Translations under genes and position numbers: made by a program
Shown here: piece after piece, positions 1 through 64,000 of the stretch
How positions within the stretch are numbered: position 1 is the first letter of the stretch
Layout of the letters: every line of letters begins with the position of its first letter
Source of the DNA: Elusimicrobiota bacterium
Lineage (GTDB): Bacteria > Elusimicrobiota > Elusimicrobia > Elusimicrobiales > UBA9959
Length of the DNA stretch: 64,000 nt
Reading direction: 5' to 3'
NCBI GenBank assembly: GCA_012517235.1
Contig: JAAYVI010000014.1
Coordinates: 19,266 to 83,265, forward strand
The notes under the pieces: generated by a model
Database searches by the model: none
Told to the model about the DNA's origin: nothing
What the model saw: only the letters and a program-made list of their open reading frames with translations

Positions 1-228
1 TTTAAAAAAGAATTCGAATCTTACGCAAAGAAGATTTCTTTAAATTTTCCCGAAATGGAAAAATGTCACGCAGATCTTGCGGTTTTAAAAGAAGTTAAAA
101 GCGATATTTCCTACGGAGAACTAAAAGGAATAGACGCAACTCCCACTTTTTTCATAAACGGGAAAAGAGCCGTAGGCGGCGGACAGCTTATTAACGAACT
201 GCGCAGATTGGCCGCCAAAGAATTATGA
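1..228 (+). CDS. DsbA-family thioredoxin-fold protein, C-terminal fragment (5' end outside window)
   Basis: Frame 1 is open from base 1 to TGA at 226-228. It is absent from the ORF track because it has no start in the window. The translation ...GIDATPTFFINGKRAVGGGQLINELRRLAAKEL carries the T-P-T-F-x-I-N-G block typical of DsbA-like oxidoreductase C-termini. Its stop overlaps the next ATG (ATGA). Confidence 0.6.
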   Translation, partial: FKKEFESYAKKISLNFPEMEKCHADLAVLKEVKSDISYGELKGIDATPTFFINGKRAVGGGQLINELRRLAAKEL

Positions 229-692
229 CGGAAAAAGCGAAAAATATTTTATATCTTTTTTCGAGATTAATACCGGGTGCGGTTCTTCTCTATGCCGGAT
301 ATATAAAACTTATGTCTCCGGCCGAAGAATTCGCTTATGCGATAGAGTCTTATAAAATCATTTCCGGCCGGGCCGCCTTATATGCGGCGATATTCTTCCC
401 TTGGCTGGAAGTTTATTGCGGAATTCTTTTGATTTCCGGACTTTTCGTAAAAAAACTTTCCGCTTTTGCAGCCGCAGTTTTTATTTTTTTCGAACTTCTT
501 TTGGCGCAGGCTTTTTTAAGAGGGCTTGAAATAAAAGACTGCGGATGTTTCGGAGCCGCTCATTCCAATTCTCTGCCGGTAGAAATGGCCTTGAATATTA
601 TTTGGCTGTCTCTTTTATTTTTGTCTTTTAAAAAAGGAACTTTTTTTTCTTTGGATTCTTATTGGGAGAATAAATTTAAAAATGAAAAATAA
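225..692 (+). CDS. MauE/DoxX-family integral membrane protein
   Basis: 155-aa ORF with about four hydrophobic helices, a DoxX/MauE-like N-terminus (RLIPGAVLLYAGYIKL) and a cysteine pair (KDCGCFG). It is translationally coupled to the upstream DsbA-like gene. Confidence 0.55.
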   Translation: MTEKAKNILYLFSRLIPGAVLLYAGYIKLMSPAEEFAYAIESYKIISGRAALYAAIFFPWLEVYCGILLISGLFVKKLSAFAAAVFIFFELLLAQAFLRGLEIKDCGCFGAAHSNSLPVEMALNIIWLSLLFLSFKKGTFFSLDSYWENKFKNEK

Positions 693-1434
693 AATTCTTT
701 ACGCTATTATATCCCTGTTTTTTATCCCCTCTATTATTTTGGCTTTTAGAGGCTACGACGAGAAAAATACCGCGGAAAAAATATGGCTGGAAGTGGATTG
801 GCCCGCAAAAAAATCGAATTACTACATAGAAATAGACTCCGAAGGCAGATTTATGGCCAAAGAGGAAAAAAATAAAAAAATATTCATAAGGGAAGGCCAG
901 ATTAAAAAAATGTACGCCAAAGATTTTTTCAGAGAAACAAAAAACTCGGAAATAGTAACAAGACAAAATCCCGACGAATCCAAAACGCTATTTTATAACG
1001 GAGAGACTCTTAAAATATCCACTTATATAAACGGGGAATTAAGACGGGCCGAAGCTCCGATGAAAAACTTTAGCGATTCTTTTAAATTCGCATTTTCGGA
1101 AATGAAAAAAGAAATATTTAAAACTCCTTCGCAAAATAAATATTCGGCTTTTCTAACCGCCATACCTCTGACAGGCAAACTATTGGGCGATTTTGAAAGT
1201 AAAGGTTCGAGAGTCGAAGATCTTAAAATCATAGAAATTAAAAAATTAAAAAGCCAAACCAAAATATTCGAAGCCGTAAATTTTCCTTATAGGCTTATAC
1301 CTCTTAAAAACGACGAAGAGATATCGGAAATATCCGATTTTATCCATAAAGAAAGTCTTCCCGGAATGAAATCGCTGTTTTACATAGCGACTACGCGCGG
1401 AAATTTCCAGTGTTCGGTCATAGAACCAAGATAA
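682..1434 (+). CDS. hypothetical membrane-anchored protein
   Basis: 250-aa ORF with one N-terminal hydrophobic helix (ILYAIISLFFIPSIILAF). It overlaps the upstream gene by 11 nt. I recognised no motif. Confidence 0.5.
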   Translation: MKNKILYAIISLFFIPSIILAFRGYDEKNTAEKIWLEVDWPAKKSNYYIEIDSEGRFMAKEEKNKKIFIREGQIKKMYAKDFFRETKNSEIVTRQNPDESKTLFYNGETLKISTYINGELRRAEAPMKNFSDSFKFAFSEMKKEIFKTPSQNKYSAFLTAIPLTGKLLGDFESKGSRVEDLKIIEIKKLKSQTKIFEAVNFPYRLIPLKNDEEISEISDFIHKESLPGMKSLFYIATTRGNFQCSVIEPR

Positions 1435-1472
1435 TGATTGAATTTAAGCCTATTTTAAAATAAAATAAAATT

Positions 1473-1868
1473 ATGAGCGAAAAGATTTTTATAATGGCGA
1501 TAGACGACGACGATACTATTTTGGATATTTACGAATCCGGACTATCTTCTTCCTACGAACTTAAAACCTTCGACAATCCGATAAAAGCCAAAGAATTTAT
1601 AAATTCTAACGAAAGAAAACCGGATGTGATACTTATGGACATAATGATGCCTCAAATAGACGGCATAGCGCTTATGAGCGAAATACATTCTCAGGAATCG
1701 ACAAAACACATACCTATCATAGCGATAAGCGGATTAAACGATGCCGCTACCTTAAACGACGCTTTGCTGTTCGGAGCGTTGGATTATATGGTAAAACCTT
1801 TCGACTTGGGCGAACTGGAATCCAAAATAAAAAAAGCGGCCGAAATTTCGAGAAGAAAAAATCATTAA
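1473..1868 (+). CDS. single-domain response regulator (CheY-like receiver)
   Basis: 131 aa. It has an acidic pocket (AIDDDD), the phospho-acceptor context [13 protein letters not shown], and a conserved K in YMVKPF. Confidence 0.85.
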
Positions 1869-2803
1869 TTTTTACTTACGGCTTTCCTGAAATATTCTAC
1901 GGTTTTCTTTAAACCCTCTTCCAAAGAAACTTCCGGAGTCCATTTTAGTTTTGTTTTGGCCAGCGTTATATCGGGCCTTCTGACTTTGGGATCGTCTTGC
2001 GGAAGAGGCTTAAAAATTATTTTGGAAGAGCTTTTTGTTATTTTCTTTACCGTTTGAGCCAATTCCAAAAGAGTTATTTCGTGAGGATTTCCTATGTTTA
2101 CCGGCTCGTTTAAACCGCTGTATAAAAGCTTATAAATGCCTCTGACCAAATCGGAAACATAACACAAACTTCTCGTTTGAGAGCCGTCTCCGTAAACGGT
2201 AATGGGTTTATTTTTAAGCGCCTGCGTCATAAAGTTAGGCACCGCTCTTCCGTCGTTTATTCTCATATTGGGGCCGTAGGTATTAAAAATTCTTATTATT
2301 CTCACGGGCATCTTATGATACCTGTGATAAGCCATAGTCATCGCTTCGGCAAAACGCTTTGCCTCGTCGTAAACGCCTCTTGGACCCACCGGATTTACAT
2401 TCCCCCAATATTTTTCGTTTTGAGGATTAATTAAAGGATCTCCGTATACTTCGGAAGTCGAAGCTATCATAAAAACCGCTTTTTTTTCTTTTGCGAAACC
2501 CAAAGCTTTATGAGTTCCCAACGCTCCTACTTTAAGAGTAGGTATCGGAAATTTAAGATAGTCCACCGGGCTGGCCGGACTGGCAAAATGAAGTATGGCG
2601 TCTACTTTTCCCGGAACATGAATATAATTTGTAACGTCGTATTTCTGAAAAGCAAAATTTTCGTTTCCGAAAAGATCCTTTATATTTTCCACGCTGCCCG
2701 TTATCAAATTATCTATGGCTGTAACTTTATGGCCCTTGGATAGAAAATATCTGCTCAGATGACTGCCCAAAAATCCCGCGCCGCCGGTTATTACGACTCT
2801 CAT
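1865..2803 (-). CDS. UDP-glucuronate decarboxylase (UXS-type SDR)
   Basis: 312 aa. It has the Rossmann motif GGAGFLGSH and the UXS-typical blocks [28 protein letters not shown] and RIFNTYGP. It lies directly downstream of ugd. Confidence 0.85.
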
Positions 2804-2811
2804 TTATCCCC

Positions 2812-4140
2812 CTAAGGTCTTCCCACGGATTTATATGTAAACCCCATCTCTCTCATCTTGGAAGGATTATAGAGATTTCTTCCGTCTATCAATATCGGAT
2901 GCTTTACCAGTTTTAATACTTTGGAAAAATCCAATTGGGCAAATTGATTCCATTCGGTTATAAGACATACGCAATCGGCGCCTTTTACGCAGTCATAAGC
3001 GTCTTTGGCAAAATATATGCCTTTAATTACTTTCTTTGCGTTTTCCATCGAAACTGGGTCATAAGCTCTTATTTTTGCTCCTTTGGACTTTAGAGTTTCC
3101 GCTATGTCTATGGAAGGCGCAAATCTCATATCGTCGGTTAAAGGCTTAAATGCCAAGCCCAAAAAAGCCACGGTTTTCCCCTCCAAATTCCAAAGTTCTT
3201 CTTCGACTTTGGCGGTCATCCATTTTTTTTGACCCTCGTTTATCTCTTTTACATTTTTAAGAAGTTCAAAATCGTATCCTTTTTGCTTTGAAAGCCAGTA
3301 AAAAGCCTCCAAATCTTTGGGAAAACAAAATCCGCCGAACCCTATACCCGCTTTTAAGAAAGCGGGGCCTATTCTTTTATCCAAACCCATGCCTTTTGCG
3401 ACATCTTCCACATTGGCGCCTGTTTTTTCGCATATATTGGCCACGGCATTGATAAAGGATATTTTGGTGGAAAGGAAAGAATTTGAGGCATGCTTTATAA
3501 GTTCCGAACTTTTGACATCGGTAACAAGCATGGGATATTTGGAAAGAGAAGAATAAACTTTTCTAAGAACAAATTCCGCTTTCTTGGAAGGCACTCCTAT
3601 GACTATTCTGTCGGGTTTGAGAAAATCTTCTATCGCCACTCCCTCTCTTAAAAATTCCGGATTGGAACATACGTCAAACGGTATTTTCCTTTTGTTAAAT
3701 CTCGAAACGGTTTTTTCTATCCAAAGACAGGTTTCCACGGGAACCGTAGATTTCTCGACTATTACGGTATAATCGGTCATATTTTCCGCTATTTCCTGAG
3801 AAACTTTTTCTATGGCGGACAAATCCGCCGAACCGTCTTCTCTGGGAGGCGTTCCTACGGCTATAAAAACCGCTTCCGCTCTATGACCTTTATGAAACAT
3901 TCCTTCCTTTATCGAAGAAGCGAAAAAAAGTCTTCCCGCTTTGACATTTCTTTTTACAAGCTCTTCGAGCCCTTCTTCGTAAATGGGCATTTTGCCTTTA
4001 TTTAACATTTTTATTTTTTCGATGTTATTATCGACGCATACCACTCTGTTTCCCATTTCCGCCAAACAGGCTCCGGAAACAAGACCGACATAACCCGTTC
4101 CTATCATGCATAAATTTGTTTTATTCTTTTTATCGCTCAT
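2812..4140 (-). CDS. ugd: UDP-glucose 6-dehydrogenase
   Basis: 442 aa. It has the N-terminal GTGYVGLVSGACLA NAD fold, the catalytic-Cys block GFGGFCFPKD and NPEFLREG. Confidence 0.9.
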   Translation of the reverse strand: MSDKKNKTNLCMIGTGYVGLVSGACLAEMGNRVVCVDNNIEKIKMLNKGKMPIYEEGLEELVKRNVKAGRLFFASSIKEGMFHKGHRAEAVFIAVGTPPREDGSADLSAIEKVSQEIAENMTDYTVIVEKSTVPVETCLWIEKTVSRFNKRKIPFDVCSNPEFLREGVAIEDFLKPDRIVIGVPSKKAEFVLRKVYSSLSKYPMLVTDVKSSELIKHASNSFLSTKISFINAVANICEKTGANVEDVAKGMGLDKRIGPAFLKAGIGFGGFCFPKDLEAFYWLSKQKGYDFELLKNVKEINEGQKKWMTAKVEEELWNLEGKTVAFLGLAFKPLTDDMRFAPSIDIAETLKSKGAKIRAYDPVSMENAKKVIKGIYFAKDAYDCVKGADCVCLITEWNQFAQLDFSKVLKLVKHPILIDGRNLYNPSKMREMGFTYKSVGRP

Positions 4141-4150
4141 TTTTTCTCCC

Positions 4151-5608
4151 TTATTTTGTTTCGCAATTTTTTACTATTTCGGATCCCTCTTCGGGAACTA
4201 TTTCTTTTTCTCTCGCCAATTCGCAGGCTCTCTTTTTCTCCGCTCTGCCTATGAAATATATGGCCACAAACATTAATATCAAGCCGAGCCAGTCTTGCTC
4301 TTTTGGCATTTTTTGACCTTTTATCAATAAATAAACCAAAACCGTAGCCGCCGTGCCCGCTATAAGAGAAGTCAATCTGTTTACAAGACCCGCAAAAGTG
4401 GCCGTTCTACCCTTAAACATAAAAAGAAAAACCGAAAAAAAGGCCGCCGCGCCGAAAGGAAGTCCGGAAAGTATGGTAGCAAACCATTTGTCGGTAGGCT
4501 TCTTTACCGCTTCGCTGAATTTATAAGCAAAAGTTTTTTTGACCGGTTTTACCGCTTCTTCGATTTCCGAAACGGCTTTTTCCAAATCTTCTTTTTTGGC
4601 TTTTTTATCGGAAAGCAAAAACAAAGACGATTTTATTTTTTCTTGAGTCAGAATGAGCGTTTGAGAATCGAACTTATTGGCGTCTTGAGATAAAAGCGAT
4701 TCGGCTTGCTCTACGGCTTTGGAAAGCTTTTCTGCTTCCGGCAAAGAGGCGTTAATAGCCGGTTTTTCGGCAGGAACATAAACGAAAGAAGAAGGCTTAT
4801 TGACGGCAAAAAAGAAAATTATGCCGGCCAGCGTTATGGCTATCGTAGAAGATATCTGTTCTACGGCAAAAAAACCGTTCGTATCGTATATGGCGCCTTT
4901 AGGCCTTGTGTTTTTGTAGTAATTCATTATATAAATTCTTATCGTATAAGCCGTAAGATAAAAAGTCAATATTGTCATTGCGGCCGCATTTCCCAAAAAG
5001 TCAAAATCTTTTTTATCGAATTTAAAAAGATCGGAAAGAAAATTTGCGTATGTTCCGGTCTGATCCGCGGATAAAAAAGCGCCTTTGAAATTTAAAAGCT
5101 GCAGAGAAACCGCAAGCAAAGCTATTACTACGGCCAAGTTTTCTTCCCAATACACTTTCTTTTTAAGTATGCCTTGTCTTATCTGAACTTCGTCTATCAA
5201 TCTGCTTATTATTATTATGCTGGCTCTCATTATTATCATAGCCACCATTACCGAAATCGGCAAAGTATACATTAATGTTGTCGTAGGTATTACTATGGCC
5301 GTGCATATCCCCGAAGGAATTATATATAAAAATTCCTTTGGCATATTAAAACCCAAAAATTTTATCGTTTCGCTCGACTTAAATTTATACCAGCCCCAAA
5401 TTAAAACGACGGCATTGCATATAAGCATGCCGCCTATGGTATTGTAAAAAGTATACTGTACGTCGCTTACTCCCAAAACTTTATCGAAATATTTTGCCAA
5501 ATATCCGGTAAGAACATATAAGAAAAAGTAAGCTCCCGAAAGCTGTATTAATCTTTCGGTAGTTCCTTCATGCGTTTTTCCGAAAACCGACGTCAAAGTT
5601 TTTAACAT
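4151..5608 (-). CDS. polytopic membrane protein of unknown function
   Basis: 485 aa with many hydrophobic helices and a central hydrophilic, Lys/Glu-rich segment (about aa 290-370). It is co-directional with ugd/uxs. Confidence 0.6.
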   Translation of the reverse strand: MLKTLTSVFGKTHEGTTERLIQLSGAYFFLYVLTGYLAKYFDKVLGVSDVQYTFYNTIGGMLICNAVVLIWGWYKFKSSETIKFLGFNMPKEFLYIIPSGICTAIVIPTTTLMYTLPISVMVAMIIMRASIIIISRLIDEVQIRQGILKKKVYWEENLAVVIALLAVSLQLLNFKGAFLSADQTGTYANFLSDLFKFDKKDFDFLGNAAAMTILTFYLTAYTIRIYIMNYYKNTRPKGAIYDTNGFFAVEQISSTIAITLAGIIFFFAVNKPSSFVYVPAEKPAINASLPEAEKLSKAVEQAESLLSQDANKFDSQTLILTQEKIKSSLFLLSDKKAKKEDLEKAVSEIEEAVKPVKKTFAYKFSEAVKKPTDKWFATILSGLPFGAAAFFSVFLFMFKGRTATFAGLVNRLTSLIAGTAATVLVYLLIKGQKMPKEQDWLGLILMFVAIYFIGRAEKKRACELAREKEIVPEEGSEIVKNCETK

Positions 5609-5671
5609 AAAACCTCCGAAGAATCCTAATAATAATTATAAATTATTTAAAGGAAAATTAAAATTTTAAAA

Positions 5672-6100
5672 CTATTTGGTTACCAAATATATCCCAAAAG
5701 AAATAAGCACCGCGCCGAAAAATTTGGAAATATTAATGCTTTCACCCAAAAAAAGCCAGGCTAAAAAAAATGTTACCAAAGGATATACCGAAGAAAGAGG
5801 AACTATTTTGGAAGCTTCGCCGGCGCTCATCGCTTTTAGATAAAAGAAAACTCCGCTCATTGTGACCAAAACGCTTAAAAAAAGATATAACCAAGATATC
5901 TTTGCCGCGGAGGCCAATTCTTTGGAAGTAAGAGAAAATCTGGCTGCCAAAAGAGGAACAAATACAACAAGCATAACAAAAGTTCTGCCGAAAAATGCGG
6001 CGTTAGGATTCAAATATTTTAATGTCATTTTATCGAAGAAAGCGCCCGCTCCCCAAGATATGACGGCCAAAAAAAGAAAAAAGTAAATTAAGTTGTTCAT
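5672..6100 (-). CDS. EamA/DMT-superfamily small membrane transporter (single EamA domain)
   Basis: 142 aa with 4-5 helices and an EamA-like pattern (ISWGAGAFFDK ... FLGESI). It overlaps the upstream TPR gene by 4 nt. Confidence 0.65.
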   Translation of the reverse strand: MNNLIYFFLFLAVISWGAGAFFDKMTLKYLNPNAAFFGRTFVMLVVFVPLLAARFSLTSKELASAAKISWLYLFLSVLVTMSGVFFYLKAMSAGEASKIVPLSSVYPLVTFFLAWLFLGESINISKFFGAVLISFGIYLVTK

Positions 6101-7266
6101 GGCGGCGGCAATTGATCGGGCAAAACGGAAATATTAAAAGGCGATTCTTTAAAATTTTCTATATATTCTTTAAAACCCCAATTATCTTTATATGAGAGAG
6201 CTTCTTTATAAAAGTCCAGAGCTTCTTTTCTGAGAGACTGTATGTCGTATATGTTTCCCAGCCTTACTATTCCCCACACGCCCCAGCGGCTGGGATGTTT
6301 TTCTTTTTGTATCGTTTCTCTTGCTTTTTGAAAATAATTTTTTGCGCCCTCGTAATCTTTATCTATCATCCTGACCGTTCCCAAAGCGACATAAATTCTC
6401 GAAAGATATTTTTCTCTATAATGAGGGTGCTTTCCGACTCTGGAAAGATATTCTTTCATCTCTTTTTCCGCTTCTTCGTACATTTTAGCTTCGTAAAGAG
6501 AAACTATTTCCACAAAATGCATTTGGGCATGATAAGGATATTTTTTCCTAAGTTCTTTCGACCACTCTACGGCCGTCTTAGCATCGGCGTATGCGCTGGC
6601 GTGTTGAGTAAAAATCTCTATTAGTATAAGTTCTGCGGCTTCGGAATTGAAATATCCTTTTTCTTTGCAAATTTTTAAATATTCTATCCCTTTTTTGGCG
6701 TCGCCGGGCATAACCAATTTGGAAAGGACTTTTACGACTCCCGTCAAGGTTCCGGCCGAATATTCGTACATCCCCAGTCCCAAATAAGAATCGTAAAGTT
6801 CCGGATCTATTTCCAAAGACTTTTTCATATAAGACAAAGCCTTTCTTCCGCTGAAATAAGCTTTTATCCAGCTGTGCTGCATAAGGTAAAGGCGAGCTCT
6901 GAGTCCGTACATTCCGCCCATACACATATGAGCATTTGCGTCCTTAGGATGTTTTTTTATCCAGGCTTTTCCTATTTCTATCGCTTTATCGGTAAGCTGG
7001 TAATACTGAGAATCCAAAGAAGGGTCCGACTCGTCGTCTAAATATTCGAAATGAGCCCATTTTGTCATCGCCAAACCGAAATGACCGAAAGGATGATCCG
7101 GATATTTTTCAACGGCCTCTTTAAAATTTTGCTCCGCCTTATCTAATTCAACCGCATATATCGCATCTATTCCTTTCTTTGAAATCTCTCTTAAATCTTT
7201 TGGCAAATCTTCTTTTTGAGCGAATAAATTGGCGGAAAACAAAGCGAGAATAATAATTTTTTTCAT
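6097..7266 (-). CDS. secreted TPR-repeat protein
   Basis: 389 aa with a signal peptide (MKKIIILALFSANLFAQ) and repeated A-x-x-x-F/Y-x-x-A-L TPR-like helices (e.g. EGAKNYFQKARE, KEALDFYKEAL). Confidence 0.6.
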   Translation of the reverse strand: MKKIIILALFSANLFAQKEDLPKDLREISKKGIDAIYAVELDKAEQNFKEAVEKYPDHPFGHFGLAMTKWAHFEYLDDESDPSLDSQYYQLTDKAIEIGKAWIKKHPKDANAHMCMGGMYGLRARLYLMQHSWIKAYFSGRKALSYMKKSLEIDPELYDSYLGLGMYEYSAGTLTGVVKVLSKLVMPGDAKKGIEYLKICKEKGYFNSEAAELILIEIFTQHASAYADAKTAVEWSKELRKKYPYHAQMHFVEIVSLYEAKMYEEAEKEMKEYLSRVGKHPHYREKYLSRIYVALGTVRMIDKDYEGAKNYFQKARETIQKEKHPSRWGVWGIVRLGNIYDIQSLRKEALDFYKEALSYKDNWGFKEYIENFKESPFNISVLPDQLPPP

Positions 7267-7267
7267 A

Positions 7268-8545
7268 TCATCCTATCCTGTCAAAGCCGGTATATTTTCT
7301 GAGAACTTCCGGCACTTCTACGGAACCGTCCTCTTTTTGATAGTTCTCTAAAACCGCCGCAAAAGTTCTGCCCACGGCAAGTCCCGAACCGTTTAAGGTG
7401 TGCGCAAATTTAGGTTTATCGCCCTTTGGTCTGTATCTTAAATTCATTCTCCTGGCTTGGAAATCCAAACAATTGGAACAGGAAGAAATTTCTCTATATC
7501 TGTTCTCGGAAGGCATCCAAACTTCTATGTCGTATGTTTTTGAAGAAGAAAATCCCAGATCGGCCGTGCAAAGCTCTATTATTCTGTAAGGTATTTTTAA
7601 AGCCTTAAGTATGCCCGAAGCATGAGAAACCATCTCATCCAAAGCTTTTGCGGAATTCTCTTGGGCTGTTATCCAAACCAGCTCCACTTTATTAAACTGA
7701 TGGTTTCTTATAAGCCCTCTCGTATCCTTGCCGTAAGAACCCGCCTCCTGTCTAAAGCAGGGAGTATGGGCGGTAAATTTAATAGGCAAGGAATTTTCTT
7801 CCAATATTTCGCCGGCAAATATATTCGTAAGAGGAACTTCGGCGGTAGGAATAAGATACAGCGGATTTTCTCCGGCTGTTTTATATAAGTCTTCTTCAAA
7901 TTTAGGCAATTGTCCGGTACCCGTCATCGTTTTGGAATTAACCAAAAAAGGAGGAAGTATTTCTTCATATCCGTTTTGAGCGTGAGAATCGAGCATAAAT
8001 TGGGCTATTGCTCTTTCCAATCTTGCGCCTTTGCCTTTAAGCATTGAAAATCTCGCTCCGGAAAGCTTGGCGGCTCTTTCAAAATCTATTATTCCCAGTT
8101 TTTCTCCTATATCATGATGATCCGAAGGTTTAAAAGAAAATTCCTTTTTAAAAGAAATATCTTCGTAAATCTGTTTATTATCCGCTTCGCTGTTTCCCAA
8201 AGGCACGCTTTCCTGCGGAAGATTCGGGACCGTCATAATCAAAGCTTCGAGTTCTTTTTCAAAAGACTGGGCTTTCGTCTCGAAATCGTACATAGCTTCT
8301 TTTACTTTGGACGCTTTTTCGGTTAGTTCGGGCGGCGGTTCTTTTTTTGCGATTTTATAAGAAGATATTTCTTTGCTCACGGCATTTCTTTCGTTTCTTA
8401 AAGCTTCGGCTTCCTGTATCGACTTTCTATAAGCCGCGTCGACGGAAAAAATCCTTTCGATAAGATCGGCATTTTTAGCGGATCTGGACAAAATCGCTTT
8501 TTTTACATATTCCGGAGAAGAACGCAGCAGTTTTATATCTATCAT
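7268..8545 (-). CDS. serS: seryl-tRNA synthetase
   Basis: 425 aa with the N-terminal coiled-coil arm (MIDIKLLR...) and class II motifs (FRQEAGSYGKDTRGLIRNHQF, GSGLAVGRT). Confidence 0.95.
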   Translation of the reverse strand: MIDIKLLRSSPEYVKKAILSRSAKNADLIERIFSVDAAYRKSIQEAEALRNERNAVSKEISSYKIAKKEPPPELTEKASKVKEAMYDFETKAQSFEKELEALIMTVPNLPQESVPLGNSEADNKQIYEDISFKKEFSFKPSDHHDIGEKLGIIDFERAAKLSGARFSMLKGKGARLERAIAQFMLDSHAQNGYEEILPPFLVNSKTMTGTGQLPKFEEDLYKTAGENPLYLIPTAEVPLTNIFAGEILEENSLPIKFTAHTPCFRQEAGSYGKDTRGLIRNHQFNKVELVWITAQENSAKALDEMVSHASGILKALKIPYRIIELCTADLGFSSSKTYDIEVWMPSENRYREISSCSNCLDFQARRMNLRYRPKGDKPKFAHTLNGSGLAVGRTFAAVLENYQKEDGSVEVPEVLRKYTGFDRIG

Positions 8546-8554
8546 AAAAGCCTC

Positions 8555-9052
8555 TTATTTTGAAAAAGGAAAAGTGTAAAAAGAAAGATCCAAAGCTTCG
8601 TCGCCCTTTCTGGCTTCCTTGGCTATTTCTAATTCTAAAAACGCCGGTTCAAAACCGGAATTTTTAAGACGCCTGATTTGTTCCGATAAATCCGTATTAT
8701 AAACATATATCTTTTTTTCCGAACTCGGCGCCAATCTGGAAATTCTTATATCTTCGGAAAGATACGATACGTCTTTGTATATCTTATCGCCTTTTTTAAG
8801 GAATAATCTCAATGAATATTTAAGAAGCAATCCTTCGGCCGCTTTTTGCGAAAAATTTTTAACCGTTATTTCCAATCTGTAATAATTTTCAAGTTTGCCT
8901 TCCGGCTTAAGTTTAATGGACTCGCAGTAAGAATAAACTTTTTTCTTGGCTACGACCGAAGGAGTATATTGAAAAACGGCGGATGAAATTTTAACCGTTT
9001 GTGAAAAAACCGGAGAGTATGCGAAAAGAATGATAAACAATATCTTTTTCAT
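8555..9052 (-). CDS. secreted hypothetical protein
   Basis: I chose the ATG at 9052 (MKKILFIILFAYSPVFSQ signal peptide, ATGA overlap with the upstream gene) over the longer track start at 9106. No motif recognised. Confidence 0.5.
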   Translation of the reverse strand: MKKILFIILFAYSPVFSQTVKISSAVFQYTPSVVAKKKVYSYCESIKLKPEGKLENYYRLEITVKNFSQKAAEGLLLKYSLRLFLKKGDKIYKDVSYLSEDIRISRLAPSSEKKIYVYNTDLSEQIRRLKNSGFEPAFLELEIAKEARKGDEALDLSFYTFPFSK

Positions 9053-9603
9053 GACATGGAAATTTTTTCGGCAAATTTTTTCGGCAAAAAAGAATAAATT
9101 TCGCAAACTATCTTATTTCCTCCGCAAACAAAAGCCATATCGGCGCGGGCTGTTATTTTTCCGGCATTAGCCGGCAAAGCGGATGAAATTATTTCTATCG
9201 CCGTATCTTTCGGAGATTGAGCCGTTTTAGGTCCCGACGGAATTATTTTTTTTCCCAAGAAATTTGATATTTCGCTTATAAGACAATTGAGTATTATATT
9301 CGATAATTCTTCCATCAAAAGCTCTTCCGACCTTGTCATCTTTTGAGAAACAAAAAAACCGTATCCTATGAAAGACTTTGAAATTGCCGGCAAATCCGAA
9401 CGCCTGAAAAGCATGGCGAAACTCATAGGAATATCGTCTTCGTCTACCTGGAAATAGCAACATACGGAGTCATAATTATCGTTGTTTGGCAAAATATCGG
9501 AAGTTTCCCATTTGGCAACCGAAATCTTATTTATTTTATCGACGGCTTTTGAGAAAGCTTTTTTAGAAATATTTTCCCAGGTCATATTTTTCGGCATATT
9601 CAT
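9049..9603 (-). CDS. hypothetical protein, possibly CheC/CheX-like phosphatase fold
   Basis: 184 aa, translationally coupled to the upstream receiver gene. The segment EELSNIILNCLISEISNFLGKKIIP loosely fits the CheC/CheX E-x-x-N...P helix. The functional call is weak. Confidence 0.4.
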   Translation of the reverse strand: MNMPKNMTWENISKKAFSKAVDKINKISVAKWETSDILPNNDNYDSVCCYFQVDEDDIPMSFAMLFRRSDLPAISKSFIGYGFFVSQKMTRSEELLMEELSNIILNCLISEISNFLGKKIIPSGPKTAQSPKDTAIEIISSALPANAGKITARADMAFVCGGNKIVCEIYSFLPKKFAEKISMS

Positions 9604-9950
9604 ATTTTATTCAGAGCTTTTTCCAATTCGTCGACCGAAAAAGGTTTTCTGAGTATAAAGGAAGCGCCTTCTTTCATCAATTCTTCGTCCAGAGAATCTT
9701 GTTCCAAGGCCGTAACTACTATAACCTTGGTCTTGGAATTTATTTTTTTAAATTCCTTCAATACTTCCAGGCCGGATTTATCCGGAAGTATTATGTCCAA
9801 AAGCAAGATATCGGCCTTAGAATCTCTCAGTTTTAAAACGGCTTCCGCAAAATTTTCCGCTTCGCCTACGGCCGCATGCCCTAACTTCTCTACCGCGGTT
9901 TTTATGGTGAATCTCGTAAGACTATTATCTTCCACAATAAATACTTTCAT
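9600..9950 (-). CDS. single-domain response regulator (CheY-like receiver)
   Basis: 116 aa with VEDN, the LLLDIILPDKSG phospho-acceptor context and ILRKPF. Confidence 0.85.
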   Translation of the reverse strand: MKVFIVEDNSLTRFTIKTAVEKLGHAAVGEAENFAEAVLKLRDSKADILLLDIILPDKSGLEVLKEFKKINSKTKVIVVTALEQDSLDEELMKEGASFILRKPFSVDELEKALNKI

Positions 9951-9959
9951 TTTACCCCC

Positions 9960-11237
<1,278 letters not shown>

Positions 11238-12434
11238 TTAACCGCAACACGAACAGGAACAAATCTGTTTGCTAATATTTTTGGAAAAAACGGCCTTTTT
11301 ATCGGTCTTTTCCCATATAAAATCTTTATCGTTTCTTCCGAAATGTCCGTAAGAAGCCGTCTTTCTAAATATCGGTCTTCTCAATTTAAGATCTCTTATT
11401 ATGCCTTTGGGAGTAAGGTCGAAATTTTTTACGACAAGATCGGTAAGTTTTTCCTCTTCTATTAAACCGGTACCGTGAGTATCCACGTAAACCCCTACCG
11501 GCTCCGCTACGCCTATGGCATAAGCCAATTGTACGGTACATTCCTTTGCGGCTCCGGAAGCAACTATATTTTTAGCTATATATCTGGCCATATAAGCCGC
11601 CGATCTGTCGACTTTCGTCGGATCTTTTCCGGAAAAAGCTCCTCCTCCGTGAGGAGCCACTCCGCCGTATGTATCGACTATTATTTTTCTACCCGTTACG
11701 CCGGTGTCCGACTGAGGACCGCCGACTACAAACTTGCCGGTCGGGTTTACAAAAATTTTTGTGTTTTTATCGGTCATTTTCGAATCTATTACGGGATTAA
11801 TAACAGCTTTTATGATTTCTTGTCTGGCTTTTTCGGTTATTTGTTTTCCCGTTTTATCTAATATGGCGTCCAAATGCTGAGTGGAAAGAACTATGGTCTC
11901 TATTCTATGAGGCAAACCGTTTCTATACTCGATGGTAACTTGAGATTTTCCGTCCGGGCCTAAGTAATTTAAAATATTTTTCTTTCTTACTTCGGCCAAT
12001 CTCATGGTAAGTTTATGAGCCAGAACCAAAGGTAAAGGCATAAATTCTTCGGTTTCGTCGCAGGCATAACCGACCATAAGTCCCTGGTCTCCCGCTCCGC
12101 CAATGTCTACGCCTTGAGCTATATCCGGGCTTTGTCTTCCTATTACGTTCACAACCGCGCATGTCTCGTAATTAAATCCGTATTTATTGTCGGTATATCC
12201 TATTTCTTTGACCACTTTCCTTGCCAAATCGTCTATGTCCACATAAGTTTTTGTGGTTATTTCGCCTCCGACCACAACCATGCCTCTTGTAATAAAAGTC
12301 TCGCACGCGACTCTGCCCGCCGGATCTTTTTGCATTATTTCGTCTAAAACCGCATCAGAAATCTGGTCGCAAACCTTATCCGGATGTCCTTCCGTAACCG
12401 ATTCCGAAGTTATGAATTTATTTCCTCTGTCCAT
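11238..12434 (-). CDS. metK: S-adenosylmethionine synthetase
   Basis: I chose the ATG at 12434 preceded by GGAGGAAAA; the track start at 12455 is a TTG. Motifs present: [34 protein letters not shown]. It ends in an unusual CSCSCCG tail. Confidence 0.95.
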
Positions 12435-12451
12435 TTTTCCTCCTAAACAAA

Positions 12452-13852
12452 TCAAACCGAAGCTTTATAAGCGATATCTAAAAGTTTTTTGGTATTGGAA
12501 ACGCTGTCCGATTCGGCATAAACTCTTAAAAGCGGTTCTGTTCCGGACGGCCTTATCAAAAACCACCAATCGTTTTCCAAAACGACTTTAAGTCCGTCCA
12601 AAGTATTGGCTTCTTTGACTTTGTAATTTAAAATTTTCTTGGCTAACTTCTTTTTTATTTTTACGGCGAAAGAGTGCTTATTGCCTACGGGTTTGGGAAG
12701 ATGATAATCGTTTCTTAAAAAGAAAGATTTTCCGTATTTTTTTTCTATTTCCGCCCAAATTTCGGATATCTTCTTTTTTTTGGCAAAACACATCTCCAAA
12801 AACATCAAAGCGGTTATTATTCCGTCCCTTTCCGGCAAATTATTCTTCCAAGCGTATCCTCCGGATTCTTCGGCTCCGAAAAGTATGTCTTCCGAAAACA
12901 TTTTTTCCGCTATAAATTTAAATCCGACCGGGACTTCTTCGAAAAGAAAATTTTTAGATTGCGCTATTCTCTTAGTGAGATATCCCAAAGAAACCGCCTG
13001 TACTATCTTGCCGGAATATTTTTTATATTCGACCAAATAATCGGCTATCATGGGAGCTATTTGGCATGGAGTAAGATAATTTCCTTTGTCGTCTATCAAA
13101 GCGAATCTGTCTCCGTCGCCGTCTATCGCTATGCCCATAACGGCTTTGTTTTCTTTTACGGCTTTAAGCAAATGAGAGAGATTTTTTTCCACGGGCTCGG
13201 GAGCGCCTATCTTCGAAAACAAAGGATCTCTTTCGCTATGAAGAGATATTATGTTTTTATCTTTGCCGAATATTTCCCCGGCCACTTCGGCCGCGGCGCC
13301 GTTCATAAAGTCTATCACTATTTTGCCTTTAAGTCCGGATAAAATTTTTTTTATGTCGTATTTGGATTTTATATAAGCGCAATACTCTTTCCTGAAATCT
13401 TTCTTTTCGACTTTTTCTTTTACCTCAAAAACCGGATTTTTAGGTATATGTGTTTCTATTTCGGCGGTCATGGAAGGCGGGGCGGAACGGCCTTTATATT
13501 TTATCTTCACGCCGTTGTAAAGATAGGGATTATGGCTGGCGGTTATAACTACTCCCATAACATATTTTTTTTCGGTAAGAACGCTTATGGCCGGAGTGGA
13601 AATCGGCGTAAGGGAAAGTTCCGCGGTTATCCCGCTTTTCTGCAGCACCGCGGCGAATTGTTCGGCAAATTTTTCCGAGAGAAACCTTCTGTCATAACCT
13701 ACCGCGACTTTTTTATCGGGACCTTTCATGGACTTATAAGCCATATAATCGGCCAGACCTTGAGCTATTCTTCTAACATTGTTAAAATCGAATTTGTCTC
13801 CTATCATTCCTCTGAAGCCGTCGGTTCCGAAAACTATGTCGTTTGCCGCCAT
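12452..13852 (-). CDS. phosphoglucomutase/phosphomannomutase family protein
   Basis: 466 aa with the active-site Ser loop [11 protein letters not shown], the metal loop [15 protein letters not shown] and IRPSGTEP. Confidence 0.85.
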
Positions 13853-13984
13853 AAAAACCTCTTAATAGTAAAATTAAATACCGCATAAACGCGGTTTCAA
13901 ATCAATGATATATTTTATATATTTATAACCTTCAAAAAAAGCATTTTTCAAAGTTTTGCGTAACTTTTTAAGTATAATTGTTTT

Positions 13985-14425
13985 ATGGTCAGAATAAATT
14001 TATATTGGTTTGGAAAAACCAAATCGCCTCTTATGGCCGAAGATATAAACCGATACGCCAAACTATTGGGAATTTTTGCCGATTTGAGAATAATCGAATT
14101 TCAAGAAGAAACCGGATCCAAAGAACAGATAATAAACCGGGAATCGGAAAAAGTATTAAAAAAAATGCCGGAAAAATTTATATTACTCGACGAAAAAGGA
14201 GAAAATTATACGAGTCTGGAATTCGCCGACTTTATCAAAAATCAAAGCGAAATAAATTTTCTAATAGGCGGCGTTTACGGCTTATCCGAGCAAGCAAAAA
14301 ACAAAGCGGTTAAAAAAATAGCTCTTTCCAAAATGACCTTTACTCATGAAATGACGCGTATTATACTTTTAGAACAGCTTTACAGAGCTTTTTGCATAAT
14401 CAAAGGGAAAAAGTATCATTATTGA
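13985..14425 (+). CDS. rlmH: 23S rRNA (pseudouridine1915-N3)-methyltransferase RlmH (SPOUT)
   Basis: 146 aa, typical RlmH length, with blocks LDEKG, FLIGG..G and SKMTFTHEMTRIILLEQLYRA. Confidence 0.85.
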   Translation: MVRINLYWFGKTKSPLMAEDINRYAKLLGIFADLRIIEFQEETGSKEQIINRESEKVLKKMPEKFILLDEKGENYTSLEFADFIKNQSEINFLIGGVYGLSEQAKNKAVKKIALSKMTFTHEMTRIILLEQLYRAFCIIKGKKYHY

Positions 14426-14520
14426 TCCTTAAAATATCGTAACGCCGGATTTATTTGAGAGATATAAAAAGTTAAAAAATATGTAAAATACGATATGTAC
14501 GTTTATTGTAAGGAGATCGC

Positions 14521-15966
14521 GTGCTTTTCATAATTTCTTTGATTTTAATTTTTATAATATTTTTTTCTCTTCTCTTTAAAAAAGTAAATATTCCTCTTAT
14601 TCTAATATCTTTGGCTTCCGGAATGATTTTCGGAAGCGACATTTTGGGAATAATATATTTCGATAATGTTTGGGCGACAAAAGAAATAGCGGAAATCGCT
14701 CTTATATTTATACTTTTTGCCGGAGGATACGGAATTAAAAAAAGCGAAATTAAGCCGGTTATTAAAATTTCTGTTTTTCTCTCCACTTTTGGAGTATTTC
14801 TTACGGCCTTATCTTCGGCTTTAATTTTTGCTTTTTTATCCGGCTGGAACTTTTGGGAATCTTTTCTTTTATGCGCAATAATTTCCTCTACTGACGCCGC
14901 GGCATGTTTTAGCATTCTAAACTCGAATTCCGTGGACAAAAGATTAACATCCATAATTAAAACCGAATCCGCATCCAATGATCCGGCCGCAATAATTTTA
15001 ACGACATTTATCGTAAACGTTATGGCGGGAATATCGCAAGGCTACTCAAAATATTTTGCGTTAATGATTTGGCAAATGGCCGGCGGAATAGCCGTCGGAA
15101 TTTTAATAGGATATCTCGGAGTTTTTCTTTTTAGAAAAATAAGAGAGCTGGACATAAGTTATTCTTACATACTGCTTGCGGCCGTTTCGCTTTTATCTTT
15201 TTCCGCCGGAGATATGTTAAAGACAAGCGGAATTCTTTCCGTGTTCTTTGCGGGCATTGTAATAGGAAACGAAGATATCCCTTATAAAAATATGACTTCT
15301 TCCTTTGCCGAAATATTATCTTTTATATCCAATATCGTATTATTTATTATGCTCGGTCTTTTAGTTTTTCCCAAAAAATTCGCCTTAATATGGAAACTCG
15401 GTCTTTTATTATTCTTTGTAACAACTTTTATCGGAAGACCTCTCGTAATATTTATTTCCTCTATTTTCGAAAAAACTAATTTGAGAGAAAAAATTTTCTT
15501 ATCGTTATCGGGAATAAAAGGTTCGGTTCCGATAGTTTTAGCCACATATCCTTTGTCTATGGGTATGGATCCGGAACATAAAATATTCAACATAATATTT
15601 TTTGCCGTAACCATATCGGTAATTTTTCAAGGAGTGCCGATAGCAAAGTTTGCCCAATTATTAAAATTGACGGGAACAGATTCAAAGAAAAAGATTAATA
15701 TGATGAAACTTGTAAATATTCACGACAACCATTATGACTTGATAGAAGTTTTTATAGACGATGAAATTTATTCCGGAGAATTTAAAATATCCGATATTAT
15801 TCTTCCCATGGGAACGACCATAACCATGATAAACCGCGACAATTCGATAATAGCCCCTTCGGGAAAGACATTAATAAGAGCAGGAGACGTTCTTTTTATA
15901 CTTGCCGAAAAAGAGAAGATAAAAGAAGTTACGGATATTATCTTAAACAAGTTCGGAAATAAATAA
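14521..15966 (+). CDS. K+/H+ (CPA1/NhaP-type) antiporter with C-terminal TrkA-C domain
   Basis: 481 aa with a GTG start after AGGAG. It has about 12 helices including the cation/H+ exchanger blocks ISSTDAA and ESASNDPAAI. The C-terminal soluble domain (LIEVFIDD...GDVLFILAEKE) resembles TrkA-C. Confidence 0.8.
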   Translation: MLFIISLILIFIIFFSLLFKKVNIPLILISLASGMIFGSDILGIIYFDNVWATKEIAEIALIFILFAGGYGIKKSEIKPVIKISVFLSTFGVFLTALSSALIFAFLSGWNFWESFLLCAIISSTDAAACFSILNSNSVDKRLTSIIKTESASNDPAAIILTTFIVNVMAGISQGYSKYFALMIWQMAGGIAVGILIGYLGVFLFRKIRELDISYSYILLAAVSLLSFSAGDMLKTSGILSVFFAGIVIGNEDIPYKNMTSSFAEILSFISNIVLFIMLGLLVFPKKFALIWKLGLLLFFVTTFIGRPLVIFISSIFEKTNLREKIFLSLSGIKGSVPIVLATYPLSMGMDPEHKIFNIIFFAVTISVIFQGVPIAKFAQLLKLTGTDSKKKINMMKLVNIHDNHYDLIEVFIDDEIYSGEFKISDIILPMGTTITMINRDNSIIAPSGKTLIRAGDVLFILAEKEKIKEVTDIILNKFGNK

Positions 15967-16008
15967 AAAATATTTGCAAAAACCATCCGTTATATATCTT
16001 TAGAATTA

Positions 16009-17214
16009 TTAAAAATAAATGACATCCTTATTTTTTTCGGTTAAAAACATCAGCATATATTCTTTTATATGTCTTGTAATCAAGAAATTTTCTTTAACAT
16101 GATTTCTGCCGTTTAAAGCAAGATAGGCGGCATACTCGGGATTTTCTATAAGTTGTTTTATATAATGCGCGGTTCCTTCTATGGAATTGCTCAATAATCC
16201 GTTATATTTATGCGTTATTTGATATCTTATCCCGCCTACATTTGAAGCTATCACAGGTTTCTTTTTCCACAGAGCTTCGGATATTGTAAGGCCAAAACCT
16301 TCTTTAAGAGATTTTTGAAGTATGACGGTACTTCCTCTTTGAAGGGCGTTTATTAATATATCGTTTTGCGCAAGCATAAGTATATGTATATCGGGATCGT
16401 CTTTTTTCTCTTCCAAAACTTCCTCATAAACCTTCGCGCCTTCCGGATCGTCGTCGGCTCCGCCGCCGGCAAGCACAAGCTGACAATCCACATGACGCTT
16501 TACCATCTTATATGCTTTAATTACGCCTATCGGGTCTTTCAGTCTGTCAAACCTCGATATTTGAGTTATGATTGGTCTTTTAATATCAATATTAAAATCA
16601 AAAAAAACTTTTTCTATTAACTTGTCATCAAGTTCCTTATTTTTATCGCTCATTGGATCTATCGACGGAAATATCAAATATTGAGGTATTTCAATATCCG
16701 TTTTTGAAAAATAAGGACTTGAAAAAACACAGGCGTCGTATTTTGATATAAATTGTTTTAGAAAATTATAAACTTTTTCGTCGGAATTTGTAAGATCTAT
16801 ATGACATCGCCAAAACCAACCGTTATTTTTTTTAGCGTTAACCAAAGCTATTGGCTGAGGATCGTGAATGAAAACGATATCCGCGTCTAAATTTATCTTT
16901 TCGATATTCTTATTATTTGTTTGAAGAAAAATCTCAAAATCTTCGGCGGAAAAATTTTCTTTTACTCCGTGAAGAGCGTTGTGAAACTTTTTTGTGACGC
17001 CATAAAAATCGGCATCCCCTTTGATTATATCCCATTTTATGTTTATTCCCATACTTTCCATTATGGGAATCATCTTATTTAATATCTCGGCCACCCCGCC
17101 GCCTTTGAATGTCGAATTCACATTTAAAATTTTCTTGCCTTTCAATTTCTCAGCTATTGACTTAAGCTCTATAATTTCTTTTTCTCCGATTATACTTCCG
17201 TAATTGTCTATCAT
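16009..17214 (-). CDS. treT: GT4 glycosyltransferase, trehalose synthase (TreT)-like
   Basis: 401 aa. The N-terminus NVNSTFKGGGVAEILNKMIPIMESMGINIKWDIIKGDADFYGVTKKFHNALHG matches my memory of archaeal/bacterial TreT. The C-terminal E-x7-E GT4 region is SLKEGFGLTISEALWKKKP. Last gene of the trehalose operon. Confidence 0.7.
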   Translation of the reverse strand: MIDNYGSIIGEKEIIELKSIAEKLKGKKILNVNSTFKGGGVAEILNKMIPIMESMGINIKWDIIKGDADFYGVTKKFHNALHGVKENFSAEDFEIFLQTNNKNIEKINLDADIVFIHDPQPIALVNAKKNNGWFWRCHIDLTNSDEKVYNFLKQFISKYDACVFSSPYFSKTDIEIPQYLIFPSIDPMSDKNKELDDKLIEKVFFDFNIDIKRPIITQISRFDRLKDPIGVIKAYKMVKRHVDCQLVLAGGGADDDPEGAKVYEEVLEEKKDDPDIHILMLAQNDILINALQRGSTVILQKSLKEGFGLTISEALWKKKPVIASNVGGIRYQITHKYNGLLSNSIEGTAHYIKQLIENPEYAAYLALNGRNHVKENFLITRHIKEYMLMFLTEKNKDVIYF

Positions 17215-17849
17215 ATATGTTTTCTTATCAAATTTAAAATTTTGTTTCTAAGATTTTCTACCGTCATATTGTACGGATCCCATTTGCCCATTTCCTCCGC
17301 TATTTTCCCGTATTTATTTTCAAGCATCCATGATTGAAAATCGTTTATATTCGAATCAAGTCTCAATCTTGATTCGAATATATGAAAATAAATGGAATTA
17401 GATTCTATAAATTTTATTTTTTCATAAAATTCCGATAAATTTTCAGCCTTTTGTCCCGTAGATACTATAAACGTATTACAACCCATAAACACAAATTCTT
17501 CGTTTGCGGCGCATTTTTTCTGCCTTTCGTATGTTGTCGTATTTTCCTTAATTACCTCAATATATTTGCGTTTTAATTCCGAAAGCTTACCAAACTCAAG
17601 TATATTTACGCTCGCCACTATTTCGGATAATTTTTTCATGTTAAGAGCCTTTTCTATCCAATAAGCAAAATCGTTTGGAGGTTCGGGCGAAACAGACTGA
17701 TGCTGCTTTAAAAATCTATGGGTATGATAATAAACAGAATTGGCCGGGATTTTCTCAAGGCCGGCAATCAATTCGTCGATATTTACCGCTTTAACATTCA
17801 ATATTCTAACGAGATGTATATTTTTTTTAAATTCAAATATGCTCATCAA
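17211..17849 (-). CDS. conserved-looking hypothetical protein with internal duplication
   Basis: 212 aa, overlapping both neighbours (17 nt and 4 nt). It contains two copies of an N-S-[VI]-Y-[YF]-H ... N-D-F-x-x-W module: NSVYYHTHRFL...PPNDFAYWI and NSIYFHIFESRL...NINDFQSWM. Confidence 0.6.
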   Translation of the reverse strand: MMSIFEFKKNIHLVRILNVKAVNIDELIAGLEKIPANSVYYHTHRFLKQHQSVSPEPPNDFAYWIEKALNMKKLSEIVASVNILEFGKLSELKRKYIEVIKENTTTYERQKKCAANEEFVFMGCNTFIVSTGQKAENLSEFYEKIKFIESNSIYFHIFESRLRLDSNINDFQSWMLENKYGKIAEEMGKWDPYNMTVENLRNKILNLIRKHI

Positions 17850-20058
17850 TTATTCTCTTTTTAATTATTTTCTTAAAAAAATTTCTTAAATATGCCGGAT
17901 TTTTAACGATATATTTGGCAGCCGTATTTTTCGAATAACCGACTTTTATCGTATGAGCGTTTTTATCTTTTAAAAACTTAAAAACATCTTCGTCGGTAGT
18001 ATCGTCGCCGGCAAAAAATATAAAGTCATATGCGTCTTTGACAAAAAGGCGAGAAATTGCCGCTCCTTTATTGTTTGAATAACTTCTTATTTCGACAATT
18101 TTATTGCCTTTAAGTATTTGAAGATTCATATTTGCGGTATAATTTATAAGTTCGTCGATCATTTCATGTATTCTTAAATTTGCCATTTCGGGATCGCATC
18201 TTCTATAGTGAAATCCTAAAGAAAAAGATTTTTCTTCCACGACGGAATTGGGAAGTCTATTTTCATACCTTTTAATAATGGGAAGTATTTTATTTTTCCA
18301 GTCGGTATCTTCTTTAAATAATTCGTTCCATGCGCCGCCGGACTCTTTAATCCAGCTGCCGTGTTCCGCGATAATTCCTATATTTAAGTCTTTAAAAAAA
18401 TCGTCTACAAACTTTATCGGCCTTCCCGTGACAATGTAAAATTTTGATATTTCCGAAATATCTTTTATTATCTTTAAAAGATCTTGATCCGGTTTGGTTA
18501 AGGTGAAATCTTCCGTAAAATTCACGAGAGTACCGTCATAATCGCTTATTATCAAACTTTTTGTCGATTTTTGAAAATCTTTTATGATTTTATTTAGATT
18601 TTCTTCGCTTAGAAAAATTGCCGTCAAATTATTATTTTCTTTATATACCGCCTCGATATCGCATATAAAATCTTTTGCCCAAGATATTACGCTATATTCC
18701 TTGAGTCTTTTTTGCATTTCGTATAATCTGTCTCTTTTTTCCTCATGATTCATCGTTATTGCTTTTTTTAAGGCTTCGGAAATTTCCCTTGCGCTATTTG
18801 GGTTTACAAGTATTGCTTCTATGAGTTCCTTTGCCGAACCGGCCATCTCGCTTAATATAAGAACCCCGTTATAATCCGATTTTGCCGCAATATATTCTTT
18901 GGCGACAAGATTCATCCCGTCTCTTAAAGGCGTAATAAGGCAAATATCGGAAGCAAGGTATGTCGCCACAAGTTCGTTGACAGGAACGTGTCTCCATAAG
19001 TATATTATGGGCTGCCAGTCGACCGTACCGTATGTGCTATTTATCTGGCTTATTTTTTTATCTATCTCGTCTTTAAGTTCGCGATATCTGTCTATGGCGA
19101 TTCTTGAAGGCACAAGAAGAAGATAAAACGTTATTTTTTTATGATGTTCCGGATTATTTTTAAGAAACTCTTCAAATCCCAATAATCTATTATTTATTCC
19201 CTTGGTATAATCAAGCCTATCCACGGAAAAAATTATTTTCTCCGTTTTTATTTTTTCTTTAATCTCTTTTGAAATAAGCCGTATTTCGCTTGTTTGACTT
19301 AACGCGTTAAACTTTTCAAAATCTATTCCCATCGGAAACGTATCTATTTTTATAATTCTATCGTTCCAGTATATTTTTCCGAGATTATGATCTATCCCTA
19401 AAATTCTTAGAAGCGCCCGCAAAAACGAATAAGTATATTCGTTTGTATGAAATCCGATAAGGTCGCTGCCTAAGATTCCTTTCAATATTTCCTCTCTCCA
19501 TAGGACGGGCAAAAGTCTAAATACCTCAAAAGACGGGAACGGTATATGGAGGAAAAATCCTATCTTTACTCTATTGCCCAATACCTCTCTGACCATTTGC
19601 GGTACGAGCATGAGATGATAGTCGTGTATCCATATTATATCTCCGTCCTGAGCTATTTCGCATATTTTATCCGCAAAAATTCTATTTATCGTTTTATAAG
19701 TTTCATAATGTTTTTCTTCATATCTGGTATAAGCCTGAAAATAATGGAAAAGAGGCCATATTGTTTTATTGCAAAATCCCTGATAAAAATACTCCATATC
19801 CTCGTCTTTTATAAAAACCGAGACTATATTATGATCTTTTGATTTTACATTAAACCGATCTCTCATATTCTCGCTTATAAACAATCCCGGCCACCCTATC
19901 CATATATACTCGAGAGAATTTATACTCGAATTTTTTAAATAATCGAGATAAGAACTTATTCCGGAAACAAGGCCGCCGGAACTCGGAGTAAAAGTAAAAT
20001 CGCCGTCTTTTAAAGAAAGCGTAAAAGGAAGTCTATTTGATACTATTAAAAGTCTCAT
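17833..20058 (-). CDS. otsAB: bifunctional trehalose-6-phosphate synthase / trehalose-6-phosphate phosphatase (OtsA-OtsB fusion)
   Basis: 741 aa. The N-terminal GT20 region has LLIVSNRLP, IWIHDYHL, GFFLHIPFPS, VDRLDYTKG and RDGMNLVAKEY. The C-terminal HAD phosphatase has ISDYDGTLV and FAGDDTTDEDVF. Confidence 0.85.
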   Translation of the reverse strand: MRLLIVSNRLPFTLSLKDGDFTFTPSSGGLVSGISSYLDYLKNSSINSLEYIWIGWPGLFISENMRDRFNVKSKDHNIVSVFIKDEDMEYFYQGFCNKTIWPLFHYFQAYTRYEEKHYETYKTINRIFADKICEIAQDGDIIWIHDYHLMLVPQMVREVLGNRVKIGFFLHIPFPSFEVFRLLPVLWREEILKGILGSDLIGFHTNEYTYSFLRALLRILGIDHNLGKIYWNDRIIKIDTFPMGIDFEKFNALSQTSEIRLISKEIKEKIKTEKIIFSVDRLDYTKGINNRLLGFEEFLKNNPEHHKKITFYLLLVPSRIAIDRYRELKDEIDKKISQINSTYGTVDWQPIIYLWRHVPVNELVATYLASDICLITPLRDGMNLVAKEYIAAKSDYNGVLILSEMAGSAKELIEAILVNPNSAREISEALKKAITMNHEEKRDRLYEMQKRLKEYSVISWAKDFICDIEAVYKENNNLTAIFLSEENLNKIIKDFQKSTKSLIISDYDGTLVNFTEDFTLTKPDQDLLKIIKDISEISKFYIVTGRPIKFVDDFFKDLNIGIIAEHGSWIKESGGAWNELFKEDTDWKNKILPIIKRYENRLPNSVVEEKSFSLGFHYRRCDPEMANLRIHEMIDELINYTANMNLQILKGNKIVEIRSYSNNKGAAISRLFVKDAYDFIFFAGDDTTDEDVFKFLKDKNAHTIKVGYSKNTAAKYIVKNPAYLRNFFKKIIKKRIIDEHI

Positions 20059-20218
20059 TTTTATTCATCTCATTGCATATATAAATTTACTGTCGTTAAA
20101 TTCTACTTATTTTTTCTTTTTTCAACAAATATTAAATATTTTTGTCGATAAAAACGACAACCTAATATTTATCCTTGCTCATGTATATAATTTGAAATAT
20201 TATGGGGATATGGGGATA

Positions 20219-20623
20219 TTATTTATAATTATTTGACAAAACTTCTATGGCTTTTTGAGGATCCGAAACGTTTATAAGGACTCTCGACATCGCTCCGCCG
20301 AAAGCGGTTCCGTAAACGGTGGTTATATTTATATTGTTTTCGCCCAAAACTTTGGTAAGTTTTAAAAGTTCTCCCGGCCTGTCCATAAGATCTATGGATA
20401 TCATCGTAGTTTCCAAAGTTGTAAATCCGGCTCTTGTAAGGATATAACTTAATTTTTTATCGGAATCTATGGCGATTTTAACTATTCCGGACTCGTCGTG
20501 TATTTCGCTGGCTATGCCTATTATATTTATTCCTTCGTTTGCGAACAGTTCCACAAAATTACTCAAAGATCCCGGTTTATTGGGAAGAAAGACGGTGTAT
20601 TGTTTTACTGCTTTTATGGCCAT
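20219..20623 (-). CDS. tandem ACT-domain protein
   Basis: 134 aa with two ACT-like units (VFLPNKPGSLSNFVELFANEGINI and LMDRPGELLKLTKVLGENNINI). Confidence 0.7.
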   Translation of the reverse strand: MAIKAVKQYTVFLPNKPGSLSNFVELFANEGINIIGIASEIHDESGIVKIAIDSDKKLSYILTRAGFTTLETTMISIDLMDRPGELLKLTKVLGENNINITTVYGTAFGGAMSRVLINVSDPQKAIEVLSNNYK

Positions 20624-20660
20624 AATGAAATTTTATCAAAAAGAAATATTTTTAGGCAAA

Positions 20661-21212
20661 TTAAAGGCCGAGCATGCCTTTTTTCAGGTTTTCGTCTGCC
20701 GGTTTTTCGCCCAACCAAACATTTAAAAGAGTTTCGCAAAAATCGGAACCTTTAATTTCTCCCTTTTTTTCTCCGTTATAATAAACTTCCAAGATTTCGT
20801 TTTTGGCAAATATAAACCTGACCAAATCCTTCTTTTTGAGATCGGGTATATAACTTTTAAAAATGTTTAATCTTTCCTTAAGCGAGTTAAAATCTGGGGC
20901 ATTTTTTTTGAAACTTTCTTCTATGGCTTCCGCTATTGTTTTACCTGACACCGAACGCAGAAAAGAAAGTTCCACTATTTTATTTTCTTTGCTTTTGATA
21001 ACCGTATTTGCGTCTTTATTCTTATTTTCCAAATAAAGAGACGCCACATAAACATTAAATACAACCTTTTTTCTAAGACCCATTCCGTTTAAAATAAGAT
21101 TCGTGTCCTTTATCTTAACGGTATCCGGAGAATTAACCCCCATAAATTCAGCCGCAAAAATTCCGCAAATCGAATATGACCATAAAACAACCGCAAAAAA
21201 TATTTTTTTCAT
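20661..21212 (-). CDS. secreted chalcone-isomerase-like family protein
   Basis: 183 aa with a signal peptide and the CHI-like block LILNGMGLRKKVVFNVYVASLYLE. Confidence 0.6.
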   Translation of the reverse strand: MKKIFFAVVLWSYSICGIFAAEFMGVNSPDTVKIKDTNLILNGMGLRKKVVFNVYVASLYLENKNKDANTVIKSKENKIVELSFLRSVSGKTIAEAIEESFKKNAPDFNSLKERLNIFKSYIPDLKKKDLVRFIFAKNEILEVYYNGEKKGEIKGSDFCETLLNVWLGEKPADENLKKGMLGL

Positions 21213-21230
21213 ATTCTCTCCTTTTCTATG

Positions 21231-21368
21231 CCGATTATTCGATCTCTAATCATCCGATCCTCTGATCATCTAATCTTCCAATCATCCAATCGTCTAATCT
21301 TTTTTTACAATACTTCCACGCATATATACATCCATACATCTCTTTTGCCGCGCGTCCGCGCGTCTATT
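21231..21368 (-). repeat. octamer-phased C-poor intergenic element, copy A (read on the minus strand)
   Basis: The minus-strand reading starts right after the marC stop: AAATAGA, then GACGCGCG GACGCGCG GCAAAAGA. A first block follows (GATGTA TGGATGTA TATATGCG TGGAAGTA TTGTAAAAAAA), then a second (TAGACGAT TGGATGAT TGGAAGAT TAGATGAT CAGAGGAT CGGATGAT TAGAGATC). The 75 nt at 21340->21266 match 43251-43325 at 65/75 positions without gaps (manual alignment). Confidence 0.8.
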
Positions 21369-21965
21369 TCATCCGACTATAAATTTTTTTATTCCGCCCA
21401 AAAGCATCTGAACCGAAATCGTTATAAGTATCATACCCATTAATTTTTCCAAAGCGGCCAAACCCCTGGGCCCGAGGAACTTTGCTATTTTTGAAGACAT
21501 CGCCAGTATGGCGACGTTTATAATCCAAGATATGAAAACTATCAGAAACCATGTCGGCAAATTACCGGGATCTTTCATATTAAAAATTAAAATCGTAGTC
21601 AAAACGGAAGGCCCCGCGACAAGAGGTATGGCAAGAGGAACTATAAAAGGCTCGTTTTCCGAATTTTCGCCTATGGAAGAATGCTGCGAAGGGAAAATCA
21701 TGGATAGAGCTATTAAAAAAAGAACTATTCCGCCGGCTACCGATAAAGAGGGTATGTCTATGGAAAGCAGCCTTACTATCCATTTGCCGAAAAAAAGGAA
21801 AAATATCATTATAAAAAGAGCTATAAAAAGTTCCCTCGTTATAACTTTTATCCTTCTGTTTTCTTCCACGTTTTTAAGAGCGGTTATAAAAAGAGGTATA
21901 TTTCCCAAAGGATCCATTACCAAAGTAAGAGTAAAAACAGCGGACGCTATTTCTATTATATCCAT
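21369..21965 (-). CDS. MarC/UPF0056-family membrane protein
   Basis: 198 aa with six helices and MarC-family blocks (DPLGNIPLFI, PLAIPLVAGPS, LMGMILITISVQML). Confidence 0.8.
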   Translation of the reverse strand: MDIIEIASAVFTLTLVMDPLGNIPLFITALKNVEENRRIKVITRELFIALFIMIFFLFFGKWIVRLLSIDIPSLSVAGGIVLFLIALSMIFPSQHSSIGENSENEPFIVPLAIPLVAGPSVLTTILIFNMKDPGNLPTWFLIVFISWIINVAILAMSSKIAKFLGPRGLAALEKLMGMILITISVQMLLGGIKKFIVG

Positions 21966-21972
21966 AAATATT

Positions 21973-22005
21973 AAAAAGGTCCGAGGGCTATTAATCCCCC
22001 GGACC
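21973..22005 (-). terminator. intrinsic terminator after gyrA
   Basis: Minus strand reads GGTCCGGGGG-ATTAATAG-CCCTCGGACC (10-bp stem with one G.U pair) followed by TTTTTAATATTT. It lies 15 nt downstream of the gyrA stop. Confidence 0.6.
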
Positions 22006-22019
22006 GAGTTATCTTTCTT

Positions 22020-24515
22020 TTACTTTTTTTCCTGAGAAGATTCGTTTTCCGGAGTTTCTTCTTCTTTTACTACCGGCTCAACGCTGGCTATTTTATCGCC
22101 TTCTTCCAATTTGACTATTCTTACGCCTTGAGTATTTCTGCTTATTACTCTGATGTCGGCGCAGGATATTCTTATGACTTTGCCTTTTTCCGTCATAACC
22201 ATAAGGTCGTTTTCGTCTTCTACCAAATAAACTCCGACTACGGAACCGTTTCTGTCGGTAGCTTTTATGGTTATCACGCCGCTTCCGCCTCTGTGTTGAT
22301 GACGATATTCGTCTAAGTCCGTTCTTTTGCCGTATCCGTTTTCGCAAACGGTAAGCAATGTTTTTTTGGTTTTTTGCTCGGCCGTTTCCATACCAACTAC
22401 CGCATCGTTTTTGCCGAGTCTTATTCCGCGCACGCCCATGGCATTTCTGCCCATATCTCTGACTTCGCTTTCGTTAAAGCGTATCGACATACCTTCTTTG
22501 GTGCCTATTATTACTTCGTATGTTCCGTCGGTATGAGCTACGCTTGTCAAAACGTCTCCGTCTTCCAGTCCTATGGCGTTTATTCCCGATTTTCTTATAT
22601 TCGCAAAATCGGAAATCGGGGTTTTCTTTATGTTTCCTTTTCTCGTGCACATCATAAGATAGGTTTCGTTTTTCTTCTTTTCTTCGAAAGATTCTATCGC
22701 TATGATGGAAGTTATTTTTTCGTCTTTTATGGGCAAGAGATTTACTATCGCTTTGCCTCTTGAGGTTCTATTGCCTTCCGGTATCTCATAACCTTTTATA
22801 GCATAGACTTTGCCGCGGGTAGTAAACATTAATATTGTGGCATGACTGGACGTAGAGAAAAGATGTTCGATAAAATCTTCCTCTTTAAGATCCGAGCCCA
22901 TAACACCCTTTCCGCCTCTTCCTTGAACCTTATAAGTATCGCGCGGGATTCTCTTTATATATCCGCTATGAGTTATGGTTATTACGACTTCTTCTTCCGG
23001 TATCAAATCTTCTATGTCAAGTTCCGTAGCTTCTCCGGCTATTTCCGTTTTTCTCTTATCGCCGTATTTTTCTTTAAGCTCTTTTAGTTCGTCGGAAATA
23101 ATCTTAAGTATCTTTTTAGGATCGGCCAAAATTTCTCTAAGCTCTTTTATAAGCTTCATTAAAGCCTTATGTTCTTCTTCTATTTGACCGGTTTCCAATT
23201 TTGTCAATTGATGCAATCTCATATCCAGTATGGCCTGAGCTTGTATTTCGCTTAAAGCGAATTGTTTCATCAATTTTTGCTTGGCTTCCTGAGCGTCTTT
23301 GGATTTCTTTATTATTTCCACTACCGCGTCTATATTCTGAAGAGCTATGAGATAACCTTCCAAAATATGCGCTCTGGCCAAAGCTTTATTTAAATCGTAT
23401 TTGGTTCTATTGTAAACTACGACTCTTCTATGTTTTACATACTGCTGGAGAACTTCTTTTATAGTCAAAACTCTCGGTTTTCCGTCGACTATGGCAAGCA
23501 TTATTACGCCGAAGGAAGTTTCCATTTGAGTATGTTTATAAAGCTGATTGAGAACCACCTGCGCGTTTCCGTCTCTTTTTATTTCTATCACTATTCTCAT
23601 CCCGCGCCTGTCGGATTCGTCTCTTATGTCGGAAATATCTGTTATTTTCTTTTCTTTTACCAAATTGGCTATCGTTTCTATCAAAGCGGCTTTATTAACT
23701 TGATAAGGGATCTCCGTAACTATTATCGCTTCTCTGTTTCCTTTTATTTCCTCTATTTCGGTTCTCGCCTGCATTTTAACCGAGCCGCGGCCGGTTTCAA
23801 AATAATCCTTTATCCCCTTTCTGCCTCTTATTATGCCGCCGGTAGGAAAATCCGGACCTTTGATAAACTTCATCAAATCCTTTATCTGTATTTCCGGATT
23901 TTCTATCAAAGATATTGCGGCATCGCATACTTCGGAAAGATTATGAGTGGGAATATTGGTGGCCATACCTACTGCTATTCCGGAAGATCCGTTTATAAGC
24001 AAATTAGGCAATTTGGCTGGTAAAACGGAAGGTTCGCTTAAAGATCCGTCGTAGTTTGGTACGAATTTTACCGTATCTTTGTCTATATCGCCCAAAATTT
24101 CTTCCGAAATTCCGGCCAATCTCGCTTCCGTATAACGCATAGCCGCCGGCGGATCTCCGTCGACCGAACCGAAATTTCCCTGCCCGTCGACAAGAGTATA
24201 TCTTAAAGAAAACTCCTGCGCCATTCTGACCAAAGTATCGTAAATGGCCGCGTCGCCGTGCGGATGATATTTACCCATCACGTCTCCGACTATACGGGCG
24301 GATTTTTTAAAGGGCTTATTATGCCTTAAGCCCATATCGTACATCGTGTATAAAACTCTTCTATGAACGGGTTTTAAGCCGTCTCGAACGTCGGGTAAAG
24401 CTCTTCCGACTATTACGCTCATCGAATAATCTATATAAGAGGATTTCATTTCCTCCGAAATATCTCTTTCCATTACATTTGAATTAAAAACTTCTTCTTT
24501 TTTTTCTTCGCTCAT
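22020..24515 (-). CDS. gyrA: DNA gyrase subunit A
   Basis: 831 aa with DGLKPVHRR, the catalytic Tyr context AAMRYTE, the QRDR-like block [10 protein letters not shown] and C-terminal beta-pinwheel repeats. Confidence 0.97.
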
Positions 24516-24565
24516 AAAAACTCCTTTTTAAATTTAACGCGGCCGATAAAAATCCGTTCTATAAA

Positions 24566-27336
<2,771 letters not shown>

Positions 27337-27337
27337 T

Positions 27338-28447
27338 TTATTGTCTTAAAGGCATTACCACATAAGTTAATTCCGAATTATCCGAATCTTTTACCAAAGA
27401 AGGTTTTCCCGGATCGGAAAAAGAAAAAACAGCTTTTTTTCCGGAAAGATTTTTTAATATATCCAATATAAATTTGGGATTATAATTTACCTGGAAATCT
27501 TCGCCGCTATAATCTATTTCGAACTCGTCTTCAAAATCCATACTTTGAGACGAAGAGCTTATTATAACCATTCCTTTCTTAAAAGTATACTTAACCGAAG
27601 CGTTTCTCTCGTTCGAACAAACGGCGGCTCTTTTTGTAGCCGATAAAAGCTTTTGAGAATCTATTTCTACTCCGACTTTAAAATCTTTCGGTATTATTCT
27701 TTCGTAATCGGGAAAATTGCCTTCTATGAATTTTGATATAAATACCGTTTTTCCGAAAATAAAACCCGCCTGATTTGCGGAAAGGTCTATTTTAACCGTT
27801 TCTTTTTTATCTTTTGCGTTTGTTTTAAGAAATTTTGCCAGTTCGTTCATTATTTTGGCGGGAATTATAACTCTGAAATCCTTCTTTGCCCCTATTTTAT
27901 TTTTTCTATAAAGAGCCAGTCTTCTGCCGTCCGTGGCGACTATGCTTAAAACATCTTTATTTTTCTCCCATAAAAGACCGTTTAAAAACTGCCTTTCTTC
28001 TTCGTTTGAAACCGAAAAAACCGTTTTTTCTATCATTTCGGCTAATTCATGAGCGTTAAGTTCAAAACAATCTTTATCGTTTATTTCCGGTATTAGAGGA
28101 TAGTCTGTTTTCGGCATACCGGCTATCTTAACTTTTGCTTTTCCGCTGTTTACGATAACCTTGGCATTCTCGTCGGCAAATATGGAAACGGTATCGTCGT
28201 CAAAATTCTGAACTATTTCGTTAAATTTCTTCATAGGCAAAGTAACCGAACCGGGAGTTTTGACGTCGGTATTTATAAAATGTTTTATAGCTATCTCCAA
28301 ATCAGTGGAGATTATCTTTACTCCGTCTTTTTCCGTTTCTATTAAAAAGTTTTGTAAAGCCGGCATAGTTCCGGTTCTGGATGTAACGGCTGCTTGAATG
28401 ACTTGAATCCCTTTTAACAAACTTTCTTTTTCGGAAACTATTTTCAT
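27338..28447 (-). CDS. dnaN: DNA polymerase III beta sliding clamp
   Basis: 369 aa with three-domain length, an N-terminus MKIVSEKESLLKGIQVIQAAV and a C-terminal MPLRQ-type tail, in the syntenic position after dnaA. Confidence 0.93.
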   Translation of the reverse strand: MKIVSEKESLLKGIQVIQAAVTSRTGTMPALQNFLIETEKDGVKIISTDLEIAIKHFINTDVKTPGSVTLPMKKFNEIVQNFDDDTVSIFADENAKVIVNSGKAKVKIAGMPKTDYPLIPEINDKDCFELNAHELAEMIEKTVFSVSNEEERQFLNGLLWEKNKDVLSIVATDGRRLALYRKNKIGAKKDFRVIIPAKIMNELAKFLKTNAKDKKETVKIDLSANQAGFIFGKTVFISKFIEGNFPDYERIIPKDFKVGVEIDSQKLLSATKRAAVCSNERNASVKYTFKKGMVIISSSSQSMDFEDEFEIDYSGEDFQVNYNPKFILDILKNLSGKKAVFSFSDPGKPSLVKDSDNSELTYVVMPLRQ

Positions 28448-28583
28448 AATATTCTCCTTCTAATAAGATAGCGCTGTCGATAATGTTTTTAATGTTAGTA
28501 GCCGAATATATTTTTTATAAACATTTTATCGACTTTATTCACTTTATTAACAAAAAAAACTTTAATAAACACAAATTCACAAA
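28448..28583. promoter_or_regulatory. dnaA-dnaN intergenic AT-rich region with degenerate DnaA boxes (oriC candidate, part 1)
   Basis: TGTCGATAA at 28475-28483 has 1 mismatch to TGTGGATAA. Three head-to-tail 9-mers at 28526-28552 (TTATCGACT TTATTCACT TTATTAACA) each have 2 mismatches to TTATCCACA. The rest of the region is A/T runs. Confidence 0.5.
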
Positions 28584-29945
28584 TCAACCCTTTATTTTGT
28601 TGATAATATCGTTTATACTTTTATTGAAAAAAGGGTCCGTTTGTATCATTTGTAAAACCTTATCTCTGGCAAAAATAACGGTAGCATGATTTTTACCGAA
28701 AGCTTCTCCTATTTCAGGAAGAGATTTATCCGTTAATGTACAAGCCAAATACATCGCAACTTGTCTTGGGAGAGAAATCCTTTCCGCTCTTGTTTTAAGA
28801 TTTATATCGGAAGGGTTTAAATTAAAAGCTTTTGCTACCTCTTCTTTTATTTTATCTATGGAAACATAAATCGAAGAATTATCTCCGGCCGGAATATAGT
28901 CTTTTACGAGATTTTCTACGATATCTATCGACGGATATATATTATTATTTATGCAAAAATGAGCGACATTTGTCACGCAGCCTTTTAAGCTTCTTATGCT
29001 GTCTGTAACTTTTTCCGCTATAAAATTTATCACATCGGAAGGTAAATGAAAATTATTTTTTTCATTTTCTTTGTTTAATATTGCCACTCTTAATTCGTAT
29101 TCCGGTCTTTTTATGTCGGCTATCGCTCCGGTTTTAAATCTTGTTATAAGTCTTTCGTTTAACTCCAAATCATTGGGCGCTTTATCGGAACTTACAACGA
29201 TTTGTTTTTTATATTCGAAAAGACTGTTAAAAGTGTGAAAAAACTCTTCTTCGCTTCTTTCTTTTTTTACTATAAATTGAACGTCGTCTAAAAGAAGACA
29301 GTCTAAAGTTCTGTATTTTGTTCTAAAAGAATCGAATTTGCCTTCCTTTATGACTTGTATAAATTCGTCTACGAAGCTGTCGGCCGATACGTAGAGTATC
29401 TTGGCATTTGCCTTTTTTTTAAGTATTTCGTTTCCTATTGCGTGAAGTATGTGTGTTTTTCCCATTCCCGAAGGAGCGTATACGAAATAAGGGTTTGAAC
29501 TTCCGCCCGGATTTTCCGCCACTTTTTTTGCCATTATAATTGCAAATCTATTGCTTTCTCCCTCGAGAATTTCGTCGAAAGTATAAGAAGGAGAAAGTCC
29601 TGTTTCCGAATAATTTTGTTTTTTTTCCGGAGCCTGGAAAACGGAAAAATTTATTTCTTTTTTAGCTTCGGGTTTTATGGAAATATTAAATTCTATTTTT
29701 ATTTCTCTTCCTAAAATTTCGCTTAAAGAAGAAATAATGGCCGAATCTAAAGAATTTTTCTTTAAATTATCGTAAATTAAAGAATTTGATATTTCGAGTT
29801 TTAAAGTATCGTTTTCAAATAATAAAGGATTTATAGATCTTACCCATAAATCCGTAAGATCTTTACCGGCTTTTGATTCCACTTTATCTAAAGTTAAGTT
29901 CCAAATTTCTTTTAATTGCTGATTGTTTTCCACAATTTTATCCAC
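28584..29945 (-). CDS. dnaA: chromosomal replication initiator DnaA
   Basis: 453 aa with a GTG start. It has the AAA+ Walker A GMGKTHILHAIGNE, Walker B LLLDDVQF, sensor blocks and the C-terminal DNA-binding helix (RQVAMYL, FGKNHATV). Confidence 0.95.
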   Translation of the reverse strand: MDKIVENNQQLKEIWNLTLDKVESKAGKDLTDLWVRSINPLLFENDTLKLEISNSLIYDNLKKNSLDSAIISSLSEILGREIKIEFNISIKPEAKKEINFSVFQAPEKKQNYSETGLSPSYTFDEILEGESNRFAIIMAKKVAENPGGSSNPYFVYAPSGMGKTHILHAIGNEILKKKANAKILYVSADSFVDEFIQVIKEGKFDSFRTKYRTLDCLLLDDVQFIVKKERSEEEFFHTFNSLFEYKKQIVVSSDKAPNDLELNERLITRFKTGAIADIKRPEYELRVAILNKENEKNNFHLPSDVINFIAEKVTDSIRSLKGCVTNVAHFCINNNIYPSIDIVENLVKDYIPAGDNSSIYVSIDKIKEEVAKAFNLNPSDINLKTRAERISLPRQVAMYLACTLTDKSLPEIGEAFGKNHATVIFARDKVLQMIQTDPFFNKSINDIINKIKG

Positions 29946-29946
29946 A
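29926..29946 (+). promoter_or_regulatory. two tandem DnaA boxes overlapping the dnaA start codon
   Basis: TTTTCCACA (29926-29934, 1 mismatch) and TTATCCACA (29938-29946, perfect consensus). The GTG start of dnaA (29945-29943, minus) lies inside the perfect box. Confidence 0.7.
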
Positions 29947-30110
29947 ACTGTTAATTTTAACGGTTATTTATCAAAAAATGTTTAAAAAATAATCATTTTT
30001 TATGTTAATAACTTTAACAAAACTCGCACTTTTATCTCCGTATATTATATAAATAACAATAGCGTAAGTCAATCAGAAATTGAAAAAACATGTTTAATTT
30101 TTAATTATTT
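29947..30110. promoter_or_regulatory. AT-rich region upstream of dnaA (dnaA promoter and candidate DNA-unwinding element)
   Basis: 164-bp non-coding stretch, very AT-rich (e.g. TTAATTTTAA, TATATTATATAAATAA). Apart from the pair at its edge it holds only weak box-like sites. Confidence 0.4.
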
Positions 30111-30869
30111 TCAAGATTTTTCGGCCAAAACTATAAGCCTGTTTTTATCGACACTTAATTTTTTCCCCTCAAAATTGCCGTAAAAAGATAGAATTTTAAA
30201 TCCGGCTTTATTAAGAATTTCTGAAATATCTCTTTTTCCGTATAGTCTTACAAAAAATTTTCCGCTTGAAATTTTTCCGTTTTTTATTTTTGTCCATTCG
30301 TTTAGCGATGTTTTTTTGTCTTTAGAGAGAACGGTTTTTTCCAAAAGAAAATAATCTTTTCCGATTTTTTCCCAGTGTTTATGTCTGTAATTCTTCCTTA
30401 TAAAATCTCCGTTTATAACATCCAAAAAAAGTTTTCCGCCTTTTTTTAGAGCTTTATGCAAATTTTTCAAGGTCTTTAAATCGTCTGTTTTTTTTATGAA
30501 ATATCCGAAAGAAGTAAAAAGGTTTACGGCCAAATCGAATCTCTCTTTAAAATTTATTTCCCGCATGTCTTTTTTTATTAAGAGCATAGATAATTTTTTT
30601 GCTTTTGCTTTATTTTCGGCTTCCCGCAGATATTCTTTTGAAAAGTCTACTCCGGTTGTTTTAAATCCTTTTTCGGCAAAAACGAGCGAATGTCTTCCCG
30701 GTCCGCAGCAAAGATCCAAAACCGCCGCTCCTTTTTTTATTTTGCTTTTTTTTAATATGAAATTTACTTCTTTTTCCGCTCTTTTTACGGCTTCGGGAGA
30801 AGCGGGATTATAAAAAGAATTTTTGAAAAAAAATTTATGCCAATCTTTTTTTATCGACAATTTTTCCAT
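30111..30869 (-). CDS. class I SAM-dependent methyltransferase
   Basis: 252 aa with motif I VLDLCCGPGRHS and post-I GVDFS. Confidence 0.75.
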   Translation of the reverse strand: MEKLSIKKDWHKFFFKNSFYNPASPEAVKRAEKEVNFILKKSKIKKGAAVLDLCCGPGRHSLVFAEKGFKTTGVDFSKEYLREAENKAKAKKLSMLLIKKDMREINFKERFDLAVNLFTSFGYFIKKTDDLKTLKNLHKALKKGGKLFLDVINGDFIRKNYRHKHWEKIGKDYFLLEKTVLSKDKKTSLNEWTKIKNGKISSGKFFVRLYGKRDISEILNKAGFKILSFYGNFEGKKLSVDKNRLIVLAEKS

Positions 30870-30884
30870 TTGAATTTCGGCGAT

Positions 30885-31343
30885 CTATTTTACCAAATCG
30901 GAGTATATTCCCGGTTCCGAATCTTCTATTGTTTTTGCTCCGCAGTTTTTTTTAAAAAAATCGGTAGGCCCGGCCCATCCTATTATCGCATAGGCGTAAC
31001 CGTCGGATCTCATCTGGTTTAAGGCCGCCAAAAGAAGAGCTTTTCCTATTCCGCTTTTTCTTTCGCTTACGCTTACGCCTATCGGTCCGAAGAATCCTTT
31101 TGCGGTGGCGTCATAACAGGCAAATCCTTCTATTTTTCCGTTTTTTACGGCTATAAAGCAAGACGAAGGAACTCTGGAAAAAGCGGCCTCGCATTCTCCC
31201 GCCCAAGCTTTGGAGAAATTTTGTCTTACCCAATCGCAAACCGGTATTTTTTCCGGAGCTATCGCTCTTTTAATTTTTATTCCGTTAATTTCTTTTTCTT
31301 GATAAATAGGCAAATCGTATAATTTTACCAGCATATCGGCCAT
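30885..31343 (-). CDS. GNAT-family N-acetyltransferase
   Basis: 152 aa with the acetyl-CoA loop VSERKSGIGKALLLAAL (R/Q-x-x-G-x-G/A). Confidence 0.75.
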   Translation of the reverse strand: MADMLVKLYDLPIYQEKEINGIKIKRAIAPEKIPVCDWVRQNFSKAWAGECEAAFSRVPSSCFIAVKNGKIEGFACYDATAKGFFGPIGVSVSERKSGIGKALLLAALNQMRSDGYAYAIIGWAGPTDFFKKNCGAKTIEDSEPGIYSDLVK

Positions 31344-31345
31344 AA

Positions 31346-31828
31346 TTACCTCGTTTTAATTTTTTGGTTTTCCACCGGAAGATTCATTTCTAAATCGGAA
31401 GAGTTTTCTTGGTTTTTCGCGGTAGATTTTTTTGTTTTTTTGACCGGCTGTTCCGAAATAGGGTTTCCTTCTTCGTCGAATTTATATGATTTAAAAGGAG
31501 TATTGTTTACGGAATTTTTATAGTCTTTTTTTAAAGTTTTTGCTTTTTTATTTTTCTTTGTTTTTGCCGATTTTGTATCCAGCGGATCGGCGGTTTCGTC
31601 GAATTTATAAGAAGAATCCGTTTCGTTTTTAAAAATATATTTGTCTTTTTTCGAGGGTTTTTTCGGCAATTCTTTTTTTGCCGGTTTGACTTCTTTCTTT
31701 GTTTCTTTTTTGGAGACTTCGTTTTTTATTTCTTCTTTTTTAGTTTGTGTTTCTTTTTTTTCCGCTTGAGAAAAAACATTGAGCGATAAAGACATGATAA
31801 AGATACCGGCGATATTAATCAATCTCAT
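31346..31828 (-). CDS. secreted lysine-rich low-complexity protein
   Basis: 160 aa with a signal peptide, K/E/T-rich composition and two copies of S-Y-K-F-D-E-x-x-x-P (SYKFDETADPL, SYKFDEEGNPI). Confidence 0.5.
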   Translation of the reverse strand: MRLINIAGIFIMSLSLNVFSQAEKKETQTKKEEIKNEVSKKETKKEVKPAKKELPKKPSKKDKYIFKNETDSSYKFDETADPLDTKSAKTKKNKKAKTLKKDYKNSVNNTPFKSYKFDEEGNPISEQPVKKTKKSTAKNQENSSDLEMNLPVENQKIKTR

Positions 31829-32697
31829 TTTCCCTCCTTTTGGGCGGCCGTAACGGAAGATTTAAGCAAAAGAGCCAAAGTTACCGGTCCGACTCCTCCC
31901 GGTACCGGAGACGCCGCGGCCGCTGTTTGTTTTATTTCTTCAAAATCCGCATCGCCGCACATTTTTCCGTTTTCGTCAAAATTTGTTCCTATGTCTATTA
32001 CGACCTGATTTTCTCCTATCATATCTTTTTTAAGCCATTTGGCTTTGCCTATGGCCAGAAAAATATAATCGGCATTTTTAAGATAATAACGCAAATCGGA
32101 AGTTTTTGAGTGACAAAGCGTTACCGTTGCGTCGAGAGAGGTAAGCATATGAGCCAGAGGGCGTCCTACTACGGCGGAACGTCCGACGACTACCGCTTTT
32201 TTTCCGGAAAAAGAAAAACCGTGATATTGCGCCAGCTTTATTGCCGCCAAAGCCGTACAAGGAGAAAAAAAACTTCCTTTTTCTATCTCCGCATATGTTT
32301 TGCTTAAATAGAGTTTCGCGTTATTATCGGCCGAAAGGCAATCGGGATCCTTATCGGAAGGCATATTTTTCCAAAACTCCCAATCGTCAAAACCGGGCGG
32401 CAAAGGTCTTTCTACCATAATTGCGTCCGTCAAAGAGTCGCCGGCCAAATTTTTTAAAATTTTTAAAAATTCTTTTTTTCCGCCCGATTCCGGCGGTTTT
32501 ATTTCGACGGCGTCTATGCCTATTTCTGCGGCTTTTTTTATTTTTAAATTCATATATACCGAAGACGCCGAATTGTCGTAGTAATTTATTATTTTTAAAG
32601 AAGGTTTTCTCGATTTTATTTCTTCAAATTTTTTCGCCGCCGATTTGGTTTCGGCTAAAACGGAAGCGGAAAGAGTTTTTCCTTCGAGTATTTTCAT
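31825..32697 (-). CDS. folD: bifunctional methylenetetrahydrofolate dehydrogenase/cyclohydrolase
   Basis: I chose the ATG at 32697 (MKILEGKTLSA..., canonical FolD N-terminus); the track start at 32757 is a TTG. Blocks present: VVGRSAVVGRPLAHML and PVPGGVGPVT. Confidence 0.9.
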   Translation of the reverse strand: MKILEGKTLSASVLAETKSAAKKFEEIKSRKPSLKIINYYDNSASSVYMNLKIKKAAEIGIDAVEIKPPESGGKKEFLKILKNLAGDSLTDAIMVERPLPPGFDDWEFWKNMPSDKDPDCLSADNNAKLYLSKTYAEIEKGSFFSPCTALAAIKLAQYHGFSFSGKKAVVVGRSAVVGRPLAHMLTSLDATVTLCHSKTSDLRYYLKNADYIFLAIGKAKWLKKDMIGENQVVIDIGTNFDENGKMCGDADFEEIKQTAAAASPVPGGVGPVTLALLLKSSVTAAQKEGK

Positions 32698-32798
32698 TAT
32701 AAAAATTTTATCATAATTTGCCCCGTTTATTTGTCGTCTAATACTTTTGAGTCTCAACCGTCCGATTTGCTTACATATTTATATGGTAAAATATAAAA

Positions 32799-35339
32799 AT
32801 GGAAACCGTGGAAATTCCCGACACGCCTTTAATGAAGCAATACGCTTTTTTAAAGAAAAAACATAAAGATTCCATTTTATTTTTTCGCCTTGGCGATTTT
32901 TATGAAATGTTCGGGGAAGACGCAAAAAAAGCAAGCGCCGCTCTTTCTTTAACTTTGACTTCAAGACAGGGCGTTCCTATGTGCGGAGTTCCTCATCATT
33001 CAAGCGTAACATATATTTCAAGACTTATTAAAATGGGGTATAGAGTGGCCGTATGCGAACAAATAGGAGAAGAAGACGGAAAAAGCAAGCTTTTCAAGAG
33101 AGAAGTGGTAAGAATAATAACCCCCGGCACTTTGATAGAAGACGATTTGCTCGATAAAAAATCTTCCAATTATTTATTTTCAATTTTTGCCGACATAGTA
33201 GGATGGGGTGTTTCTTATTGCGATATTTCCACGGGAGAATTTAAAGCCACTCAAAATTTAAACGATCCGGACTTTCACTGTCTTAGAGAACTAATAGCCA
33301 GAGTAATGCCGTCGGAAATAGTAATAGATCATAAAAGCGCGGAAATCTTTTCCAAATGGGGTTTTAAATTTTCGCTTCCGGCCGCCAATCACTTTTTTGA
33401 ATACGAACCTTCGCCTTTGGAACAGGAAAGAGAGTGGAAGAATAGAAAATTGGCGCTTAAAGCCGCAGCTTTGGCTTATTCTTATATAGTTAAAACTCAG
33501 CCTTCCACAAGATTTTCTTTTTCGCCTTCTTATTTTGAAGACAAAGGATTAATGAGACTTGACGAAACTGCCATAAAGACGCTGGAGCTGGTGGACGCCG
33601 ATTACGAAGGCGGAATAAGTTTATGGAAAACATTGGATTATTCCAAAACATCCATGGGTTCGAGAATGCTTAAAAGGTGGATTTTAAACCCTTTGGCAGA
33701 CATATATTCCGTAAAAGTCAGGCAGGATTTGACGGCTTTTTTGGTATCGGCCGAAAAAGAAAGAAACGATTTGGCAGCTTTACTCGAAGCTTCTCCCGAC
33801 ATAGAAAGAATATCCGGAAGAATATCGAGCTTTTCTCTTACGCCCAGAGACGCCTTTTCATTGGGGAAATCCCTTTCACTGCTTCCGAGATTTAAATCTC
33901 TTTTATCGTCGGAAGAATTTGTTTCCGTGGCGGGATTTATAGCCAATCGTTTGGCGGATTTGACTTCTTTGACGGCTTTGAAAGAAGAAATAGAGAAAGC
34001 CGTTTCACCTGAACCTCCGGCGAGAATTTCCGACGGCGGAGCCATAGCGGAAGGATACGATAAAGAATTGGACGAATTGCGTTCGATAAGAAAGAATTCT
34101 CAAATGATAATCTCTCAAATGGAAGCAAAAGAGAGGCAATCTACGGGCATAAATTCTCTTAAGATAAGTTATACGTCCAATTTCGGATATTTTATAGAAG
34201 TTACCAAGACTCATCTTCAAAAGGTTCCCCAGAATTATATCAGGAGACAAACTCTTACTAACGCCGAGAGATTTTCCACATCCGAACTAAAGGCTTTGGA
34301 AGATAAAATATTGGGGGCGGAAGATAAAATATTGAAACTTGAAAACGCCATTTTTGAAAAGCTTAAAGAAAAAATACTGTCTTCGCTTGCCGAAATAAGA
34401 ATTTATTCTTTATGTCTGGCCGAGTTGGACGCTTTCTATTCTTTGGCCGAAGCGGCGGTAAAAAACGATTATGTAAAGCCGGAAATAACAAACGAAAATT
34501 TTATAGAGATAATAGCCGGCCGCCACCCGGTGGTAGAAAAGTATTTGCCTTCCGGAGAATTTGTCCCGAACGACTTCTCAATAGGAGAAAATAGGGCCAA
34601 AATGGTAATATTAACCGGACCCAATATGAGCGGAAAGAGCGTTTATCTCAGACAAAACGCTCTTTGCGTTTTAATGGCTCAAATAGGAAGTTTTGTTCCG
34701 GCGGAAAAAGCCGTGATAGGAATAGCCGACAGAATAATGACCAGAATAGGCGCTCATGACAGGCTTAGCCGCGGCGAATCGACTTTTATGGTCGAAATGA
34801 AAGAAACCGCGGAAATACTCAAATCGGCCACGCCGAGAAGTTTGGTTCTTTTGGACGAAATAGGAAGAGGCACTTCCACATTTGACGGCATTTCCATAGC
34901 CAAAGCAGTTTGCGAATATCTATACAAAAAAAATGCGATGACCGTTTTTGCCACTCATTATTTCGAAATGACGGAACTTCCTTTGTACTTGGAAGGGGTT
35001 AGAAATTTCAATATTTCGGCCAAAGAATGGACAAATTCCGAAGGTAAAAAGGAACTTGTTTTCCTTCACAAAATAGTACCGGGTCCGGCGGATAAGTCTT
35101 ACGGAATACATGTGGCCGAGCTGGCCGGACTTCCGAAAGAATGCGTTTTAAGAGCCGGGCAAATTTTATCCGAGCTTGAAAAAGCTCCGGGCCCCAAAAA
35201 AGATATCTCTCAAGATTTTTTGCCTCTTTTCGATACGGACTCTCTTTCTTCCAAAATTGCCGCCGCGGAAATAGAAAAAATGACTCCTTTGGAAGCGTTA
35301 AATTTCTTGTCTGAACTTAAAAAAGAAATTTCAAAATAA
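32799..35339 (+). CDS. mutS: DNA mismatch repair protein MutS
   Basis: 846 aa with TPLMKQY, the mismatch-binding FFRLGDFYEMF, Walker A GPNMSGKS, the STFMVEM signature and DEIGRGTST. Confidence 0.95.
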   Translation: METVEIPDTPLMKQYAFLKKKHKDSILFFRLGDFYEMFGEDAKKASAALSLTLTSRQGVPMCGVPHHSSVTYISRLIKMGYRVAVCEQIGEEDGKSKLFKREVVRIITPGTLIEDDLLDKKSSNYLFSIFADIVGWGVSYCDISTGEFKATQNLNDPDFHCLRELIARVMPSEIVIDHKSAEIFSKWGFKFSLPAANHFFEYEPSPLEQEREWKNRKLALKAAALAYSYIVKTQPSTRFSFSPSYFEDKGLMRLDETAIKTLELVDADYEGGISLWKTLDYSKTSMGSRMLKRWILNPLADIYSVKVRQDLTAFLVSAEKERNDLAALLEASPDIERISGRISSFSLTPRDAFSLGKSLSLLPRFKSLLSSEEFVSVAGFIANRLADLTSLTALKEEIEKAVSPEPPARISDGGAIAEGYDKELDELRSIRKNSQMIISQMEAKERQSTGINSLKISYTSNFGYFIEVTKTHLQKVPQNYIRRQTLTNAERFSTSELKALEDKILGAEDKILKLENAIFEKLKEKILSSLAEIRIYSLCLAELDAFYSLAEAAVKNDYVKPEITNENFIEIIAGRHPVVEKYLPSGEFVPNDFSIGENRAKMVILTGPNMSGKSVYLRQNALCVLMAQIGSFVPAEKAVIGIADRIMTRIGAHDRLSRGESTFMVEMKETAEILKSATPRSLVLLDEIGRGTSTFDGISIAKAVCEYLYKKNAMTVFATHYFEMTELPLYLEGVRNFNISAKEWTNSEGKKELVFLHKIVPGPADKSYGIHVAELAGLPKECVLRAGQILSELEKAPGPKKDISQDFLPLFDTDSLSSKIAAAEIEKMTPLEALNFLSELKKEISK

Positions 35340-35377
35340 TTAATTATTGTTTTATTAGGGTTGGGATAAAATAAAAA

Positions 35378-38191
35378 TTATAAGCCTTTTTCTCTCAGTT
35401 TTTTCTGGTACTCCGTTTCGAGTTTTTCTCTTACTAAATTGAATTCTTTTACAAGAGCGGCTTCTTTTTCTCTGTAATTTTCTTTTAATTGCTCTTCTCG
35501 TTTTTTGAGATTTGCGACTATTTCTTGTTCTTGATCGGTCAAAGCTTTCATTTTTGCTTTCTCCGCTTCGAGTTGAGAAATTTTTACGTGAAATTCTTCT
35601 TCCAAAGATTTTTTCTTTTCTTCGAATTTTTCCCGCAATTCTTTTTCTTTTTCGGTTAAAGTTTTCTCCAGTGTAAGTATTTTTTCGGAAAGTTCTCTGT
35701 TCTTTTCTCTGAGTTTTTCTTCAAGCTCTTCCAGATTTTTATTTATTAACACGTCTCTGTTTATTCCTTCCGCTTTTTGTTTAATAAGACTTTCATAAGA
35801 TGTTTCTATTTGTTGTATCCTTAAAAGAAGATTCTTTTCTCTTAAAGAATAAGTTTCTTCCAAAGATTTAGCCAATTTTTCATGTTTTTGAGAGTAAAAC
35901 GAGGATAAATTTTCCATTTCTTTCTTTTTTTCCTCGTCGTAATTTTTCTTTAAGGATTCTATCTTTGCCAAAAACTCGTCTTCTCTCGTTTTTTCCGCTT
36001 CTTTGTAATGAAGCGCCATTTGAGAAATATGATTTAAATATTTTTCTTCCAGAGTTTTTGTTTTATCCCAAAATTCCTTTTCTATCATTTTTTTCGTCAT
36101 CAAAGCCGTTTCGTTTTTTTCTCTTTCGAGATCGGCTTTTTCGCGCTTTAGTTTTTCTATTTCGTCTTGAGCTTGAAAAATTTTTTGGGAAATCTCAACA
36201 GAGTTTCTTCTTATTTCTTCGAGTTCTTTTTCTTTTCCGGAAAGATTTTCCTTTAAAAAGGAGATTTCTTCCTCTTTTTCTTTAATTTTTATTTCAAACT
36301 CTTTTAGAATGGAATTTTTATCTCTTTCGGCCTTTTGCGAAAGTTCTCTTTTCAAAAGATTTTCTTTTGCTAAAAATTCTTCCCGCAGTCTTTTCTCGGT
36401 CTCTTCGAGTTCTTTATTTTTTTCGGCTATTATCTTTTCTCTTTCCTGTTCGAATTGGGCTATTAGTTTTTTTCTTTCCGAAGAAAATTCTTCGGCGATT
36501 TTTTTTAATTCTTTTTCGTTATTATTTTTAATAAGTTCTATTTCTTTTAAATAATTTTCTTTTTTCCCCTTAAGTATTTCTTCGTGTCTTTTCTTGAGAT
36601 TTTCCATTTCTTGGGCAAAATTTTCTTTTAAGGCCGCCCATCCCTTCCTTTCGGCTTCCGCTCTTTCTTTCTCGAGTTTTAATTCGAAATCAAATTTTTC
36701 TTTAAGGGAGGCGGCTATTTCTTTTTCTTTGTTCTCCGCGGCGGACAGAGCTTCTTTTATTATCTTTTCTTTCTGAAGAGCGAACTCTTCCCGTTCTTTT
36801 TTCAGCATTTCCGCTATGGAGTTTTTTTCCGCAGCGATAGATTCTATTTGTTTTAAATAATTATTTTTTTCTTTCTCTATTTCCGCGGTTTTTTTTAGAA
36901 GTTTTTCTTTTTCTCTTTCCAATATTTTTTCTTTGGCGGCAAAGGCTTCCGCTAAAGAATTTTTATACAATGACGCCGCGGCTTCGTGGGCCTGGGCTAT
37001 TTCTCTTTCTTTTTTTATAAGAGTTTGCGATATTTCTTTTTCCAGATTTTCGAAATATTCTTTTCTGTTTTCAAGATCTTTTTCTTTTTCTTTTAAAGTG
37101 TCCATTTTTTGAGAGTATCTGTTCTCCAGATCTTTTATTTTTAAAGCGGCTTCTTCTTTTATATTTTCTTCTTTTTCTTCCAGAGACAATAATCTTTTTT
37201 CGTATTCGTTTTCCAGTTCTTCTTTTTTAAACAGATATTCTTTCTGCAGTTTTTCCGTTTCTATGCGGTTTTGCCGCGATTGTACGGCGTATTCTTCTTT
37301 TAGTTTTTCTATTTGAACGGCAAAATCTCTGCGTAAATTTTCTATTTCGAGATTTTTGGCTTCCAAGGACTCCTTGAGAGAATTTATTTCAAACAGACGA
37401 GTTTGTTCGTAAGCTTTTATTTTATCGGAGTATTCTTTTTCAAATATCGCTTTGCTTTGTTCCAAATAAGAACGAAAATCCGCAATTTCCTCTTGATGTC
37501 TTTGCGCATACTGCGAACTTATTTTAAGCGTTTCTTCTGTTAGAGTTTTTTCGCTTTCTTTTTTGAAATCGTCTTTTAATTTTTCTATTTCCGCTTTGTG
37601 CTTTTTTTCCAGCGTTTCTTTTAAATTTTCTATTTTGGCTCGGTAAATTTCTTCCGTTTGTTTGGAATTTTGTTCGAGTTTGTTTTTGTAATCGGTTCTA
37701 AGTTCGTCCAATCTGGTAAGGAAAAGCTCTTTTTCTTTTTCTATTTCCCATTCCTTTTCTTCCCGCCATTTTAAGAAGAGTTTTTTGCTTTCTTGGGTTA
37801 TTTTTTCTCTGTAATTTTTAAGTTCTTCTTCTTTTTGAGCCAGTATTTGTTCCAATCGGGCTTTTTCCGCTTCCGTTTCTTCTCTCTGTCTGTTTACCGC
37901 TTCTTCCAGCAGTTCTTTATATTTATTCCAAAGCCTGCTTTCCTTTTCGGCTAAAATCCGGCTTATTTCTTCTTCTTTTCTGGCAAATTTCTCTTCTTTT
38001 AACTTCATTAAAGTTTCGTATTCCAATTCCTTTGTTTTTGCGGCCTTTTGCGCTTCTTCTTCTATCTTTGCCCGCATTCCGGCAAGTTGGGATTCCTTTT
38101 CTTTAAGCTCGCTTGACAGGCGCAGTATTATCTTTGCGCTGTCTATTTCGCTTTGCGATACTTGAGAAGATTCCAGAAAATCCCAATCCAT
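35378..38191 (-). CDS. giant coiled-coil-rich protein (E/K-rich), downstream paralog
   Basis: 937 aa, almost entirely Glu/Lys/Leu heptad-like sequence with no enzymatic motif. The ATG lies 2 nt after the stop of the upstream paralog. Confidence 0.8.
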   Translation of the reverse strand: MDWDFLESSQVSQSEIDSAKIILRLSSELKEKESQLAGMRAKIEEEAQKAAKTKELEYETLMKLKEEKFARKEEEISRILAEKESRLWNKYKELLEEAVNRQREETEAEKARLEQILAQKEEELKNYREKITQESKKLFLKWREEKEWEIEKEKELFLTRLDELRTDYKNKLEQNSKQTEEIYRAKIENLKETLEKKHKAEIEKLKDDFKKESEKTLTEETLKISSQYAQRHQEEIADFRSYLEQSKAIFEKEYSDKIKAYEQTRLFEINSLKESLEAKNLEIENLRRDFAVQIEKLKEEYAVQSRQNRIETEKLQKEYLFKKEELENEYEKRLLSLEEKEENIKEEAALKIKDLENRYSQKMDTLKEKEKDLENRKEYFENLEKEISQTLIKKEREIAQAHEAAASLYKNSLAEAFAAKEKILEREKEKLLKKTAEIEKEKNNYLKQIESIAAEKNSIAEMLKKEREEFALQKEKIIKEALSAAENKEKEIAASLKEKFDFELKLEKERAEAERKGWAALKENFAQEMENLKKRHEEILKGKKENYLKEIELIKNNNEKELKKIAEEFSSERKKLIAQFEQEREKIIAEKNKELEETEKRLREEFLAKENLLKRELSQKAERDKNSILKEFEIKIKEKEEEISFLKENLSGKEKELEEIRRNSVEISQKIFQAQDEIEKLKREKADLEREKNETALMTKKMIEKEFWDKTKTLEEKYLNHISQMALHYKEAEKTREDEFLAKIESLKKNYDEEKKKEMENLSSFYSQKHEKLAKSLEETYSLREKNLLLRIQQIETSYESLIKQKAEGINRDVLINKNLEELEEKLREKNRELSEKILTLEKTLTEKEKELREKFEEKKKSLEEEFHVKISQLEAEKAKMKALTDQEQEIVANLKKREEQLKENYREKEAALVKEFNLVREKLETEYQKKLREKGL

Positions 38192-38193
38192 AT

Positions 38194-41100
38194 TTATTTT
38201 TCTTCCTTAATTTTATTTTGCCAGTATCTTACGAGTTCTTCTTCTTTGGCTTTATATTTTTCCGTCAATTCTTTTTCTTTCGCCAGAGCTTTTGAAACGG
38301 CCTTATTTTTTTCTTCTTCCAATTCTTTTTCTTTTTGCCTGAAAGCGTCTTCGAGTTCTTTTCTGAGTTTATCCATTTGAGCTCTGGCTTTTTCAAAATG
38401 TTCGAAATACTCTCTTTCCAAAAGATTCATTTTTGAAGCGTAGACCTCTTCCGTTTTTTTCTTTTCTTCGGCAAGAATTTCTCTTTGCCTTAAAACAAAA
38501 GCGTTAAGTTCGTTTTCCTTTTTTTCATATTGAGCTTTAAGAGAAATTCTTTCCGCTTCCAATATTTCAAATTTCTTTTTTTCCCATTCTTCTTTTTCTT
38601 TAGAGAAGGAATCCAGAAATCTCTGGGTTTCTTCCGTTTTTTCTTTTTCGAATTTAATTTTTTCTTCTTCGAATTTTTCTCTTATTTCTTTAATTTTTGT
38701 TTCATATTCGGACGAAAGCTTTTGAGAGATTTCGCTTATTTTTTGAGAGTAGGATGCTTCGAGCTGCGAAATTTTTTCAAAATGAGCTTTTTGAAGCTCG
38801 TCTTTTCTGCTTTCGAAATATTCGTTCAGCTTAAGTTTTTCTTTGGCAAGTTCGGAAATGACATATTTCTCCGCCGCCGCTTTTCTCTCGGAAAATTCGT
38901 GTTCCAAATTTTTTACTTTTTCAGAGTAAAGAGCTTCGAGAGATCTTTCTCTGTTTTTAAGGGCTTCTTTTCTCCTTTCATAATCGGCTTCCAGGGCTTC
39001 TTTTTTCTCAAGAACCTGTTTGTTTAGTTCGTCTTTGGCTTTTGAGAGCGAATCAAAGAGATTTTGTTCTTTTACCGCAAATTCGGCGATAAGTTTTTCT
39101 TTAAATTCGTTTTTTTCTTTTTCCGCCTTTTCCATTATTGCTTTAAGTTCTTTTTCTTTTTCTCTTAAAGATTCTTGAGAATTTAAAAATTCTTCTTTTA
39201 GCTTTTCTTTTTGAGCGGCCAGTTCGATTTCGTTTTGTTTTGCGAATTCTCTGATCTTTTCTTCGTATCTGGTTCTTTCTTCAAGGAGATCTTGTTCCAA
39301 TTTTTTCTCTCTGTTTTCCAGAGCAAGTTCTTTGTTTTCGTATTGTTTTTTAAGAATTTCTTCTCTTTTTTTAAGACTGTCTTGAAGTTTTTCTTGCGAT
39401 TCCTTAAACCATCTCGCATATTTTTCCGAAATTTCTTTTTCTCTTTTCGCCGTTTCGGCTTCCGTTTCGGCCCTGGCGTCGGATAATTTTTTTAAGAGTT
39501 CTTGTTTTTCTTGAAGGTAAAAAGCTTCCTTTTTTTCGAACTCTTCTTTCATCGATTTAATCCATAGTTCGTTTTCCTTAAGCAGCAAATCCTTTTGTTC
39601 TTTTATTTCGAGGGCGGCTTTCGCTTCTAGATCCGCTTCTTTTTGAGAATATTTTAGTTTCAATTCGTCTTCGAAATGAACGAGCTTTTGTTTTAAGACG
39701 TCTCTATAGGAAGAAAATTCTTTTTTTAATTTTTCTTTTTCCCTATGTAACTCGTCTTCTTTCGCGGCTATATATTGTCTTTTTTCGGCCGCGGCTTGTT
39801 CGTGCAGCGCGCTTATTTCCTCATTTATTTTTTCTTTTAATTCTTTTTCTTTTGCCGAGAACTCTTCGATTAGTTTATTTCTTTCCGAATCTATTTTCTC
39901 TTCAAATTCTCTTTTTAATTCTTTTTTAATTTTTTCTATTTCTTCGTTTTTTTGTCTTTCCAGATCGTTTTGCGCTTGAGTCAGTTTATTTCTAAAAAAT
40001 TCTTCGTATTCGCCGGATTTTTTTTGAAGTTCCTGCGCCCATTTATTATCGTTTTCGGCCAAAAGACGGTTTTTTTCCTGGGCGGCTTTTGCCGAAAAAT
40101 CTTTCCATTTTAAACGAATTTCCTCCGCGGCTTTTTCGAAATTTACCGCATTTTCCGAATCGTGCTTTTTTATCAGTTCCAGGAGATGTTCTTCCAATTT
40201 AAGTCTTGTTTGTACGTATTCTTTCTCTCTTTGGGCCGCAAAATTTTCTATTTTTTCCGTCATTTCCGCCAAAGCCGCCGCATGGGCTTTTTCGGCTTCT
40301 TCCAGCTTGGCTTGATAGCTTACGGCAAGTTCTTTTTCTTTTAAAGCAAACTCTTGAGCGGCTTTTTCTCTTTCCGCCAATATCAGCGTTTCTATTTGAG
40401 AAGATTTTTTGATATATTCTTCGGATAATTTGGCTCTTTCTCGAGACAGAAAGTCTTCGGCTTCTTTTTTTCTTTTTTCTATTTCGTTTAAAAGAAATTC
40501 TTTCTCTTTTTCGTATTTTTTTCTTAAGTTTTCCGATTCTATTTCGACTTTTTCAAGAGCTTTTCTTTCGGCTTGAGCCGCCAATTGCGCGCTTTTTTCT
40601 CTTTCTTTGGCCAATTGATTCTCTAAGGACGAAAGTTTTTCTTCGTAAATTTTTTCCAGATTTAATCTCAATTCTTCCGTTGCGGCGCGTCTTTTTTCTT
40701 CGCTGTCGGCAGAAAAACGCTCCAAGGCTTCTTTTAGAGAGAGAGAGTTTTTTTCGTATTCTTCTTTGTATTTTTCAACCAGAGCCAAAGCTTCTTCGTT
40801 TTTAAATCTTGAAATTTGAGAAATTTCTTGAGTCCATTGAGATTTTAAGTTTCCTATTTCGATTTCTTTTTGAGCCAAAAGATTTTTAAGCTCCTTTACT
40901 TCTTCTTCGAGTCTTTTTTTGGCCGAAAGCATATGAGCCGTTTCTTCGTTGATTATTTGCTGTCTTAATTTTTTCTTTAATTCTGTCTCTATTTCGCTTT
41001 GAGTTCTCGCGTTCTCTTCCCAGGCTTTCACCGTCGATTGCCATTTCTTTACGGTTTCTTCGCTTTGTTCGGCTCTTAAGATAAGCTCTCTTATTTGATT

Positions 41101-41247
41101 TTCTCTTTTTATCTTTTCTTCTTTTAAGAGGGTAAGCTCTTCTTTCATCTCTTTAAGTTTTTCTACGGTCCATTTTAACGAAAGCTTTGCCGTTTCCAAA
41201 TCGCTTACTCCGGCGGGGTCTAATTTTAAGTTTTCTTCAAATTCCAT
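38194..41247 (-). CDS. giant coiled-coil-rich protein (E/K-rich), upstream paralog
   Basis: 1017 aa with the same composition and the same recurring L-x-x-x-[YF]-x-x-K module as the downstream gene. No Walker or other catalytic motifs. Confidence 0.8.
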   Translation of the reverse strand: MEFEENLKLDPAGVSDLETAKLSLKWTVEKLKEMKEELTLLKEEKIKRENQIRELILRAEQSEETVKKWQSTVKAWEENARTQSEIETELKKKLRQQIINEETAHMLSAKKRLEEEVKELKNLLAQKEIEIGNLKSQWTQEISQISRFKNEEALALVEKYKEEYEKNSLSLKEALERFSADSEEKRRAATEELRLNLEKIYEEKLSSLENQLAKEREKSAQLAAQAERKALEKVEIESENLRKKYEKEKEFLLNEIEKRKKEAEDFLSRERAKLSEEYIKKSSQIETLILAEREKAAQEFALKEKELAVSYQAKLEEAEKAHAAALAEMTEKIENFAAQREKEYVQTRLKLEEHLLELIKKHDSENAVNFEKAAEEIRLKWKDFSAKAAQEKNRLLAENDNKWAQELQKKSGEYEEFFRNKLTQAQNDLERQKNEEIEKIKKELKREFEEKIDSERNKLIEEFSAKEKELKEKINEEISALHEQAAAEKRQYIAAKEDELHREKEKLKKEFSSYRDVLKQKLVHFEDELKLKYSQKEADLEAKAALEIKEQKDLLLKENELWIKSMKEEFEKKEAFYLQEKQELLKKLSDARAETEAETAKREKEISEKYARWFKESQEKLQDSLKKREEILKKQYENKELALENREKKLEQDLLEERTRYEEKIREFAKQNEIELAAQKEKLKEEFLNSQESLREKEKELKAIMEKAEKEKNEFKEKLIAEFAVKEQNLFDSLSKAKDELNKQVLEKKEALEADYERRKEALKNRERSLEALYSEKVKNLEHEFSERKAAAEKYVISELAKEKLKLNEYFESRKDELQKAHFEKISQLEASYSQKISEISQKLSSEYETKIKEIREKFEEEKIKFEKEKTEETQRFLDSFSKEKEEWEKKKFEILEAERISLKAQYEKKENELNAFVLRQREILAEEKKKTEEVYASKMNLLEREYFEHFEKARAQMDKLRKELEDAFRQKEKELEEEKNKAVSKALAKEKELTEKYKAKEEELVRYWQNKIKEEK

Positions 41248-41365
41248 TTCGCCTCCGGGCTTACGCCCAAGACATAAGGTAAAATAAAGCGCTTACCTTA
41301 AATTATATATTATAAAATCCGGCGCAAAAATATATTTTCAAAATATTAAATTAATGTTTCAAAAG

Positions 41366-41394
41366 AGAAAAAGAGGATTTTTTATCCTCTTTTT
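41366..41394 (-). terminator. intrinsic (symmetric) terminator after rpmB
   Basis: AAAAAGAGGAT-TTTTT-ATCCTCTTTTT: a 7-bp GC-containing stem flanked by an A-run and a T-run, 19 nt downstream of the rpmB stop. Confidence 0.6.
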
Positions 41395-41412
41395 AAAAGA
41401 AAAGAAGTTATT

Positions 41413-41604
41413 TCAGGAAACTTTAAGATCTTTTCCGCTTTTAAGACAAGCGGAGCAGATATAAACCGCTTTTCTGACGCCGTTCACCAAAGTTTTTTTT
41501 CTCTGGAGATTGGGTTTGAAAAGCCTTTTGGAAGCCTTGTGAGAATGGCTATAAGAGTTTCCGGAAACCGGTTTTTTACCGCATAATTCGCATTTAAATG
41601 CCAT
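41413..41604 (-). CDS. rpmB: 50S ribosomal protein L28
   Basis: 63 aa: MAFKCELCGKKPVSGNSYSHSHKASKRLFKPNLQ is the canonical L28 N-terminus. Confidence 0.9.
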   Translation of the reverse strand: MAFKCELCGKKPVSGNSYSHSHKASKRLFKPNLQRKKTLVNGVRKAVYICSACLKSGKDLKVS

Positions 41605-41647
41605 AAGAATATTATATCAATTTCAATAAGTCTTTTCAAAATTTTTT

Positions 41648-41655
41648 TGTATAAT
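41648..41655 (+). promoter_or_regulatory. extended -10 promoter element (TGTATAAT) for the DUF164-rnhA-rnpB unit
   Basis: TGnTATAAT match 29 nt upstream of the 41684 ATG in the divergent rpmB/DUF164 spacer. No good -35 was seen. Confidence 0.35.
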
Positions 41656-41683
41656 AATATTTTTCGCGGGTTATTCCGTCTTT

Positions 41684-42400
41684 ATGAATTTCTCAGATAT
41701 TCAAAAACTTGTAGACTTGGCAGAAGCGGATTTGCGTTTGTTTGATATAGATAAGCAGCTTCGCGATCTTGATGCGTCTTTCAAAACCCTCGAGGAAAAA
41801 GAACAGAAAGCGGCGGAAATAGTTTTTGCCGCCGCGAAAGAAAAAGAAAATGCGGCGCTTAAAAGAAAAAACGCGGAAATTTCTTTGGCTCAAGCCGAAG
41901 AATCCTTAAAGAAAAGAAAAGAGTCTTCTCAAAATATCAAAAACGCTCAGGCCGCTCAAAAGTTAGAATCCGAAATGGCGGCTTTGTCCGATGAGATTTC
42001 CAATCTTGAAACGGAAATACTCTCTCTTATGGAAGCGGAAAAAGAAGCCGAAGATAGAAAAAAGAATGCGGAAAAAGAAGCCGCAGAAGCACGGAAATCG
42101 GCACGGGATGCGTCGGTTAAAATAAAAGAAAAGGAAGATTCTTTATCGGCTTTAAAAAAACAAGAGGAAGAAAAAAGAGAATCTTTGGCCAAATTATGCG
42201 ACGTCGATTTTCTTTCCAAATACGAAGCTGTCAAAAAAAAGAAATTTCCGGCTTTGGTTTCTTGTTCTTTTAGAGAGGGAAAATTGTTTTGCGGCGGCTG
42301 CGGCATGTCTTTGACGGCTTCTCAGTCCGAAGAAATTAAAAAGGGAAATTCGCTGTTAAATTGCATGAACTGTTTTAGACTGATTTACTTTAAAAAATGA
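41684..42400 (+). CDS. DUF164-type coiled-coil plus C4 zinc-ribbon protein (HP0958/CT398-like)
   Basis: 238 aa: a long Glu/Lys/Ala coiled-coil hairpin followed by C-x2-C ... C-x2-C (FCGGCGM ... LNCMNCFRL). Confidence 0.75.
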   Translation: MNFSDIQKLVDLAEADLRLFDIDKQLRDLDASFKTLEEKEQKAAEIVFAAAKEKENAALKRKNAEISLAQAEESLKKRKESSQNIKNAQAAQKLESEMAALSDEISNLETEILSLMEAEKEAEDRKKNAEKEAAEARKSARDASVKIKEKEDSLSALKKQEEEKRESLAKLCDVDFLSKYEAVKKKKFPALVSCSFREGKLFCGGCGMSLTASQSEEIKKGNSLLNCMNCFRLIYFKK

Positions 42401-42409
42401 GAGGGGTAC

Positions 42410-42889
42410 ATGAAGGAAAAAAAACTTAGAATTTATATAGACGGAGGTTCAAGAGGGAATCCCGGTCCGGCGGCATGTTCCGCAGTTATAATGAACGAAA
42501 AAGGAGACGTGATAGGCGAAGAAGGACGTTTTTTGGGAAAAACCACAAATAATGTCGCCGAATATTCCGGTCTTCATTTGGCTTTGACATGCGCGTCAAG
42601 GCTCGGAGCGGATAAGCTGGAGATATACTCCGATTCTCAGCTTTTAGTCAAACAATTTTGCGGCGAGTATAAACTTAAGGACGAAAAACTATCGGAAATG
42701 ATGAAAATAATAAGCAAAGATTTGTCCAAATTTAAAGAAGTTAAGCTAAAATATATAAAAAGAGAAGAAAATAAACTTGCCGATAAACTTGTAAATTCCA
42801 TATTGGATTCTAAAAAATTATCCGATAAAGAAAATTTGAAATTAGCTAAAGAAAGAAGAGAAACTTTCAAGCAGGAAGAACTTTTTTAA
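42410..42889 (+). CDS. rnhA: ribonuclease HI (type 1 RNase H)
   Basis: 159 aa with YIDGGSRGNPGPAA, NNVAEYSGL, YSDSQL and NKLADKL providing the D-E-D-D catalytic set. Confidence 0.85.
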   Translation: MKEKKLRIYIDGGSRGNPGPAACSAVIMNEKGDVIGEEGRFLGKTTNNVAEYSGLHLALTCASRLGADKLEIYSDSQLLVKQFCGEYKLKDEKLSEMMKIISKDLSKFKEVKLKYIKREENKLADKLVNSILDSKKLSDKENLKLAKERRETFKQEELF

Positions 42890-43245
42890 GCGGCGGACGG
42901 AACGTCGCCGCGGACTTTTAGTTCGCGGAGGAACTTCCGGACTTCTCAAGGGAGCGCGCCCGCCGAAAGGCGGGGGACATAAAGGGAAACCTTTATGCCA
43001 CGGAAAGTGCAGCAGAAAATATACCGCCCGCAGAGTAGTTTAAGGCGGGTAAGGGTGAAAAGGCGCGGTAAGAGCGCACCGCTTCGGCGGCAACGCCGAA
43101 GGCAATGAAAACCCCGCGCGAAGCAAGGATAAACATGCGCAGGTCCCCTTGCCGATTGCGCTTATGCGCAAAGCGCAGAGTAATCCGCTCAGATAAATGA
43201 CGTTCGGCCTTAGGGCTACAGAATCCGGGGTATAGTCCGCCGCTT
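42888..43245 (+). ncRNA. rnpB: RNase P RNA (bacterial type A)
   Basis: P1 is formed by AAGCGGCGGAC (42888-42898) pairing with GTCCGCCGCTT (43235-43245). Conserved blocks on the + strand: GGAGGAACTTCCGG (CR-I/P4 5' strand), GGTAAGGGTGAAAAGGCGCGGTAAGAGCGCACCGC (near-identical to E. coli M1 GGUAAGGGUGAAAGGGUGCGGUAAGAGCGCACCGC) and ACAGAATCCGGGGTATAG (P4 3' strand). About 358 nt. Confidence 0.88.
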
Positions 43246-43380
43246 AAATAGATGTATGGATGCATAGATGTGTGGATGTATAGCAAAAAAATATTAGAAG
43301 ATTGGACGATTAGAAGATTAGATGAATAGATGCGTAGAAGTATGGCAAAAAATGAGATTAGATGAATAAAAGAAAAAATA
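43246..43380 (+). repeat. octamer-phased C-poor intergenic element, copy B
   Basis: Block 1 (43249-43291): TAGATGTA TGGATGCA TAGATGTG TGGATGTA TAGCAAAAAAA. Block 2 (43295-43352): TAGAAGAT TGGACGAT TAGAAGAT TAGATGAA TAGATGCG TAGAAGTA TGGCAAAAAA. Only 5 C in 135 nt. It matches copy A at 65/75 positions. Confidence 0.8.
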
Positions 43381-43417
43381 AAAGTTTATAAAAGCATAAA
43401 TAATAAAGGTAAAAAAT

Positions 43418-43690
43418 ATGAAAAAATTATTGGAGAAATTTCCCGAGATAAAATTTTCCGAAGACCCTTCTTCTGTTCCATGGAAAGACGCTTTGGTATG
43501 GTTCTACGAAAAAGAAGGAAAGGAAAAATATTATTGGATTTCCGCCGAAGAAATACTTTACGTATCGTGGTCCGGCGGTTTGCTTTCGGTTATTCCCTCT
43601 TCTTCGTCTCTTTTGAGCAATTATTTCCAGGCCGTTATTTTGCAAGGCGAATCGGTTTTTGTGGGAGCAAAAATAAAAGTATCAAACTAA
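43418..43690 (+). CDS. hypothetical protein
   Basis: 90-aa ORF directly downstream of repeat copy B. No recognisable motif; coding status supported only by length and position. Confidence 0.4.
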   Translation: MKKLLEKFPEIKFSEDPSSVPWKDALVWFYEKEGKEKYYWISAEEILYVSWSGGLLSVIPSSSSLLSNYFQAVILQGESVFVGAKIKVSN

Positions 43691-43692
43691 AT

Positions 43693-45225
43693 TTATAGTA
43701 TTATTGTAAACGCCGAACCTTTGTCTATTTGAGATTTGACCGCTACTTTCCCCCCGTGAAGTTCGGCGATTTTTTTTACCATGGCAAGCCCCAGTCCCCA
43801 TCCTTCTACCTGTCCGGTAAAAAAAGACTCTACTTGATAAAATTTTGCAAAAATCTTGTTTATTTCTTCTCCCGGTATGCCTATGCCGTTATCTCCTACG
43901 GTAAGCATCTTTTTTCCTTCCTTTGCCATTGCGGAAAGTATCACGGTTTTTTCGGTATTTTTATTAAATTTAACGGCATTATCGACTAATTGCTTTAAAG
44001 CTTTCTTTATCAAATTTCTGTCGGCATTTAAGGTGAAGTTTTCAACTATGGCGGTTTTAAATATCGTTTTATCTTCTTTTTCCGCATATTCCGATTTTAT
44101 TTCTTCCAGAAGTTGGGCGGCTTGAAAATCGGTTTTATTTAGACCTTCTTCTGTCATGTTTTCCGCTTGAGTGAAATCTATTAAAGTATCTACAAGCAAA
44201 GAAAGTTTTTGGCCTTGCGAAAAAATCGATTCGCTGGCTTTCTTTATCATCTCCGTATTGTTTCCGTCGCAGTCTTTAAGCAATTGAGCAAATCCGTTTA
44301 TCGCGGCCAAAGGAGTTTTAAATTTATGCGAGATAAGAGAAAGAAAGTTTCTGGCCATTCTTTCTTCCATAACCTTATCTGTTACGTCGGAAAATATCCA
44401 TAAAACGGAATCGGCTTTGCCAGTTTCTTCGTTTTTAATTTTTATACAGGCCGTTTCCAAAATCAGTTTCTTTGGTTTTTCTCTTTCTAAAAGAAACTTG
44501 TGCGATTGTTCTCCGAAGCAAACCGTTTTTATAAAGTCTTCCGGTTTTCCGAAAGCGTAAAATACATCGGAGATGTTCTTATGTCCGTATTTTTCATATT
44601 CCAAATAGAGCGAAGCGGAATTATTTAAAATTATTATGTCGCCCGCCGTATCGGTAAGTATGGCGCCTTCTTCTATTTTTCTAAAAATTACTTCCAGTTT
44701 TTTCTTTTCTTCTTTTACATTATTAAATAATCTGGAATTTTCTATCGCTATGGCGGCTTGCGACGCGAAAGCTTCAAAACTATTTTTGTCTGTTTCGGTA
44801 AATTCTCCGTCTATTTTATTTATGGCCTGAACGACGCCTATTACTTTTCCCTTTATTATCATCGGGCAGGTCAGAAGAGATCTTGTGATAAAACCGCTTT
44901 TATTGTCGACTTTTGAAGCGTGTCTGGAATCGTTTTGAACGTCGTTTGAAATTATCGATCTGCCTTGTTGAGCGCATGTTCCGGCTATGCCTTCGCCCAA
45001 TTTAAATCTCATTTTTTGAACGTCTTCCGGAAGACCCAAAGCAACGTCAAAATATAACTCGCCCGCTTTCTCGTCCAAAAGATAAAGGGAAGCTCTTTCC
45101 GCGCCGACTACTCTCGACGAAAGGCGCATAATTGTTACCAAAAGCTCGGATATGTCCAGTTTTGAAGACAGAAGTCTCGAAACCATTACGAGCATTTCCA
45201 AACTTTCGGTGCTTTGAGTCGTCAT
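43693..45225 (-). CDS. cytoplasmic GAF-domain sensor histidine kinase
   Basis: 510 aa with no TM helix. It has an N-terminal GAF domain (RASLYLLDE...GIAG), an H-box ISHKFKTPLAAINGFAQLL and HATPase blocks (DNAVKF, GDNGIGIP, GWGLGLAMV). Confidence 0.85.
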   Translation of the reverse strand: MTTQSTESLEMLVMVSRLLSSKLDISELLVTIMRLSSRVVGAERASLYLLDEKAGELYFDVALGLPEDVQKMRFKLGEGIAGTCAQQGRSIISNDVQNDSRHASKVDNKSGFITRSLLTCPMIIKGKVIGVVQAINKIDGEFTETDKNSFEAFASQAAIAIENSRLFNNVKEEKKKLEVIFRKIEEGAILTDTAGDIIILNNSASLYLEYEKYGHKNISDVFYAFGKPEDFIKTVCFGEQSHKFLLEREKPKKLILETACIKIKNEETGKADSVLWIFSDVTDKVMEERMARNFLSLISHKFKTPLAAINGFAQLLKDCDGNNTEMIKKASESIFSQGQKLSLLVDTLIDFTQAENMTEEGLNKTDFQAAQLLEEIKSEYAEKEDKTIFKTAIVENFTLNADRNLIKKALKQLVDNAVKFNKNTEKTVILSAMAKEGKKMLTVGDNGIGIPGEEINKIFAKFYQVESFFTGQVEGWGLGLAMVKKIAELHGGKVAVKSQIDKGSAFTIIL

Positions 45226-46052
45226 TTGAATAATATACCTATGCTTATCTTATAATATTTCTTAGAATGTCCTTTTTTATCGTCTAAATAATTATACGAA
45301 AAATTGGCGGAATTTTTTTCGGAAAAATTAATTCTTAATCCGAAAAGCCAGGAATTATATTCGGAAAACTTTCCGTTTATTTTATCGTAGCCGGCAAAAA
45401 CATAACTGTCGAAATCCGGCTTGAAACTTCTTGCGAATTGAAGTCCTAATTTTGATAAAACGAAATCGTTTAAAAAAGAGTTGGAATTTAAAGAAATTAA
45501 GTCTTGAGTTTCGGCATAATTTTTTTGAACCGTATATGAAAAGCCTGAATTTGATACGGCTCCTGCGGATGCGAGAATAAAGAATTGATCGTAAAAATTT
45601 TTTTCGGCCGATATCTCCGCGCAATTGGAAGAGAAATCTTTTTCCCCGAAAAAAGCCAATCTTTGCCTTTGATGCGCCGCCGCAAAGGTGTAAGTAGTAG
45701 AAGTTTCATTTTGCGCATTTTCGGTTAGTAAAGAGAATGACGCTCTCGCTCCTTGAGCAAAAGATCCGTTTCTGTCCGCAGGATAGAAAAAAGGTTTTGC
45801 CGTGAGCAATATATTTCGCCCGATAAAATAGTTAAGAGGAAATCTTAGGGCATAAACATAATCTTGTTTTTCTCTTTTATATGCGGATACTCCTATCCCT
45901 CCAACTATTCTTGTGCTTATATTGGATGCGAAATTACCTTCGGTCCTTAAGAATTCGTTTGAGCCGGAAGTTAAAGAAAAATCCGTCCAAAAAGCTTGAG
46001 CCGGCGAAATAAAAGAAATAGCCGCTATAAATATAAGGAATTTATTTTTCAT
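45222..46052 (-). CDS. putative outer-membrane beta-barrel protein
   Basis: 276 aa with a signal peptide (ISPAQA), alternating hydrophobic/polar strand patterns, aromatic-rich strand ends and a C-terminal ...ISIGILFK. Confidence 0.5.
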   Translation of the reverse strand: MKNKFLIFIAAISFISPAQAFWTDFSLTSGSNEFLRTEGNFASNISTRIVGGIGVSAYKREKQDYVYALRFPLNYFIGRNILLTAKPFFYPADRNGSFAQGARASFSLLTENAQNETSTTYTFAAAHQRQRLAFFGEKDFSSNCAEISAEKNFYDQFFILASAGAVSNSGFSYTVQKNYAETQDLISLNSNSFLNDFVLSKLGLQFARSFKPDFDSYVFAGYDKINGKFSEYNSWLFGLRINFSEKNSANFSYNYLDDKKGHSKKYYKISIGILFK

Positions 46053-46119
46053 TATTTTTCAATTATATAATAATAAAAGGGTATAAAAAAGTATTTCTCC
46101 TTTTTTTGCCAACCCTTCT

Positions 46120-46138
46120 GTTAACCCTCAGGGTTAAC
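46120..46138. promoter_or_regulatory. GTTAAC-based 19-bp palindrome downstream of the HTH gene / upstream of the OMP-kinase operon
   Basis: GTTAACCCT-C-AGGGTTAAC is a perfect inverted repeat. A third half-site, GAGGGTTAA (46142-46150), overlaps the HTH gene stop. Confidence 0.5.
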
Positions 46139-46146
46139 AGTGAGGG

Positions 46147-46470
46147 TTAATCCCAGCCCATATCTTCCATTTTATCGTCAATCTTGTCATCACTTACATA
46201 GTCAAGGGTCTTTTGGTAGTTATTAACATTTTTGTTGACAAAGCCCCCTTTTTTGTTTATATCTTCTTTTTTTTCCTTTGAAAACCTTGTTGATAAGTCT
46301 TTTTTGTTAATATGTTGTTCGTATGTATGACTTTTATCAACAGGTATAGCCCAATTTCTTCCTATTCTTATGGCCTGTATTTTACCTCTTTTAACTTGCT
46401 TAAATACGGCAATTCTGCTTATTCCCAATTTTTCGGCATATTCCGGTATGGATAGAAATTTTTCATTCAT
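46147..46470 (-). CDS. excisionase/MerR-superfamily helix-turn-helix DNA-binding protein
   Basis: 107 aa. The N-terminus FLSIPEYAEKLGISRIAVFKQVKRGKIQAIRIGRNWAIP is the HTH_17/excisionase-type winged helix. The acidic C-terminal tail has no recognised motif. Confidence 0.7.
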   Translation of the reverse strand: MNEKFLSIPEYAEKLGISRIAVFKQVKRGKIQAIRIGRNWAIPVDKSHTYEQHINKKDLSTRFSKEKKEDINKKGGFVNKNVNNYQKTLDYVSDDKIDDKMEDMGWD

Positions 46471-46474
46471 ATAT

Positions 46475-46572
46475 GTTAACTTATGTTAACCATTATATTA
46501 ACTAAATAAAATTCTGTCAAGACGTATTTGAATTTAAATTCAAATATTTTTTATTAGTTAACTTATGTTAAC
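46475..46572. promoter_or_regulatory. direct repeats and palindrome upstream of the HTH gene
   Basis: GTTAACTTATGTTAAC occurs at 46475-46490 and again exactly at 46557-46572. Between the two copies lies the perfect 22-bp palindrome TATTTGAATTTAAATTCAAATA (46525-46546). Confidence 0.6.
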
Positions 46573-46678
46573 TTACGTATTTAAACAATTATTTCGGTAA
46601 TACATTAGAAAATCCTAAAAAATGCTAAAAATATGGTAGAATATTTTTTCGGCTATAAGCCGGTTTCGGAGGATAAAA

Positions 46679-47167
46679 ATGAAAGTTAAAGTTAAAAAGC
46701 TAAGCGGCGAAGCGATAATGCCAAATAGGGCTTATGAGAACGACGCAGGCGCGGACCTTTTTTCAATAGAAAGAATAGAAATAGCTCCTCACTCTTCTGC
46801 GAAAGTTAAAACCGGCATAGCGATATCTTTACCTAAAAAGACGGCGGGTTTAATTTGGGGTAAAAGCTCGGTCGAAACCAGAGGCCTCATAGTTACCGCC
46901 GGATTGATAGACGAAGGTTACAGAGGCGAAATAATAATTTGCATGCAAAATCTTACCGATAAAATACAGCTCATAGAAAAGGGGCAAAAAGTGGCTCAAT
47001 TGGTAGTAATGCCGGTTTATTATCCTTCTTTTAAGGAAACCAAAGAATTGCCCTCTTCAAAAAGAGGAATTTTCGGTTTCGGCAGTACGGGTAAAAATTA
47101 TTCGGATAATAATAATTCTTCTAACGGCAATTTACAGCAATCGGATAAGGCCGAAGTCAAACTTTAA
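46679..47167 (+). CDS. dut: dUTP diphosphatase
   Basis: 162 aa with AGADL, GLIDEGYRGE and the C-terminal RGIFGFGSTG motif V. It has an unusual roughly 25-aa N/S-rich tail. Confidence 0.9.
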   Translation: MKVKVKKLSGEAIMPNRAYENDAGADLFSIERIEIAPHSSAKVKTGIAISLPKKTAGLIWGKSSVETRGLIVTAGLIDEGYRGEIIICMQNLTDKIQLIEKGQKVAQLVVMPVYYPSFKETKELPSSKRGIFGFGSTGKNYSDNNNSSNGNLQQSDKAEVKL

Positions 47168-47185
47168 TTTTTTCGGAGAAATTAG

Positions 47186-48193
47186 GTGAAAATACTTGTC
47201 TTTGGCGGAACTTCTTTTTTCGGTCTTCAAGCCGCAAAAGCGGCTTTTTCCGCGGGACACGATGTTACCGTCTTTTCCAGAAGGGATCCGCCGGAAGGAT
47301 TTCCTTTGGATATAAAGTTTATCAAAGGCGACAGAAGCGTAGAAGCCGATTTATCCCGCATTACGCTTAAAACCTGGGATGCGGTATTTGACAATATATG
47401 TTATACTCCGCAGGATGCCCAAAAAGCTGTTAAAAAGTTTTCCGGTAAATGCGGTTTTTATTTGATGACAAGTTCCGAAGCCGTTTATTATCTTATTAAA
47501 GATCTCTCTTCGCCTTTTAGGGAAAATCATACCGAAATTTTTAAGGAAAACATAGAGATGAAAAAAGGCGGTTTTTGGGATTATGCTTGCGGAAAATATT
47601 TATCCGAACGGGTTTTCCTAAAAGCTTTCGAAGAAATAAAATTCCCGGTAAGCATAGTAAGACCGCCCATAGTAATAGGTCCGCAGGATAATACTTTAAG
47701 GGCTTATTCTTACTGGATAAGAATAGCGGACGGGTATCCTTTTTTTGCTCCCGGCTGGAGTTTTTTAAAGAGATTTGCCTATAGCGAAGATATGTCGTCA
47801 TGGATTAACGCAATAATTGAAAATCCGGAAAAATCTATCGGAGAAATTTTTAATCTTGGAGACGCCGAAACTATTTCATTGGGCGATTTTCTTAAAGTTT
47901 CGGCGGAAATAATGGGTAAGCCTTTATTGGGCTTGCCGGCCGATTTTACATGGCTTAAAGAAAACGGTTTTAACTTATCGGCTTCCCCTTATTCGAGTAA
48001 AAGAGATTATATAACCGATATTGAAAAAGCGCAAAAAGTTTTCGGTTTCAAATCTACGCCGATTCGTCAATGGCTTGAAGAATCCATAAAATGGTTTTTC
48101 TTTAAATATACCGGATCAAAACCGGCCGATTATGCCGGGAGATCCGAAGAAATAAAGCTTTGCGATAAATGGATTAAGGAAAAAAACATATGA
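47186..48193 (+). CDS. NAD-dependent epimerase/dehydratase family protein
   Basis: 335 aa with a GTG start after CGGAG, the Rossmann motif ILVFGGTSFFG and the extended-SDR Y-x-x-x-K (YACGKYLSE). Confidence 0.75.
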   Translation: MKILVFGGTSFFGLQAAKAAFSAGHDVTVFSRRDPPEGFPLDIKFIKGDRSVEADLSRITLKTWDAVFDNICYTPQDAQKAVKKFSGKCGFYLMTSSEAVYYLIKDLSSPFRENHTEIFKENIEMKKGGFWDYACGKYLSERVFLKAFEEIKFPVSIVRPPIVIGPQDNTLRAYSYWIRIADGYPFFAPGWSFLKRFAYSEDMSSWINAIIENPEKSIGEIFNLGDAETISLGDFLKVSAEIMGKPLLGLPADFTWLKENGFNLSASPYSSKRDYITDIEKAQKVFGFKSTPIRQWLEESIKWFFFKYTGSKPADYAGRSEEIKLCDKWIKEKNI

Positions 48194-48792
48194 ATTTGCT
48201 TAAAAAAGCTTCGAAGATAAAAATTTTTATAATGGACGTAGACGGCGTTCTTACGGACGGGAAAATGTATTTTTTTAGAGAAGGCAAAGAGGCTCATGAG
48301 ATAAAGGCTTTTAACGCTCAAGACGGAATAGGTCTTATGTTATTAAATAAGTTTGCCGTTAAAACCGGAATAATAACCGGCAGGGAATCCGCCGGCGCGG
48401 AAGAGAGAGCCAAGATGCTGTCGATGAGTTATGCTTATCAAGGATTTCTTTCGAAAATAAAACCTTTGGAAGAAATAATGGCCTGCGAAAATTTAAAATA
48501 TGAAGAAGCGGCATATATGGGCGACGATCTTACGGATTTGCCCGTTCTCAAAAGAGTGGGATTGGCCTGCTGTCCGCATAATTCGGTGCCGCAGATAAAA
48601 AAAGTTTGCGATTTCGTATCGTCAAAAAACGGAGGAGACGGCGCGGTAAGGGAAGTTTGCGATTTGATAATCAAAGCCAAAGGACTTGATGGCGCGGTTA
48701 TGAAAGGAGTGGAAGAAGCCGTTTGGCCTCAGACAAGCAAAATTTCGATGAAAACCGTTTTATATTCTCGTTTATCAAGGGGGAAGAGATGA
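48190..48792 (+). CDS. kdsC: 3-deoxy-D-manno-octulosonate 8-phosphate phosphatase (HAD-IIIA)
   Basis: 200 aa with MDVDGVLTDG, FNAQDGIGL, ITGRES, YMGDDLTDLP and GGDGAVREVCDLI. It carries a C-terminal extension of about 25 aa. Confidence 0.8.
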   Translation: MNLLKKASKIKIFIMDVDGVLTDGKMYFFREGKEAHEIKAFNAQDGIGLMLLNKFAVKTGIITGRESAGAEERAKMLSMSYAYQGFLSKIKPLEEIMACENLKYEEAAYMGDDLTDLPVLKRVGLACCPHNSVPQIKKVCDFVSSKNGGDGAVREVCDLIIKAKGLDGAVMKGVEEAVWPQTSKISMKTVLYSRLSRGKR

Positions 48793-49313
48793 AGAAAATA
48801 ATAATATTTGCTCTTTTGTCGACGCCTTTGTTTGCCGCCGACGAAAATAATTACGCCGAAGCTCAATCGGCGGCCGAAGCGGCGGCAGAATCGGCGGTTT
48901 CCGACGAAGACGCGGGAGTTATGGTTCAGGATTCCGACGAAGATATAAAAAACATAGTCGAAGATTATGTCAAAAAAGACGAGAGTTTGAAAGGCTCGTT
49001 TCTTGTAGAAGATAAAATTTCGGGCAAAATACTAAAACTTAAATATCTGGCGGTAATCGAAAGTAAAAATTTAAACGAAGAATCCAAAAAAGTGAAAGTT
49101 CAATTTAACGATCCCTCTTCCGGTAAATTTAGGATAGTGTCTTTTTTACTTAAAGGTTCCAATTGGGGAAATATAGAAATAGAAAAAATGGAACTGGAAC
49201 CTTTGGTTTCCGCGGAAAATAAAACCGATATTAGTAAAAGCGGGAAGAAAGAGATAAAAACTTCCGTTAATTCCGATAAAAAATCCGAATCTAAAGATAA
49301 AAAAAGCAAATGA
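48789..49313 (+). CDS. secreted acidic/lysine-rich hypothetical protein
   Basis: I chose the ATG at 48789 (MKKIIIFALLSTPLFA signal peptide; ATGA overlap with the kdsC stop) over the longer track start at 48723. Confidence 0.5.
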   Translation: MKKIIIFALLSTPLFAADENNYAEAQSAAEAAAESAVSDEDAGVMVQDSDEDIKNIVEDYVKKDESLKGSFLVEDKISGKILKLKYLAVIESKNLNEESKKVKVQFNDPSSGKFRIVSFLLKGSNWGNIEIEKMELEPLVSAENKTDISKSGKKEIKTSVNSDKKSESKDKKSK

Positions 49314-49987
49314 AAGAAATCGTAGTAACTTTTTGGGCCGGAATTTTAACCTTTTTCTCGCCTTGCGTTTTGCCTTTGATTCCGGCTTATTTGTCTATGA
49401 TATCCGGAGTTTCGGCTTCGGAAATATTGAAAGAAAATCAAAAGGAAGTTCATAAAAAAGTTTTTTTAAACTCTTTATTTTTTTTCTTCGGCTTTTCGGC
49501 CGTTTTTTCCCTTATGGGGGCGGCCGCTTCTTTTATAGGATCTTTCCTTTTGACTCACAGAGATATTTTTCAGAAAGTTATGGGCGCCGTTTTGGTTTTA
49601 CTGGGCGCTCATACCGCCGGTTTTTTTAATATAGGATTTCTAAATTACGAAAAAAGAGCTTTTTTAAAAACTACCGATAAATCTCTGTTTTCTTCTTTCA
49701 TCATGGGCGCGGGATTTGCTTTCGGCTGGTCGCCTTGCATAGGTCCCATACTCGCCTCGATACTTATGATGGCATCTTCCGCTTCGGTTTATAAAGGTAT
49801 GTTTATGTTATTTGTTTACGGATTGGGATTAGGCATACCTTTTATTGCCGCCGGATTTTTCGGGGCATCGTTTTTTAAGATTATTTCCTCCAAAAAGCAT
49901 ATGCTTTTTTATGCCGAGAAGATAGCCGGCATAATTTTGATAATTCTGGGTATTTTGCTTTTCCTGAACAAATTTTCAATAGAGTAA
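49310..49987 (+). CDS. ccdA: cytochrome c biogenesis / thiol-disulfide transfer membrane protein CcdA (DsbD family)
   Basis: 225 aa with six helices and the two conserved Cys blocks FSPCVLPLIPAYLS and GWSPCIGPIL. Confidence 0.8.
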   Translation: MKEIVVTFWAGILTFFSPCVLPLIPAYLSMISGVSASEILKENQKEVHKKVFLNSLFFFFGFSAVFSLMGAAASFIGSFLLTHRDIFQKVMGAVLVLLGAHTAGFFNIGFLNYEKRAFLKTTDKSLFSSFIMGAGFAFGWSPCIGPILASILMMASSASVYKGMFMLFVYGLGLGIPFIAAGFFGASFFKIISSKKHMLFYAEKIAGIILIILGILLFLNKFSIE

Positions 49988-50018
49988 AAAATAAAAAAAT
50001 TGTCTGATTTTTATCGCA

Positions 50019-50049
50019 TTGACTTCATTATTTTTTTTTTTTTTAGAAT
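50019..50049 (+). promoter_or_regulatory. sigma70-like promoter with T14 homopolymer in the spacer
   Basis: TTGACT (50019-50024), then a 19-nt spacer TCATTA+T13, then TAGAAT (50044-50049). The homopolymer T14 spans 50031-50044. GGAGG at 50064-50068 and a GTG start at 50074 follow. Confidence 0.5.
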
Positions 50050-50073
50050 TTAATAGGATATTAGGAGGAAAAT

Positions 50074-51165
50074 GTGAATATATTATTTTTTGTTGTATTT
50101 TTTGGCGGTATGCTTTTTTCTCAAAATAATAATTTAGACTTTAACGATAATATATCCTTGTTTTCTAATAAGATTAAAAATCAATCCGATTTGGCCAAAT
50201 ATGCCAAAGCGGAAATTAAATGGGAAATAAAAAGAAAAAACGAATGGATAGAGATTAAACCGGTAAACATTCAAGGAACCACTTCTTATTATGAAATAGA
50301 ACAAGAAGGTGATCTTAAAGAAATAAGAGCGATATCGACCGTAAACTGGTATGATCCGCCTTGTCCGGATTGTTTTTGGAAATTTACTGTTCAATACTCA
50401 AATGATACCGAATTTGCTGGACATGTTCATAAAACCGCCCCTCCTTTAAAATATCTATCCGGAGAAGACATGTTAAATCCCATAGAAAGCGGGGAATTAA
50501 AAGCGGGACAAAAATTTATAATCACATTTAAACGCCCGTTGTATTCTACGAGAATAAAATGGAACGTCAATTGGATTATACTCGGATGGAGACAATATTT
50601 CAGCGTCGATATTAGCGATATAAAAGTAAAAAATTTAAAGTCTTTAAATTCCGGAGAAGGTTATTCTTTGGTAGGGCAAACCGATATTCATCCTTCAAAT
50701 CATTGGGTTATATCGGATTTTAAAACCGACCTTGAAAATATAGGCAAATTATGGAAACAAAGATGTCCTAAATCGGATGTTCTTTATTACAATGATGCAA
50801 GTCTTATATGGGGCGGATTATTCGATATAAACGGAAATTGGAATTCTCCCCATATCGGGCACGACGCCGGCCTACACATAGACATATCCAAAAAGCATAT
50901 AAGAAAAGGCAATAGAGAGAAAGCATTGGAAGTAATGTGTAAAAATGCGATAGTTTATTCCGAGGGAGACAGTTCGCAAAACAAAGAAATTCCCCATTAT
51001 CATGTGATTTATAAAAATACTCCCGGAGAAATAATAAATAAATTGGAAGGAGATTATAAATATATACCGTGCTGTTTTGATAATATTCCTCAAAAATGTA
51101 TTGATTTAGAATCTGGCGGACAGCCTGTCGAAGGATCTTTGCCTACGGAGAGCGATTGTTTATGA
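50074..51165 (+). CDS. secreted protein, candidate LAS-type (MepA-like) zinc peptidase
   Basis: 363 aa with a GTG start and a signal peptide. WGGLFDINGNWNSPHIGHDAGLHIDIS contains H-D-A-G-L-H-I-D-I (compare the H-x-x-G-L-x-x-D-I block of MepA-type murein endopeptidases, from memory). A later H-Y-H fits the LAS H-x-H. The C-terminus is Cys-rich. Confidence 0.5.
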   Translation: MNILFFVVFFGGMLFSQNNNLDFNDNISLFSNKIKNQSDLAKYAKAEIKWEIKRKNEWIEIKPVNIQGTTSYYEIEQEGDLKEIRAISTVNWYDPPCPDCFWKFTVQYSNDTEFAGHVHKTAPPLKYLSGEDMLNPIESGELKAGQKFIITFKRPLYSTRIKWNVNWIILGWRQYFSVDISDIKVKNLKSLNSGEGYSLVGQTDIHPSNHWVISDFKTDLENIGKLWKQRCPKSDVLYYNDASLIWGGLFDINGNWNSPHIGHDAGLHIDISKKHIRKGNREKALEVMCKNAIVYSEGDSSQNKEIPHYHVIYKNTPGEIINKLEGDYKYIPCCFDNIPQKCIDLESGGQPVEGSLPTESDCL

Positions 51166-52076
51166 AGTTAAAAATAACCATATTGATAATCATATTTAAT
51201 TTTTATTTTAACAATAATATCTATGGCGAAGAAAATACATCGTTTGGCCTTTCTTTTGAAAATAATAGAACATATTTCCCTTCGAGAAGTTCGACATGGA
51301 TGAATGTCAATTTGTCGCCGGAAGAAAAAGAGAAAAGATTTAGATATGAACTTACCGTTAGAAATCCGGGCGGCGATATTCTATATAGACCGGAAATACC
51401 CGTTACATTTTTAAAAAAAGGATCAAATTCTTATATACGCTATGAAATTAATCTTTCCAGCGAGATAAAAAAACTGCTTTATGAATATGACCCCGATTTT
51501 CAAATTCTTAATTATGACGATTATTCGGAAAAACTTATTTCTATTTTCCCCTCATCGCCTTATAATACTCCGTCGGTAGTAATAGGCGATTTTAACGGAG
51601 ATAATAGAGAAGATATTTTAATGGTTGGCAAAAAAATTGTAAACAATAAACATATGGAAAAAGAAATTATTATTCTTTCGACAAACACCGCCAATAATTA
51701 TATTATTTTGAAATTGTCGGAAGGAGAATATTTTCCGCAAAAAAGAGACGACATAGATCAATTCTATCGTTATATAAGAATGGGTAAGAAAAAAGTCGCA
51801 TATCTTTTTCAGCCGAGGGGAAGCAAATATATATGCGGCGGCGATTACGGTAAAGGTTTTAAAACTCTCACAAAAGACGGATATGCTATGGTTGAAGTAG
51901 TGGAAGACAAATTATACCTTAATCTTATATACCAATGGGACGATAATAGAAAACAAGTTGATCAATATTGCGTTGACATGTTTGGATACTATTATATCCC
52001 GGTATATCTATCCTTAAAAGCAAATTATTACGAATATTACCAAGAAGAAGTTAATAATTCAGGTAATAAACAATAG
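51162..52076 (+). CDS. secreted protein with FG-GAP-like motif
   Basis: The ATG at 51162 overlaps the upstream stop (ATGA). It has a signal-like N-terminus and VIGDFNGDNREDILMVG, which resembles a single FG-GAP/VCBS calcium-binding loop. Confidence 0.5.
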   Translation: MKLKITILIIIFNFYFNNNIYGEENTSFGLSFENNRTYFPSRSSTWMNVNLSPEEKEKRFRYELTVRNPGGDILYRPEIPVTFLKKGSNSYIRYEINLSSEIKKLLYEYDPDFQILNYDDYSEKLISIFPSSPYNTPSVVIGDFNGDNREDILMVGKKIVNNKHMEKEIIILSTNTANNYIILKLSEGEYFPQKRDDIDQFYRYIRMGKKKVAYLFQPRGSKYICGGDYGKGFKTLTKDGYAMVEVVEDKLYLNLIYQWDDNRKQVDQYCVDMFGYYYIPVYLSLKANYYEYYQEEVNNSGNKQ

Positions 52077-52084
52077 AGTAGTTT

Positions 52085-53011
52085 TCAAAATTTTACGGAA
52101 AAAGAGAATCTGTCGAAAGAAGAAAGATCGCCGGCAAATGTGTGAGAGTAAGAAAAAGAATATCCGTAATAATCCAATCCCAAACCGATAGACATTCCCG
52201 CCGTGCCTCCCGCTTTTCTTATGCCGCCCCTATATCCGCCTCTTAAATAGGTTTTGGTATTTTTGGAAATTTCTTTTTCATATTCTCCCCCAAAAGCCAG
52301 CCACGGCGAGTTATCGGAAGGAAAATATAAATCGGTTTCCAGAATAGTTCTATATATTTTTCGAGAATATCCGAAAGAAAAAAGCAGCGGCAGCGGGTCA
52401 GATTTGGCTTCGTATTTAAGTCCTCCTCCGATATTGGACAGAGCAAAAGCCGCGCCTTCGTTTTTGTTTAAATCGTATTTTAATCCCAAATCCGCTGCGA
52501 AAGAAGAGGCTTTTTTACCCAAATCGGAGCTTATTTTCTTAACCGAAATACCGGCTTTTATGTTTTTGGAAATTTCTTTCGCGTATAAGGCGGCAAATAC
52601 CTTATCGGAAGGAGATATGTCTCCGGTATCCGCGCCGTAAATATCTCTTGTAGTAATTTCGCCGTAAGAAATTTTTTGGAAATAAAATGCGAAAGCGTTT
52701 TCGGCGCTTTTTTTGGAAAATACGAGTCCGTTATAGTTTATTCCTTCCAATAAAGAAGAATATGAAAATAATATTTCCGTTTTTTCCGCGGAAACTATTC
52801 CGGCCGGATTTTTATTGACGCTTTCGGCTCCCTGGGAAGAATATAAGGAAGCTTCGGCCATGGCGTAATTTCTCGCTCCGGGAGAAAATTTAAGAAATTG
52901 CCCCCCCGCGGTACCCGCATCGCTTGAAGAAAAAGCGGAAAATAGAGGCGATTCGGCCAGAGTTAAGGCCGAAACTAAAAATATTATCGATTTTATCGCC
53001 TTTTTCATCAT
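52085..53011 (-). CDS. PorV/PorQ-like outer-membrane beta-barrel protein
   Basis: 308 aa with a signal peptide. The N-terminal block GTAGGQFLKFSPGARNYAMAEASLYSSQGAESVNKNPAGI resembles the PorV/PorQ-family signature. It ends in ...FSFSVKF and overlaps the upstream cargo gene by 4 nt. Confidence 0.55.
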   Translation of the reverse strand: MMKKAIKSIIFLVSALTLAESPLFSAFSSSDAGTAGGQFLKFSPGARNYAMAEASLYSSQGAESVNKNPAGIVSAEKTEILFSYSSLLEGINYNGLVFSKKSAENAFAFYFQKISYGEITTRDIYGADTGDISPSDKVFAALYAKEISKNIKAGISVKKISSDLGKKASSFAADLGLKYDLNKNEGAAFALSNIGGGLKYEAKSDPLPLLFSFGYSRKIYRTILETDLYFPSDNSPWLAFGGEYEKEISKNTKTYLRGGYRGGIRKAGGTAGMSIGLGLDYYGYSFSYSHTFAGDLSSFDRFSFSVKF

Positions 53012-55644
53012 TTCCTCAATATAAACTTTATTATCTTTTTCGAACCCGACAAATCTTTTGTCAAAGCCAGATAAACTCCGCTGGCTGTTTTATTTCCCGC
53101 ATTGTTTTTGCCTTTCCATACGGCTTTTCCCGAATTATCCGCTCTTATGTCCGCTATAAGTTCGCCGGCTATATTAAAAATTTTTACCCGGGAGTTCGGA
53201 TATATATTTTCAAAATTTAATCCCGAAATATGCGTGTCCGGATTATAAGGAACAGGATATGCCAAAGGATTTTGAGACGTAGAAGAAGGCGAATATTGAG
53301 CTATTGTAAAAATCGATAAATGATTTATTTGTCCGGTTAAACTATTTGAAGCCTCGTTTACCGAAGAATCCAAAAGAGAGTAGGAAGAAGAGTTTTCCGC
53401 TCTAAATAATTTTAATTTTTTTTCGTCCAAGCCGCTTATATCCGAGTCTGAATAATTCACCGTAAGAGAGAGAGGCGCGGACGGTTGAATACCGGCGGAG
53501 TTTTCGATTTTTAATTTTATTTGCGAAAGTTTAATATTTTGAATATCGCTTAAAGACATTGTGGAAGGCGTTATCATCAAAGCCGTCCCGGCGGGAAAAG
53601 CGGACGGAGGCACGGTTAGAACGGCCGAATAATTACCGGCCGCAAGAGAAAAAGTGGAAGTATTTATTCCGTCGGTTGCTTTTACCTGCCATATTGTTTT
53701 ATATAGCCCGCTTTTTGAAGCGGCTATCAGCGGAAAAGCGGAAAAACTTTCCGCCTCATAAAGCCCTTGAGGCAGCTGAGACCAAGAATCTCCTTTTGTC
53801 AAAGAGATATAAATATCTTTTCCTTTGGAAATAATAAGGGAAGGAGCGAAGCCCGAATCTTTTACGTATTTTATGCTTTTTATTTCCCCGTTTTCATCCG
53901 AAAAAATTAATTGCGGAGAATTTAAGTCGGAAAAAGGAATTTTCCAAGCATAATAATTTTCGCATATATAAATGTTTTCGGAAAAGTCCGAAGAAAAATA
54001 TCCTATTTGAGAATCGTTTACAAAACGGTATCCTAAAGGATCCGAAAGAGACAGACCGTCCCAATCTTCTCCGCCGTTTATGCTGTATGCCAAAGAGGGG
54101 CTCTCGCCGTCAAGCCAATTTTGTTTGTTTTCGTAATAAAGCGCTATCGTTAAAGAATTATCGTTTTCCTTTGGAAAAAATATATTTTTAACAAATTTAC
54201 CGGAAAAGAAAGGTATATTTTCCGATAAAGACATATCGCTTATTTTAAATAATCCCCCGTCTCCGGCCGCGTAAAAAACATTGTCGTTTTGCGGATCTTT
54301 TGAGAGAGAATAAAAATCTCCTTGGGCCGAATCGGCTTTAAACGAAGACCATAAGAAAGAAGCTTCTCCGTTTTTTACGGCTTCTTTTAAATACCCTTTT
54401 GCGGCAAAATATAATTTTCCGTCAAAAGCATAGAGAGATTCCCCGTAACCTCCTTGCCTCATATTCGATTCGTTTTTAAGAATGTTCCATGTTTGAGCCG
54501 AATCCGTGCTGAAATAAATATCGTTTTCGCTTAAAGCGTAAAAAAGTCCTTCCCGGGAATAATCTTTTATTACTTGAGAGAAACCGACGGATTTTATTCC
54601 TTTGTTTTTTAGCGAATAATTGGAATAATCTCCTTGATTTTTATAGATACCCGCTCCAAAAGTATCGGCTATATAAACGCTTGAGCCGTCATATGCCGAT
54701 TTCAAAAGAAAAGAATTAATTTCCGGGTCTATTAAAGAACCCGAATCCCAATTATCCGCCCCGTCTTGAGAGATATAAACATTCGATTGAGTAAAAGCGA
54801 GAATTTTATCGGAGGTTTTGTCCGTCCCGGCTTCTATAAATAAAATTCCGTATATGGGTGTACCGCCTTCGGGGCTGTTTAGATCCGTCCAATTTTCCCC
54901 TCCGTCTTCGCTTATATGAATTTCTCCGTTATAAGTGGAAGCGTATAACCTCGAAGGTTCCGAATCGTTTCGCGCCAATGATAATATGCCGCCTGAAAAA
55001 CCGTAATTTAAATGCTGCGCCTCGCTTATGTTTTCGCCGTAATCGGAGGAAAAATAAATTCTTCCCGAATTGGATACGGGATCGGTTGTAGGGTTAAGAG
55101 AGAAAATTAGTGTTCCCGAGTTAAAAGCTATAATCGAAGAAATTGAAGCTTCTTCGCTGTCGTCCAATAAAAAAATCCTATTCCAGGTATTTCCCCCGTC
55201 CTCGCTTTTATATATCGAATGTTCCGTGGGGCCGTTTCCGTAATCCATAAATCCGGCAAAATAAACTATGTCGGCATTTTGATTATCGCAGGCAAGTCCG
55301 CCCATTAAACTTTCGGGCAAAGCGGTAAAATATTGCGAAGGATAATCGGCTGTTTCCGTCCATGTTTGGCCGTAATCTTCGCTTTTATAAAATTTTCTGT
55401 TTTTTCCGGCAAAATATGCCCTGCCGCCGCTTGTTATTACCGCGGCGGCGGGCTGCGTGTCGGAGGACACGATCCAATTTTCGGCGGAATCTTTGCTTAG
55501 CCAAAGTTTATTTTCGCCGGCGGCTAAAATTTTGCCGTCATAAGCGGAAATATCTTTTATTTTTCCGCCGTCAATTTCTATTTCGTTCCAAAAAGCGTTT
55601 AAGGCGGAAACCGCAGAAAATAATACCAAAAAAAACGGTATCAT
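53008..55644 (-). CDS. secreted BNR/Asp-box beta-propeller protein with T9SS-type C-terminal sorting domain
   Basis: I chose the ATG at 55644 after GGAGGG (signal peptide MIPFFLVLFSAVSALNA); the track start at 55659 is a TTG. There are at least 8 S-x-D-x-G-x-x-W Asp-boxes (SKDSAENW, SEDYGQTW, SEDGGNTW, SEDGGENW, SQDGADNW, STDSAQTW...). The C-terminal VKIFNIAGELIADI...WKGKNNAGNKTASGVYL looks like a Por-secretion-tail/FlgD-Ig beta-sandwich. Confidence 0.75.
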   Translation of the reverse strand: MIPFFLVLFSAVSALNAFWNEIEIDGGKIKDISAYDGKILAAGENKLWLSKDSAENWIVSSDTQPAAAVITSGGRAYFAGKNRKFYKSEDYGQTWTETADYPSQYFTALPESLMGGLACDNQNADIVYFAGFMDYGNGPTEHSIYKSEDGGNTWNRIFLLDDSEEASISSIIAFNSGTLIFSLNPTTDPVSNSGRIYFSSDYGENISEAQHLNYGFSGGILSLARNDSEPSRLYASTYNGEIHISEDGGENWTDLNSPEGGTPIYGILFIEAGTDKTSDKILAFTQSNVYISQDGADNWDSGSLIDPEINSFLLKSAYDGSSVYIADTFGAGIYKNQGDYSNYSLKNKGIKSVGFSQVIKDYSREGLFYALSENDIYFSTDSAQTWNILKNESNMRQGGYGESLYAFDGKLYFAAKGYLKEAVKNGEASFLWSSFKADSAQGDFYSLSKDPQNDNVFYAAGDGGLFKISDMSLSENIPFFSGKFVKNIFFPKENDNSLTIALYYENKQNWLDGESPSLAYSINGGEDWDGLSLSDPLGYRFVNDSQIGYFSSDFSENIYICENYYAWKIPFSDLNSPQLIFSDENGEIKSIKYVKDSGFAPSLIISKGKDIYISLTKGDSWSQLPQGLYEAESFSAFPLIAASKSGLYKTIWQVKATDGINTSTFSLAAGNYSAVLTVPPSAFPAGTALMITPSTMSLSDIQNIKLSQIKLKIENSAGIQPSAPLSLTVNYSDSDISGLDEKKLKLFRAENSSSYSLLDSSVNEASNSLTGQINHLSIFTIAQYSPSSTSQNPLAYPVPYNPDTHISGLNFENIYPNSRVKIFNIAGELIADIRADNSGKAVWKGKNNAGNKTASGVYLALTKDLSGSKKIIKFILRK

Positions 55645-55687
55645 CGTGCCCTCCGCCAATATTTTAGCGCAAAGGCCCTAAGATAAT

Positions 55688-55715
55688 GTTCAATATCCGT
55701 TCAAATTTTGTTCAA
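55688..55715 (-). promoter_or_regulatory. three 11-bp-phased TTGAAC repeats upstream of the BNR-PorV operon
   Basis: The + strand has GTTCAA at 55688, 55699 and 55710 (minus-strand reading: GAAATTTGAAC AAAATTTGAAC GGATATTGAAC). They lie 44-71 nt upstream of the 55644 start, with TAAAAT further downstream. Confidence 0.4.
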
Positions 55716-55719
55716 ATTT

Positions 55720-57390
55720 CTAAAACAGACCGCTTATCTCGCCTTTTTCGTCAATGTCTATGTTTTCCGCAGCGGGATGTTCGGGAAGTCCGGGCATTCT
55801 CATTATTTCGCCGGTTATCGGTATTATAAATCCGGCGCCGGCCGCTATTTCTATTTCTCTTACCGTAACTACAAAATCTTTCGGCCTGCCTATAAGATCG
55901 GGATTATCGGAGAGAGATTTTTGAGTCTTGGCTATACATACCGGCAATTTATCCAAAGAAAGTTTATATACTTTCTCCAAATCTTTTTTCGCCTTTGCCG
56001 TATAATCTATATGCTGCGCGCCGTACATTTTAGACGCTATTGTTTCTATTTTCTTTTCCACGCTCCAATCCAGTTCGTAAATGGGAGAATAAGAACATTT
56101 ATTTGCGTCGGCTATTTCGGCGACTTTTTTCGCCAATTCTGCCGCTCCTTCCCCGCCTTTGCCCCACACATCGGCTTCTATGGCCGGAACTCCCAGAGAA
56201 GAGCATTTTTTCTTTATTTCTTCTATTTCTTCTTTGGTATCGGAAGTAAATTTGTTTATAGCGACTACCGGACAAATATTAAATTGCTTCATGTTTTCTA
56301 TGTGTTTTTCCAAATTTTCAAGACCTTTTGCCACTTTGGCCGCATCGGGAATATTCAATTCTTTTAACGAAGCCCCTCCGTGATATTTTAAAGCTCTTAC
56401 GGTGGCTACCAAAACCGCGGCGGAAGGCGATATGCCGGCATATCTGCATTTTATGTCTAAGAATTTTTCGGCTCCCAATTCGAAGGCAAATCCGGCTTCC
56501 GTTACCACATAATCGGCCAAACTCATCGCCGTTTTTGTCGCTATTATCGAATTACAGCCGTGAGCTATATTTGCGAAAGGTCCGCCGTGTATTATTGCGG
56601 GAGTGCCTTCGCTTGTTTGAACGAGATTGGGCATTATCGCGTCTTTAAGCAAAGCGGCCATGGCGCCGTTCGCTTTAAGATCTCTGGCATAAATCGGTTT
56701 TTTGTCGTAAGTATATCCGATAAAAATATTTCCCAATTTTTCTTTGAGATGTTTTAGATCTTCGGAAAGGCAAAGTATGGCCATCACTTCGCTTGCCGCC
56801 GTTATGTCGAAACCGGTTTCTCTGGGGACTCCGCTCATGGTTCCGCCGAGACCGACTATTATTTTTCTAAGAGATCTGTCGTTCATATCCATGACTCTTT
56901 TCCATGTCACGGTTCTGGGATCTAATCCCAAATTATTCTTTTTGTTTTGTATATTGTTGTCTATTAACGCCGAAAGCAGATTATGCGCTTTTTCTATTGC
57001 ACCGAAATCTCCGTTGAAATGAAGGTTAATGTCTTCCATGGGAAGAACCTGCGACCATCCTCCGCCTGTTGCGCCGCCTTTTACTCCGAAAACCGGTCCC
57101 AAAGAAGGTTCTCTCAAAGCGACTATGGTTTTTTTGCCGATTCTGTTCATTCCTAAAGAAAGGCCTATGGATACGGTAGTTTTCCCCTCTCCCGCGGGCG
57201 TAGGCGTTATTGCGGAAACCAATATTAATTTTGTTTTTTTTATTTTTTCCTTATTTATTAAAGACAGAGGAAGTTTTGCTTTATATTTGCCGTAATATAT
57301 TAAGTCGTCTTCCTTTATTTGTATTTGCGCCGCTATTTCTTTTATATGCTTCAATTTTATTTTTTTCGCTATTTCTATATCGGTAGGCAT
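55720..57390 (-). CDS. fhs: formate-tetrahydrofolate ligase
   Basis: 556 aa with PTPAGEGKTT, the P-loop-like region, GGPFANIAHGCNS and KFSDK-like blocks. Full-length FTHFS. Confidence 0.95.
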   Translation of the reverse strand: MPTDIEIAKKIKLKHIKEIAAQIQIKEDDLIYYGKYKAKLPLSLINKEKIKKTKLILVSAITPTPAGEGKTTVSIGLSLGMNRIGKKTIVALREPSLGPVFGVKGGATGGGWSQVLPMEDINLHFNGDFGAIEKAHNLLSALIDNNIQNKKNNLGLDPRTVTWKRVMDMNDRSLRKIIVGLGGTMSGVPRETGFDITAASEVMAILCLSEDLKHLKEKLGNIFIGYTYDKKPIYARDLKANGAMAALLKDAIMPNLVQTSEGTPAIIHGGPFANIAHGCNSIIATKTAMSLADYVVTEAGFAFELGAEKFLDIKCRYAGISPSAAVLVATVRALKYHGGASLKELNIPDAAKVAKGLENLEKHIENMKQFNICPVVAINKFTSDTKEEIEEIKKKCSSLGVPAIEADVWGKGGEGAAELAKKVAEIADANKCSYSPIYELDWSVEKKIETIASKMYGAQHIDYTAKAKKDLEKVYKLSLDKLPVCIAKTQKSLSDNPDLIGRPKDFVVTVREIEIAAGAGFIIPITGEIMRMPGLPEHPAAENIDIDEKGEISGLF

Positions 57391-57399
57391 ATCAACCTC

Positions 57400-57960
57400 C
57401 TATTTTCTGCTTCCGGGTTTTACGCAGGGAAGGCCTTGCTTGCATAAAGGACATTTGTCGGGAGTATAAGTTTTAATTTCTAATTTCAGCAAACTAAAAT
57501 TTTTTAAAGGAAGTTTTTTATCCCCCATTCTGTTTACTACCGAAAGAGCGCCCAAAACTTTCGCTTTATATTTTTTCAAAAGATTGACGACTTCCATTGT
57601 GGATTTTCCCGTGGTAAATACGTCTTCCACTATGATAATCTTTTGTCCTTTTTCGACAGAAAAACCTCTTCTTAATTTCATCTCTCCGTTTTCTCTTTCC
57701 GTAAATAAAAAAGGTATTTTCATGGCCGAAGCAGTTTCATGACCTATTATTATTCCGCCCATAGCGGGAGAAACTATAAGGTCCGGCTTTGTGCCTTTCC
57801 ATCTTTTAGCCAATTCTTTTCCCAATTTTTTTGACAAAGCGGTATCGCTTAAAGCCAAAGCGCATTGAACATAATTGGGACTGTGAAGTCCGCTCGATAA
57901 AAGAAAATGACCGCTTAAAATCGCCCGCTTTTCTTCGAATATTTTTTTCAAATCCTTCAT
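57400..57960 (-). CDS. pyrE: orotate phosphoribosyltransferase
   Basis: 186 aa with the PRPP-binding loop IIIVEDVFTTGKS. Confidence 0.9.
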   Translation of the reverse strand: MKDLKKIFEEKRAILSGHFLLSSGLHSPNYVQCALALSDTALSKKLGKELAKRWKGTKPDLIVSPAMGGIIIGHETASAMKIPFLFTERENGEMKLRRGFSVEKGQKIIIVEDVFTTGKSTMEVVNLLKKYKAKVLGALSVVNRMGDKKLPLKNFSLLKLEIKTYTPDKCPLCKQGLPCVKPGSRK

Positions 57961-58643
57961 TCTATTTCCTTGAGAATTTCTTGCGCCGCTTTTAAAGGAT
58001 TTTTAGATTGAGTTATCGGCCTTCCTACGACTATAAAATCCGCTCCTCTTTCTTTGGCTTCTTTGGGAGTTAAAAATCTTTTTTGATCGTCCCATGGGTC
58101 TTTTCCGGAAGCTTCCATTCTTATCGAAGGCGTTATTATTCTTATTTTTTCTCCCAAGGTTTGCCTCAAATAATAAAGTTCCCTGGGCGAAGCTATGACG
58201 CCGTCAACTTGCGTTTCGTTTGCTAATTTCGCCAGATGCTGAACCTGTTTTTCCAGACTGTATCTGAATCCTATCCTGTGAAATTCTATCAGATCTATGC
58301 TTGTAAGTATGGTTACTCCCCATATCTTAAGTTTTTTGGCCGCATTTATACCGGCTTTTATCATTGTCGGACCGCCGAGTATATGCATTGAAATGGAATA
58401 TATGCCTAATTTATTCGCATTTTCTATGGCTTCTTTTACGGTATTCGGGATATCGTGAAGTTTTAAATCCAAAAATACTTCTCCCCCGTGTTTTTTTACC
58501 ATATCTATGGCTTTGACCCCGTGGCGCATAAAAAGCACGGGACCTATTTTGTAATATTTGACATCCTTAGAGAGCTTTTTGACTATTTCTTCCGCTTTGT
58601 CCAGCTCTAAATCCAAAGCGGTTATAAGTTCGGTTTTTCTCAT
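57957..58643 (-). CDS. pyrF: orotidine 5'-phosphate decarboxylase
   Basis: 228 aa with LITALD, FLDLKLHDIPNT and IVVGRPI. Confidence 0.9.
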   Translation of the reverse strand: MRKTELITALDLELDKAEEIVKKLSKDVKYYKIGPVLFMRHGVKAIDMVKKHGGEVFLDLKLHDIPNTVKEAIENANKLGIYSISMHILGGPTMIKAGINAAKKLKIWGVTILTSIDLIEFHRIGFRYSLEKQVQHLAKLANETQVDGVIASPRELYYLRQTLGEKIRIITPSIRMEASGKDPWDDQKRFLTPKEAKERGADFIVVGRPITQSKNPLKAAQEILKEIE

Positions 58644-58785
58644 GAAATTAATTTTAGCAAATTTAATCGGGCCGAAAGTCCTATTTTAACTCGGACAAAA
58701 AATAATATTTTTTTCCCCTTAAGTCTATTGGATAAACATTTTAATTTTGCAAAAATATATTTACATGAAAAAATCGGAGGTTTCA

Positions 58786-59769
58786 ATGATAAAATTCCTT
58801 TCGGGAGTGGTATTTTTATTTTCTTCTTTTTCTTTTGCCGTTTCTTTCGAAGATCAAAGAGCTTCAAACGATCTCGAAGCGCCGTCTTTTTCCGAGAATT
58901 TCGCTCATATTCCGTCGCCCCAATCTTTTTCTGCCGATAGCGGCTTAAAATATAACCAGCAGAACACGGCTTTAAGGAAAATAAAGGTAAACGAAATACA
59001 GCCGGACATGGATAATACCGTCATATTAAACTTGGAGAAAGGCGATATAGATTTTTATCTTAATGATTTAAGAAAAGACGGGTTTAAAGTAGAAGCATAT
59101 GACAATGCTTCCGGTTTTTATTTCATAATGGCGGATCTTACCGGCAAAAATGTGGCTTCCGAAGCTTTGGGGCTTGCAAAATATTACTATGTTAAAGAAG
59201 TTTTGGTAAGCAAAAAAACATATTCGGAACTTTTCGGTTTAAAGTCGAAAGTTTCTTATGCCGTTAGAATAGGCTCTATTACAGGCGGAATGAACCGTTC
59301 TCCCGTGGATTTAACCCTAAATAAGATATCCTGGACAATAAAGGGCGGCATGAATCGTTCCCCGATAGATTTGGTTATAAATCATCAGGAAAAAACTATA
59401 AAAGGCGGGGCTAATTTAAGTCCGGTAGACCTTAAGTTTGATTGGTCTTCCGAAGAAGTAAGAGTTTACGGCGGAGCCAATTTAAGCCCGGTAGATTATA
59501 CGGTGAATTGGAAAGGAGGCATGCTTAAAGGTTATTCCAATAATTCCCCCCTTGAAGTTAAATTTGACATGAAAGAGTCCGTTGCCGGGGATAATATCGT
59601 GGAACTTAAAGGTTATGCCAATCATGCTCCTGTGGAATTAACTTTCGATAAGATTTCCGGAGAACTAAAAGGCGGAATGAATTATTCTCCCGTAGATGTG
59701 AAATTTGTGAACTGTGATTTGTATGATTTCCTCCAATATTTCTTCGTATTCTTAAACATACAACAATAA
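58786..59769 (+). CDS. secreted protein with seven ~20-aa G-G-x-N-x-S-P-V-D repeats
   Basis: The ATG at 58786 follows GGAGG (58776-58780) and gives a signal peptide MIKFLSGVVFLFSSFSFA. The repeats span 59284-59706 (GGMNRSPVDLTLN, GGMNRSPIDLVIN, GGANLSPVDLKFD, GGANLSPVDYTVN, GYSNNSPLEVKFD, GYANHAPVELTFD, GGMNYSPVDVKF). Confidence 0.65.
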   Translation: MIKFLSGVVFLFSSFSFAVSFEDQRASNDLEAPSFSENFAHIPSPQSFSADSGLKYNQQNTALRKIKVNEIQPDMDNTVILNLEKGDIDFYLNDLRKDGFKVEAYDNASGFYFIMADLTGKNVASEALGLAKYYYVKEVLVSKKTYSELFGLKSKVSYAVRIGSITGGMNRSPVDLTLNKISWTIKGGMNRSPIDLVINHQEKTIKGGANLSPVDLKFDWSSEEVRVYGGANLSPVDYTVNWKGGMLKGYSNNSPLEVKFDMKESVAGDNIVELKGYANHAPVELTFDKISGELKGGMNYSPVDVKFVNCDLYDFLQYFFVFLNIQQ

Positions 59770-59789
59770 GATTATTATCCTTATATAAA

Positions 59790-59811
59790 GGGGCCGCAAG
59801 GCCCCTTTTTT
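59790..59811 (+). terminator. intrinsic terminator
   Basis: GGGGCC-GCAA-GGCCCC followed by TTTTTT, 21 nt after the stop at 59767-59769. Confidence 0.85.
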
Positions 59812-59917
59812 ATTTTAAAAAAATATTTAAAAATTTAGTTGACAATTTAATAAAAATTAATCTAAAATTAATTTAATTAATTTGTATGTTAAAAAAATTA
59901 ATTTGGAGATTAATATA

Positions 59918-60286
59918 ATGAAAAAGCCAAATAAATGTCCTTCCTGCAATTCTAAAATACATATAAGCGAATTTCACTGCGATAATTGTTCGACATCTAT
60001 AAAAGGAAAATTTAATCTCGGGCCTTTTGATTGTTTAGATGAAAACGAGTTGGAATTTGTGAAAGTATTTCTTGCCGTTGGCGGCCGGATAAAGGAGATA
60101 GAGAAAACTTTTAATATATCTTATCCCACGGTTAAATCCCGTCTGGAAGACATAGTTAAAAAAATGGGCATAGGGGATTATGATTTTGACGCTAAAAGTA
60201 AAAAAATGGAAATATTGAAGAAATTGGAAAAAGGGGAAATTACCGCTCAAGATGCGGTTAAGATGATAAGAGATATAAAAAAATAG
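59918..60286 (+). CDS. DUF2089-type zinc-ribbon plus HTH protein with SHOCT-like tail
   Basis: The ATG at 59918 follows GGAG. It has C-x2-C...C-x2-C (CPSCNS...CDNCST), an HTH-like segment FVKVFLAVGGRIKEIEKTFNISYPTVKSRL and a tail LEKGEITAQDAVKMI. Confidence 0.7.
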   Translation: MKKPNKCPSCNSKIHISEFHCDNCSTSIKGKFNLGPFDCLDENELEFVKVFLAVGGRIKEIEKTFNISYPTVKSRLEDIVKKMGIGDYDFDAKSKKMEILKKLEKGEITAQDAVKMIRDIKK

Positions 60287-60302
60287 TTTTCACGTGAAAA
60301 CT
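60285..60302. promoter_or_regulatory. parS-like site 1
   Basis: AGTTTTCACGTGAAAACT is a perfect 18-bp palindrome. The central 12 bp TTTCACGTGAAA are identical to the consensus parS tGTTTCACGTGAAACa. It overlaps the TAG stop of the DUF2089 gene. Confidence 0.75.
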
Positions 60303-60313
60303 CGGGGATACTT

Positions 60314-60676
60314 ATGAATCAGAGTAAAATAAAAGTACTTAATATGCTGGAAGAGGGAAAGATAAATTCTTATGAAGCATTGGAGCTTTTGGCGGCCGTG
60401 GAGGAAGACGATAATTCCAGAGCCATAGGTAAAATGAGACGAAAAGGAAAAAAACTGTCTATAAAGATATATTCCGCCGGAAGTGTTAAAGAGTCGGATA
60501 GCGACATAAACGAATTGTTTATATCGGCTTTAATGAGCAGAATAAATGCCGAACTTAAATATAACGGCATAAACCTTTTTACCGAAGAGTTGAAGAAAAT
60601 TAAGGATCAATTGGTAAGTTTCGGTAAGGCAAAAATAGAAAGGGAAAGCGCGGTTATAGAAATAAAAACGGTCTGA
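60314..60676 (+). CDS. small protein with N-terminal SHOCT-like (YvlB/LiaX-N-type) helix
   Basis: 120 aa. LNMLEEGKINSYEALELLAAVEEDD is the SHOCT-like helix. No motif recognised in the remainder. Confidence 0.5.
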   Translation: MNQSKIKVLNMLEEGKINSYEALELLAAVEEDDNSRAIGKMRRKGKKLSIKIYSAGSVKESDSDINELFISALMSRINAELKYNGINLFTEELKKIKDQLVSFGKAKIERESAVIEIKTV

Positions 60677-60686
60677 AGGAGGAAAA

Positions 60687-61280
60687 ATGGAAAAACTTAG
60701 TTCTTTAGACATGGTTACGGTTAAACAAAAAGTGGAATGGGTTGAGGTTTTTACCGGTTTTGAGGGGAAAAATAGATATTCCGTAAAAGACTCCTATGAT
60801 AACGATATCTATTTTGCCGCGGAAAAGAGTTCTTTTTTGGCCAGGATATTTTTGCCTTTTTTAAGGCCCCTGGAAGTTCATGTTATGAATTTAGACGGAG
60901 CGGGGGTGTTTAAGATAGTAAAGCCTTTCAGATTCTTTTTTCACGAGGGAAGAGTGGGGGATTTTAACGGAAAGTATTATGGTAAGGTTAAGAGAGAATG
61001 GGCCTTCTTGAGAAAGAAAATAAGCGTTGAAAATGCCGAAAATAGGGAAATTTATAAGATAGAAAGTTCCGTTATGCACCCCTGGACATTAAAAATATAT
61101 AGGGAAGGCATAGAAGTGGGGGAAATACTTAAAAAATGGTCCGGGGCGGCAAAAGAATTTTTTAGCGATGCCGATAATTTCAGTATAAAATTCCCGGTAG
61201 GCGCTCCTATTGAAGACAAGGCATTACTTTTAAGTGCGGTTTTTCTTGCCGATCTTGTATATTTTGAGAAAAAAGACTGA
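60687..61280 (+). CDS. phospholipid-scramblase-family (tubby-like fold) protein
   Basis: 197 aa with blocks EVFTGFEGKNRYSVKD and RPLEVHVMN, and a C-terminal helix DKALLLSAVFLADLVYFE resembling the scramblase C-terminus. Confidence 0.7.
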   Translation: MEKLSSLDMVTVKQKVEWVEVFTGFEGKNRYSVKDSYDNDIYFAAEKSSFLARIFLPFLRPLEVHVMNLDGAGVFKIVKPFRFFFHEGRVGDFNGKYYGKVKREWAFLRKKISVENAENREIYKIESSVMHPWTLKIYREGIEVGEILKKWSGAAKEFFSDADNFSIKFPVGAPIEDKALLLSAVFLADLVYFEKKD

Positions 61281-61316
61281 TATTCCATACCCGACTCGTG
61301 AGCTGGTATGAAAGAA

Positions 61317-61348
61317 GGCGGTAAAATTGACCTTTTACCGCCTTTTTT
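61317..61348 (+). terminator. intrinsic terminator
   Basis: GGCGGTAAAA-TTGACC-TTTTACCGCC followed by TTTTTT. Confidence 0.8.
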
Positions 61349-61363
61349 GTTATTATATATAAA

Positions 61364-61381
61364 AGTTTTCACGTGAAAACT
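61364..61381. promoter_or_regulatory. parS-like site 2
   Basis: Identical 18-bp palindrome AGTTTTCACGTGAAAACT, 31 nt upstream of the parA ATG. Confidence 0.8.
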
Positions 61382-61400
61382 AAAGGTGCCTGGCACCTTT
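61382..61400. promoter_or_regulatory. 19-bp palindrome between parS and the parA RBS
   Basis: AAAGGTGCC-T-GGCACCTTT has perfect 9-bp arms. It abuts parS site 2 and is followed by the CGGAG RBS. Confidence 0.4.
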
Positions 61401-61411
61401 CGGAGATAAAT

Positions 61412-62248
61412 ATGGCAGAAATAGTGGCTATAGCCAATCAGAAAGGCGGAGTGGGAAAAACTACTACGGCGATAAATCTTGCCGTGGCTTTGGCGGCGCT
61501 TAATTTTGAAACTCTTATATTAGATTTGGATCCTCAGGGTAATGCTACTTCCGGACTCGGAGTGGAGATGAATAAGGATACTCCGGGAATATACGATGTT
61601 TTATCGGAAACGGCTCCTTTGGAAAAAGCCATAAAGCAAACGGCGGTTGAATTATTGGATATTTTGCCTACCAATCACAATTTGGCGGGGGCAGAAATAG
61701 AACTTGTAAGCGAATTTTCGAGAGAATCCGTTCTCAAACGCTCGCTGGCGCCTTTAAAGGATATGTATAAATTTATAATAATAGATTGTCCTCCTTCTTT
61801 GGGTTTGCTTACGGTAAACGCTTTAACCGCCTCGGATTCGGTAATAACCCCGGTTCAATGCGAATATTATTCTATGGAAGGGCTCACATATTTCACCAAT
61901 ACGGTGGATAAGATAAAACAAGCTCTAAATCCCAATCTTAGAATAGACGGCGGCATAATAACCATGTTTGATTCCAGAATAAATTTGGCCAATCAGGTTC
62001 TAAATGAAATTTCCAAGTATTATGGGGAAAAACTTTATAAAACGGTTGTGCCGAGAAATGTAAGATTGGCGGAAGCGCCCAGTTTCGGCCAGCCGATATT
62101 TACATACGATCCGAGTTCCAGAGGCGCTCAGGCATATAAAAACTTAGCTCTGGAATTTTTATCGAGAAGGGGAGTAAATATAGAAAATTACAAAAAATCT
62201 GAAATATACGTAAGCGAAGAAGCTTTGGATTACGATTACGGAGAATAA
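61412..62248 (+). CDS. parA: chromosome partitioning ATPase ParA/Soj
   Basis: I chose the ATG at 61412 (MAEIVAIANQKGGVGKTT deviant Walker A); the track start at 61373 is a GTG inside parS. Also IIDCPPSLG and RLAEAPSFGQPI. Confidence 0.93.
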   Translation: MAEIVAIANQKGGVGKTTTAINLAVALAALNFETLILDLDPQGNATSGLGVEMNKDTPGIYDVLSETAPLEKAIKQTAVELLDILPTNHNLAGAEIELVSEFSRESVLKRSLAPLKDMYKFIIIDCPPSLGLLTVNALTASDSVITPVQCEYYSMEGLTYFTNTVDKIKQALNPNLRIDGGIITMFDSRINLANQVLNEISKYYGEKLYKTVVPRNVRLAEAPSFGQPIFTYDPSSRGAQAYKNLALEFLSRRGVNIENYKKSEIYVSEEALDYDYGE

Positions 62249-62259
62249 GCGGAGGAAAT

Positions 62260-63117
62260 ATGAGAAAAGCTTTAGGAAAAGGCATAGACGCTTTGATAAG
62301 CAGGGTTCAGGAAAACGACATAGGCGGTCAAAATGTAAAAAAAATACCTTTGGAAAATATAATTCCCAACAGACTTCAGCCCAGACAGGATTTTGACGAA
62401 GAAGCGATAAAAGAATTGGCGGCTTCCATAAAAAAACACGGCTTGGCTCAGCCGATAATAGTTCAAGAAACCGGCGAAGGAAAATATGAGATTATAGCGG
62501 GAGAGAGAAGATTTAGAGCTTTCAAATATTTGGGTTTGCCGCATATAGAAGCCATAGTCAGAAAAAATATGGAAGACGAAAAAAAATTGGCTTTGGCTTT
62601 GATAGAAAATCTTCAGAGGGAAAATCTAAATCCGGTGGAAAGAGCTCTGGCTTATAAAAAACTTATGAGCGATTACGGTATGAATCAAACCGAAGCCGCC
62701 GAATTTTGCGGCAAATCAAAATATGTGGTTTCAAATGCCATAAGACTTCTGGAACTTGACGAGGAAATGATAAATTCGCTTAGAGGCGGGGGAATGGACG
62801 AAGGTCATGCCAGAGCTTTGCTGGGAGTTCCCGATAAAGCGGAAAGAAAAAGAATTTTTGAAAGGATAATATCGGAAAAACTTTCGGTAAGAGACGTAGA
62901 GGCTCTGGCCAAAACTTTCCATAAACCTTCAAATAGAAAAAAAAGAAGCGATTCGCAGAAAGATCCCGAAGTAAGTCAGGCCGAAGCGGAATTGGAGAGA
63001 GCTTTAGGCGCGAAAGTGGAAATAATTCCGGGTCCCGATTCGCGAGTGGGAAAAATAATACTTCATTATTATTCTCTCGAAGATTTTGATAGAATAGTTT
63101 TTAAGTTGAAAAATTAA
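62260..63117 (+). CDS. parB: chromosome partitioning protein ParB/Spo0J
   Basis: 285 aa with the N-terminal LGKGIDALI, the ParB box IIAGERRFRA (GERR arginine patch) and HTH TEAAEFCGKSKYVVSNAIRLL. Confidence 0.93.
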   Translation: MRKALGKGIDALISRVQENDIGGQNVKKIPLENIIPNRLQPRQDFDEEAIKELAASIKKHGLAQPIIVQETGEGKYEIIAGERRFRAFKYLGLPHIEAIVRKNMEDEKKLALALIENLQRENLNPVERALAYKKLMSDYGMNQTEAAEFCGKSKYVVSNAIRLLELDEEMINSLRGGGMDEGHARALLGVPDKAERKRIFERIISEKLSVRDVEALAKTFHKPSNRKKRSDSQKDPEVSQAEAELERALGAKVEIIPGPDSRVGKIILHYYSLEDFDRIVFKLKN

Positions 63118-63130
63118 TCGGTGATAATTA

Positions 63131-64000
63131 ATGAGAAAATATTATGTTAACTTGGCGTTTTTTGTTTTTTTGATTTCCTGCTTAAATGTTTTTTCGCAAG
63201 AAACTTCAAAATATCCGCCTATTAAGTATGTATCCCAAATAAAAGATTTAAGTTCGTATTTTATGTATGCCGACGGCGGTTTTCACGCCGATTGGTATGT
63301 GGGATATAATAATTGCTGGATAGTAAAACTTCCGCCAATAAAAAAAGAAGATGTGGAAAAAGCGTATATAGGCGCAAAGTTAGGCAGAGCGAAAACAGAA
63401 AAAGATTTTTCGCCCATAGAGGGAAAAATATACATAGCCGTTTCAGATAAACCGTCTTTTACTTCCGATTCGGGATATTTTTTGGCTTCCGGCGAAGATA
63501 TCCCGAAAGAACCTCTGGAAAATGAAAGTTTGCCGGGAGTAGGACAGGCCAAATGGTTTTGGGCTTCGGTGCCTTTGTCCAAGATAAATTCGGATAAAGA
63601 CAATTACATAGCTATCTGGTCCCAATCGGACAATTTTATATCCAGCAAAACATCTCCCATAATAGCGGCCGGATATAAAGAAAGCGAAGGCGAAGATGTT
63701 TGGCTGAACCGCTCCGTCAAAGGCATACCGCCTTCGGGGCCCGGCGCGACGGAAACGGCGATATTCGGAATAAAGCCGGCCGTAGCCGTGAAACTCATAC
63801 CTAAAAACGAGTATAAAGTAATAATCAAAAATTTTTCGGCGGAAATATACGATAGCGAAATTTTGATAAATTTCAGCGTAATAGGCGCGGATATACAGAA
63901 AGCATGGATAGAACTTTCTTACGATAAATTTGAATGGCAGAAAATAAGCGGAAATATCTATTCTTCCCCTTATTTTATTTCTCTTAAAAAAGAAGATCTT
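63131..64000 (+). CDS. secreted hypothetical protein, N-terminal 290 aa (3' end outside window)
   Basis: The frame is open from the ATG at 63131 to the window end, so the ORF track omits it for lack of a stop. Signal peptide MRKYYVNLAFFVFLISCLNVFSQ. No motif recognised. Confidence 0.55.
   Translation, partial: MRKYYVNLAFFVFLISCLNVFSQETSKYPPIKYVSQIKDLSSYFMYADGGFHADWYVGYNNCWIVKLPPIKKEDVEKAYIGAKLGRAKTEKDFSPIEGKIYIAVSDKPSFTSDSGYFLASGEDIPKEPLENESLPGVGQAKWFWASVPLSKINSDKDNYIAIWSQSDNFISSKTSPIIAAGYKESEGEDVWLNRSVKGIPPSGPGATETAIFGIKPAVAVKLIPKNEYKVIIKNFSAEIYDSEILINFSVIGADIQKAWIELSYDKFEWQKISGNIYSSPYFISLKKEDL

Follow-up and report, generated by a model that had tools for sequence, protein, structure and literature searches.

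What might two adjacent genes for giant, helical, fibrous proteins do in a bacterial cell? We address this question in a window of 64,000 nucleotides from an Elusimicrobiota genome (assembly GCA_012517235.1, contig JAAYVI010000014.1). The Elusimicrobia are a poorly studied phylum, mostly uncultured and often ultra-small, and little is known about their cell organisation. The gene pair, here called A and B, carries no annotation and, as far as profile searches indicate, has no relatives elsewhere.

The gene pair and its conservation

Gene A (38194..41247) encodes a predicted hendecad coiled-coil protein of 1017 aa (122 kDa, pI 5.6), and gene B (35378..38191), downstream of it, encodes another of 937 aa (113 kDa, pI 5.6). 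Both lie on the minus strand, as do all features described below, and their coordinates and lengths are exactly those of the original prediction. The A stop and the B start meet at TAA-AT-ATG (38189..38196), within the sequence GAA AAA TAA AT ATG; the ATG of B falls 2 nt past the stop of A and in a different frame, again as predicted. Among other species, A and B lie 1-6 nt apart in ~25 loci and no more than 30 nt apart in most, whereas ~9 loci have 60-326 nt between them. A and B are often translationally coupled in all likelihood, and the junction is the likely coupling site.

The expression signals point to a unit of its own. A GGAGG Shine-Dalgarno sequence (41252..41256) stands 4 nt ahead of the ATG of A, and CCGGAGG precedes A in at least 45 of the 63 spacers between rpmB and A. 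Further upstream, a promoter-like region (41302..41352) holds a AATTTAATATTT box (41352-41341) and TATAAT boxes (41314-41309 and 41307-41302). Related boxes (AATTTAATATTT ... TTGTATAATT) are kept in 50-61 of 63 distinct spacers, genomes of 60-66% G+C included. A and B are predicted to be transcribed together from this conserved promoter; the box spacing in the window departs from the family norm, so the predicted start is uncertain in position. A terminator-like hairpin (41368..41394) 3' of rpmB sets that gene (ribosomal protein L28; 41413..41604; exact match to NLI09329.1), the conserved upstream neighbor, apart from the A-B unit.

The pair is conserved across the Elusimicrobia. We collected 60 full-length A homologues (962-1123 aa, all from Elusimicrobia) and 55 B homologues; all 64 genome loci with the family belong to Elusimicrobia MAGs or unlabelled MAGs, and the pair is kept in the 64 Elusimicrobia species genomes found, from 34% to 66% G+C. 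Of 66 Elusimicrobia loci, 63 show the order rpmB-A-B; rpmB likewise precedes A on the shared strand in 63/66, at a median distance of 233 nt. B is present in 61 of 67 loci, the remainder being truncated, and always follows A where the locus is long enough; its orthologues are collinear and directly downstream of the A orthologues (E 1e-81 and 5e-78). B measures 965-971 aa in 41 of 55 species. Together these observations support a conserved, dedicated unit. Polyamine-synthesis genes are also syntenic with the pair in many species. The synteny with rpmB and with the polyamine genes could indicate a different role.

The original prediction had named as grounds for refutation that A and B are one gene split by a sequencing frameshift, and the tight 2-nt junction is the only feature pointing that way. 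Separate A and B ORFs appear in 61/61 loci long enough to show B, from independent assemblies and with gaps of 1 to 326 nt, and each protein has its own orthologues; A and B are therefore two genuine genes. The alternative form of this reading, a missed SMC/Rad50-type or surface M-like protein, meets a consistent set of negative results. Walker A and B motifs, a hinge, transmembrane segments, a signal peptide, and a C-terminal anchor are all missing from both proteins (maximum 19-residue Kyte-Doolittle window, 0.24). Pfam, NCBIfam, PADLOC, PHROGs, and PDB give no significant match, and 1.84 billion protein representatives, searched by profile, yielded 55 matches, almost all fragments of the A/B family. 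Foldseek comparison with the PDB gives matches only at E > 5, Rad50 and Smc coiled-coil segments among them, and no homologue with known function was detected. We regard the whole reading as refuted by the comparative data, with a negligible probability.

Other claims fare well on this evidence. The searches support the statement that A and B match no named family, and both proteins are indeed rich in Glu (22.4%), Lys (17%), and Leu (11.5%). This composition is held across genomes of 34-66% G+C, with 0-5 Pro per ~1000 residues among homologues; A has one Pro, B none, and neither has Cys. Membership in the SMC/MukB/RecN/Rad50 group, which the original prediction had also dismissed, is rejected: Walker heads, the hinge, and the Cys of a zinc hook are missing, as are Pfam and NCBIfam matches, and the Foldseek hits stay above E = 5. 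An M-like surface protein or autotransporter stalk is likewise rejected, given the missing signal peptide and anchor and the conserved, polar N-termini of the family. Two suggested roles are unlikely. Export signals are absent from every family member, which speaks against an envelope tether, and the acidity of both families (median net charge -25 and -24, pI ~5.5) speaks against direct tethering to the chromosome.

An 11-residue periodicity

The hydrophobic residues recur with a period of 3.675 in 60/60 A homologues and 3.625 in 53/55 B homologues; the global period has 33-37 times chance power, with none at 3.5. Autocorrelation in A peaks at 11, 22 ... 88, with no peak at 14 or 51, and the values at lag 51 are 0.11 (A) and 0.08 (B) versus 0.33-0.39 at lag 11. 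These statistics identify A and B as predicted hendecad (11/3) coiled coils, not canonical heptad ones. The rod of A (residues ~78-1017; 38197..41016) consists of ~85 near-continuous hendecads whose phase stays within ~0.7 turn over 940 residues. The rod of B (residues ~20-937; 35381..38134) has hendecads broken by ~5 short heptad stretches near residues 375, 440, 660, and 815-900, and it gains +1.84 turns of phase stepwise. Net 11-residue indels are the commonest indel class in family A, which together with the scarcity of Pro, the steady composition, and the near-constant length of B points to selection on the rod. Structure predictors handle hendecad sequences poorly, and the ~85 consecutive natural hendecads of A offer a test case for such predictors and for non-heptad geometry.

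This register also accounts for what had been described as a shared aromatic module, with Tyr or Phe every 25-30 residues and about 35 sites in B. All ten quoted motif strings are present, and the recurring context is sound: A contains 17 copies of L-x3-[YF]-x2-[KR] and B contains 12, whereas shuffled sequences would give ~1.5 (z = 12 and 9). A repeated sequence unit is not found, as self-BLASTP of A and B yields no off-diagonal HSPs and Tandem Repeats Finder reports no more than four DNA arrays, all short (35-48 nt) and low-scoring. The spacing and the count also fall away: the autocorrelation of aromatic residues has its peaks at lags 11, 22, and 33, Fourier power at periods of 25-30 is not significant (z < 2.5), and of the 59 aromatics in B, 31 have a hydrophobic residue at -4 and only 16 (loose) or 12 (strict) sit in the full motif. 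The motif is the a/e/h core signature of the hendecad register, with the aromatic at a, Ile/Leu at e, and Leu at h (-4).

On a helical wheel, the hydrophobic residues fall within about +/-45 degrees, a narrow stripe flanked in both proteins by K+R at -45 degrees (31-34%, versus 8-10% E) and by E at +75 degrees (27-36%). With one flank rich in Lys/Arg and the opposite one rich in Glu, two helices running in parallel could form salt bridges along either edge of their contact; from this statistical asymmetry we infer that the rods are parallel.

The same stripe bears on two readings that involve no coiled coil. As single stable alpha-helices (SAH domains of the ER/K type), A and B would be long monomeric spacers, consistent with ~45% Glu+Lys+Arg and a continuous predicted helix. 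However, ~25% of their residues are hydrophobic, and these line up in a conserved seam that keeps its phase and has 33-37 times the power expected by chance. No seam of this kind exists in SAH domains, which makes this reading very improbable. Alternatively, A and B could be surface-binding amphipathic 11/3 helices that coat a membrane or lipid, like apolipoproteins, perilipins, alpha-synuclein, and LEA proteins, of which an 11-residue periodicity is the hallmark; the A profile does match apolipoprotein A-I weakly, although at E = 0.1 over 156 residues the match is not significant. Exchangeable apolipoproteins and class A amphipathic-helix proteins have 11/22-residue repeats with Pro punctuation, basic residues at both interfaces, and a wide hydrophobic face. 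A and B share with them the 11-residue period but not the Pro every 22 residues (one in A, none in B), the wide face, or the two basic interfaces; only one of their flanks is basic, the opposite one being acidic. They are also strongly acidic overall, with a register continuous for hundreds of residues, and we consider lipid coating improbable.

If A and B are coiled coils, which chains pair? Alignment of A with B by hhalign (97% probability, 848 collinear columns, A 117-1017 versus B 22-937) and a search of 5.8 billion proteins in which the B-family profile matched an A-family member at E = 3.4e-6 mark them as distant, presumably ancient paralogues. An obligate keratin-like A-B heterodimer, in which the two chains run parallel and stay in register over the full rod length, would agree with adjacent and often coupled genes, with the collinearity and similar length of the aligned rods, with identical flank polarity, and with core patterns that, at offset 95, coincide for the initial ~130-200 residues (local r = 0.53, 0.47, 0.25). 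Nevertheless, no rigid offset keeps the two cores in phase (best r 0.185, versus 0.33-0.35 for self-shifts by 11), the +1.84 turns that heptad stretches give B are missing from A, and A ranges from 983 to 1054 aa among species in which B is constant at 965-971 aa. The flank pattern is moreover self-complementary in each protein, so homodimers are not disfavored, and the obligate heterodimer appears unlikely.

Conserved ends and a candidate scaffold

In both families, conservation is much higher at the ends than in the middle of the rod. The head of A (residues 1-115; 40903..41247) has ~16 unstructured residues followed by a heptad-periodic, Trp-rich segment (KKWQ..W-EEN-W), and it is the most conserved part of family A, with column conservation of 0.75-0.92 versus ~0.5 in the rod. 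Windows 1-66 and 34-99 show power at 3.5 and none at 3.667, and the phase climbs ~0.9 turn over residues 11-77; A is thus laid out as ~10 heptads followed by ~85 hendecads, and B has no heptad head. The best conserved parts of B are its N-terminal ~165 and C-terminal ~80 residues.

The shared N-terminal motif of the original prediction is real and becomes stronger at family level, where columns are mostly 81-100% conserved. In A (residues 15-29; 41161..41205), it reads SDLETAKLSLKWTVE, with the family majority T-D-V-E-T-A-K-L-A-L-R-W-A-V-E and columns mostly 83-100% conserved (V17, 76%). In B (residues 14-28; 38108..38152), it reads SEIDSAKIILRLSSE, with the family majority T-E-L-D-S-A-K-M-V-L-R-L-T-S-E, columns mostly 81-100% conserved, and V or I at residue 22.

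AlphaFold2 predicts near-continuous helix over residues 17-1016 of A and 13-934 of B, which supports the proposal of long fibrous all-alpha proteins; both models are monomeric and of low confidence (pLDDT 62-64, pTM ~0.25) and, as monomer models, say nothing about oligomeric state.

We give about even odds (roughly 50%) to the reading that A and B are parallel rods of ~135-150 nm that co-assemble through their conserved ends into an internal scaffold or filament. Under this proposal, A and B would be cytoplasmic, acidic, all-alpha fibrous proteins, each forming a parallel two-stranded rod of that length; because the period is 11/3 and not 7/2, the helices of a pair would run nearly straight or with a slight right-handed twist. 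The heptad Trp-rich head of A, the N- and C-terminal segments of B, and the shared T-[DE]-x-[ED]-[TS]-A-K-[LM]-x-L-[RK] motif would then link the A and B rods to one another in a larger intracellular assembly. We infer the oligomeric state, the end-to-end assembly, and the cytoskeletal or scaffold role. Two-stranded coils do not usually place aromatics in the core, which leaves room for three- or four-stranded ones, and conserved ends are expected for many kinds of interaction, not for filament assembly alone.

Judged by sequence anatomy, conservation, and analogy, a lineage-specific internal scaffold would most likely be the function of the pair. Conservation across 64 genomes, constraints on rod length and register, and a strongly conserved promoter are marks of a core component of cell biology. 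A more specific version is quite doubtful: an Elusimicrobia-specific cytoskeletal element in which straight, non-supercoiled hendecad rods with a fixed length of ~140 nm connect by their conserved ends and build a heteropolymeric strut or lattice, so that cell dimensions are set or stabilized, an intermediate-filament-like system invented independently on an 11-residue plan. A length of ~140 nm is comparable to the width of very small Elusimicrobia cells.

Comparison with known systems

Bacterial coiled-coil-rich and intermediate-filament-like cytoskeletal proteins form a functional class, not a homology family, marked by a long coiled-coil rod, filament self-assembly that needs no nucleotide, and an effect on cell shape or organisation. 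Crescentin, CfpA, and eukaryotic intermediate filament (IF) proteins are long alpha-helical rods that assemble without nucleotide and are best conserved at their ends, where IF rod-end consensus motifs mediate longitudinal assembly. A and B resemble them in having a long coiled-coil rod with best-conserved ends. They differ in that IF rods are heptad-based with short hendecad-type discontinuities, whereas the A/B rod is hendecad-based throughout, and in that A and B have no non-helical head or tail domains beyond ~15 residues. Right-handed hendecad coils are found in the F-type ATPase b2 stalk, the A/V-type EG stalk, and tetrabrachion, where the 11/3 period gives a nearly straight or right-handed supercoil. 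A and B have this periodicity in common with them, but those coils either are far shorter or form extracellular tetramers, and all are attached to known machines, no such machine being encoded beside A and B. Tetrabrachion is cited in PMC11676326, which describes the work of Martinez-Goikoetxea and Lupas 2023 (J Struct Biol 215:108007) as a survey of largely hendecad proteins across all proteomes.

Scy and FilP, actinobacterial polarisome and IF-like proteins, are proposed as functional analogues. In Scy of Streptomyces (1326 aa), a canonical heptad coiled coil covers 63 aa near the N-terminus and gives way to a non-canonical rod of 1226 aa (PMC3718342). Hendecads occur in both Scy and FilP, and the paralogue filP lies in the scy neighborhood (PMC9858780). 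FilP-group proteins span <200 to >1000 residues (PMC3718342, PMC9858780). The layout of A, a short heptad head (~residues 1-77) and then a long hendecad rod, recalls Scy, while B has no heptad head; the adjacent paralogues, the cytoplasmic location, and self-assembly, the last only proposed for A and B, recall both Scy and FilP. However, homology to Scy/FilP is not detectable among 1.84 billion representatives, the phylum is Elusimicrobia and not Actinobacteria, and A and B both measure ~1000 aa versus 1326 aa for Scy. In Scy and FilP, an N-terminal DivIVA-like RGYDxxEVD motif leads into a heptad dimerisation helix (PMC9858780); the heads LDPSTITDVETAKLALRW (A) and ILKETELDSAKMVLRL (B) have no (R)GYD loop and no Pfam DivIVA match even at E <= 10. 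The 51-residue, 14-turn super-repeat CC51 of Scy (PMC3718342) has no counterpart in A and B, whose periods are 3.675 and 3.625 versus 3.643 for CC51.

Heteropolymeric coiled-coil-rich pairs provide the other proposed model. ZicK and ZacK (Alr4504/Alr4505) of Anabaena are adjacent coiled-coil-rich proteins that polymerise only together and without nucleotide (bioRxiv 10.1101/553073). They differ from A and B in hendecad architecture, sizes, and phylum, with no homology detected, and any interdependence of A and B is proposed by analogy. If the rods do polymerise, they would add a non-homologous, hendecad-based analogue to the few intermediate-filament-like systems of bacteria.

The gene pair in the window

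Gene A (38194-41247, minus strand) encodes a protein of 1017 aa and gene B (35378-38191, minus strand) one of 937 aa. At their junction, GAA AAA TAA AT ATG, the B start codon lies 2 nt past the A stop codon in another frame. Both products are rich in Glu (~22%), Lys (17%), and Leu (11.5%), with 6-7% aromatics; neither contains cysteine, and proline occurs once in A and never in B. There is no Walker motif in either protein, and a top 19-residue hydropathy of 0.24 leaves no room for a membrane segment or signal peptide. On all of these points (coordinates and lengths, junction, missing motifs), the original prediction was accurate.

AT skew is strongly negative over both genes (-0.44 to -0.46, window 36000-40000), reflecting purine-rich GAA, AAA, and AAG codons on a minus coding strand. 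The same codon bias explains the many long, spurious ORFs rich in Phe, Ser, and Leu on the opposite plus strand, such as 38530-39027. The MutS and L28 proteins of the window are identical to NLI09326.1 and NLI09329.1, and the source is an Elusimicrobia metagenome-assembled genome (MAG).

Upstream of A lies rpmB, the gene for ribosomal protein L28 (41413-41604, minus strand), with a terminator-like hairpin at 41394-41368 between the two. Divergent from rpmB is a gene for a CT398/HP0958-like protein with a coiled-coil hairpin and C4 zinc ribbon (41684-42400, plus strand), which is not a conserved neighbor of the pair elsewhere among the loci; an RNase HI-like gene follows at 42410-42889. The only Rfam match over the window was a bacterial class A RNase P RNA (42889-43248, plus strand, 222 bits), and an ORF overlapping it (42993-43286, minus strand) was set aside as spurious.

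A conserved, lineage-specific pair of related genes

A word-indexed protein search with A returned two homologues at ~30% identity, each followed by an end-to-end collinear homologue of B. Scanning one genome per GTDB species for the pattern yielded 64 loci, all from Elusimicrobia MAGs or unlabelled MAGs, and only 55 matches, nearly all fragments of the A/B family, came from profile searching across 1.84 billion representative proteins. B comes after A in 61/67 loci, and the remaining six stop before B could appear. A rival reading of the pair as an artefact, a single frameshifted gene, was dropped, as A and B are separate ORFs in every informative locus. About 25 loci separate the two by 1-6 nt, and most loci by no more than 30 nt, but in about nine the gap measures 60-326 nt.

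rpmB lies directly upstream of A, on the same strand, in 63/66 loci, including lineages whose A proteins share just ~30% identity. Genes 3' of B vary: most species carry polyamine-synthesis genes, and the window a convergent MutS gene. The polyamine genes, absent from the window, come after B in the same orientation at 37-42 of 62 loci (for example, L002, L004, L013, and L055). Among their products are pyruvoyl-dependent arginine decarboxylase, agmatinase, and homologues of saccharopine-dehydrogenase-like enzymes and of Orn/DAP/Arg decarboxylases. This neighborhood may tie very Glu-rich proteins to polyamines, or may merely be inherited gene order.

The spacer between rpmB and A holds a box, AATTTAATATTT ... 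TTGTATAATT, that is kept even in genomes of 60-66% G+C, together with a CCGGAGG ribosome-binding site; these elements indicate that the pair has a conserved promoter of its own. The AT-rich promoter box, AACAAGAATTTAATATTT ... TAAACAAGCCTTTTGTATAATTTCC, was found in 50-61 of 63 distinct spacers among loci L001-L067, those of 60-66% G+C genomes among them. It precedes the A start codon by ~75-95 nt, and the 5' UTR of A is ~80 nt. In the window, the promoter boxes are present at 41302-41352 (minus strand) with a spacing that differs from other loci. The AATTTAATATTT element could be a binding site for a regulator.

Compared directly by pairwise BLASTP, A and B gave just a marginal match (E = 0.04). 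Aligning the family alignments with hhalign gave 97% probability over 848 collinear columns (A 117 opposite B 22), and a B-family profile run against 5.8 billion sequences reached an A-family protein at E = 3.4e-6. At family level, the shared N-terminal head that had been proposed holds, and it lies equally far from the N-terminus in both: T-D-V-E-T-A-K-L-A-L-R-W-A-V-E in A and T-E-L-D-S-A-K-M-V-L-R-L-T-S-E in B. The alignment, the profile match, and the head motif together mark A and B as ancient paralogues. Behind the shared motif, A has an additional stretch of ~95 residues with heptad periodicity.

Our searches agree with the earlier reading that the proteins match no named family. Full-length A and B had no Pfam or NCBIfam matches; heads and tails searched against Pfam at E <= 10 gave only noise, DivIVA not among it; and family profiles found nothing below E = 0.01 in the PDB. 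PADLOC and PHROGs returned no matches to either protein, which rules out a defence or phage module. A word-indexed search with B alone gave no match among the 8000 candidates considered, a set saturated by low-complexity words, and a 43-sequence B profile found one A-family protein only among the matches listed; that collection seems to lack B-family proteins. Nothing relevant was found in the literature on Elusimicrobia coiled-coil proteins or cytoskeleton.

A hendecad register underlies the aromatic motif

The original prediction described an aromatic-punctuated module recurring every 25-30 residues. The recurrence is real: L-x3-[YF]-x2-[KR] occurs 17 times in A and 12 times in B against ~1.5 expected (z = 12 and 9). 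The spacing was mis-parsed, as periods of 25-30 carry no significant Fourier power and the aromatic autocorrelation peaks at 11, 22, and 33, the mark of an 11-residue (hendecad, 11/3) register. Hydrophobic residues recur around the aromatics at -11, -7, -4, +4, +7, and +11, a pattern that we read as a hendecad core of positions a, e, and h. The Fourier spectra of hydrophobic positions in A and B peak at 3.63-3.70 residues (z = 15-18), with zero power at 3.5. A super-repeat of 25-30 or 51 residues was dropped after the Fourier and autocorrelation analyses, and internal duplication likewise, since self-BLASTP gave no off-diagonal HSPs and Tandem Repeats Finder just four short, low-scoring DNA arrays (35-48 nt).

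Across the families, all 60 homologues of A show a global hydrophobic period of 3.675 (range 3.66-3.685) and 53/55 homologues of B one of 3.625, at 33-37 times chance power. We tracked phase against a perfect 11/3 reference. In A, residues 1-77 form ~10 heptads, and the next ~940 residues stay within ~0.7 turn, which corresponds to ~85 near-continuous hendecads; the autocorrelation of A is kept at each multiple of 11 through 88 and is absent at lags 14 and 51, and the commonest net-indel class in family A is 11 residues. In B, hendecads are interrupted by stepwise phase gains near 375, 440, 660, and 815-900, totaling +1.84 turns and attributable to short heptad stretches.

AlphaFold2, given B as a single sequence and A as three sequences, predicts essentially one long helix in each (A residues 17-1016, B 13-934) with two short breaks apiece, at low confidence (pLDDT 62-64). 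Hendecad coiled coils are reported to be hard targets for AlphaFold (PMC11676326). Foldseek of the A model against the PDB gave E > 5, the confidence of that model being too low for a meaningful fold search.

Family anatomy and a putative scaffold

Composition is kept across genomes of 34-66% G+C (E 16-22%, K+R ~20%, L 10-13%, and 0-5 Pro per ~1000 residues). Proteins of both families are acidic, with a net charge of about -25 and a pI of about 5.5. B is 965-971 aa long in 41/55 species. Conservation is highest at the ends: 0.75-0.92 over A residues 1-132, where many columns (W26, W69, and W76 among them) are 100% conserved, and 0.7-0.8 in B at residues 1-165 and about 860-925, against ~0.5 in the rod middles of both. 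Within the middle of A, F-E-D-E-L-K-L-K-Y-S-Q-K-E (residues 525-537; nt 39637-39675, minus strand) is mostly invariant in three aligned proteins and mostly at least 80% conserved in the 60-member family, unlike the flanking rod; it may be an interaction site.

On the helical wheel, hydrophobic residues in both families are confined to about +/-45 degrees, and the seam is flanked by one Lys/Arg-rich, Glu-poor side and one Glu-rich side. In coiled coils, parallel pairs juxtapose opposite flanks and antiparallel pairs like flanks, so the asymmetry favours parallel, self-complementary pairing. It also opposes a rival in which the 11/3 helices lie on a lipid surface, as class A helices do; single alpha-helices are a further, unlikely alternative to coiled-coil rods.

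What A and B do can only be inferred. In the best-supported model, which draws on anatomy and on analogy with Scy/FilP, ZicK/ZacK, and intermediate filaments, each protein would form a rod of about 135-150 nm (at 0.15 nm per residue), a parallel coiled coil with probably two strands and almost no twist. The conserved ends would then join rods of A and rods of B in a scaffold or filament within the cytoplasm. An obligate full-length, in-register A:B heterodimer is a less likely rival and is not supported: at offset 95 the core patterns agree, but just over the first ~130-200 residues; no rigid offset holds them in phase (best r 0.185); and A differs in length between species while B is constant.

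Conservation of the rod ends recalls intermediate filaments, whose rod ends are conserved. The adjacency of A and B resembles that of ZicK and ZacK, encoded by adjacent genes and polymerizing only together (bioRxiv 10.1101/553073). In layout there is a likeness to Scy/FilP, with a heptad head, a long hendecad-containing rod, and a paralogue, filP, near scy (PMC3718342, PMC9858780). A/B is an analogue of Scy/FilP and not a member of that family: it has neither the DivIVA-like motif nor the 51-residue repeat, shows no sequence homology to Scy/FilP, and differs in taxonomy. The A/B family appears to be new and unannotated, yet of a known structural kind, and a 2023 survey of hendecad families may list it already.

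Follow-up and report, generated by a model that had tools for sequence, protein, structure and literature searches.

The spacer downstream of the RNase P RNA gene rnpB in this uncultured Elusimicrobiota bacterium carries an array of imperfect 8-nt units which recurs at two other intergenic sites of the same species, and no other sequence changes as quickly between strains that are nearly identical elsewhere. We are dealing with a real and statistically exceptional element that is probably ordinary in kind and is not a conserved regulatory RNA. On balance, and with somewhat better than even confidence, we regard it as a lineage-specific, slippage-prone, dispersed minisatellite that resembles the STRR sequences of cyanobacteria and resides in probably transcribed spacers. 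Unless stated otherwise, coordinates refer to the window, i.e. the complete stretch of 64,000 nt of DNA that was analyzed.

The copy next to rnpB (copy B) has a sharp upstream boundary. The rnpB gene (42889..43248, plus strand) encodes a bacterial class A RNase P RNA, matches Rfam RF00010 over its full length with 222 bits and lies outside the repeat; its first base is the final base of the stop codon of an RNase H gene (42410-42889). The 104 nt following the end of rnpB at 43248 are organized as phased T-R-G-A-N-G-N-N octamers in two blocks, both on the plus strand. Block 1 (43249..43291) is preceded by AAA and comprises four octamers, TAGATGTA TGGATGCA TAGATGTG TGGATGTA, plus the closing sequence TAGCAAAAAAA. 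It is separated by TAT from block 2 (43295..43352), which consists of six octamers, TAGAAGAT TGGACGAT TAGAAGAT TAGATGAA TAGATGCG TAGAAGTA, and the closer TGGCAAAAAA. An A/T-rich tail and leader, TGAGATTAGATGAATAAAAG...AAAGGTAAAAAAT (43353..43417, plus strand), begins immediately after block 2 and reaches the start codon of an open reading frame for a 90-aa protein (43418..43690, plus strand) that is found 3' of rnpB in all relatives examined and for which no Pfam family was matched. Together with the array, the tail makes up a species-specific insertion of 169 nt. The unit consensus is T-R-G-A-N-G-N-D with an imperfect 8-nt period and a 16-nt super-period, the core spans about 60-100 nt, and every block is closed by T(A/G)G(C/T) followed by A6-7. 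TRF reported arrays of period 8/16 at 43248-43283, 43293-43330 and 21244-21301, the first of these corresponding to block 1, which is also covered by pattern matches, the second to block 2.

The original prediction had described a stretch with 5 C in 135 nt that reads as phased octamer blocks; the counts are exact and the blocks read as written. Region 43246-43380 contains A64 C5 G33 T33, and given the C frequency of 0.193 in the window, the probability of finding five or fewer C in 135 positions is 8e-8. Elsewhere in the window, C counts of five or fewer are not seen over 135 nt, nor are G counts of five or fewer. When three phased TRGAHGNN units were searched for with at most one mismatch, nine matches were obtained in the window, all of them confined to the sites of copies A and B, vs. 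none in 100 shuffles. With two units, 12 matches were found where 0.11 were expected, and 11 of the 12 fall inside the copy A and B arrays.

Copy A is located on the minus strand at 21241..21342 between a marC-family gene and a chalcone-isomerase-like gene and reads GAGATGTA TGGATGTA TATATGCG TGGAAGTA TTGTAAAAAAA GAT TAGACGAT TGGATGAT TGGAAGAT TAGATGAT CAGAGGAT CGGATGAT TAGAGATC. It ends some 30 nt from the start codon of the latter gene (20661..21212, minus strand), whose 183-aa product belongs to Chalcone_3 (Pfam PF16036, E = 5e-47) and has a signal-peptide-like N-terminus. An ungapped alignment of 43251-43325 with the reverse complement of 21266-21340 yields 65/75 identities, the very value given in the original prediction, and it does so in register: shifting the same alignment by 8 or 16 nt in either direction leaves only 42-50/75 identities. 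Copies A and B are therefore homologous beyond a common periodicity. The earlier notion of a repeat family rather than chance low complexity is borne out. A diverged third copy, copy C (TAGCAAACAAGAAAAT TAGAGGAT TGGATGAA TAGAAGAC CGGAAGAT TGGGAAAG CGGAAAAATCG), resides 2.5 kb left of the window at positions 7489-7550 of contig L136, 5' of a DUF167 gene in an intergenic region of the divergent type. When a profile was made from the cores, it gave strong matches to the copies of this species only, copy C being recovered weakly, with 17 bits at 7489-7542.

All three copies, found in about 95 kb of this species over which copies were counted and their orientation was recorded, are intergenic and lie just 5' of a start codon, and in each of them the G-rich strand is sense with respect to the gene that follows. 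Copies A and B run in the direction of their flanking genes, as noted in the original prediction, and stop a short distance ahead of the following start codon. Co-orientation of three out of three copies with the downstream gene has a probability of 0.125 by chance, and the three downstream genes have no function in common. The window also contains dnaA-dnaN-dciA-gyrB-gyrA-marC in this order on the minus strand, with NLI09317.1 as the GyrA protein, parAB at 61-63 kb and a minimum of the cumulative GC skew near 40-42 kb. The idea that the arrays follow the leading strand was discarded: copies A and B would fit the skew minimum, but copy C follows its gene and not the direction of replication. 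KOPS, Chi and DnaA boxes were likewise rejected as identities, just one unit being DnaA-box-like.

The age of the insertion at the rnpB locus can be read from related species. Contigs from three of them (L132, L133 and L456) were found through homologs of the RNase H encoded upstream of rnpB, the amino acid identities to the window protein being 81, 77 and 69%, respectively. The order RNase H gene - rnpB - 90-aa gene is kept in all three, and the rnpB locus lacks both the array and the A/T-rich tail: only 11, 14 and 16 nt separate rnpB from the 90-aa gene. Within the species, the same gap is 103 nt long in L134, 169 nt in the window and 361 nt in L001. It follows that array and tail were inserted recently, at the level of the species. 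The original prediction had proposed looking for further copies and for conservation in relatives; a third copy indeed exists, while conservation at the orthologous locus of the three relatives does not. The tight arrangement of gene, rnpB and gene suggests that the three are co-transcribed. The copies would have entered several intergenic spacers after the species had split from its nearest sampled relatives.

Comparison of strains reveals how rapidly the arrays change. Four haplotypes are present at locus B (window, L134, L001 and L006) and two at locus A. At both loci the flanks are 98-100% identical across the strain comparisons except for L134; specifically, L001 and L006 share 99.5-99.7% of the locus B flanks with the window, whereas identity drops to 93-95% for L134, which represents a more divergent strain. 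The two blocks of the window haplotype at locus B are reduced to one in L134, which equals the window sequence minus 62 nt, with TAGATG at both borders; this indel accounts for the absence of most of block 2. In L001, block 1 is shorter by 17 nt, as two octamers are missing and the A-run has lost one A, and block 2 is split by a GC-rich hairpin of 190 nt (-78.7 kcal/mol, z = -3.96), beyond which the octamers are unlike those of the window. L006 has yet other blocks. The tail and leader at 43353-43417 are nearly identical in all four haplotypes, L134 lacking 5 nt. At locus A, 16 nt (two units) of block 1 are missing from L127 and L128, and a comparison of L128 with the window across 20.5 kb shows 22 differences, every one of them within 21301-21600. 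A decaying minisatellite had been listed as an alternative in the original prediction. Minisatellite is the term closest to the evidence; the array, however, is actively changing and not merely decaying.

Such variation raises the question of whether the haplotypes exist at all, since metagenome assemblers may mishandle short tandem repeats or join co-existing strains. Every sequence considered here stems from metagenome assemblies, several Logan contigs stop inside the arrays or the insert, and the differences between L128 and the window form a 300-nt patch at copy A as would be left by a switch between co-existing strains. We nevertheless judge an artefact or strain chimera to be very unlikely. 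The arrays comprise about 100 nt of non-identical units, so that short reads are expected to span them and k-mers are expected to be unique. Moreover, the window haplotype of copy B was found exactly in the ENA contig L460, the L001 haplotype occurs in contigs from four separate runs (L002-L005), and the copy A haplotype of L127 is found again in L128. The contig breaks had also been considered as a sign of high copy number; this idea was dropped, as strain polymorphism explains them equally well.

The strain haplotypes bear directly on coding capacity. In both window copies an ATG frame is open through both blocks (frames of 25 and 29 codons; MYGCIDVWMYSKKILEDWTIRRLDE in copy B and MYGCIYAWKYCKKRLDDWMIGRLDDQRIG in copy A) and the deduced peptides look similar, which could point to a short translated peptide. 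It is the 24-nt (3 x 8) periodicity that makes them alike, however, the frame stops after 7, 8 and 18 codons in L134, L127 and L001, respectively, and a Shine-Dalgarno sequence is not present at a workable distance. A peptide is thus extremely improbable, and a small open reading frame was rejected on the basis of the strain comparison; the arrays lie outside open reading frames at both loci.

In the minisatellite interpretation, units and whole blocks would be gained and lost through slippage during replication or when the short direct repeats recombine with one another. Slippage fits because the indels are either multiples of the unit or flanked by the repeated hexamer TAGATG, and short tandem repeats are known as indel hotspots in bacteria (PMC12699852). 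The arrays can take in other insertions as well. Transcription probably runs through the spacers and leaders, the sense strand being the G-rich, C-poor one, and the arrays would mostly be passengers without a sequence-specific regulatory role. Three observations speak against this interpretation. The first is that slippage cannot account for an 87%-identical core at separate loci. The second is that the units look constrained, as set out below. The third is the uniform orientation of the three copies, which could reflect function. A different reason for the latter is conceivable: in the opposite orientation, an unstructured, C-rich and G-poor RNA similar to a Rho loading site would be placed before the downstream gene. 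Of the 100-mers in the window, the antisense version, which is C-rich and G-poor, is the least structured. These are the features of a Rho loading site, and if it served as one, the sense orientation would be the sole one that is tolerated ahead of a gene. The sense RNA of copy B belongs to the least structured 10% or so of the 100-mers in the window and that of copy A is average; the idea that the arrays are selected to be unstructured was rejected on these grounds.

The same two-locus core leads to the question of a small mobile element, i.e. of octamer blocks with A-run ends that were inserted as units by a process similar to retrotransposition or by non-autonomous copying. That each block carries its A-run closer would agree with such an origin, as would the presence of block 2 of copy B in the window and its absence from L134, the block being bracketed by TAGCAAAAAAA and TGGCAAAAAA. 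In addition, locus B has the junction GCAAAAAA(A)TGAGATTAGA, as does locus A in strain L127, and the two loci sharing the core are 22 kb apart. Terminal inverted repeats are missing: none were detected in 43150-43500, and around copy A there are just short A/T-rich chance pairs, and a MITE or REP-type identity was rejected on this ground. No clean target-site duplication was apparent at the indel borders, and a 62-nt deletion between the TAGATG repeats needs fewer substitutions. In the sequence examined, neither a reverse transcriptase nor a transposase is linked to the arrays, and there are three copies only. BLAST comparison with plasmids and phages returned nothing relevant. We rate a mobile element as improbable. 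In the favored minisatellite interpretation, the A-run closers and the junction shared by two loci would be compatible with dispersal of the core by copying or by ectopic gene conversion.

The headline of the original prediction was a different one, namely that the arrays might act as a CsrB-like protein sponge or as a leader bound by a GGA-reading regulator. In its general form, this proposal says that URGANG repeats in the RNA bind CsrA or a lineage-specific protein and tune the downstream gene, with the number of units setting the strength. Several features are in accord with it. GGAUG, GGAAG and GGACG resemble the repeats of CsrB and the CsrA SELEX core. In block 1 of copy B the GGA units are spaced by 16 nt. 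Each of the three copies immediately precedes a start codon in the sense direction, and copy B follows rnpB, which is probably highly expressed, with no terminator detected in between. Across 34 distinct units, T1, G3, A4 and G6 are strongly conserved. The same units weaken the case at position 2, where 24 A stand against 21 G, so that about half of them are AGA instead of GGA. Hairpins presenting GGA were not found upon folding of the RNA, the minimum free energy of a 175-nt stretch being -10.9 kcal/mol (z = -0.26 vs. shuffles). An Rfam search had been suggested along with the prediction. Against Rfam 15 at the gathering threshold, rnpB is the sole match in the whole window, and this also applies to the related loci; at E <= 10, region 43200-43450 gave one chance match of 14.8 bits to a fungal sRNA and nothing of the Csr/Rsm type. 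Neither a promoter nor an intrinsic terminator consensus was detected in or around either array, the promoter scan having been of the sigma-70 type, which may not be that of the phylum. Furthermore, the orthologous site is empty in three relatives, the haplotypes are strikingly unlike one another, with just one block in one of them and a 190-nt insertion splitting the array in another, and the downstream genes are functionally unrelated. Tblastn with CsrA and FliW as queries gave no match in about 95 kb of this species, which counts as a weak argument, and literature searches retrieved no report of the element nor of CsrA in Elusimicrobia. The sponge or leader hypothesis is accordingly unsupported, and we consider an RNA-level role of this kind unlikely. 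The companion statement that no open reading frame, hairpin, insertion sequence end or Rfam family explains the element is upheld.

The pattern of conservation within the units deserves separate consideration. Among 45 units, 34 of them distinct, G3, A4 and G6 are conserved to 96-98%, and most of the differences between units fall on positions 2, 5, 7 and 8. The unevenness is significant (chi-square p = 2e-9), a test that is weakened by the fact that the units were recognized by the motif itself. The units look constrained; under pure neutrality, variation should be spread more evenly over the positions. Because of this position-specific conservation, a protein-binding role at the RNA or DNA level retains a small probability. 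At the DNA level, the arrays could be contingency loci or phased binding arrays, in which operator-like octamers or a variable spacer tune transcription via the number of units. Besides the conserved positions, the unit variation in 16-nt steps between near-identical strains would be in line with such a function, as would the placement of the arrays just upstream of genes, one of them for a putative exported protein, and tandem octamers of Geobacter have been annotated as putative regulator sites (PMC2700814). Sigma-70-type hexamers are absent in the arrays and do not span them, though, and the roughly 65 nt before the start codon at locus B are nearly invariant, so that changes in length alter nothing near the ribosome binding site. 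The units are heterogeneous, whereas classical phase-variable loci consist of perfect repeats, and with a period of 8 bp successive sites would come to lie on different faces of the helix. We therefore view a DNA-level switch with considerable doubt. A more far-reaching variant, to which we also assign little probability, is that the URGANG octamers are recognition units of a single-strand nucleic-acid-binding protein of the lineage, CsrA or another, and that the arrays serve as evolvable expression dials retuned in 16-nt steps; the copy fused to rnpB would then borrow a strong promoter and act as a titrating RNA.

Should the preferred minisatellite interpretation be true, the arrays would represent a clean natural case of a short-unit repeat rapidly invading and reshaping probably transcribed spacers in a streamlined bacterial genome. 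They could be used as a strain-typing marker for a digester-associated Elusimicrobiota species and act as a warning that metagenome contigs can break or turn chimeric at such sites. If, on the other hand, it is a binding protein that keeps certain positions of the units conserved, a new class of cis-regulatory repeats would come into view in a phylum without genetics.

Octamer arrays of a similar format are not restricted to this species. Four phased TRGAHGNN units were found at no fewer than 120 loci in species-representative genomes from many phyla. The matches listed include (TGGATGGG)n in cyanobacteria and (TGGAAGTA)n in Bacteroidota, where an inverted array often accompanies it, as well as arrays in Poribacteria, Kiritimatiellia, another Elusimicrobia metagenome-assembled genome and one from Firestonebacteria. 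Among the matches listed, cyanobacterial (TGGATGGG)n loci occur beside heptamer arrays. With regard to neighboring open reading frames, the matches listed exhibit no strand preference (20 same, 20 opposite, 14 convergent and 10 divergent). In viral contigs, 114 pattern matches compare with 83 and at least 120 for two permuted patterns of identical composition, and the core profile picks up arrays from other phyla via the shared periodic part only. A pan-bacterial TRGANG octamer family was rejected for these reasons: there is no strand rule, permuted patterns are about as frequent and the profile reports periodicity only. The arrays in other phyla are treated here as generic 8-nt minisatellites and the element from Elusimicrobiota as a lineage-specific family. 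In metagenomes, its family-specific pattern was encountered in a single unrelated organism, where (TGGAAGAT)n(TGGAATCT)n is situated between ilvB and ilvH in antisense to the genes.

Among characterized systems, CsrB, RsmY and RsmZ are, like the arrays, non-coding and rich in repeats of GGA(U/A/C)G-like motifs. They differ in that here the motifs are not presented in hairpins, half of them are AGA, and neither a promoter and terminator of their own nor an Rfam match is found; instead of one discrete gene there are three copies in mRNA leaders or spacers that are hypervariable and missing in relatives. VNTR and contingency loci are similar with respect to unit-number polymorphism in near-identical strains, the likely involvement of slippage and the position beside gene starts. 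Unlike them, the arrays described here have imperfect units, lie outside an open reading frame or recognizable promoter spacer and occur as the same array at several loci.

Closer parallels exist in Geobacter metallireducens, the genome of which contains multicopy tandem arrays of heptamers and octamers of unknown function (PMC2700814). These families occupy about 16-49 dispersed sites with three to five tandem 7-8-nt units each (PMC2700814), and their poorly conserved outer units and nearby insertion sequences can be regarded as further points of likeness (PMC2700814). In Geobacter, most sites form pairs on opposite strands, and the consensus sequences are GTTGCTYN and TCTCCGTS, in contrast to the single, longer, strand-asymmetric (C-poor) arrays reported here, which vary between strains.

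The STRR sequences of cyanobacteria are tandem repeats of heptamers (PMC2670836) and match the arrays in having short tandem units that are dispersed, mostly intergenic and limited to one lineage; their function is unknown (PMC2670836), roles in transcript stability or translational coupling having been proposed (PMC2670836). According to the citation of Vioque (1997) in PMC2858038, STRRs of heterocyst-forming cyanobacteria are associated with rnpB or reside within it. STRR units are mostly 7 bp long and can form hairpins, whereas the arrays from Elusimicrobiota have heterogeneous 8-nt units with a 16-nt super-period and A-run closers, do not form a hairpin and lie outside rnpB. What we describe is most likely a new family of STRR-like, hypervariable octamer minisatellites.

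In the clade of the window's species, the RNase P RNA gene is flanked by protein genes on both sides. The RNase H gene - rnpB - 90-aa gene locus lies at window positions 42410-43690 and recurs in three related species (L132 10001-11121, L133 5429-6563 and L456 502-1679). The start of rnpB coincides with the stop codon of the RNase H gene, and in the three related species the conserved 90-aa gene, for which no Pfam family was found, begins 11-16 nt 3' of rnpB. This tight wedging between two protein genes suggests that RNase P RNA in this clade is released by cleavage from an operon transcript resembling an mRNA.

At the same locus as window position ~43330, one strain (contig L001) carries a 190-nt GC-rich insertion (L001 2704-2893) within the octamer array. 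The inserted sequence adopts a long, imperfect hairpin structure (-78.7 kcal/mol, z = -3.96), features imperfect terminal inverted repeats of ~19 nt and is bordered at both ends by the direct repeat AAGCGAGC, a combination that makes it look like a MITE. The insertion has no match in Rfam, and no second copy is present in the sequence examined. Four Logan contigs end within this insertion.

A diverged third copy of the octamer element (copy C) resides ~2.5 kb to the left of window position 1, at 7489-7550 of contig L136 from the same species. It is situated in the divergent intergenic region between genes for a phosphoglycerate mutase and a DUF167 (YggU) protein, is oriented in sense to the latter and ends 12 nt 5' of its start codon. 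Across 20.5 kb compared with L128, an ENA contig from sample ERR1876141, the sole differing patch is a 300-nt stretch (window 21301-21600) with nine substitutions and 13 gap positions that includes copy A together with the 3'-terminal part of the marC-family gene. Its origin is either recombination or a switch of the assembler between co-existing strains at the repeat. A further strain, L127, contains a ~2-kb insertion (17244-19232) relative to window positions ~13950-13970 that is absent from both the window and L128. It encodes two ORFs of 203 and 439 aa, neither of which has a Pfam family.

Elsewhere in the window, dnaA is located at 28584-29933. The replication origin of this genome may not be adjacent to it, because the minimum of the cumulative GC skew within the window (~40000-42000) and a switch in gene orientation at ~41.65 kb, where rpmB on the minus strand is followed by a plus-strand gene, both lie ~11 kb away. 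At 46110-46580, a small gene on the minus strand has GTTAAC-containing repeats (CTGTTAACCCTCAGGGTTAACAGTGAGGGTTAA, TATGTTAACTTATGTTAACC and TAGTTAACTTATGTTAACTTA) on either side; at related loci its called product is 103-107 aa long and matches HTH_17 faintly. The repeats resemble operators through which a DNA-binding protein would control its own gene.

Among the matches listed in a scan of genome contigs are loci of Bacteroidota, Poribacteria and Gemmatimonadota (L021, L036, L100, L012, L110, L112, L114 and L120) in which an octamer array, for example (TGGAAGTA)n or (TGGACGGC)n, has the reverse-complement array at most 20-50 nt further on. These pairs form long hairpins of tandem repeats and differ in architecture from the single-stranded arrays of the Elusimicrobiota species studied here. 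In an unrelated metagenome organism, an array antisense to the genes (L130 4204-4277 / L131 7417-7490) lies in the spacer between the genes for the large and small subunits of acetolactate synthase in the order (TAGAAGAT)2 AAAAAAGAT (TGGAAGAT)3 TAGAAGAT, then (TGGAATCT / TAGAATCT)7. Like the octamer element of the window's species, it has an A-run in its interior.
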